Of a stretch of DNA of 20,000 bases, positions 1 to 20,000 are shown piece after piece. Below the pieces are notes generated by a model. It did not search any database and was not told the DNA's origin. It saw only the letters and a list, made by a program, of their open reading frames with translations. The stretch lies in the IMG/VR virus record IMGVR_UViG_3300025502_000012; one strand, written 5' to 3'. Position 1 is the stretch's first letter. Each line of letters opens with the position of its first letter. Both the position numbers and the translations under genes were made by a program. This DNA is from an uncultured virus (IMG/VR IMGVR_UViG_3300025502_000012) (lineage: Duplodnaviria; Heunggongvirae; Uroviricota; Caudoviricetes).

Positions 1-2
1 TC

Positions 3-833
3 ATCAATACCTGGTATGACACCAATGTGTTGATTTTTTACATAAAAGAATAATGGTCTACTTATTGGATAAGAACCATCTTGTATTGATTCTAAAGATA
101 TTTCTACATCTTCAATTGTATGTGCTTGAACTTTATCCATTGAGTTATCGTAATAAGAGAAACCAAAAATACCAAAGTATTGTGGCTCACCTACTAACTT
201 GTTAATAATCAAAGTATCGTTTTCACCCACTTCAATAACTGGTCCATCTTCTCTTAAAAGATAACAAGCCTTTTTACCTTTTTCTTTTAAGATTTCTTCT
301 GGACAACCTTTTTTCATCACTAGACTATTCCAAGCATCTCTTGTACCAGATGTTGCTGGTGGAGTTAGAATTGCTATTTTATAGTCTGGTAAACTAGGAT
401 CAATATCTGACCATTTAGTTGGTCTAGGACCTAAGTCAGCCATTGCTTCCCATAAGTGTTTTTTTGTAAAGTTATATTCTTTACCTTTTACAGAACTTGT
501 AAATGCGATACCATCTAATCCTACTATAACTTCAGTAATATCTGTGACACCATTATTTTTACAAAGTTTTATTTCTTTTGATTTGATCTTTCTACTTGCG
601 TTTGACATATCGGGTGTGTTTACTCCGATACCAGCACAAAATAATTTCATACCACCACCAGTACCTGTAGATTCAATTACAGGTGTTTTAAACTTTCCTG
701 ACTTACCAAATCTTTCTGCTACAACTGTTGAAAATGGATATACGGTAGAACTACCAACTATATTAATTTGATCTCTTGCTTGTGCTGTTATTGTCATCAA
801 AGACATTATAAAAGCGATTACTAATAATCTCAT
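3..833 (-). CDS. pstS: Phosphate ABC transporter substrate-binding protein PstS (3' end runs off the window)
   Basis: Hand translation from ATG at 833 (AGGAGA SD upstream): MRLLVIAFIMSLMTITAQA-RDQINIVGSSTVYPFSTVVAERFGK...ESTGTGGGMKLFCAGIG...NASRKIK. Signal peptide plus GSSTV and TGTGGG motifs of alphaproteobacterial-type PstS. Absent from the ORF track because it is truncated. Confidence 0.95.
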   Translation of the reverse strand, partial: MRLLVIAFIMSLMTITAQARDQINIVGSSTVYPFSTVVAERFGKSGKFKTPVIESTGTGGGMKLFCAGIGVNTPDMSNASRKIKSKEIKLCKNNGVTDITEVIVGLDGIAFTSSVKGKEYNFTKKHLWEAMADLGPRPTKWSDIDPSLPDYKIAILTPPATSGTRDAWNSLVMKKGCPEEILKEKGKKACYLLREDGPVIEVGENDTLIINKLVGEPQYFGIFGFSYYDNSMDKVQAHTIEDVEISLESIQDGSYPISRPLFFYVKNQHIGVIPGID

Positions 834-866
834 CTTATCTCCTATGTTTGTTAAGACTTAAAGTAT

Positions 867-1007
867 TTACCTTTTCTTTTTAGACTTTAACAAAACTTTA
901 ACAATTCTCTTTTCGTCTTTAGGTTGTTTCTCAATTAGCTTAAGGAAATAAATGGTGAGTAGTGAGTTGGGTTGGTAGGAGGTGTATTCGCTTCGTTTCT
1001 TATTCAC
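867..1007 (-). CDS. Small basic hypothetical protein (46 aa)
   Basis: GTG-started ORF MNKKRSEYTSYQPNSLLTIYFLKLIEKQPKDEKRIVKVLLKSKKKR fills the gap; CTAAATA late-promoter-like motif at 1020-1026; no clear SD. Confidence 0.4.
   Translation of the reverse strand: MNKKRSEYTSYQPNSLLTIYFLKLIEKQPKDEKRIVKVLLKSKKKR
884..904 (-). promoter_or_regulatory. Pho-box-like 11-bp-period direct repeat upstream of pstS
   Basis: ACTTTAACAA at 884-893 and 895-904 (minus strand TTGTTAAAGT-T-TTGTTAAAGT), about 50 bp upstream of the pstS ATG; resembles the PhoB half-site (C/T)TGTCA with the canonical 11-bp spacing. Confidence 0.6.
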
Positions 1008-1028
1008 AAAGTTTACTTTTATTTAGTA

Positions 1029-2024
1029 TTACTTTGCTTTGAATAATATCCTTAAATAACGAGGTCCAGTATCAGTAGATGTAGTACCTCTAAATTGAAA
1101 ATCTATCTCATAGTTATGTCCATTGACAACTGCTCTAAATCGTATAAAGTTATATTTTCTTACACCTGTTTCAGCATAACCATAACTGTCTTTAGTTAAA
1201 CCAGATAATGAAATCTTATGACCAAATCCTTTTATATTATCAATATGATTATTACCTGGACCAACTTTCAATACTAATACAATATCAGGTCCTAAGCATT
1301 GTATTAATAAATCTCTAAATCTTGTCAGTATAGATGAATAGTTATAATTCTTTGGTGTCTTTGCCGCATACTCTTTACCAAATGCTTTACCCATTTTAAC
1401 ACCATCAAAACCAAAGAACTCATTAATCATTGTTCTTACACTAGCAGTCGGTGATCTAAAGTAATTAATCACAGTCGCATTATAGATGTAAAATGAATTA
1501 CTAAACTTTAAAGATAGATGATGTAATACACGATTGCTTTTATTGTAGATATTGACATCAGATACTTTACCTTTAACATTGTTCGTCACAGTTGCTTTTG
1601 TCTTTGTAAAAGTAGGAGGTCTACGAGTATTTTCTGAACCCACTCCTTTAACATAATAACTGCTATCTTGTTTTAATCTTATAGTCTTAACTAATTGTTG
1701 AATAGTGTCAGGGTGTTTTAACTCATCATAGTCAGCACCTTTTAACCAGTTATTTAAATCAGCAACGATTTGGTCTTCAAACTTTAGACCACCCGCACCT
1801 TTTGCCGCCATAGGCTTAAACACTAATACTTGACTAGCGCCTGTGACATCTAATTCTGTAATCTTCTTTCGTGGGTTAAAGAGTATTCTATTTCTTTTAA
1901 AATACTTCTCCGTTTGTTCTTGTAGTGAAGTCCGATCTTTAGACCGAGCAAACAATTGCTTTCCCTTAACCTCAAACTTTACCCCTTTATAGAAGTCTAA
2001 CTTTTCTAACTGTTGTTTTAACAT
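1029..2024 (-). CDS. Putative PD-(D/E)XK-fold (restriction-endonuclease-like) nuclease
   Basis: 331 aa; GLKFE helix, then KVSDVNI...HLSLK, matching the E...D...(S/E)xK catalytic spacing. Confidence 0.5.
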   Translation of the reverse strand: MLKQQLEKLDFYKGVKFEVKGKQLFARSKDRTSLQEQTEKYFKRNRILFNPRKKITELDVTGASQVLVFKPMAAKGAGGLKFEDQIVADLNNWLKGADYDELKHPDTIQQLVKTIRLKQDSSYYVKGVGSENTRRPPTFTKTKATVTNNVKGKVSDVNIYNKSNRVLHHLSLKFSNSFYIYNATVINYFRSPTASVRTMINEFFGFDGVKMGKAFGKEYAAKTPKNYNYSSILTRFRDLLIQCLGPDIVLVLKVGPGNNHIDNIKGFGHKISLSGLTKDSYGYAETGVRKYNFIRFRAVVNGHNYEIDFQFRGTTSTDTGPRYLRILFKAK

Positions 2025-2031
2025 AATACTT

Positions 2032-2060
2032 ACTCTATACTATATTTAGAGAAAAGTCAA
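2032..2060 (-). promoter_or_regulatory. sigma70-type promoter with a nested late-promoter motif
   Basis: TTGACT (2060-2055), 17 bp, TAGAGT (2037-2032); CTAAATA at 2049-2043 inside the spacer; predicted +1 falls at or next to the ATG at 2024. Confidence 0.55.
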
Positions 2061-2109
2061 CAGAGAAATTTCGCTAAATTTTCAGAGTCGCTGGAGGGGG
2101 TGCTTGGCA

Positions 2110-2388
2110 CTAATAAAGAAAGTAATCCTTAAACTTATTATACCAGTATTTCCCTGATTCTCTTAAAGTTTCATTCTGTTGTCTTAATCGTTCTAGTTTC
2201 CGTTCTAAGACACGCAGAGAAACTTTACTGATTGGCCGTTCAACCTTATACGACTTTTCTACTCTTTCAATTACAAAGTCAATATCGGGACAAGTATAGT
2301 CCGGTACTTTAGGAGCTAAACGCTTTAATCTTTTTAGATGTTTACTTCGATCAGTCTTTGTATTGACCTTATTAGTCCTTTTAAACAA
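2110..2388 (-). CDS. Hypothetical protein, C-terminal coiled coil
   Basis: 92 aa, TTG start with AAGGA SD; PDYTCPDID motif then LERLRQQNETLRE; TATAAATA upstream at 2471-2478. Confidence 0.75.
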   Translation of the reverse strand: MFKRTNKVNTKTDRSKHLKRLKRLAPKVPDYTCPDIDFVIERVEKSYKVERPISKVSLRVLERKLERLRQQNETLRESGKYWYNKFKDYFLY

Positions 2389-2470
2389 ATCCGTGTCCTT
2401 CTATTGAGGATAGTCTAATCGCTGATGTGATGTGAAATTCGCTTGTTGTTGTTTTTCTTAAATACTCTAT

Positions 2471-2478
2471 TATTTATA
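2471..2478 (-). promoter_or_regulatory. T4-type late promoter TATAAATA
   Basis: Exact gp55 consensus in an intergenic position upstream of the 92-aa ORF. Confidence 0.7.
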
Positions 2479-2533
2479 GACTCTATGGTTCCCTGAGACC
2501 ATTCAACATGGATATGTATAAGAACTCTGAACT

Positions 2534-3109
2534 CTACACTATAACGCTACAATTAAACGCTAAGGATATTCTATCGCTATCAGAATTGTTTGTCATCACT
2601 CTGTGTGTCAAAAAAGACGGAAACAATATTAACTCATTAGCAATTGGATTGTATTCATAATCAATGGTATTGTACGGCGTGTAATTATCTACTACATTCT
2701 TACCAAAGAACATATCAAACATAGAAATCGGATTTGTAAAAACAATACCACCACTCCCTTTAGGAACACTTAAATAGAACACACCAGAGATTAACGACAA
2801 TGGGTGTCTGTGAGCTATATTATAAGAACCAGGAGGATTAATGTTAATCCATAAATTGTCTATCTTTGTAGGCATTTTCATTCCAAGTCTTTGACAATAC
2901 GCATTACAAGTATAATCAATATCTTTAAACAATTCATTTAACGGAAGATGAGCGCCGGTTAGTATTTGACTTTGATAACCACCATCATTAGATACGACAA
3001 CACTTGGATTGTTTCGTTTGTATTGAAGGACATAATCAATCATAGATTTGTTATCCAGATGATCAAACACTGTGTTGTATAATGGGGTTTTAAATATGTC
3101 TTGTATCAT
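2534..3109 (-). CDS. 2OG-Fe(II) oxygenase (TIGR02466-like)
   Basis: WININPPGSYNIAHRHPLSLISGVFY...LILFPSFLTHRV...RISLAFN (HxH...H...R). The start is more likely the ATG at 3109 (MIQDIFKTP) than 3130, because both promoters lie over or next to 3117-3145. Confidence 0.9.
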   Translation of the reverse strand: MIQDIFKTPLYNTVFDHLDNKSMIDYVLQYKRNNPSVVVSNDGGYQSQILTGAHLPLNELFKDIDYTCNAYCQRLGMKMPTKIDNLWININPPGSYNIAHRHPLSLISGVFYLSVPKGSGGIVFTNPISMFDMFFGKNVVDNYTPYNTIDYEYNPIANELILFPSFLTHRVMTNNSDSDRISLAFNCSVIV

Positions 3110-3116
3110 GTCGTCT

Positions 3117-3145
3117 ATTGTATCATACATTATTTATAAAGTCAA
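3117..3145 (-). promoter_or_regulatory. Extended -10 sigma70 promoter with nested late promoter
   Basis: TTGACT (3145-3140), 17 bp, TG-A-TACAAT (-10 at 3122-3117); TATAAATA at 3138-3131 in the spacer. Confidence 0.75.
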
Positions 3146-3161
3146 TACTAAGCGTAAAAGA

Positions 3162-3176
3162 GAACAAACAAAGAAC
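3162..3176. promoter_or_regulatory. Alphaproteobacterial LexA (SOS) box GAAC-N7-GAAC
   Basis: aGAACaaacaaaGAACa: GAAC at 3162-3165 and 3173-3176, with an A-rich 7-nt spacer, between two divergent sigma70 promoters. Confidence 0.65.
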
Positions 3177-3218
3177 ACGACTTCAAAAATACCCTACAAA
3201 AACAATGCAAATAAACCA

Positions 3219-3247
3219 TTGACATTCCACCGAATCTATGTTATACT
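3219..3247 (+). promoter_or_regulatory. Strong early sigma70 promoter
   Basis: TTGACA (3219-3224), 17 bp, TG-T-TATACT (-10 at 3242-3247); A-tracts upstream; AAGGAG SD at 3261-3266. Confidence 0.9.
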
Positions 3248-3274
3248 AAATGAATAACCAAAGGAGAAAACACT

Positions 3275-3445
3275 ATGATAAAAAACACTATAACAAAACA
3301 ATCACTATTTAATACATTTAAGACTTTAAATGATAATAAATCAAAGATATCGTTTCTAACGAAAATGAAGAATCTTAAATCATCTACAAATAAGTTGAAA
3401 CATTTAGATATCAATTTTGATAATCTAATTAAACTATACTCATAA
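3275..3445 (+). CDS. Small basic early protein (56 aa)
   Basis: MIKNTITKQSLFNTFKTLNDNKSKISFLTKMKNLKSSTNKLKHLDINFDNLIKLYS; strong SD directly after the promoter; below the ORF-track cutoff. Confidence 0.85.
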   Translation: MIKNTITKQSLFNTFKTLNDNKSKISFLTKMKNLKSSTNKLKHLDINFDNLIKLYS

Positions 3446-3469
3446 ACTAACAAAGAGAGAAAACACACT

Positions 3470-3919
3470 ATGAAATATAATAGAAACTTAAACCTTGATA
3501 TTGATAATAACGATTATTATTATAGAATCAACAAAAACAAAAACAATCATATCGTACAACAAAAAGTAGACAGACCACAATATCTAAAAGATGATATAAT
3601 GAGATTATCAACAAATGAGTCACTTGATACGATTAGTGAAGTGTCGCCAGTTGTAGTTGATAATTGTTTAGAAGAATTTAAAAGACAAAATTTTAAAGAA
3701 GTAGTATCTTTAGTATTGTCTTCTTTAAGACCACATGAAGAAAGAGTATTGCGTTTACGATTCGGTATAAACACAGAAGAACATACCTTAGAAGAAGTCG
3801 GCGTGAAGTTTCATTTAACAAGAGATCGAATTAGACAAATAGAAGCGAAAGCGTTAAGAAAGTTAAAACACCCTTCTCGTTCTAAAGAATTGAAAGACTT
3901 TCTATCTCAATGTTTATAG
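3470..3919 (+). CDS. Stand-alone sigma70 region-4 (RpoD C-terminal HTH) protein
   Basis: [63 protein letters not shown] closely matches RpoD region 4; only 149 aa, with no region 1.2/2. Confidence 0.92.
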
Positions 3920-4000
3920 TCTAAAAAATATACTCGAAAAAAATTCAATATAAAGACTAAGCAATGAGCCGGAGATTGAGCGCCACCTTAATAGTACGAG

Positions 4001-4033
4001 AAAAAAAATAACTCTCAAGGTATGCCTTAAAGT
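4001..4033 (-). terminator. Intrinsic terminator after gp5
   Basis: Minus-strand hairpin ACUUUAAGG-CAUA-CCUUGAGAGU followed by UAUUUUUUUU, in the convergent gap. Confidence 0.6.
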
Positions 4034-4101
4034 TGTTATTACATTTATAGATTAGAAATAGCAACAGCTTTCATAAAGGCCTTTTCTATATACTGAGCAA
4101 T

Positions 4102-5178
4102 CTAAGGATTTAAATCTATTGTAGAGCCTCGGTGTGTGACACCACCAGTAGTATTGGAAGTCTTTGTTCCTTCTATTGTTTCTGTTGTATTGCCGGCTAC
4201 TTCTACCGTATAGTTCCCACCAACTTTTAAATTGTAGTCACCGCCGGCATTCATATTAATCTTTCCTTGTACTGTGTGTATATTAACATCGCCACTGTCT
4301 ACTTGTATATTAATGGAAGCGCCGGCTCCTATCTGTATATCATAGTGATTGTCCGTTGTATTACTCTTATTGATAAACAGCTTATGTCTGCCATCTATTG
4401 TAATGTCTGATTGGCCAGCGATTGCTATTCTTTTGTTAGCACTCATTAGCTCATACGAATCACCTTTGATTATCTCAATCTTATTGCCATCCTTGTCTAT
4501 CTCATATGATGTTCCTGTTCTATGGCTCTCGTGTATTCTCTCATTGCCGCTGGTGTCATCAAATTCTCTTATATGTCCACTCTCACTTTCATAGACATGA
4601 TTGTATGGATAATGCGCAGCATACGGTATCGCTGGCTGGTCAAATGTGTCACCATCAGACGAAACAGCATCAGAGCCATCGGCGTTGACAAAGGCGTTAA
4701 AGTCAGCTGTGGCTATCCCAGTTAATCGTGTTGATTGTCGTAATGTTAAAGATAGATGTGGATTGTCCTCATTGTTCACAGCTAATCTATTGACATCAGG
4801 TTCTTGTTTGTATTTGGGATAGATACCATTCGGGTCATAGAATCCACCAGCTTGCGACAGCTCCGATGGCTTCCCTGGTAAAGAACCAAGGACCAATGGC
4901 TCTTGCTTATTGTTCCCATCTCTAAAGTATCCAAACACCCAAGAGCCTTCTACTAGACCTAATGGCGTTTGACCTAATCCACTTATACCTGAACTTGTAA
5001 TAGGAAGAACAACTTGCGCCCATGGTAAATCAGCTGTAGGAAGAATACTTTGATTGCTTGTGTGATGGCCAAGTGCTCTCACTCTTACTCTGCCTGCGAA
5101 CTCCGGGTCTTGTCTATTCTCTACAACGCCAACGAACCACAGAAAACCATTGTGTCCTATAAATTTGTCATTAATCAT
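4102..5178 (-). CDS. gp5: Baseplate hub/needle protein gp5 (no lysozyme domain)
   Basis: WFVGVVENRQDPEFAGRVRVRALGHH...LPWA OB-fold; YPYNHVYESESGHIREFDDT; C-terminal VxG beta-helix repeats ending IDLNP. Confidence 0.95.
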   Translation of the reverse strand: MINDKFIGHNGFLWFVGVVENRQDPEFAGRVRVRALGHHTSNQSILPTADLPWAQVVLPITSSGISGLGQTPLGLVEGSWVFGYFRDGNNKQEPLVLGSLPGKPSELSQAGGFYDPNGIYPKYKQEPDVNRLAVNNEDNPHLSLTLRQSTRLTGIATADFNAFVNADGSDAVSSDGDTFDQPAIPYAAHYPYNHVYESESGHIREFDDTSGNERIHESHRTGTSYEIDKDGNKIEIIKGDSYELMSANKRIAIAGQSDITIDGRHKLFINKSNTTDNHYDIQIGAGASINIQVDSGDVNIHTVQGKINMNAGGDYNLKVGGNYTVEVAGNTTETIEGTKTSNTTGGVTHRGSTIDLNP

Positions 5179-5260
5179 TTTTATTTTTTCCGATATGCCT
5201 TTTGTTTTAATACACTGGCTTTACGCTATTTAATAGCATTTAGCGAAAGCACACGCAAGG

Positions 5261-5509
5261 TTAGCTATATGTATTATCTTTGTTGTTTATCAATTTAAGA
5301 CTCGCAAGAAGGCCCTTAATTCTAAGTAAACAAGGGTGTTTTACATGGTTCCAAGAGCTATCAGTGCCTCGGTGTCCTTTAAAGAACCCATTGTACTTGT
5401 TTCTCTCATTGGCCTCTGCTGAAGCAAATGAGTAGTCATCTATGATTGTCTTAATTTCTTCTTTAATATTCATTATCATTCTCTTATATTGTGAAAGTAT
5501 GTCTTTCAT
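5261..5509 (-). CDS. Hypothetical protein (82 aa)
   Basis: Co-oriented ORF in the gap between the hub gene and gp5; GAGAGGA upstream; no recognised motif. Confidence 0.45.
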   Translation of the reverse strand: MKDILSQYKRMIMNIKEEIKTIIDDYSFASAEANERNKYNGFFKGHRGTDSSWNHVKHPCLLRIKGLLASLKLINNKDNTYS

Positions 5510-5513
5510 GTTG

Positions 5514-5603
5514 TTAGTTATCTATCCTCTCATAGCCACCGCTTATAGTCGTTCCTACACGCTCTAGCAGCGATTCTTCAGCGATTCTCGGAGTGTATCC
5601 CAT
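5514..5603 (-). CDS. Possible 29-aa peptide coupled to the upstream gene
   Basis: TAATG overlap with the 5603 stop; MGYTPRIAEESLLERVGTTISGGYERIDN. Confidence 0.3.
   Translation of the reverse strand: MGYTPRIAEESLLERVGTTISGGYERIDN
5568..5588. repeat. Tandem 10-bp direct repeat CAGCGATTCT (11-bp period)
   Basis: Copies at 5568-5577 and 5579-5588, each containing GANTC. Confidence 0.8.
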
Positions 5604-7078
5604 TATACCTCATCTCCTTGGTCTTTAAGTATATTATCGTCTAAATCGTATTGTAATATGTTTAATCTGTCTTTGTTGTTTCTTTCTGACAGTGTATCTA
5701 AATCTTCTTCTGGATATGAATCCTTAACTGCGTCTTTAATCATCTCTATGTTCATCGCATGGTAATCGTTTACTGTGTCTATGCTATGTCTGATTGATTT
5801 GACTAGGTATCTGCCAGATAGAAAAGGGTCGTTATCGTAGGGATTATCTCTTCCCATTGGCTCGTATGCTGGCATTTCAAACGCAACTAAATCACCACAT
5901 GAAATACCAGTAAATCCTGGGACATCTATTGATATGTTCATTGTTTCAAATGACAGTCTTTGTGATAATCGTTTTGGTGTGGTCTCGTGGTAATTTGGCA
6001 TCTCTGCGTTGTTATGTATATTACTTGTATCACTTAAAAAGTATAATGTGCCTTCGGGAAAATCACTAAATGACTTACCTTGTTTGTAATTAAACAGTGG
6101 CAGTATACCTTTGCCATCTGTCTTACTTCCTTGTCCATCATGTTCTGTATGAAATGCTTTAGGATACTCTGTTAGATAATCAAAATCTGTTTCTTTAAAT
6201 GTCTTGTTGAAATTGTCATGTGATACGACTTTACTGTTATAGATACCGTTTCTTAAATTCTTTAGTGTATCAAATTGACTGTTGATTTGAAAGCCTTTAA
6301 CTGTCTGCATCTCTTTTACAACTTGTCTATTGCCTGTTTCATCTCTTATGTTTGCCGGTGTAGGACGATACAGCGCCACTACTGGTCGTGCTGTTGTATC
6401 TGTACTCGCCAACATACTCTCATATGATTTAAAGTGAAATCCAAGTGCGTTTTCAAAGAACATCATACCTGGTGTGTGATGTTTCTTACTTTCTGCTGAC
6501 TTACAAAACAAATCCAATGTTTCAAAGGGTCGTATTCTTGGTATGACAAATTTACGAATACCTTTTGTTTCTTCTAAAATTAATGTCTTGTCACTGTCTA
6601 AATTGTTTCTGACTACTTTCAATACATTATTGTCTATGCTGTCTTCAAATGCGTTCTTTACTTTGACTTGTTCATTTGTAATCATTTCTTTACTTGCGAA
6701 GTTAAGTACATAGATTTGAGTACGAGGATTTAATCCTTGTCTATTTGAAATCTTGTAGATATGCATTGGGTGACCTGTGGCTGTGGTAAAGTCATATGCT
6801 CTACTTGTTCCAGGTGTAAACAACTTAAATTCTATTTGTTCAAAGCCAGTTAGTGGTAAGTGATTGGGAACATTCTGTGCGTCTGTTAAGACAATGTTGC
6901 CTGATAGAGTTTTGTTTGTAATACTTTCATATACATTCAACTCAGTCACAAGCGACCTTACACTTATTCTTTTAGGTTTGTTTTGACCTTCTGACGATTG
7001 GTATGAAACTAACTGGACATCTGATAAAGAATATTGTCCAGCTCTGTTTAGTTGTTCTGTGTTAATATCATTGTACAT
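5603..7078 (-). CDS. Baseplate hub protein (gp27-like)
   Basis: 491 aa between gp53 and gp5; ELNVYESI...SGNIVLTD, FFENALGFHFKS, VPG...GD, LSGRYLVKSIRH motifs typical of gp27/gpD/VgrG-type hubs. Confidence 0.75.
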   Translation of the reverse strand: MYNDINTEQLNRAGQYSLSDVQLVSYQSSEGQNKPKRISVRSLVTELNVYESITNKTLSGNIVLTDAQNVPNHLPLTGFEQIEFKLFTPGTSRAYDFTTATGHPMHIYKISNRQGLNPRTQIYVLNFASKEMITNEQVKVKNAFEDSIDNNVLKVVRNNLDSDKTLILEETKGIRKFVIPRIRPFETLDLFCKSAESKKHHTPGMMFFENALGFHFKSYESMLASTDTTARPVVALYRPTPANIRDETGNRQVVKEMQTVKGFQINSQFDTLKNLRNGIYNSKVVSHDNFNKTFKETDFDYLTEYPKAFHTEHDGQGSKTDGKGILPLFNYKQGKSFSDFPEGTLYFLSDTSNIHNNAEMPNYHETTPKRLSQRLSFETMNISIDVPGFTGISCGDLVAFEMPAYEPMGRDNPYDNDPFLSGRYLVKSIRHSIDTVNDYHAMNIEMIKDAVKDSYPEEDLDTLSERNNKDRLNILQYDLDDNILKDQGDEV

Positions 7079-7084
7079 TTTTCA

Positions 7085-7618
7085 CTACTTACTAATTAAT
7101 TTATCAAATTCTTCTATGAATACACCTAGGAAACCAGGTTGTAATAGTTTAATACTTCTTTTCTCATCTTGTAATCTTTGTTCGTATTCTCTATTGGATA
7201 CTGACGCAGCTCCAACTTCTGTACTGTTGACTTCTATTTTGTGTGAGTAATCATTTGGTCCGTTGCTTGTCAATGGTCCACTTGATTGTGTAATTTCATA
7301 ATGATGTATCGCATCTGGATTATCATACTTTGTAGTTATATACTTTTCAAAGTCTTGGTTTGTCAGTGGCCAACCGTAATATCTATCTGTGATATTATTT
7401 GTCATTAGAATTACCCAATGTAATTCAGGGTCACCAAAATGTTTGTATGCTGTGTCTTCTGGTTTCTCACCATTTGGTACATCATAAGTGTCATATAAAG
7501 AAACTTCATCTATAATCTTACTTCTTACCTTGACTCTTCTCATTAGGTCAGTCACAATCTTTTGATTGCCGTCACCTTTCATATCGTAATTACCTGTTGG
7601 AAATTTAGAAAAATACAT
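7085..7618 (-). CDS. gp53: Baseplate wedge protein gp53 (LysM-like)
   Basis: MYFSKFP...YDVPNGEKPEDTAYKHFGDPELHWVILMTNNITD..WP...EKRSIKLL. Confidence 0.92.
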   Translation of the reverse strand: MYFSKFPTGNYDMKGDGNQKIVTDLMRRVKVRSKIIDEVSLYDTYDVPNGEKPEDTAYKHFGDPELHWVILMTNNITDRYYGWPLTNQDFEKYITTKYDNPDAIHHYEITQSSGPLTSNGPNDYSHKIEVNSTEVGAASVSNREYEQRLQDEKRSIKLLQPGFLGVFIEEFDKLISK

Positions 7619-7619
7619 A

Positions 7620-8777
7620 TTAGAATCCGTCCGCCACTCTTTCTTTTGTCATAATTTCTGTTTCTTTAAATGTCAGATTGACTGTTGCTAGTGTTGGCGC
7701 AGCACCACCTTCATCAGGTATGAAAGATGAAATCACACCTTCTGGTGCATAATCTACTTCCATGTTAGTTAGTACACAACGACTTACTCTAGGTATGTAT
7801 GTGTTTATATCTTCTCTGTACATATATGTTATTTGAAATTCACTTGGTGTATTGAAATAACCTTTTGTTGTTCCCTGGTACTCGGGCAACATATGAAACT
7901 TGAACATATTAATAATTTTGTGTATGCTATCTTTTTCAGATGGGTTCTTAGGAGCAAACTCAAAGGGGAAACTAAACTCTCTAAATGGTACAGATTGAAA
8001 TGTCACTTCCATTTGTGGGTTAACAGCTTGTCCAAATGCTTTATCGTATGCCGCTTCAGCACCTTCAAATCCTGGTATCAAACTAGCAGCACCAAATAGT
8101 GCCTTTCTACCAATTTGTTTTACAGCGTCACCACCGACACTACCCATTGATTTTAATTTCTCTACAAATCCTTTTGTATCTCTAAAGTCACCTATTCCTT
8201 GTCCTATTAGACCAGCGATACCAGTGGCAGGCGTATCGTATGTAGCGCCATATCCAAACTTCAATGACTGAGCTGGTGTGTATAATATTATACTATCACT
8301 TATAAAACTATGTGTTGGTGTCTTTTCATTTAGTCCTGATTTAGGATTTATCTTTCTCGCCTCAGCAAATTTACTTGCCTTAATTTTGTTTACAGTATCT
8401 CCTTGCGCAGAAGAATAACCATATTCACCAACTAAATTGTTTGAGTTAGTAGCAATCTTATTATTACTAAAATTAGTTGATTTGAATTTTGATGAGTTAT
8501 GCATTATAACATCAAATATTACATAGTGGCCTTCTCCTAAGTTTGCTGTTTCGTTAGGGTAGAATACTGTACCATATGAATATGGATTTTCTTTCATATG
8601 TGATGTTGGATTGATATTTTCTATCTCTAAAGGTGACTTGTTTAGTAGTTTAGCCGCAACCTTAGCAGATTGTGATTTACCCGCAACTAGTCCATGCGTC
8701 AAACTACCAATTGAGCTGGTAATCTGATTCTTAATCGCACCTTTTATAACATTTGAAATCTTACTTGTAAAAGCCAT
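7620..8777 (-). CDS. gp48: Baseplate tail-tube cap gp48
   Basis: AVNPQMEVTFQSVPFREFSFPFEFAPKN...P.EFQITY...CVLTNMEVDYAP...LTFKETEIMTK. Confidence 0.9.
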   Translation of the reverse strand: MAFTSKISNVIKGAIKNQITSSIGSLTHGLVAGKSQSAKVAAKLLNKSPLEIENINPTSHMKENPYSYGTVFYPNETANLGEGHYVIFDVIMHNSSKFKSTNFSNNKIATNSNNLVGEYGYSSAQGDTVNKIKASKFAEARKINPKSGLNEKTPTHSFISDSIILYTPAQSLKFGYGATYDTPATGIAGLIGQGIGDFRDTKGFVEKLKSMGSVGGDAVKQIGRKALFGAASLIPGFEGAEAAYDKAFGQAVNPQMEVTFQSVPFREFSFPFEFAPKNPSEKDSIHKIINMFKFHMLPEYQGTTKGYFNTPSEFQITYMYREDINTYIPRVSRCVLTNMEVDYAPEGVISSFIPDEGGAAPTLATVNLTFKETEIMTKERVADGF

Positions 8778-8807
8778 CTAAATATCCTTGTAATGATAAT
8801 ATTTATA
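8778..8807. promoter_or_regulatory. Overlapping divergent late promoters for gp48 (-) and gp4 (+)
   Basis: TATAAATA on the minus strand at 8807-8800; CTAAATA on the plus strand at 8778-8784. Confidence 0.7.
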
Positions 8808-8812
8808 ACACC

Positions 8813-9244
8813 ATGAGAAAGTCATACCAAGGTTTATATCGCCCATCAAACCCTAAAAAATATGTGGGTGACCCGGCCAAAATAGTGTATCGTTCTTTAC
8901 TAGAGCGTAAGTTTATGCTACATTGTGACCGTAATCCAGACATAACTAATTGGGCTAGTGAAGAAGTATCTATTAGATACTTCAATCCTATTGATAAAAA
9001 GTACCACAAATACTATCCTGACTTCATTGTTAAGACTATTAAGGATAAGAAATTTGTTATAGAGATTAAACCATCTCGTCAATGTGTACCACCAAAACCT
9101 ACCAAAAAGAAAACAAGATCGTTTATGCGTGAGTCATTTGAATATATTAAAAATCAAGCGAAATGGAAAGCAGCACAAGCTTACTGTGAAGATAATAATG
9201 CTGAATTTAAATTGATTACTGAAAAAGACTTAGGCCCTTATTAA
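8813..9244 (+). CDS. gp4: Head completion nuclease gp4 (TnsA-like)
   Basis: YRPSNPKKYVGD...YRSLLERKFM...WASEE...YYPDF...IEIKP...NQAKWKAA...ITEKDL. Confidence 0.95.
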   Translation: MRKSYQGLYRPSNPKKYVGDPAKIVYRSLLERKFMLHCDRNPDITNWASEEVSIRYFNPIDKKYHKYYPDFIVKTIKDKKFVIEIKPSRQCVPPKPTKKKTRSFMRESFEYIKNQAKWKAAQAYCEDNNAEFKLITEKDLGPY

Positions 9245-10758
9245 GGCATTACATAGTTGAGATTTGTAAATGTATCGTCAACATTTTTATTCTGTACAAA
9301 TCCTACAGTTGTACTACCACTACTATTAACACTAGATTGATTTGTATTATTTAATATGACAGGTGGGACTTCGCCAGTATCATACATCTTAGATTGTTTC
9401 TGTTCTTGGAATAAAGTTTTAGCAGTTGACGCATCACCTGTTCCAGTTGCACCTGAACCTCTTAATTGGTTTCCAACAACTTGTCTATTCATCATTATTG
9501 CTGACTTGGTACCTTTGTCATAAACAACATTAGATTGTTCATTACCCATACCTGCGTTATCGCTAAATCCATTATCTTGTTCTCTTATTGGTTCCAGGTA
9601 TCCACCTTTATCTACAAACCCACTTTGTGTATTTGCTTCAACATCACCAGTAAAGTCTGCTGCACCTTTTTTAATTCTTTCTTGTTTTGCTGCTTCTTCT
9701 TTTTTCTTTTTCATTGTAGAAGTTTCCATTAATGTTCCAAAATCTCCCATGAAAGGTAATTTTCTTATTAATCCAATAACTGTATTAACTGCAATTTTAA
9801 AGAAATCTGTAAATGCCGTAAATGCTTTCTTAATAAAATCACCTATCATTTTAGGAACACCCATTATAAACTTACCTACAGCCATTATCTCGTCTTTGAA
9901 ATATACTATTCCAGCTATTACACCAGCAATCGCAAGACCTATTAATACTTTAGTTCCCATTAAAAATTTACCTATTGCCATTATACCTTTTTTAAAACCT
10001 TTTAGACCTTTCATCAAACCACCATCAGCAAAAAACTTACCAATCTTCATAATGTCTTTACCAAGGTCACCTATTGCCATAAATGCATCTCCAACAGCTA
10101 TGAATGGTGCTTTTAATTCTTCGTAAAATGTACTACTAGGTCCAAATCCAGTATCGCCATCTGGTTTCAATGGATTTAATGTTTTATCTTCTCTTTCAAT
10201 TTTTAACTTATCAGCTTGTATTTGTTTCTCGCCTTCTATTATTTCTTGTCTATCATCATTAGAAAGTTTTTCTTGCGATAACAGTTCGTCCATTCTAGCA
10301 ATAATTTTCTTTTCTCTATCTTCAGCAAGACTCTTATTCTTTTGTAATAACTCTGTTCGTTCTGCTATTTCTTTTTTAGTCAGTATGTGAGTTTCGTACA
10401 TAAACTCTCTACCTTGTTTATCAGCTTTAACCTCAGCAACAATATTACTAGCTCTAAGCGTTTCAACTTCTTTTATTTTATCATCTCTTTGGACTTGTGC
10501 TTCTTTTAGTGTTTTGGCTAGACCAGAATTAAAATCTCTTAAATCAATATCTAACTTGTCTAAAACCTTTTCTGTTTGAGCAAGTGCGTTCTCAAATCTA
10601 GTAATACTACCACTTGTAGCATCTTTCGTTATTTGAATTGCAATGTTTCTTACTTCTGTAGGTGATATGACAGTTTTCTGACCAGCAGCCACAGTCTTCA
10701 TAGTAGAAGACATTACCACTTTCATTAAACCTTTAATATCTGATTCTTTTATTGCCAT
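9241..10758 (-). CDS. Tape-measure / baseplate hub protein (gp29-like)
   Basis: 505 aa; coiled-coil N-terminus, G/A/F-rich helical middle with hydrophobic VLIGLAIAGVIAGIVYF, N/S-rich tail (PPVILNNTNQSSVNSS); located downstream of gp26/gp51. Confidence 0.6.
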   Translation of the reverse strand: MAIKESDIKGLMKVVMSSTMKTVAAGQKTVISPTEVRNIAIQITKDATSGSITRFENALAQTEKVLDKLDIDLRDFNSGLAKTLKEAQVQRDDKIKEVETLRASNIVAEVKADKQGREFMYETHILTKKEIAERTELLQKNKSLAEDREKKIIARMDELLSQEKLSNDDRQEIIEGEKQIQADKLKIEREDKTLNPLKPDGDTGFGPSSTFYEELKAPFIAVGDAFMAIGDLGKDIMKIGKFFADGGLMKGLKGFKKGIMAIGKFLMGTKVLIGLAIAGVIAGIVYFKDEIMAVGKFIMGVPKMIGDFIKKAFTAFTDFFKIAVNTVIGLIRKLPFMGDFGTLMETSTMKKKKEEAAKQERIKKGAADFTGDVEANTQSGFVDKGGYLEPIREQDNGFSDNAGMGNEQSNVVYDKGTKSAIMMNRQVVGNQLRGSGATGTGDASTAKTLFQEQKQSKMYDTGEVPPVILNNTNQSSVNSSGSTTVGFVQNKNVDDTFTNLNYVMP

Positions 10759-11060
10759 TAGTCTTTATTTTTTACTTTAGATGGTTTACCGTTTACATAT
10801 ATCGCAAACCAGCCAGCGCCTGCGCCAACTACAACAGATACTAAACCTGCTTGTGCGTTGTTAGGTGCTTCTAGTGCCATAAACCAAGTTATAACTTCCA
10901 TGAAAGCATAAGCATATGCTATCATCATTAATCTTGGTACAAATCTCCAATTAGAAAGCAATTCAGGTATTTCTACCTCTATGAAATGCCATAGTTGTTT
11001 TATGCCGTATTTAAATCCTGACCAACCTGATCCAAATATGTTTTTAATTTTTTGTATCAT
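10758..11060 (-). CDS. Small membrane protein (about 2 TM helices)
   Basis: RLMMIAYAYAFMEVITWFM and GLVSVVVGAGAGWFAIYV hydrophobic segments, basic C-terminus; GAGGAG SD; TAATG overlaps at both ends. Confidence 0.8.
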   Translation of the reverse strand: MIQKIKNIFGSGWSGFKYGIKQLWHFIEVEIPELLSNWRFVPRLMMIAYAYAFMEVITWFMALEAPNNAQAGLVSVVVGAGAGWFAIYVNGKPSKVKNKD

Positions 11061-11251
11061 TATTTCTCTCCTCTACTTCGTCTTTCGTTTTCGTCTTTAA
11101 TATGATTTATTAGCATTTGAACATATATATCTCGTTCCCAAGGCAACATATTCTCTACTTCATTCAAACTATATTTATGATGATGTAATAACGCAAAATT
11201 GACTTCAAAATAGGCCTCTAGGCTATTATGGGCGAGGCTGATTCGAAAAAA
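11060..11251 (-). CDS. gp51: gp51-like baseplate hub assembly domain, probably reached by -1 frameshift from gp26
   Basis: The -1 frame reads FFRISLAHNSLEAYFEVNFALLHHHKYSLNEVENMLPWERDIYVQMLINHIKDENERRSRGEK*; NFAL.HHKYSL.E.ENM.PWER.IY is the gp51-like signature of marine T4-like phages. Confidence 0.85.
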   Translation of the reverse strand, partial: FFRISLAHNSLEAYFEVNFALLHHHKYSLNEVENMLPWERDIYVQMLINHIKDENERRSRGEK

Positions 11252-11955
11252 TCATTCAGTCCAGTAAGCGTGACCTTACTTTTTACATTAGTCGTAGGGT
11301 TAGTCACCTCAAATTCGTGTCTAACTCTTGGCATAGTATCAAAAAATTTCTTAATTTTAGCAAAGCTTTCTTGCGATAAACTTTCAAAAAACTCCTTAAT
11401 TTCTTTCTCTGTACTATCCTTCGCTGGATATATTTTCTCGCCCTCAAATATGTGATCAACGCATGTGGCTAGCATATTAAATACTTGTTCCATATTCGCT
11501 TGATCTATATTTGTGCCTGACTTTAATACCTGCATCGTTGGATACTTCATCACTACACCTAAATTTCTACTCTCGTCCACAATAATTTTATTTGTGTGGT
11601 CATCATCTACTTCTACATTTACTTTTGTTAAGTCAATCTCAACATCAGCATAAGTCTTTTTGTCATCTGGACATAAAACTTTAAACTTTGATACTTCACC
11701 TACGGATTTTGCTCTTATGTTCAAAAAAAGATATTCTAAATCAAACATAGGTAATTCCTCAACATTTAGGGAACCATATGTACAAGTATCAACAATTTGT
11801 TTTGTTGCCTCATATATCTCAGATTCCTTTTGAGATTCCATAGCCATTAAAAGTATCTTTTCTTCTTTTACTAGAAATGGTCTGTATTTAACTTTTATAT
11901 CTTGTGATGGTAAAGTCAATTCATATCGTGGTGCTTCCACCTTTGGTAATGCCAT
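11218..11955 (-). CDS. gp26: Baseplate hub assembly chaperone gp26
   Basis: MALPK..P.YELTLPS...YRPFLVKEEKILLMA...FDLEYLFLNIRAKSVGE...CPDD...FFDTMP...GLNDFF. Confidence 0.92.
   Translation of the reverse strand: MALPKVEAPRYELTLPSQDIKVKYRPFLVKEEKILLMAMESQKESEIYEATKQIVDTCTYGSLNVEELPMFDLEYLFLNIRAKSVGEVSKFKVLCPDDKKTYADVEIDLTKVNVEVDDDHTNKIIVDESRNLGVVMKYPTMQVLKSGTNIDQANMEQVFNMLATCVDHIFEGEKIYPAKDSTEKEIKEFFESLSQESFAKIKKFFDTMPRVRHEFEVTNPTTNVKSKVTLTGLNDFFESASPIIA
11245..11251 (-). other. -1 ribosomal slippery heptamer T TTT TTC
   Basis: gp26 frame GAT TTT TTC GAA; X-XXY-YYZ pattern in the correct phase; TGA immediately upstream in the -1 frame. Confidence 0.75.
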
Positions 11956-11971
11956 TATATCTTACTCCTTA

Positions 11972-12958
11972 TTATAAATTTAACGGTGGTATTTTAAATG
12001 GTGGGAATACTCTTCCACCAGTTATTCTACCGATTGGCGCTCTTCTTCTTAAATCGTTAAGAACATCACGCCCTGCTCTTCTCAATTCTGGTGGTAGTCT
12101 TCCTAATAATCCACCAAATAGTCCACCTGCTGTTTTTACTTCAGGTGTTCCAAATTCTGATTGACCTAAGTCTATTTGACCTGCTTTGTCAATAAAGTAA
12201 TTAACCCAATATCTAAATCCAAATGTCACTTGGAAAGTTTGTACATTGTTGTTTTCATGTGAAAATTCAACTGCACTAATATTTTTTGGATAACAATCAA
12301 ATAGTTTAACTGCATATGTTATATCATCACGCTCTTGTCTGCTAGCAAAACTTCCTAACGCAAATATATTCATATCAGATACATAATTGTCGTAATAGTT
12401 TTTATTAAATGATGTTGTACTAAATGCTGCTTGTTGCCATAACTCAAAGTATGATCTTTCTCTCATAAACTTATCCAAGTAAAATGTTGCAGTTATATCT
12501 GCTGAGTTAAAATCTACTACATGACTTCTAGCTGGAGAATTTCCATGTCTAATTTCTTTTGTCACCACTTCTCTATTTGGCATAGCTATTTCAGCACAAA
12601 ATGCTCTAACTCTTTTACCATTCGCATTGTGTACTGCTTGTAATTCTTCTGACAATTTAAATGCTTCTATTCCTTCGCCAGTTCCTTTAACATTAACAGC
12701 TGTATCTTCACCACCAACACCTCCACCAAAAGATAATCCTCTTGGTAAGAAAAATTCTGTATAAAATCTTGCCTTACGAGCAAAGCCTTCAGCTTCATTT
12801 ACATAAGCTTGAAATCTACCCATAGTAGTTTCAGGATTACCACCAGCTTTCTGTCTTAATCTTGGATCTCGTTCTACATTGTCAAGTGAGCGATCTCTGG
12901 GTATACCTACTCGTATGTCGTATCCACCAATTCTTTTTCCTCCTCGTAAGATAGCTAT
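11972..12958 (-). CDS. gp54: Baseplate tail-tube initiator gp54 (tail-tube fold)
   Basis: ITATFYLDKFMRERSYFELWQ...YYDNYV...YAVKLFDCYPKNISAVEFS...FQVTFGFRYW. The frame is open 45 codons upstream of ATG 12823 to an ATA at 12958 preceded by AAGGGGG; exact start uncertain. Confidence 0.8.
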   Translation of the reverse strand: MAILRGGKRIGGYDIRVGIPRDRSLDNVERDPRLRQKAGGNPETTMGRFQAYVNEAEGFARKARFYTEFFLPRGLSFGGGVGGEDTAVNVKGTGEGIEAFKLSEELQAVHNANGKRVRAFCAEIAMPNREVVTKEIRHGNSPARSHVVDFNSADITATFYLDKFMRERSYFELWQQAAFSTTSFNKNYYDNYVSDMNIFALGSFASRQERDDITYAVKLFDCYPKNISAVEFSHENNNVQTFQVTFGFRYWVNYFIDKAGQIDLGQSEFGTPEVKTAGGLFGGLLGRLPPELRRAGRDVLNDLRRRAPIGRITGGRVFPPFKIPPLNL

Positions 12959-13488
12959 AGCTGTATCCCCCTTTCGACTCTCCAGTATTTTCTAGCAGTC
13001 GGTCTGCTTATATTTAAATCTTTACACATTTCTATTAAACTCTTATAAACTTTTCCTTTATAAATTCTTTCTTTGGCACCTATACCTAATTTGCCATACA
13101 TATGATTTCCTTCACCTGACATCTTTTCTGATGTATTTAATCTCTTTGCTCTTTCTATTGCGCTCTTACTCATATTCTCTTTCCACTCTTGTGTGAAAGT
13201 TCTTGTTGAACCTATCGCAACTGGTGTTTTTATTCCACCTGGCATAATATTGTAATAACCATACTTCTTAATATATTTATCTTCTTGTTCAAACGCATCA
13301 CTACCCTCATATATGGTTTTGACACTAAAATTCTCTTTGCCATATTTTCTTATAGCATTATGTAAAGGCCACTTCGCACCACTTCTAGCAGTTCCCAAAT
13401 GACATCTAAATCTTTTCATCATAGGTTGCGATGTAAATCCAACATAACTGTGGCTATTTAATTCGTTTGTAATCTTATATACTATCAT
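12955..13488 (-). mobile_element. Free-standing GIY-YIG homing endonuclease (Seg-like)
   Basis: IVYKITN...SYVGFT...KRF..H...LHNAIRKYGKENF...E...YN catalytic domain, a NUMOD3-like MSGEGNHMYGK motif and a C-terminal HTH (YKSLIEMCKDLNISRPT). Confidence 0.9.
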
Positions 13489-13553
13489 TTTTTACCGCAT
13501 TGACATCTCTTGCCAAATAGTTTGTCTATTAGTTTGTTCCAAAGTTTTTTCAT
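13485..13553 (-). CDS. 22-aa amphipathic basic peptide
   Basis: MKKLWNKLIDKLFGKRCQCGKK; TAATG overlap with the gp2 stop and ATGA overlap with the endonuclease start; fills the gap exactly. Confidence 0.65.
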   Translation of the reverse strand: MKKLWNKLIDKLFGKRCQCGKK

Positions 13554-14077
13554 TAATACGGTTTTCCTTTTTTAAACTGTGCAACTGGCAACATAACTGC
13601 CAATGCTGCTTCGTCAAAATCAACTCTTAAAAAACTTGACCTAACATGACTATACAAATATTTCTTAACAGTAGTTGCTGCGATACCTACATTCTTAACT
13701 CTATCATAGGTCGCATCAATTCTTGTACTCTTTGCCATTCCACCAGTAGCAAATCTTTGTAAATTATTCAATAGACTTATTCTTTGTAGAGGTCTTATAT
13801 AATGAAAGTTCAATCCCATAAAACCACCTGGTATTGTTTCCAATGGTAATACAAGTGGAAATGTATCATACAAAGGTAATGTCTTCTTATATTTAGGGTC
13901 GTAAAAGAACATATTTAATCTTCCTTTACTAGGAATACCATTTAATTTACCACTATTCATTAACTTTCTAGCTGTAATTCTATCACCTAAGTCGGCAATA
14001 GTTTTTCTATACCAATTAGCACTCTTACGAATGCCGCCTTGTTGAGTTTTTAGTGGGTCAAGGATGCTTATTGCCAT
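13553..14077 (-). CDS. gp2: DNA end protector protein gp2
   Basis: GRLNMFFYDPKYKKTLPLYDTFPLVL...GFMGLNFHY...VKKYLYSHVRS...LPVAQF; TATAAATA at 14083-14090. Confidence 0.95.
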   Translation of the reverse strand: MAISILDPLKTQQGGIRKSANWYRKTIADLGDRITARKLMNSGKLNGIPSKGRLNMFFYDPKYKKTLPLYDTFPLVLPLETIPGGFMGLNFHYIRPLQRISLLNNLQRFATGGMAKSTRIDATYDRVKNVGIAATTVKKYLYSHVRSSFLRVDFDEAALAVMLPVAQFKKGKPY

Positions 14078-14082
14078 GTCTA

Positions 14083-14090
14083 TATTTATA
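14083..14090 (-). promoter_or_regulatory. T4-type late promoter TATAAATA
   Basis: Exact consensus just upstream of the gp2 ATG, immediately after the gp32 terminator. Confidence 0.8.
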
Positions 14091-14092
14091 CG

Positions 14093-14124
14093 AAAAAAGA
14101 GTGCCGTATTTCTACGACACCCTT
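14093..14124 (-). terminator. Intrinsic terminator after gp32
   Basis: GGGUGUCGUA-GAAA-UACGGCACUC followed by UUUUUU. Confidence 0.92.
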
Positions 14125-14150
14125 AAAGTTTACTGAAGCTTGAGAGAGAT

Positions 14151-15038
14151 TTACTCTTCCTCGGCTAATTTACTAAAATACGATAAAGTATCGTCTTCAC
14201 TAGCAGCAGGAGAAGTAGCTTCTGTACTTTTCACACTTGGTGCTGATTGAGATGGGAGGTCTACCTTATCAGCAGTTGTCGTGCTTCGTACACCTGTAAT
14301 CGTCCTATTCAGTTTCTCTTTGAGTTCGTCATAGGTTTTGAAATTATCGGGTGCAAGAAATGGTTTAAGAGGGTGTTGAGAAGACCATAATTTCTTAATG
14401 TCTTCATCACCTTCTTTGATTTGTGACACAGCCTCAAATTCAGACTTGTCATAGTTCCAATAACCGTCAACTTTTCTAATCTTCAATTTGAAGTTAGCGC
14501 CTTTCCAAAAGTCAAAAGGATTGACTGGTTTCTCATCTTCAAATGCTGGTTGCATAGCTTCTGTAATCTTATCAAATATCTTTTTACCAAATTTGAATAA
14601 GAATACTTTGCCCTCATTTTCAGGATGCTTTGGATCTGATTGTACTAATATATTTGCATAGTAAGATAATTTTCTTTTTCTCTTTCTAGCAATTTCTTTG
14701 TCACTATCTAAACCTGTATTCCAAAGTCTAGTGTTTTCTTCTGACACAGGGTCTTTGTGACCTAATGTAGTTAGTGAGTTTTCAATGTACCAGCCACCAA
14801 CATCTTGGAATGCATGTGACCATACTCTTTGCCAAGGTAAGTCTTCTCCATCAACTGATGGTAAGAATCTAATGACAGCGTATCCATTACCAGTTTTATC
14901 TAGTTCTGGTTTCCAAAATCTGTCGTCTTGGTATTTTGATTTGTTTTGATCTTTATTTTCTGTACCAAGATTGGCTTCAATAGCCTTGGTAAGTTTGTCA
15001 AAGTTTGAGCTTGACTGTTTAAGTGATTCGAAATCCAT
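14151..15038 (-). CDS. gp32: Single-stranded DNA-binding protein gp32
   Basis: DDRFWKPELDKTGNGYAVIRFLP...WYIENSLTTLG.KDPVSE...KFGKKIFDK...GANFKLKIRKV.GY.NYDKSEF; acidic C-terminal tail. Confidence 0.97.
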   Translation of the reverse strand: MDFESLKQSSSNFDKLTKAIEANLGTENKDQNKSKYQDDRFWKPELDKTGNGYAVIRFLPSVDGEDLPWQRVWSHAFQDVGGWYIENSLTTLGHKDPVSEENTRLWNTGLDSDKEIARKRKRKLSYYANILVQSDPKHPENEGKVFLFKFGKKIFDKITEAMQPAFEDEKPVNPFDFWKGANFKLKIRKVDGYWNYDKSEFEAVSQIKEGDEDIKKLWSSQHPLKPFLAPDNFKTYDELKEKLNRTITGVRSTTTADKVDLPSQSAPSVKSTEATSPAASEDDTLSYFSKLAEEE

Positions 15039-15105
15039 TATATTTTCTCCTTGTATGTATTTTCGTATTATTATATTTGTGTTTCCTGTTTAATCGGAAT
15101 CATTA

Positions 15106-15273
15106 TTATTTATAAGACTTCTCTCTTTGTTCTACCCACTTTTTTAGACTTTTTGATTTCGCCTGTTCGTTGTAAGCAGATTTAGGTAAAGACTTTCTTA
15201 TTTTATATGCTTTATATCGTTCTATCAATTCTATAATCTTGTCTAAAGATTTGTATATAATTCTATCTAACAT
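15106..15273 (-). CDS. Small basic hypothetical protein (55 aa)
   Basis: MLDRIIYKSLDKIIELIERYKAYKIRKSLPKSAYNEQAKSKSLKKWVEQREKSYK; GAGGG SD directly after the promoter. Confidence 0.7.
   Translation of the reverse strand: MLDRIIYKSLDKIIELIERYKAYKIRKSLPKSAYNEQAKSKSLKKWVEQREKSYK
15107..15114 (-). promoter_or_regulatory. T4-type late promoter upstream of gp32
   Basis: Exact TATAAATA followed by an A-rich leader and AAGGAG SD. Confidence 0.7.
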
Positions 15274-15282
15274 ATTACCCTC

Positions 15283-15311
15283 ATTATACCATATTATTGA
15301 TCATTTGTCAA
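15283..15311 (-). promoter_or_regulatory. Consensus sigma70 promoter (copy 1 of the 29-bp repeat)
   Basis: TTGACA, 17 bp, TG-G-TATAAT. Confidence 0.9.
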
Positions 15312-16169
15312 CCCTAGTTCAAACTTCTTATTGAATTTCTTAAATGACATATATGATATGTTCTTATTCTTTGACCATTCGTGTATCTCTTTTGATACTC
15401 TTTCATTAATATCACCATCTTTACCAAGTGGATTGACTTTAATAAAATTAACATTAGGAAACTCAGCCATCAAATGATTCCATTGACTAATCCAATTAGT
15501 ACATGGTATTGGTGGTGCCTCTGGTGCGCCATAACAAGTTGTTCCCTTGTACAAATTGTTTATTTTAGGTCCATTACTATATAAGTCATGGCCAAGTAAA
15601 TATATGTCTGTTGTATCTGTGAATTTTGTTAATCCTACCAAGCCAGCTGTGGCGCCACACGCCCAACCTCTATCTCTTAAAACTGATGGTATCAAATCTG
15701 TTAAGTCATTTGATTTGTCATTTTCTTGTATCCAACTTACATAACAAGCTGTGTTATTAATCTCTCTTTTAATTAGTTCTGCATTACCTTTATATCTTTT
15801 TACAATAGTTGCTTTACCTGATATAGCTGACCCATGGAATACAAATTGTTGAGCATTACCTTTATCGTTTATCTTTATATTATCAAAATATTGTTTTGCT
15901 TCTTTCGCAAGTTCAGGTTCTGTACCATAAACAGTATGTTCAAACATCATTGCTGGAAGTTTAGTCCAGTTTCTTAACCAAGTTTCGTTTTCTTGGCAAT
16001 ATCCACTATGATATACTTCATGCGAGATTGCTTGGTCAACAGCACATAATATATCTGGCGCAAAATCTCTATACAATCCATTACAACCAGCAGTCTTACC
16101 ATGTGGCTTTAGTTTATTTAAATCTATTGTATTTCTACTTTGTCCATTACCTATACAAAATAAGTTCAT
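15294..16169 (-). CDS. DUF115/MptE-like (sialyltransferase-like fold) protein
   Basis: FCIGNGQSR...GCNGLYRDFAPDILCAVD...GWACGATA...IYLLGHD pattern. Confidence 0.6.
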   Translation of the reverse strand: MNLFCIGNGQSRNTIDLNKLKPHGKTAGCNGLYRDFAPDILCAVDQAISHEVYHSGYCQENETWLRNWTKLPAMMFEHTVYGTEPELAKEAKQYFDNIKINDKGNAQQFVFHGSAISGKATIVKRYKGNAELIKREINNTACYVSWIQENDKSNDLTDLIPSVLRDRGWACGATAGLVGLTKFTDTTDIYLLGHDLYSNGPKINNLYKGTTCYGAPEAPPIPCTNWISQWNHLMAEFPNVNFIKVNPLGKDGDINERVSKEIHEWSKNKNISYMSFKKFNKKFELGLTNDQ

Positions 16170-16423
16170 TCTTTTTCCCTCGTTATTAAATTATCTGGCT
16201 TATCAATTGGTTGTCCCATTCTATTAAACCATTTAGTATTAGCATGATAGACATGGTTTAAAGTACCATCAGCGTTCTTAATAGACTTCTTATCTATCTT
16301 ACCTTCATACTCCTTACCATTCTTCAATATTAGATTAAGATGTCCATATAAGTCACAATATAATCTATCAACAGCTTCACCATTTGGTCCAATCTTATTA
16401 CTCTCTGGTATAGTATTACTCAA
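16166..16423 (-). CDS. Hypothetical protein (85 aa)
   Basis: Co-oriented and overlaps both neighbours. Confidence 0.75.
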   Translation of the reverse strand: MSNTIPESNKIGPNGEAVDRLYCDLYGHLNLILKNGKEYEGKIDKKSIKNADGTLNHVYHANTKWFNRMGQPIDKPDNLITREKE

Positions 16424-17069
16424 TGTTCAACTCCAACTTTGTGACTTTCTTTTCTTGTCCTATACCACCAGTGACAAAATAGTTAGCACCAACTATGTAT
16501 CTTTGAAAATCACTATCGTTTGGAGTTGTCATATGTTCCATATGACCTGGTATAATAACAATATCACCTGTCTTAACTTTACAATTAAAACTCGTACTGT
16601 TAAATATGTTTCTATTAGTCTTGTAATTAAAATCTAAATTCCACTTTTCTTCTATAAAATTATTTCTAGTTGTTAATACTAAATCGCCACTATAACATCT
16701 AGCATAATATACTACACTAAAAATACAATTCTTGTGGTCATGTGGTGGGTGTGAGTTGCCTCTTGTAGTTTTTGCTGCCCAACTCGCTGACATAGTAAAT
16801 TTATTAAACATACCTAACACTTCATCTACATAAAAATTCTTATGTTTTTCAAAAACATTTTCTAACTCTTTAAAGTCATAGTCTTTGAAAAGCTTTTGTG
16901 AATTAGATACGACAGATATTTTTTTTCTATGTTCATCAAAATCCTCTGAGGGTGGATAAAACCATTCTACTTCTTTTAGTCTTTCAAACTCTTTTGTATC
17001 CATAACATAATCAGTATGAGTATGATATAGTGGAGTAGAAAATAATGGTATGATACTATTTGGATTCAT
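16416..17069 (-). CDS. 2OG-Fe(II) oxygenase (TIGR02466-like)
   Basis: PLFSTP...SWAAKT...HPPHDHKNCIFSVVYY...GDIVIIPGHMEH...RYIVGANYF. Confidence 0.88.
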   Translation of the reverse strand: MNPNSIIPLFSTPLYHTHTDYVMDTKEFERLKEVEWFYPPSEDFDEHRKKISVVSNSQKLFKDYDFKELENVFEKHKNFYVDEVLGMFNKFTMSASWAAKTTRGNSHPPHDHKNCIFSVVYYARCYSGDLVLTTRNNFIEEKWNLDFNYKTNRNIFNSTSFNCKVKTGDIVIIPGHMEHMTTPNDSDFQRYIVGANYFVTGGIGQEKKVTKLELNIE

Positions 17070-17673
17070 TTACAAATACATCTTTCATAATAAATTTACA
17101 TTCTGTTGCATTATAGTTTATAAACGGTTTCAATCTGGTAATCGTAGATGCGATTTCAGGCCAGATAAAAGTTTCTTTAATCTCCACATTCCAATTTTTA
17201 ATAAACGACAAAAAGTGTTCCAAGACGACTGCAGTCTGGTACCCAACTTTTCTTTGAATAAGAAGTTGTAAGATTCTAGGATGCTGACCTTTAGGACTTC
17301 TAAAAGCGTTATTAAAAGAAATAGACTTATCATGCAAATCATTGCTAATAGATACACAGTCTGATCTAAAATGATAGGCAAATGCTTCTTTCCTTTTTCT
17401 ATAATCCAAGTAAACATCTTTACCATCATTTTCCAACAGATTACCAATCCATCTCTTGCGATCTGCAAGAAAGTTAGCAACAAAGAAGTCAAGTATATTA
17501 TCTTGTCCATATTTTGTACTTAATTTGTGAAAAAAGTATCTATCCTTTCTTTTAGTAAAACTACTGAGTGTCGCATTGACTTTACCACCATATTTGATAT
17601 AGTCATAAGTTTTAGATGTAAAATGTAGCTTGACACCGAGATAAACTTTATAAACATCAAAACCTCCATACAT
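17056..17673 (-). CDS. gp59: Helicase loader gp59
   Basis: GFDVYKVYLGVKLHFTSKTYDYIKYGGKV...F.KRKDRYFFHKLS...FVANF...GQHP; probable start MYGG at 17673. Confidence 0.92.
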   Translation of the reverse strand: MYGGFDVYKVYLGVKLHFTSKTYDYIKYGGKVNATLSSFTKRKDRYFFHKLSTKYGQDNILDFFVANFLADRKRWIGNLLENDGKDVYLDYRKRKEAFAYHFRSDCVSISNDLHDKSISFNNAFRSPKGQHPRILQLLIQRKVGYQTAVVLEHFLSFIKNWNVEIKETFIWPEIASTITRLKPFINYNATECKFIMKDVFVNESK

Positions 17674-17674
17674 A

Positions 17675-17893
17675 TTAAATTGGTAATATACCACCCTTTG
17701 GAGTGTTTAACAACCTTAAATCAATTGCTTCTACTTGTACTTTTTCTTTTAAACTTTTTGAAACTAAAGATGAAACTGTTCCTGGGTCAATATCGTTTTC
17801 TTCGCAATAATGAAGTATAGCTTCCATGTATGTAGTTCTTTTTTCTTTTACTATCTTCTCAATTTCAAAACTAAACTCTTTACTATTCATCAA
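17675..17893 (-). CDS. gp33: Late transcription coactivator gp33
   Basis: FSFEIEKIV...YMEAILHYCEENDID......VSKSLKEKVQVEA.DLRLL...LPI; upstream of gp59 as in T4. Confidence 0.92.
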   Translation of the reverse strand: MMNSKEFSFEIEKIVKEKRTTYMEAILHYCEENDIDPGTVSSLVSKSLKEKVQVEAIDLRLLNTPKGGILPI

Positions 17894-18092
17894 AATCCGA
17901 TCTTACTATATGTTTCCTTAAGGCTCTTACAAGTCTTTCTAGGTTATCTATAATATCAATCATAGATTTATCTGTAATGTAATGCTGTTTTGCTTTTAAT
18001 TTGTCGTATTCTTTTAATGAAATTGAAACCATTGGTGTTGGTGGACTTGCTTCATTTTCATAACTTGCGTCTTCTGATCTATCGTCTGTCAT
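17883..18092 (-). CDS. Hypothetical protein (69 aa)
   Basis: AGGAG SD; VSISLKEYDKLK motif and short coiled coil. Confidence 0.8.
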   Translation of the reverse strand: MTDDRSEDASYENEASPPTPMVSISLKEYDKLKAKQHYITDKSMIDIIDNLERLVRALRKHIVRSDFDE

Positions 18093-18113
18093 TATATTCT
18101 CCTAATTATATAA

Positions 18114-18146
18114 GTGTAGGGTACTTACTCTCGCTTTCGCCTACAC
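18114..18146 (-). ncRNA. Structured 5'-leader element upstream of the gp33/gp59 operon
   Basis: GUGUAGG...CCUACAC stem enclosing CGAAAGCGAGAGUAAGUAC (possible GC-GAAA-GC tetraloop hairpin); GC-rich in an AT-rich intergenic gap. Confidence 0.45.
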
Positions 18147-18161
18147 AGTTGCAACTCTATT

Positions 18162-18190
18162 ACTATACCATATTATTGATCATTTGTCAA
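18162..18190 (-). promoter_or_regulatory. sigma70 promoter (copy 2 of the 29-bp repeat)
   Basis: TTGACA, 17 bp, TG-G-TATAGT; spacer identical to the promoter at 15283-15311. Confidence 0.88.
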
Positions 18191-18515
18191 CCGTTGTTAG
18201 GTCAAATGTATGATATAATATACATCTTTCTGTTCCACTAGGAACATCAATTACTGACATTGTTTCGGTGTTATCAGTATTCACCATTATAGTCATCATA
18301 TAAACTGCTTCACCATTAATTTTCATGCCTTCTCTACCTAATGAGATAAAGAGTGGCTTCATATCTGCGTGGTCTGTGTATGACTGAATCATTTCAGGTG
18401 TACCACATAATGCAGGTACATTCTGAAAATAGACCTCGCCTGTCTGTTCTTCATGGTCTGCGTTAACACTAAATGCAACCAAACCGAATAATAGTATTAT
18501 TAGTAATTTTTTCAT
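18180..18515 (-). CDS. Secreted/periplasmic hypothetical protein
   Basis: Signal peptide MKKLLIILLFGLVAFSVNA; two Cys (possible disulfide); AAGGA SD; CTAAATA at 18531-18537. Confidence 0.8.
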   Translation of the reverse strand: MKKLLIILLFGLVAFSVNADHEEQTGEVYFQNVPALCGTPEMIQSYTDHADMKPLFISLGREGMKINGEAVYMMTIMVNTDNTETMSVIDVPSGTERCILYHTFDLTTVDK

Positions 18516-18529
18516 AGTTAATCCTTTAG

Positions 18530-19999
18530 CTATTTAGTATAAATTTTATTACCAATAACCAAAACATCTATATCTGAATTTTCATAAAATGATTTTGTAT
18601 CAGTAGTATTACCTAAAATAGGTTTACCATTTATGTTAAAACTTGTATTTAATAAAACAGGACAGTTAGTTATATCATAAAAACTCTTTAATAATTTGTA
18701 AAATGGTCCATCTGTTGGTGTGACACTTTGAAATCTACAAGTGCCATCAATGTGTGTAATTGATTTTAAATTGTCCTTTGTTGTATTTCCAACATACAAC
18801 ATATGTGGATTATGAATATCTGTACCAAAATATTCTTTTTGATGTTCTTCCAATATAGAACAACCAAATGGTCTATAAACTTCTCGTTTTTTTATTTTGT
18901 TGACTTTTAACTTAGCATCTGGTGTAGTAGGATTCATTAATAGTGATCTATGACCTAAAGCTCTTGGACCAATCTCACCATTACCTTGATACCAAGCAAC
19001 AATCTTACCTTCTTTTAAATATTGAGCAACCTTTTCTATCACAGTGTCTTCTACAAATCCATCTGGTCTTTCATCTGTTTGACAATATGGAAAATTATTT
19101 AATTTAAATGGTTTTAACTTGTTCTTTATTCTTAAATACTCTATCGCACCTAAACTTAATCCCTCATCAGCACAATGTGGTGGGATTACCAAATTTTTGA
19201 ATTTATCTTTTAATGAAGTATTCCATATAACATTTTGAGCAACTCCTCCTGAATATGAGATTACATCATCATCATTAGCATATTCACTAAAGAAAGAAAC
19301 AAGTAAGTTATCTATTCTTTGATGAACAGTTTTTATCCAATCCAATGGTTTTAAATTACCAATTAAGGGATCGCCATGAAAATCAAACCATTCTTCAATA
19401 TCAAATATTCTATTAATACTATTCATATCAAATTGTTCTAAATGTTTTAGAAAATCATTATTAGTAGTTCCATATGATTGTAAACCCATAACCTTACCTG
19501 CATAGTCATCATCATGTTCAGATTGTACACCAAGGTATGCACCAGCTCTATTCATACCTTTACCTATTGAGCCAACTTCAGTTATCAATCCTTTTTTAAT
19601 TAATTTTCTATCTTTAAAAACGGTCCAAGATATATTATAATCACCATAACCATCTATTACTATATCTACTTTAGGAGTTTTTGTAGTGACAGGAAAACAA
19701 CTTAATGCATGAGCATAATGATGGTTAACTCTTACTACCTTATTTCTTACAGGTAGATAATTATAATCTACTGCAGGAAAAAAATCTTCGTTGTCTAGTG
19801 GTAGTTTGTGGACTTGCGAATCAATGATAATAGCAATTTCATCTATTTCATTATAATCTACATTCCATAAATCTTTTATTTCTTTTTGCCATTGCCAAAG
19901 ATTATTATAAGCATGATGTTTTATACCATGCTTTCTTTCTGATTTATAATAATGTAGATTAGTGCCGTCAAAATAAGAAATATTACTATCATGCGTACA
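18530..19999 (-). CDS. Carbamoyltransferase, NodU/CmcH family (5' end off the window)
   Basis: The frame is open to the window edge: HDSNISY, SERKHGIKH, HHYAHA, VIDGYGD, GKVMGLQSYG, SGGVAQN, EIGPRALGHRSL, KKRE.YRPF, HIDGTCRFQ, LLNTSFN. Confidence 0.95.
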   Translation of the reverse strand, partial: CTHDSNISYFDGTNLHYYKSERKHGIKHHAYNNLWQWQKEIKDLWNVDYNEIDEIAIIIDSQVHKLPLDNEDFFPAVDYNYLPVRNKVVRVNHHYAHALSCFPVTTKTPKVDIVIDGYGDYNISWTVFKDRKLIKKGLITEVGSIGKGMNRAGAYLGVQSEHDDDYAGKVMGLQSYGTTNNDFLKHLEQFDMNSINRIFDIEEWFDFHGDPLIGNLKPLDWIKTVHQRIDNLLVSFFSEYANDDDVISYSGGVAQNVIWNTSLKDKFKNLVIPPHCADEGLSLGAIEYLRIKNKLKPFKLNNFPYCQTDERPDGFVEDTVIEKVAQYLKEGKIVAWYQGNGEIGPRALGHRSLLMNPTTPDAKLKVNKIKKREVYRPFGCSILEEHQKEYFGTDIHNPHMLYVGNTTKDNLKSITHIDGTCRFQSVTPTDGPFYKLLKSFYDITNCPVLLNTSFNINGKPILGNTTDTKSFYENSDIDVLVIGNKIYTK

Positions 20000-20000
20000 T

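Follow-up and report, generated by a model that had tools for sequence, protein, structure and literature searches.

A virus-only gene of T4-like marine phages joins a new N-terminal module to a host-like sigma70 region 4 and probably redirects host RNA polymerase

An early gene of a T4-like marine phage joins a new protein module to the promoter-reading end of a host sigma factor and in this way probably redirects the host RNA polymerase. The gene, ORF149, encodes 149 amino acids. It lies in the window, i.e. the whole stretch of 20,000 nucleotides analysed here, has a G+C of 33% and represents part of the genome of an uncultured marine myophage of the T4 type; the nearest viral record is 20.8 kb long and estimated to be 14% complete. 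Our preferred reading, to which we assign a probability of roughly 0.4, is that ORF149 serves as a flap-docking surrogate of host region 4 and alters -35-dependent transcription in phages which lack AsiA and MotA. We infer that it binds the flap, competes with host region 4 and affects promoters. The locus comprises the following features.

3219-3919, plus strand: island of plus-strand genes, flanked by minus-strand genes
3219-3247, plus strand: early promoter, TTGACA (3219-3224), 17 nt, TGtTATACT, with TATACT at 3242-3247 and TG at -15/-14 (extended -10)
3261-3277, plus strand: ribosome-binding region and start codon of the 56-aa ORF, AAGGAGAAAACACTATG
3275-3445, plus strand: 56-aa lysine-rich ORF, accessory leader gene of the operon
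3454-3472, plus strand: second ribosome-binding region and start codon, of the 149-aa ORF, AGAGAGAAAACACACTATG
3470-3919, plus strand: 149-aa protein, novel N-terminal module plus sigma70 region 4
3470-3643, plus strand: N-terminal module, residues 1-58, with DIDNNDYYY motif, hairpin 16-22/28-34, helix 37-54 and flexible linker
3644-3916, plus strand: sigma region 4, residues 59-149 (end of the 3.2 linker, 4.1, 4.2, C-terminal helix H5)
3818-3868, plus strand: recognition helix of the helix-turn-helix, residues 117-133; its base-reading first part differs among family members, with no variation in the remainder

The earlier note on this DNA had reported that about 65 C-terminal residues match RpoD region 4, that region 2 is lacking and that the protein cannot initiate transcription alone. 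A Pfam scan of the 149-aa protein returned Sigma70_r4 alone (PF04545, E 2.8e-15, 56 bits against a cut-off of 24.1, residues 82-134), with neither region 2 nor region 3, and PHROGs gave 'RNA polymerase sigma factor' for residues 51-146. In the AlphaFold model (mean pLDDT 68) a beta-hairpin (16-22 / 28-34), a helix and a disordered linker (41-64) are followed by five helices at 63-148 with pLDDT 77-91. Model residues 59-149 align to residues 524-613 of E. coli sigma70 (Z 13.4, rmsd 1.4-2.5 A, 48-51% identity). Pfam and the structural superposition thus confirm the assignment to region 4, and the RpoD-like part has to be extended to about 85-90 residues. Matches of the family profile to solved RpoD chains begin no earlier than profile position 62-66, the best being to Caulobacter RpoD (E 1.6e-36). 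A homodimer prediction with two copies of ORF149 scored 0.00 against a mark of 0.42, which is uninformative either way. The gp33 profile Trans_coact (PF16805) did not match, and the Pfam scan at E <=0.01, in which we presume an AsiA model to be included, gave Sigma70_r4 only. Judged by these comparisons ORF149 is a member of the Sigma70_r4 domain family and not a sigma factor; it is neither gp33 nor AsiA. Since region 4 is the only sigma region present, the protein would be unable to initiate transcription alone, in agreement with the earlier note.

Conservation within region 4 was counted in 132 unique family sequences, a set which leans toward the relatives of the window, with residue numbers mapped from E. 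coli sigma70 by structure alignment. The equivalents of E555, E556, R557, R560, R562 and F563 in the 4.1 helix are retained in 130-132 of the 132 sequences and that of L607 in 128; an 11-residue stretch of region 4 is kept in 122-132, ten of its positions in at least 127. The surface residues K593, R596, K597, K/R599 and H600, presumably the activator-contact patch of sigma70, are invariant. R584, E585, R588 and Q589, which we take to be the readers of the -35 bases, are at the least conserved part of region 4.2: the R584 equivalent is R in 86 sequences, G in 28, S in 12, A in 3 and P in 2; E585 is E in 68, D in 42 and N in 12; R588 is R in 117 and S in 13; and Q589 is Q in 88, C in 16, R in 14 and M in 14. 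This is unlike bacterial RpoD, where 78 of 80 sequences (the best 80 of 600) fit a pattern which holds the base-reading residues fixed. Therefore, plain reading of TTGACA does not seem to be what the family conserves. The window protein itself has R, D, R and Q at the four positions and, with R586 kept as well and E585 changed to D, its clade is almost host-like (TRDRIRQ compared with TRERIRQ in the host); other natural variants of this segment are SGDRIRC, TGNRISM and NSERVRQ. In sigma, the surfaces of helices H1, H2 and H5 contact the beta-flap, according to PMC2988021. As the residues of this flap seat are kept and the base readers vary, the DNA-reading tips appear to drift or to diversify in the family. 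One subclade (P0072, P0100, P0120, L008) ends with ...MLQCAA or ...MLNYAA, i.e. H5 is shortened and the equivalents of F610 and L611 are missing.

The N-terminal module is conserved as strongly as the sigma part: across the same sequences D12 is found in 131 of 132, Y16-Y18 in 127 and K40 in 130. Folded alone, its hairpin has a pLDDT of 72-91. When residues 1-75 were compared with 1.84 billion representatives seven proteins of 32-151 aa matched; five (140-151 aa) have the family architecture and the other two (82 and 32 aa) look like fragments, and fusions of the module to any other domain were not found in this set. Similarity to PDB, Pfam or RpoD region 3 was absent. A fold search with the module alone against 48,161 chains gave nothing meaningful (best Z 3.4), and tblastn with the N-terminal 86 residues against GenBank phages gave no match at E <=10. 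A relation to Sigma70_r3 was considered for residues 1-62 on account of ESM Atlas values of 0.85-0.86, below the 0.9 line, and one cluster labelled Sigma70_r3; it was not borne out by profile comparison with RpoD regions 2.4-3.2 (hhalign probability 0.08%). In relative P0122 the module is kept and region 4 is strongly diverged. From these searches the module is new and is the hallmark of the family.

The origin of the C-terminal part is clearer. Of 600 genome matches, the best 80 are without exception alphaproteobacterial RpoD, covering residues 59-74 to 145-148 only, and none of the genome matches listed extends to the N-terminal module. Identity to alphaproteobacterial RpoD is 64-69% over residues 63-148. 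Among the matches listed in a metagenome scan there was only bacterial rpoD, drawn in by the IRQIEAKA pattern. Within the best 80 of the 600 matches, the signature pair GLQF and SKQLKSFLES was present in all six Pelagibacteraceae and in none of the 74 other RpoD; the window protein has the Pelagibacteraceae-type SK.LK.FL tail, and some relatives have GLQF. Region 4 of relative P0073 equals that of Pelagibacteraceae RpoD at 62 of 63 positions and is joined to an N-terminus typical of a diverged subclade. Thus, a perfect host copy is tolerated, with the proviso that P0073 is known from a single 733-nt contig which could be an assembly chimera. Possibly, region 4 of the family recombines anew with host rpoD. 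Third-position identity to SAR11 rpoD (0.55-0.62) was considered as a sign of recent transfer and discarded because it is confounded by shared AT-rich codon use. Profile match, genome matches and signature together identify the host RpoD mimic of the earlier note as a derivative of host RpoD, and SAR11 is most likely both the donor of region 4 and the phage host. ORF149 accordingly resembles the region 4 of a primary sigma (alphaproteobacterial, especially Pelagibacteraceae RpoD) in homology and fold of residues 59-149. It differs from RpoD in that regions 1-3 are replaced by a novel N-terminus of 58 residues and in that the gene is confined to viruses, to judge from the genome matches listed.

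The gene has many relatives. In the protein database there are at least 120 clusters (106-155 aa, mostly 144-155) with 63-99% identity over 71-100% of the query, from marine sources and on contigs of up to 153 kb. In a scan of viral contigs 80 loci were kept, 13 of them with near-full-length relatives (L002-L010, L020, L021, L024, L073); the viral records which carry the family are at most 22 kb long and 8-15% complete. Scanning viral contigs with the tail protein likewise gave no record longer than 22 kb. Over eight pairs the whole gene has a dN/dS of 0.16-0.44; the range is 0.12-0.27 in its N-terminal part and 0.11-0.42 in its C-terminal part, apart from a value of 1.03 in the nearly identical pair L003-L004 (dS 0.055). 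These ratios indicate purifying selection on both halves. Contigs from four RNA libraries cover the gene at 3494-3612, 3494-3783, 3657-3819 and 3586-3708, and two of them carry a 12-nt insertion present in relatives. Such libraries may contain DNA, and the contigs give no strand, ends or level; they hint at expression. Adjacent stretches lack such contigs, to which we attach no weight.

The promoter scored 11/12, which places it in the top three sites of the window, all of which have the TG. Three sites of at least 11/12 with TG are to be compared with a mean of 0.098 and a maximum of 2 in 500 first-order Markov simulations, none of which reached three. The near-consensus sigma70 promoter ahead of the 56-aa and 149-aa ORFs which the earlier note had seen is therefore real by this measure. 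Likewise, its two near-duplicated ribosome-binding regions (GGAGAAAACACTATG and GAGAGAAAACACACTATG, at the starts of the 56-aa and the 149-aa ORF) and its plus-strand island between minus-strand genes were found again. The strong phage promoters of the window carry perfect TTGACA boxes. In 9 of 12 family loci a site of at least 10/12 lies within 420 nt 5' of the gene, with TG in 7 of the 9, and AACACTATG at the start codon of the 149-aa gene is kept in 7 of 12. One promoter, identical down to its spacer CCACCGAATCTATG, is shared by the window, L003, L004 and L005 despite a dS of about 0.4-0.6. In L005, L007, L008 and L073 a distance of 56-65 nt separates the promoter from the sigma gene, with no intervening ORF of at least 45 aa. 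The 56-aa ORF is basic (11 K, 0 R, 3 D, 0 E) and has no match in Pfam or PHROG. Its relatives form 33 protein clusters with 71-98% identity, and with a dN/dS of 0.12-0.16 (versus L003 and L004) it is, to judge from its sequence, a real gene. It is limited to the nearest subclade of the family and is therefore not an obligate partner of the 149-aa protein.

How might such a protein work? In ORF149 a virus-specific hairpin-helix module is fused to the captured C-terminus of host RpoD. Soon after infection its region 4 would dock on the tip of the beta-flap, where region 4 of sigma70 sits. The N-terminal module may provide affinity or a second contact which lets the free domain compete with the tethered host domain. 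Once docked, ORF149 would remove or change -35 recognition by the holoenzyme; -35-dependent host promoters would lose out and extended -10 phage promoters would keep working. Subclades with altered base readers might read new upstream elements. By way of mimicry, ORF149 would then be an equivalent of T4 AsiA, together with MotA. The likeness to AsiA and MotA is by analogy and concerns the proposed outcome only, namely that an early phage protein cancels or re-aims the contacts of region 4, flap and -35 element; AsiA binds and remodels host region 4, whereas ORF149 itself is a region 4. Extended -10 promoters are immune to AsiA, as stated in PMC2988021, and AsiA and MotA are missing from this phage group according to PMC7029224.

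Several observations argue for the flap-docking surrogate: a region 4 recognisable from both sequence and fold, with 4.1, 4.2 and the C-terminal helix present; flap-contacting helices which are almost invariant next to -35 readers which are the least conserved; a module unique to the family that is conserved and persists in P0122 despite the diverged region 4; purifying selection on both halves; the prevalence of TG in the best promoters of the window and of the family loci; and, to a small extent, the RNA-library contigs. Other observations do not fit as well. A free domain has to displace a tethered one, and the help of the N-terminus is our supposition. The TTGACA box is perfect in the strong promoters of the phage itself, so that these need not be immune. 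The gp33 which is also encoded in the window needs the same flap tip, one subclade is devoid of the F610/L611 equivalents in the tail helix, and the gene is absent from relative G009 and three cultured relatives. Finally, the near-host readers of the window clade fit plain -35 binding equally.

An alternative is a free-standing DNA-binding regulator whose helix-turn-helix binds -35-like boxes, whose module oligomerises and which represses or times early, host or its own promoters. The helix-turn-helix is intact, the window clade keeps the base-contacting residues listed above, the identical spacer of the four loci could be an operator, and the differences between clades in the readers could reflect changed DNA targets. 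We nevertheless consider a regulator of this kind unlikely. The base readers are just what is least conserved, with G, S, A or P at R584 in several clades, and repeated operator-like sites were not found in the window besides the promoters. Furthermore, an isolated region 4 binds DNA only weakly. What stays conserved are the 4.1 helix and the tail helix, which in sigma bind the core enzyme according to PMC2988021.

A bolder proposal extends flap docking to sigma appropriation by domain substitution. Here a hairpin-anchored phage region 4 would replace that of the host on the beta-flap, and the variants with G, S, A or P for R584 and C, R or M for Q589 would re-aim the hybrid holoenzyme to clade-specific middle promoters of the phage; region 4 may be refreshed by recombination with host rpoD, as P0073 might suggest. 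We regard this as quite unlikely in its full form.

The earlier note had favoured a split sigma in which region 4 acts in trans with gp55. The two-subunit sigma factors SigO-RsoA of B. subtilis and gp55 with gp33 of T4 are examples of sigma functions divided over separate polypeptides, and in this respect ORF149 is comparable. It carries the end of the 3.2 linker and a whole region 4, i.e. the part missing from gp55, and it could serve gp55 or a region-4-less, RpoD-like phage sigma encoded outside the 20-kb fragment; as only about 14% of the genome is sampled a partner could lie elsewhere. The phage context bears on this question.

T4-type genes in the window: gp5, gp53, gp48, baseplate hub, head-closure protein, gp2, gp32 and gp59
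Other genes in the window: two 2OG-Fe(II) oxygenases, homing endonuclease, pstS and carbamoyltransferase
17675-17893, minus strand: homologue of gp33, the late-transcription coactivator (PHROG 254, E 1.6e-23; Pfam PF16805, E 3.3e-24)
3131-3138, minus strand: T4-type late box TATAAATA, adjoined by TTGACT; it belongs to the divergently read 2OG-Fe(II) oxygenase gene

The gp33 gene stands behind an early-type promoter, and in the L003 record gp33 is located beside the family gene. Five TATAAATA boxes occur in the window. All of them precede genes on the minus strand, and none has TTGAC at -35 spacing; TTGACW-N14-22-TAAATA had no match in the window. The arrangement of TTGACT upstream of TAAATA which, in the earlier note, would fit a split sigma comes down to minus-strand sites at 3145 and 2060 in which the two elements are only 3 and 6 nt apart. 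Scans of the window for tRNA and Rfam families found nothing. By tail protein, even the closest phages in culture are distant, namely Pelagibacter phage Mosig (32% identity), HTVC008M (27%) and Methylophilales phage Melnitz (26%); pstS has 77% DNA identity to that of Mosig. These three complete genomes all possess gp33, and in six frames none encodes a Sigma70_r4. The 'sigma70-like (gene 215)' of the Melnitz paper was considered as a region 4 protein and dropped, Melnitz being without any Sigma70_r4. Similarly, the 21.8 kb of G009 (48% identity in the tail protein) contain gp33 and lack a region 4 gene. Because it is absent from G009 and the three cultured relatives, the gene is dispensable for a T4-like programme, and as gp33 occurs in relatives without it, the family gene is an accessory addition to a normal T4-type late system. 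Sigma70_r2 was absent from five viral records searched, two of them family carriers only 11% and 13% complete, and no sigma gene was found in the 7.6 kb beyond the window. Thus, in contrast to the two-subunit sigmas, the DNA searched offers no region 2 partner, and the late promoters have no -35 elements. A split sigma is weakened to the point of being improbable. Like gp33, ORF149 is small, phage-encoded and, by analogy, a presumed occupant of the beta-flap tip, where it would stand in for sigma region 4. It differs from gp33 in family and fold and keeps the helix-turn-helix, whereas gp33 is not known to bind DNA.

Could ORF149 be a decoy, a copy of host region 4 which soaks up an Rsd-type anti-sigma, an activator or a defence sensor, with the N-terminal module as an unrelated add-on? 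A role as decoys of sigma was once put forward for T4 Srd and Srh, the invariant K593-H600 surface would suit this role, and so would the near-perfect match of P0073 to the host. Most clades, however, drift from the host sequence, contrary to what is expected of a decoy, and the strong conservation of the N-terminal module would be left unexplained. In addition, we know of no candidate target in SAR11. We consider a decoy improbable. The gene is not a decaying rpoD fragment without conserved phage homologues, which the earlier note had allowed for, because there are at least 120 clusters of full-length relatives with a dN/dS of 0.16-0.44; a non-functional remnant would agree with the presence of only a C-terminal rpoD piece and with related phages that do without the gene, and its probability is negligible in view of these relatives, the conserved promoter and start region and the RNA-library contigs.

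Free-standing region 4 ORFs with N-termini other than that of ORF149 exist in further viral records, namely L025, L028 and L081 (141-142 aa where complete), L073 (143 aa, with a weak full-length alignment of 38%), L023, which lacks the 5' end, L035 (120 aa) and L018/L019 (208 aa). The phage of L028 is also T4-like, and the L018 record (67 kb, rated 100% complete) contains no region 2 gene. A published description of a protein like ORF149 was not found in the open-access literature searched.

The family is a widespread and selected early gene made from the promoter-reading domain of the host, and as such a concrete candidate. If the flap-docking mechanism holds it would constitute a new viral route to sigma takeover in which a substitute domain is used instead of a binder. 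The natural variation at the -35 readers would represent a ready-made specificity series. Should the domain substitution prove true, a single protein would do the work of AsiA plus MotA in those abundant marine T4-like phages which lack both.

The family gene, in which a new N-terminal module precedes an RpoD-like sigma70 region 4, was not the only source of region 4-only proteins. In locus L006, a carrier of a near-full-length relative, a 98-aa ORF with a Sigma70_r4 match (6420-6716, plus strand; E 3.1e-7) lies immediately 3' of the family gene. Its N-terminus is unlike that of the adjoining family gene. The two genes thus encode region 4 proteins in tandem. Further short region 4-only proteins were found in other viral contigs. 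Those of L025, L028, L081, L023 and L073 have N-termini of the type MKKY..GID..GLS..DPE.YRKI and are 141-142 aa long if complete (143 aa in L073; the 5' end is missing in L023); the surroundings in L028 are T4-like. The protein of L035 has 120 aa, that of L018/L019 208 aa. Sigma70_r2 was not found in the L018 record (67 kb, rated 100% complete).

The metagenomic family member P0073 is a mosaic. Its region 4 equals Pelagibacteraceae RpoD at 62/63 positions, and its N-terminus matches a subclade of family member P0097, whose own region 4 is very diverged. P0073 comes from a single 733-nt metagenome contig. The mosaic may have arisen by recombination with host rpoD, or else the contig is chimeric through misassembly. 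Half or more of the words of 3200-3930 were present in 14 DNA runs, by run label 13 from salt lake metagenomes and one from a marine metagenome.

By megablast against GenBank phages, the window had no match outside the pstS stretch 3-833. Other genes noted in the window and in L267 were:

3-833, minus strand, phosphate-binding pstS at the window edge, 77% DNA identity to pstS of Pelagibacter phage Mosig
2534-3130, minus strand, 2OG-Fe(II) oxygenase paralogue (PHROG 81)
16416-17069, minus strand, 2OG-Fe(II) oxygenase paralogue (PHROG 81)
L267 1-543, 547-1146 and 4063-4641, 2OG-Fe(II) oxygenase paralogues (PHROG 81)
12955-13488, minus strand, gene for a homing endonuclease of the GIY-YIG type (PHROG 314, E 2.3e-26), flanked by a tail-tube-like gene and gp2

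About 27 kb of this phage's DNA (window and L267) holds at least five oxygenase paralogues.

The exact T4-type late box TATAAATA occurs five times in the window, a number by itself not over chance (4.1 expected). All copies are on the minus, i.e. coding, strand shortly before genes:

2471, minus strand, upstream of orf92
3131, minus strand, upstream of a 2OG oxygenase gene
8800, minus strand, upstream of gp48
14083, minus strand, upstream of gp2
15107-15114, minus strand, upstream of gp32

Upstream of gp32 there is also one of two copies of a 29-bp consensus promoter, TTGACAAATGATCAATAATATGGTATA(G/A)T:

18162-18190, minus strand, copy 1, upstream of orf69, gp33 and gp59
15283-15311, minus strand, copy 2, upstream of gp32

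The copies differ by one base over 29 bp and the flanking DNA is unrelated. The pair may represent a mobile or duplicated early-promoter cassette.

The start context AACACTATG is found at the family gene in 7 of 12 loci (window, L003, L004, L005, L007, L009 and L020). In the window operon it is present twice, once before each ORF (3268-3277 and 3463-3472). This context may act as a translational operator or may simply be the initiation region that is preferred.

What the first reader, a model, noticed from the sequence alone, without database searches (positions are those of the whole stretch)
11060..11955. Probable programmed -1 frameshift fusing gp26 to the gp51-like domain: a lambda G/GT-style tail chaperone system in a T4-like phage
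Seen: gp26 ends AAT GAT TTT TTC GAA...TAG, with an in-phase slippery heptamer T TTT TTC (11251-11245). In the -1 frame a TGA lies immediately before the heptamer, after which the frame is open for 61 codons encoding the gp51-like domain (HNSLEAYFEVNFALLHHHKYSL...MLPWERDIY). The first TTG and ATG in that frame come only after the NFAL..HKYS motif, so the N-terminal half of the domain has no standard start. A GCCUC/GAGGC stem begins 6 nt after the heptamer. Predicted products: 245 aa and about 298 aa. Known: tail assembly chaperones of lambda-like phages use a -1 frameshift between the tail-tube and tape-measure genes, whereas T4 encodes gp26 and gp51 as separate genes. Inference: the order gp54 (tube fold), gp26/gp51, gp29-like mirrors V-G-T-H, so gp26/gp51 would be the G/GT chaperones. 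I do not know of this being described for T4-like phages.
Basis: partly seen in the sequence, partly recalled or inferred. Interest (0 to 1): 0.88.

Follow-up and report, generated by a model that had tools for sequence, protein, structure and literature searches.

The report
Frameshift joining phage gp26 and gp51
One tail-assembly gene of this uncultured T4-like phage very probably makes a short and a long protein by slipping back one base on a conserved run of T's, as lambda does with G and GT; a 2022 paper that I could not read appears to have described this already for T4-like phages.

Summary
On the minus strand, gp26 (11955..11218, 245 aa, PF12322) carries an in-phase T TTT TTC at 11251..11245. 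A TGA precedes it in the -1 frame, which is then open for 63 codons to 11060. That stretch matches the gp51 family (phrog_634, 2e-27) and residues 200-244 of T4 gp51. Predicted products are 245 and 298 aa.

It is not chance or an assembly error:
- All 244 of 244 related loci holding both parts place the gp51-like domain in the -1 frame, behind a run of 6-8 T's in the same phase.
- The stretch with no start codon evolves as coding sequence.
- An independent metagenome contig has the same six T's.

T4 gp51 is a gp26-type domain plus this C-terminal domain in one ORF. T4 has two PF12322 genes; four complete relatives have one. The N-terminal 90 residues of the gp26 model best match HK97 and YqbN tail assembly chaperones (Z 6.1-7.3).

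The G/GT-type reading is supported. I favour ribosomal slippage (0.7) over transcriptional slippage (0.2).

Novelty is low. [quoted passage not shown] This scan already holds 569 notes on the same topic.

The parts
11218..11955 (-). gp26-type ORF, the short (G-like) product, 245 aa. The last 8 residues after FF are a non-conserved 0-frame tail.
   Evidence: PF12322 T4_baseplate 1e-63 and phrog_150 3.3e-70. AlphaFold2 model has mean pLDDT 87.1, with residues 240-245 below 50.
11245..11251 (-). Slippery heptamer T TTT TTC, in phase with the gp26 frame.
   Evidence: Sequence. Columns T31-T36 are invariant in 97 of 97 aligned junctions. The run is in the same phase in 244 of 244 loci.
11252..11254 (-). 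TGA in the -1 frame directly before the heptamer, which closes that frame upstream.
11060..11251 (-). -1 frame extension of 63 codons (FF plus 61) and the TAA stop. It encodes the gp51-like C-terminal (T-like) domain. The long product is 298 aa.
   Evidence: phrog_634 2e-27 and phrog_150 positions 231-280 of 282. BLASTP to T4 gp51 residues 200-244, E 1e-5. hhalign probability 71.8%, E 3.5e-5. Third codon positions vary most in the -1 frame. Helical model, pLDDT 77.4.
11214..11238 (-). Candidate stimulatory stem-loop. The arms are GCCUC (11238-11234) and GAGGC (11218-11214), with a 6-nt spacer after the heptamer. The 3' arm overlaps the 0-frame TAG.
   Evidence: Present in the MFE fold. Weak in this window (z -0.49 and -1.79). 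Across 96 representatives the 60 nt downstream are more stable than synonymous recodings (mean z -1.96). The Leu codon in the 5' arm is CTC in 155 of the 174 unique junctions with Leu there, against 5.3% background.
11972..12958 (-). gp54-like tube-fold gene upstream, the V-like neighbour. It probably starts at ATA 12958-12956, not at the ATG 12823 given by the ORF list.
   Evidence: phrog_45 tail tube 3.8e-30. PF06841 8.9e-6, 26.0 bits, below the 28.2-bit cut-off. 87% identity over all 328 residues of the L006 relative.
10758..11060 (-). 100-aa ORF of unknown function between the chaperone gene and the tape-measure-like gene.
   Evidence: phrog_10198 1.5e-16, function unknown.
9241..10758 (-). 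505-aa tape-measure-like protein, the gp29/H-like neighbour.
   Evidence: phrog_5448 tail length tape measure protein, 1e-5. The gene in the same position in phiM12 is annotated 'similarity to phage tape measure proteins'.

Best explanation
This is the tail assembly chaperone gene of a T4-like phage, expressed as two proteins by a programmed -1 ribosomal frameshift.

Most ribosomes read gp26 to its TAG and make the 245-aa short form. This form is G-like: a chaperone-fold N-terminal domain followed by the rest of PF12322. A minority slip back one base. With tRNA-Phe on UUU in the P site and UUC in the A site of U UUU UUC, both tRNAs re-pair with UUU UUU. Reading then continues with CGA AUC ..., adding a 61-residue helical domain and giving a 298-aa long form. 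The long form is GT-like and equivalent to T4 gp51.

Shown here: the signal, its conservation, the coding signature of the startless stretch, the domain equivalence with T4 gp26 and gp51, and the chaperone-like fold.

Inferred by analogy with lambda G/GT (recalled from the lambda literature): the gp26 part holds the tape measure protein, the extra domain brings in a tube-type protein during hub and tube initiation, and the long form is the minor product. A downstream hairpin probably stimulates the slip. It is strong in the cyanophage clade and weak in this window.
For: 1. Signal: an in-phase T TTT TTC, a TGA closing the -1 frame directly upstream, and a 63-codon open -1 frame.
2. Conservation of phase: of 252 loci, 244 hold both parts, and all 244 have the C-domain in the -1 phase. 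None is in frame and none is +1. The run is 6 T's in 212 loci, 7 in 27 and 8 in 5, and its first T is always at codon position 3. The other loci are 7 cut off by contig ends and T4.
3. Selection on nucleotides at the slip site: the codon before FF takes seven forms (GAT, AAT, AGT, TCT, GCT, CAT, ACT), and all 184 of 184 unique junctions end it in T. A six-T run is followed by C in 162 of 162. Background in the same ORFs is 22.7% TTC among Phe codons and about 73% T at two-fold sites.
4. The startless stretch is translated: entropy at -1-frame codon positions 1, 2 and 3 is 0.88, 0.73 and 1.43 between the run and the usual ATG. Only 4 of 184 junctions have a start codon upstream of the run in the -1 ORF. 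The first ATG is at codon 20 or later in 161 of 184.
5. Equivalence with T4: gp51 is PF12322 over residues 1-201 plus a C-terminal part aligning to this domain, while gp26 is PF12322 only. T4 has two PF12322 genes. Mosig, S-RSM4, Melnitz-1 and ValKK3 have one each.
6. Chaperone identity: only 3 of 48,161 PDB chains reach Z of 5 or more against the gp26 model. They are 3fgx_B (7.3), the HK97 tail assembly chaperone 2ob9_B (6.8, rmsd 4.2, 83 aligned) and YqbN 3klu_A (6.1), all on model residues 1-95. The gene sits between a tube-fold gene and a tape-measure-like gene, and the same order is seen in Vibrio, Aeromonas, Sinorhizobium and Pseudomonas phages.
7. Ribosomal rather than transcriptional: the 60 nt downstream fold better than synonymous recodings (mean MFE -11.0 against -6.4 kcal/mol, mean z -1.96, 46 of 96 below -1.64). 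The 45 nt upstream do not (mean z -0.33, 13 of 96). The Leu codon in the 5' arm is CTC in 155 of the 174 junctions with Leu there, against 5.3% background.
8. Not an assembly error: a contig from an independent marine run spans 10960-12100 with no gap.
Against: - No experiment: nothing here shows the long protein or its amount.
- A transcript with one extra U gives the identical protein, so the phase and conservation evidence does not separate the two mechanisms.
- No consensus structure: RNAalifold finds none across the 97 junctions (0 pairs). The stems differ in register between clades, and the stem of this window is not better than synonymous recodings (z -0.49).
- The 96 representatives are related, so the z-score counts are not independent.
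[quoted passage not shown] One citing paper reads this as the two-gene solution of T4, but it may also argue against ribosomal slippage for loci like this one.
- The chaperone-fold match is of middling strength (Z below 8), and Foldseek found nothing at E of 0.001 or below.
Confidence: 0.7

Rival explanations
1. The same two proteins are made, but by transcriptional slippage. RNA polymerase adds one U on the run of six T's in a fraction of transcripts, and ribosomes read those mRNAs without slipping.
For: The signal is a pure homopolymer of 6-8 T's in 244 of 244 loci. The T at the wobble position before FF (184 of 184) lengthens the run as well as completing a heptamer. The product would be identical. 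The title of Vladimirov et al. [quoted passage not shown]
Against: The run is held at exactly six T's followed by C in 162 of 184 unique junctions, although TTT is the commoner Phe codon (77%). A longer run would slip more. The nucleotide-level constraint lies downstream of the run, where an RNA structure can act on a ribosome but has not yet been made when the polymerase is on the run. No excess structure lies upstream (z -0.33). From recall, productive slippage by bacterial polymerase usually needs longer runs or an upstream hairpin. The RNA-library contig that crosses the run has no indel there, but contigs drop rare variants, so this says little.
Confidence: 0.2
2. There is no recoding. 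gp51 is a separate small protein of 27-47 aa started at an internal ATG, as most database records annotate it.
For: Records annotate gp51 as 44-55 aa from an ATG, GTG or TTG. An ATG lies at codon 20-21 in 128 of 184 unique junctions. In this window, however, the first ATG is at codon 34. Internal initiation could occur in addition to recoding.
Against: The 20 or more codons upstream of that ATG are conserved as protein, with third positions varying most, and they align to the interior of T4 gp51. Only 4 of 184 junctions have any start upstream of the run. In this window a start at the first ATG would give 27 aa lacking over half of the domain. Several records annotate no gp51 at all although the frame is there.
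Confidence: 0.05
3. It is a sequencing or assembly error in a homopolymer. The true gene has seven T's and is a plain in-frame gp51-like fusion.
For: Homopolymers are error-prone, and T4 gp51 shows that an in-frame long form can exist.
Against: No locus of 244 is in frame, and these include isolate genomes of several phage families. Runs of 7 and 8 T's arise by substitution, not insertion, and keep the -1 phase. An independent marine contig has no gap over 10960-12100. A search for longer proteins sharing words with the domain found none.
Confidence: 0.01

Closest known systems
[quoted passage not shown]
   Same: The same gene family (gp26/gp51), the same assignment as tail assembly chaperones, the same short-plus-long logic, and, according to PMC12846349, the same poly-T -1 signal at the end of the N-terminal gene.
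   Different: I cannot tell whether pelagiphage-like marine phages such as this one were covered, whether that paper favours a non-ribosomal mechanism for such loci, or whether the downstream codon bias and hairpin signal seen here were reported.
Phage T4 gp26 (208 aa) and gp51 (249 aa), hub assembly chaperones (Leiman et al. 2010, PMC3004832, Table 2 passage)
   Same: gp26 is PF12322 alone, and gp51 is PF12322 plus the C-terminal domain. That is the same short/long pair as the 245-aa and 298-aa products predicted here.
   Different: T4 encodes the pair as two divergently oriented genes with no slip site between them. This phage and four complete relatives have a single PF12322 gene and need recoding to make the long form.
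Lambda G/GT and the conserved -1 frameshift of tail assembly genes of long-tailed phages (Xu, Hendrix and Duda 2004, Mol Cell 16:11; seen only in reference lists, content recalled)
   Same: Position between the tube gene and the tape measure gene, a second ORF in the -1 frame without its own start, an in-phase slippery heptamer, and a long form that shares the whole short form.
   Different: There is no detectable sequence similarity to G or T. The short form is about 100 residues longer than lambda G. The neighbour is a tube initiator (gp54-like), not the major tube protein. In T4 the proteins were known as baseplate-hub factors.
HK97 tail assembly chaperone (PDB 2ob9) and B. subtilis YqbN (PDB 3klu)
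   Same: Residues 1-90 of the gp26 model superpose with Z 6.8 and 6.1 (rmsd 4.2 and 4.4, 83 and 85 aligned). They are among the only three chains with Z of 5 or more.
   Different: Sequence identity is 8-11%, the Z-scores are middling, and gp26 has a further 145 residues or so that those proteins lack.
Phage T7 gene 10A/10B -1 frameshift at G GUU UUC (named in the PMC12846349 passage; the sequence itself is recalled)
   Same: The slip uses a UUU UUC-type Phe site near the end of the upstream ORF in a phage structural gene.
   Different: It concerns a capsid protein rather than a chaperone, and the heptamer differs at its first positions.

Membership tests
Tail assembly chaperone genes with the conserved -1 frameshift (lambda G/GT type) | The gene lies between the tail tube gene and the tape measure gene. 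| tested here: met
   A tube-fold gene (phrog_45, 3.8e-30) lies upstream. A tape-measure-like 505-aa gene (phrog_5448, 1e-5) lies downstream, after a 100-aa ORF. The order is the same in six isolate phages.
Tail assembly chaperone genes with the conserved -1 frameshift (lambda G/GT type) | The second reading frame overlaps the end of the first in the -1 phase and has no start of its own. | tested here: met
   244 of 244 loci are in the -1 phase. A start codon upstream of the run occurs in 4 of 184 unique junctions. In the window a TGA lies directly upstream.
Tail assembly chaperone genes with the conserved -1 frameshift (lambda G/GT type) | An in-phase slippery heptamer X XXY YYZ lies in the overlap. 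| tested here: met
   T TTT TTC at 11251..11245. It is in phase in 244 of 244 loci.
Tail assembly chaperone genes with the conserved -1 frameshift (lambda G/GT type) | The N-terminal domain has the tail assembly chaperone fold. | tested here: met
   VIA-align gives 3fgx_B Z 7.3, 2ob9_B (HK97 chaperone) Z 6.8 and 3klu_A (YqbN) Z 6.1. These are the only 3 of 48,161 chains with Z of 5 or more. Caveat: Z is below 8, and Foldseek found nothing at E of 0.001 or below.
Tail assembly chaperone genes with the conserved -1 frameshift (lambda G/GT type) | Both products are made in a fixed ratio, and both are needed for tail assembly but absent from virions. | not testable with these tools
   This needs protein analysis and genetics. 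For T4, gp51 is reported as required but absent from the particle (PMC3004832 passage).
Tail assembly chaperone genes with the conserved -1 frameshift (lambda G/GT type) | The short part binds the tape measure protein and the extension binds the tube protein. | not testable with these tools
T4 gp26/gp51 family (PF12322 T4_baseplate; phrog_150 and phrog_634) | PF12322 match above the curated cut-off. | tested here: met
   215.4 bits against a cut-off of 24.5, covering residues 9-238.
T4 gp26/gp51 family (PF12322 T4_baseplate; phrog_150 and phrog_634) | A C-terminal domain of the gp51 type follows the PF12322 domain. | tested here: met
   It is present only through the -1 frame: phrog_634 2e-27. 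It aligns to T4 gp51 residues 200-244, BLASTP E 1e-5 and hhalign E 3.5e-5.
Transcriptional slippage sites | A homopolymer run long enough for polymerase slippage, or a shorter run with an upstream hairpin (criteria recalled). | tested here: inconclusive
   The run is 6 T's here and 6-8 in relatives. No excess structure lies in the 45 nt upstream (mean z -0.33). No raw RNA reads were available.

The most novel reading that the evidence does not exclude
The most novel reading still open concerns the signal and its history, not the existence of the frameshift.

- The one-gene-plus-slip arrangement would be the ancestral state of all T4-like phages. It is seen here in Kyanoviridae, KVP40-like and Aeromonas Straboviridae, Sinorhizobium phiM12 and a Pseudomonas phage. 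The two genes of T4 would be a later duplication that made the slip dispensable.
- The slip would be tuned by a clade-specific downstream hairpin that selection maintains through an extreme codon bias (CTC for Leu in 155 of 174 junctions against 5% background).
- The 61-residue helical extension would be the part that couples the tape-measure/hub complex to the first tube-like ring. That would give T4 gp51, long called a hub 'catalyst', a concrete job.

I could not establish whether any of this is already in the unread 2022 paper.
Probability: 0.3. Interest if true: 0.5.

Novelty: already known. Interest (0 to 1): 0.3.

Why it matters
The tail-chaperone frameshift is among the most conserved recoding events in phages, and T4 was long the textbook phage without an identified chaperone pair. 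Loci like this one show the same short/long logic in the large marine T4-like group.

In practice, public annotation misses it. The domain is found in 556 phage records. In the nine isolate records I inspected, gp51 is either called as a 44-55 aa fragment from an internal start or not called at all. No record showed a joined CDS. Gene callers and proteomics databases therefore lack the roughly 298-aa product.

What remains open is experimental proof, the efficiency of the slip, and whether the ribosome or the polymerase slips. As a discovery the value is low, because the idea appears to be in print and this scan has noted it many times.

Tried and rejected
- RNAalifold on 97 junctions of 126 nt gave no consensus pair. 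The stems sit in different registers in different clades, so I used per-sequence folding against synonymous recodings instead.
- Rfam, with E up to 1 over 10900-11500, gave no match.
- A search of the 5.8-billion-protein collection for longer proteins sharing words with the 63-aa domain found none at E of 0.001 or below. This is weak evidence only, because distant fused forms such as T4 gp51 share no 5-residue words.
- Profiles of gp26 (A2) and of the C-domain (A3) against PDB sequences found nothing below E 0.08.
- Foldseek against the PDB found nothing at E of 0.001 or below.
- A complex prediction of the C-domain with the gp54-like protein returned no answer: score 0.00 against a mark of 0.32, and controls were not run. 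This is evidence neither for nor against binding.
- Sequencing runs: all 24 runs offered are kept as contigs, not raw reads, so the fraction of RNA molecules with seven U's could not be measured. The two RNA-library runs laid hold only small parts. One contig of a roughly 91%-identical relative crosses the run without an indel there. This does not show transcription and cannot show rare variants.
- The window's own assembly is not held. The nearest record is a 20.8-kb fragment, so the count of PF12322 genes was taken from complete relatives instead.
- Vladimirov et al. 2022 could not be read. Full-text searches for gp26 + gp51 + frameshift; 'baseplate hub assembly catalyst' + frameshift; cyanophage + 'programmed ribosomal frameshift' + baseplate; and 'programmed ribosomal frameshift' + 'baseplate hub' found no paper describing this slip. 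The 2022 paper surfaced only through the search.
- I did not fold the full 298-aa product, because that would have needed a joined sequence. The two parts were folded separately.
Full report
**What is there.**
- All features lie on the minus strand. The ORF 11955..11218 encodes a 245-aa protein that matches PF12322 (T4_baseplate, 1e-63) and phrog_150 ('baseplate hub', 3.3e-70).
- Its 3' end reads AAT GAT TTT TTC GAA TCA GCC TCG CCC ATA ATA GCC TAG. T TTT TTC at 11251..11245 is therefore an in-phase X XXY YYZ heptamer.
- In the -1 frame, TGA (11254-11252) lies directly before the heptamer. The frame is then open for 63 codons to TAA at 11062-11060.
- This 63-aa stretch matches phrog_634 ('baseplate hub assembly catalyst', i.e. 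gp51) at 2e-27. It also matches positions 231-280 of the 282-position phrog_150 profile. Some members of the gp26 family therefore carry this domain in one chain.
- The first TTG and ATG in the frame are codons 28 and 34, after the NFAL..HKYS motif.
- The products would be 245 aa and 237 + 61 = 298 aa.

**Is it more than chance?** I collected 252 loci: the window, nine annotated-region loci from isolate phages, T4, and 241 IMG/VR loci found with three gp26 queries.
- An iterated profile search of all plus-strand frames found gp26 in 251 loci and the C-domain in 245 (the count includes T4's locus, whose hit was not followed up).
- Seven loci end at a contig edge just after gp26, and T4 was too distant for this profile. 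All remaining 244 have the C-domain in the -1 phase. None is in frame and none is +1.
- All 244 have a run of T's in the overlap: 6 T's in 212, 7 in 27 and 8 in 5. The first T is always at the third position of the codon before FF.
- Among 184 unique 126-nt junctions, that codon is GAT, AAT, AGT, TCT, GCT, CAT or ACT. Five different amino acids are encoded, and the codon always ends in T. A six-T run is followed by C in 162 of 162.
- In the same gp26 ORFs, TTC makes up only 22.7% of Phe codons. T is about 73% at comparable two-fold sites and about 38% at four-fold sites.
- Runs of 7 and 8 T's arise by substitution, not insertion, so the phase is kept.
- The loci are related, so these are not 184 independent trials. 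They do fall into 96 groups below 90% identity and cover several phage families.

**The startless stretch is translated.**
- Between the run and the usual ATG, column entropy at -1-frame codon positions 1, 2 and 3 is 0.88, 0.73 and 1.43. This is the pattern of a coding region.
- Only 4 of 184 junctions have any ATG, GTG or TTG upstream of the run in the -1 ORF. The first ATG is at codon 20 or later in 161 of 184.
- Records nevertheless annotate gp51 as a 44-55 aa protein from an internal start, or not at all.

**Relation to T4.**
- In T4, genes 26 and 51 are adjacent but divergent.
- T4 gp26 (208 aa) is PF12322 over residues 1-206. T4 gp51 (249 aa) is PF12322 over residues 1-201 followed by about 48 more residues.
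- gp51 spans phrog_150 positions 13-280, while gp26 spans 14-235.
- The window's -1 peptide (residues 2-47) aligns to gp51 residues 200-244 by BLASTP (E 1e-5) and as a 52-sequence profile (hhalign probability 71.8%, E 3.5e-5).
- T4 thus encodes the short and long forms as two genes. Whole-record searches find two PF12322 genes in T4 and one each in Mosig, S-RSM4, Melnitz-1 and ValKK3. The one-gene phages can make a gp51-like protein only by recoding.

**Is it a tail assembly chaperone?**
- Going down the minus strand, the gene order is: gp2, a GIY-YIG homing endonuclease, a gp54-like tube-fold gene, gp26 with its -1 extension, a 100-aa ORF, a 505-aa tape-measure-like gene, then gp48-like, wedge, hub and gp5-like genes.
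- The same order (gp4, gp2, tube-like, gp26, gp51 frame, tape-measure-like, gp3) is seen in Vibrio, Sinorhizobium and Pseudomonas phages and, from gp2 onwards, in the Aeromonas record.
- An AlphaFold2 model of gp26 is confident (pLDDT 87.1, pTM 0.82). The eight residues of 0-frame tail after FF have low confidence (residues 240-245 below pLDDT 50).
- Aligned to 48,161 PDB representatives, only three chains reach Z of 5 or more. They are 3fgx_B (7.3), the HK97 tail assembly chaperone 2ob9_B (6.8, rmsd 4.2, 83 residues) and YqbN 3klu_A (6.1), all on model residues 1-95.
- A passage of PMC9603447 treats HK97 gp13 and YqbN as members of the chaperone family.
- The Z-scores are middling, and Foldseek alone gave nothing significant. 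I read this as support, not proof.
- The C-domain folds as a small helical unit (pLDDT 77.4).
- A table in Leiman et al. 2010 lists T4 gp26 and gp51 as hub assembly chaperones. A passage of the same paper says gp51 is required for assembly but absent from the particle (PMC3004832, passages).

**Mechanism.** A -1 slip of two tRNA-Phe on U UUU UUC and a transcript with one extra U give the same protein. Phase and conservation therefore cannot separate them. Three observations lean towards the ribosome.
- First, the 60 nt after the slip site fold more stably than synonymous recodings drawn from each locus's own codon usage (mean -11.0 against -6.4 kcal/mol, mean z -1.96, 46 of 96 below -1.64). 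The 45 nt before it do not (mean z -0.33).
- Second, the Leu codon 9-11 nt after the heptamer is CTC in 155 of the 174 unique junctions that have Leu there, against 5.3% background. The next conserved Leu uses five codons freely. In cyanophages this CTC lies in a predicted 9-bp stem beginning 7 nt after the heptamer (z -3 to -5). In this window it lies in the GCCUC/GAGGC stem 6 nt after it.
- Third, the run is held at six T's plus C, although TTT is the commoner Phe codon.
- Against this, RNAalifold finds no common structure over all clades. The window's own stem is unremarkable (z -0.49 against recodings, -1.79 against shuffles). No Rfam family matches.
- I put ribosomal frameshifting at 0.7 and transcriptional slippage at 0.2.

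**Not an artefact.** Seventeen runs offered hold half or more of the stretch's sampled words. A 1,877-nt contig of an independent marine study covers 10960-12100 with one substitution and no gap. Only contigs were available, so rare RNA variants could not be counted.

**Prior knowledge.**
- Four full-text searches aimed at this slip found no paper describing it.
- A fifth search led to the PRFect paper. A passage there says that some T4-like phages carry a short gene and a longer fusion gene instead of frameshifting, citing Vladimirov, Gautam and Davidson 2022 (PMC10885494).
- A passage of PMC12846349 cites the same paper for poly-T -1 frameshift signals in the TAC-N genes of T4-like phages.
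- The 2022 paper itself is not held. I saw its title only.
- On this basis both the chaperone assignment and the poly-T signal are in print, so I class the finding as already known.
- This scan also holds 569 earlier notes on the same topic in at least 503 genomes. The eight shown read it the same way, and one states that no published report was found.

**Verdict.** What is left is an annotation gap that is probably widespread, and an untested mechanism.

Noticed in passing
window 12955-12991 (minus strand); gp54-like gene 11972-12958: The gp54-like tube-initiator gene has ATA (12958-12956) where its 87%-identical relative L006 has the ATG start (MAILRGGKRIGG...). The next ATG lies 45 codons inside the conserved protein. 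A GIY-YIG homing endonuclease ORF (13488..12955) ends with a TAG that overlaps this ATA (ATAG), and a GGGGGA lies 7-9 nt upstream. Either the gene starts at a non-canonical ATA, possibly coupled to termination of the endonuclease ORF, or the endonuclease insertion cost it its start.
   Followed up: partly
window 12955-13488 (minus strand): A free-standing GIY-YIG homing endonuclease (PF01541 4.4e-6, phrog_314 2.3e-26) sits between gp2 and the gp54-like gene. The relatives Mosig and ValKK3 have no gene at this position.
   Followed up: no
window 10758-11060 (minus strand): A 100-aa ORF (phrog_10198, function unknown) lies between the chaperone gene and the tape-measure-like gene. Its ATG overlaps the TAA of the -1 extension. 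Small ORFs occupy the same position in Mosig, Melnitz and phiM12.
   Followed up: no
window 2534-3130 and 16416-17069 (minus strand): Two 2OG-Fe(II) oxygenase genes (phrog_81, 1.2e-41 and 5.3e-31) and a Nol-like carbamoyltransferase (18530-19999, phrog_1601, 2.9e-142) lie among structural and replication genes. These are auxiliary genes typical of marine T4-like phages.
   Followed up: no
Nine isolate-phage records and 556 phage records overall: In the nine isolate records inspected, gp51 is either missing (ACG-2014e, S-CAM8, Aeromonas AsFcp_2) or annotated as a 44-55 aa fragment from an internal start. No inspected record carried a joined (frameshift) CDS for gp26-gp51. The domain itself is found in 556 phage records.
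   Followed up: partly
L087, L171, L172 (Vibrio KVP40-like phages): gp26 is 282 aa in these phages, and the gp26 profile hits it in two pieces. This suggests an insertion in the middle of the protein. The slip site and -1 phase are kept.
   Followed up: no
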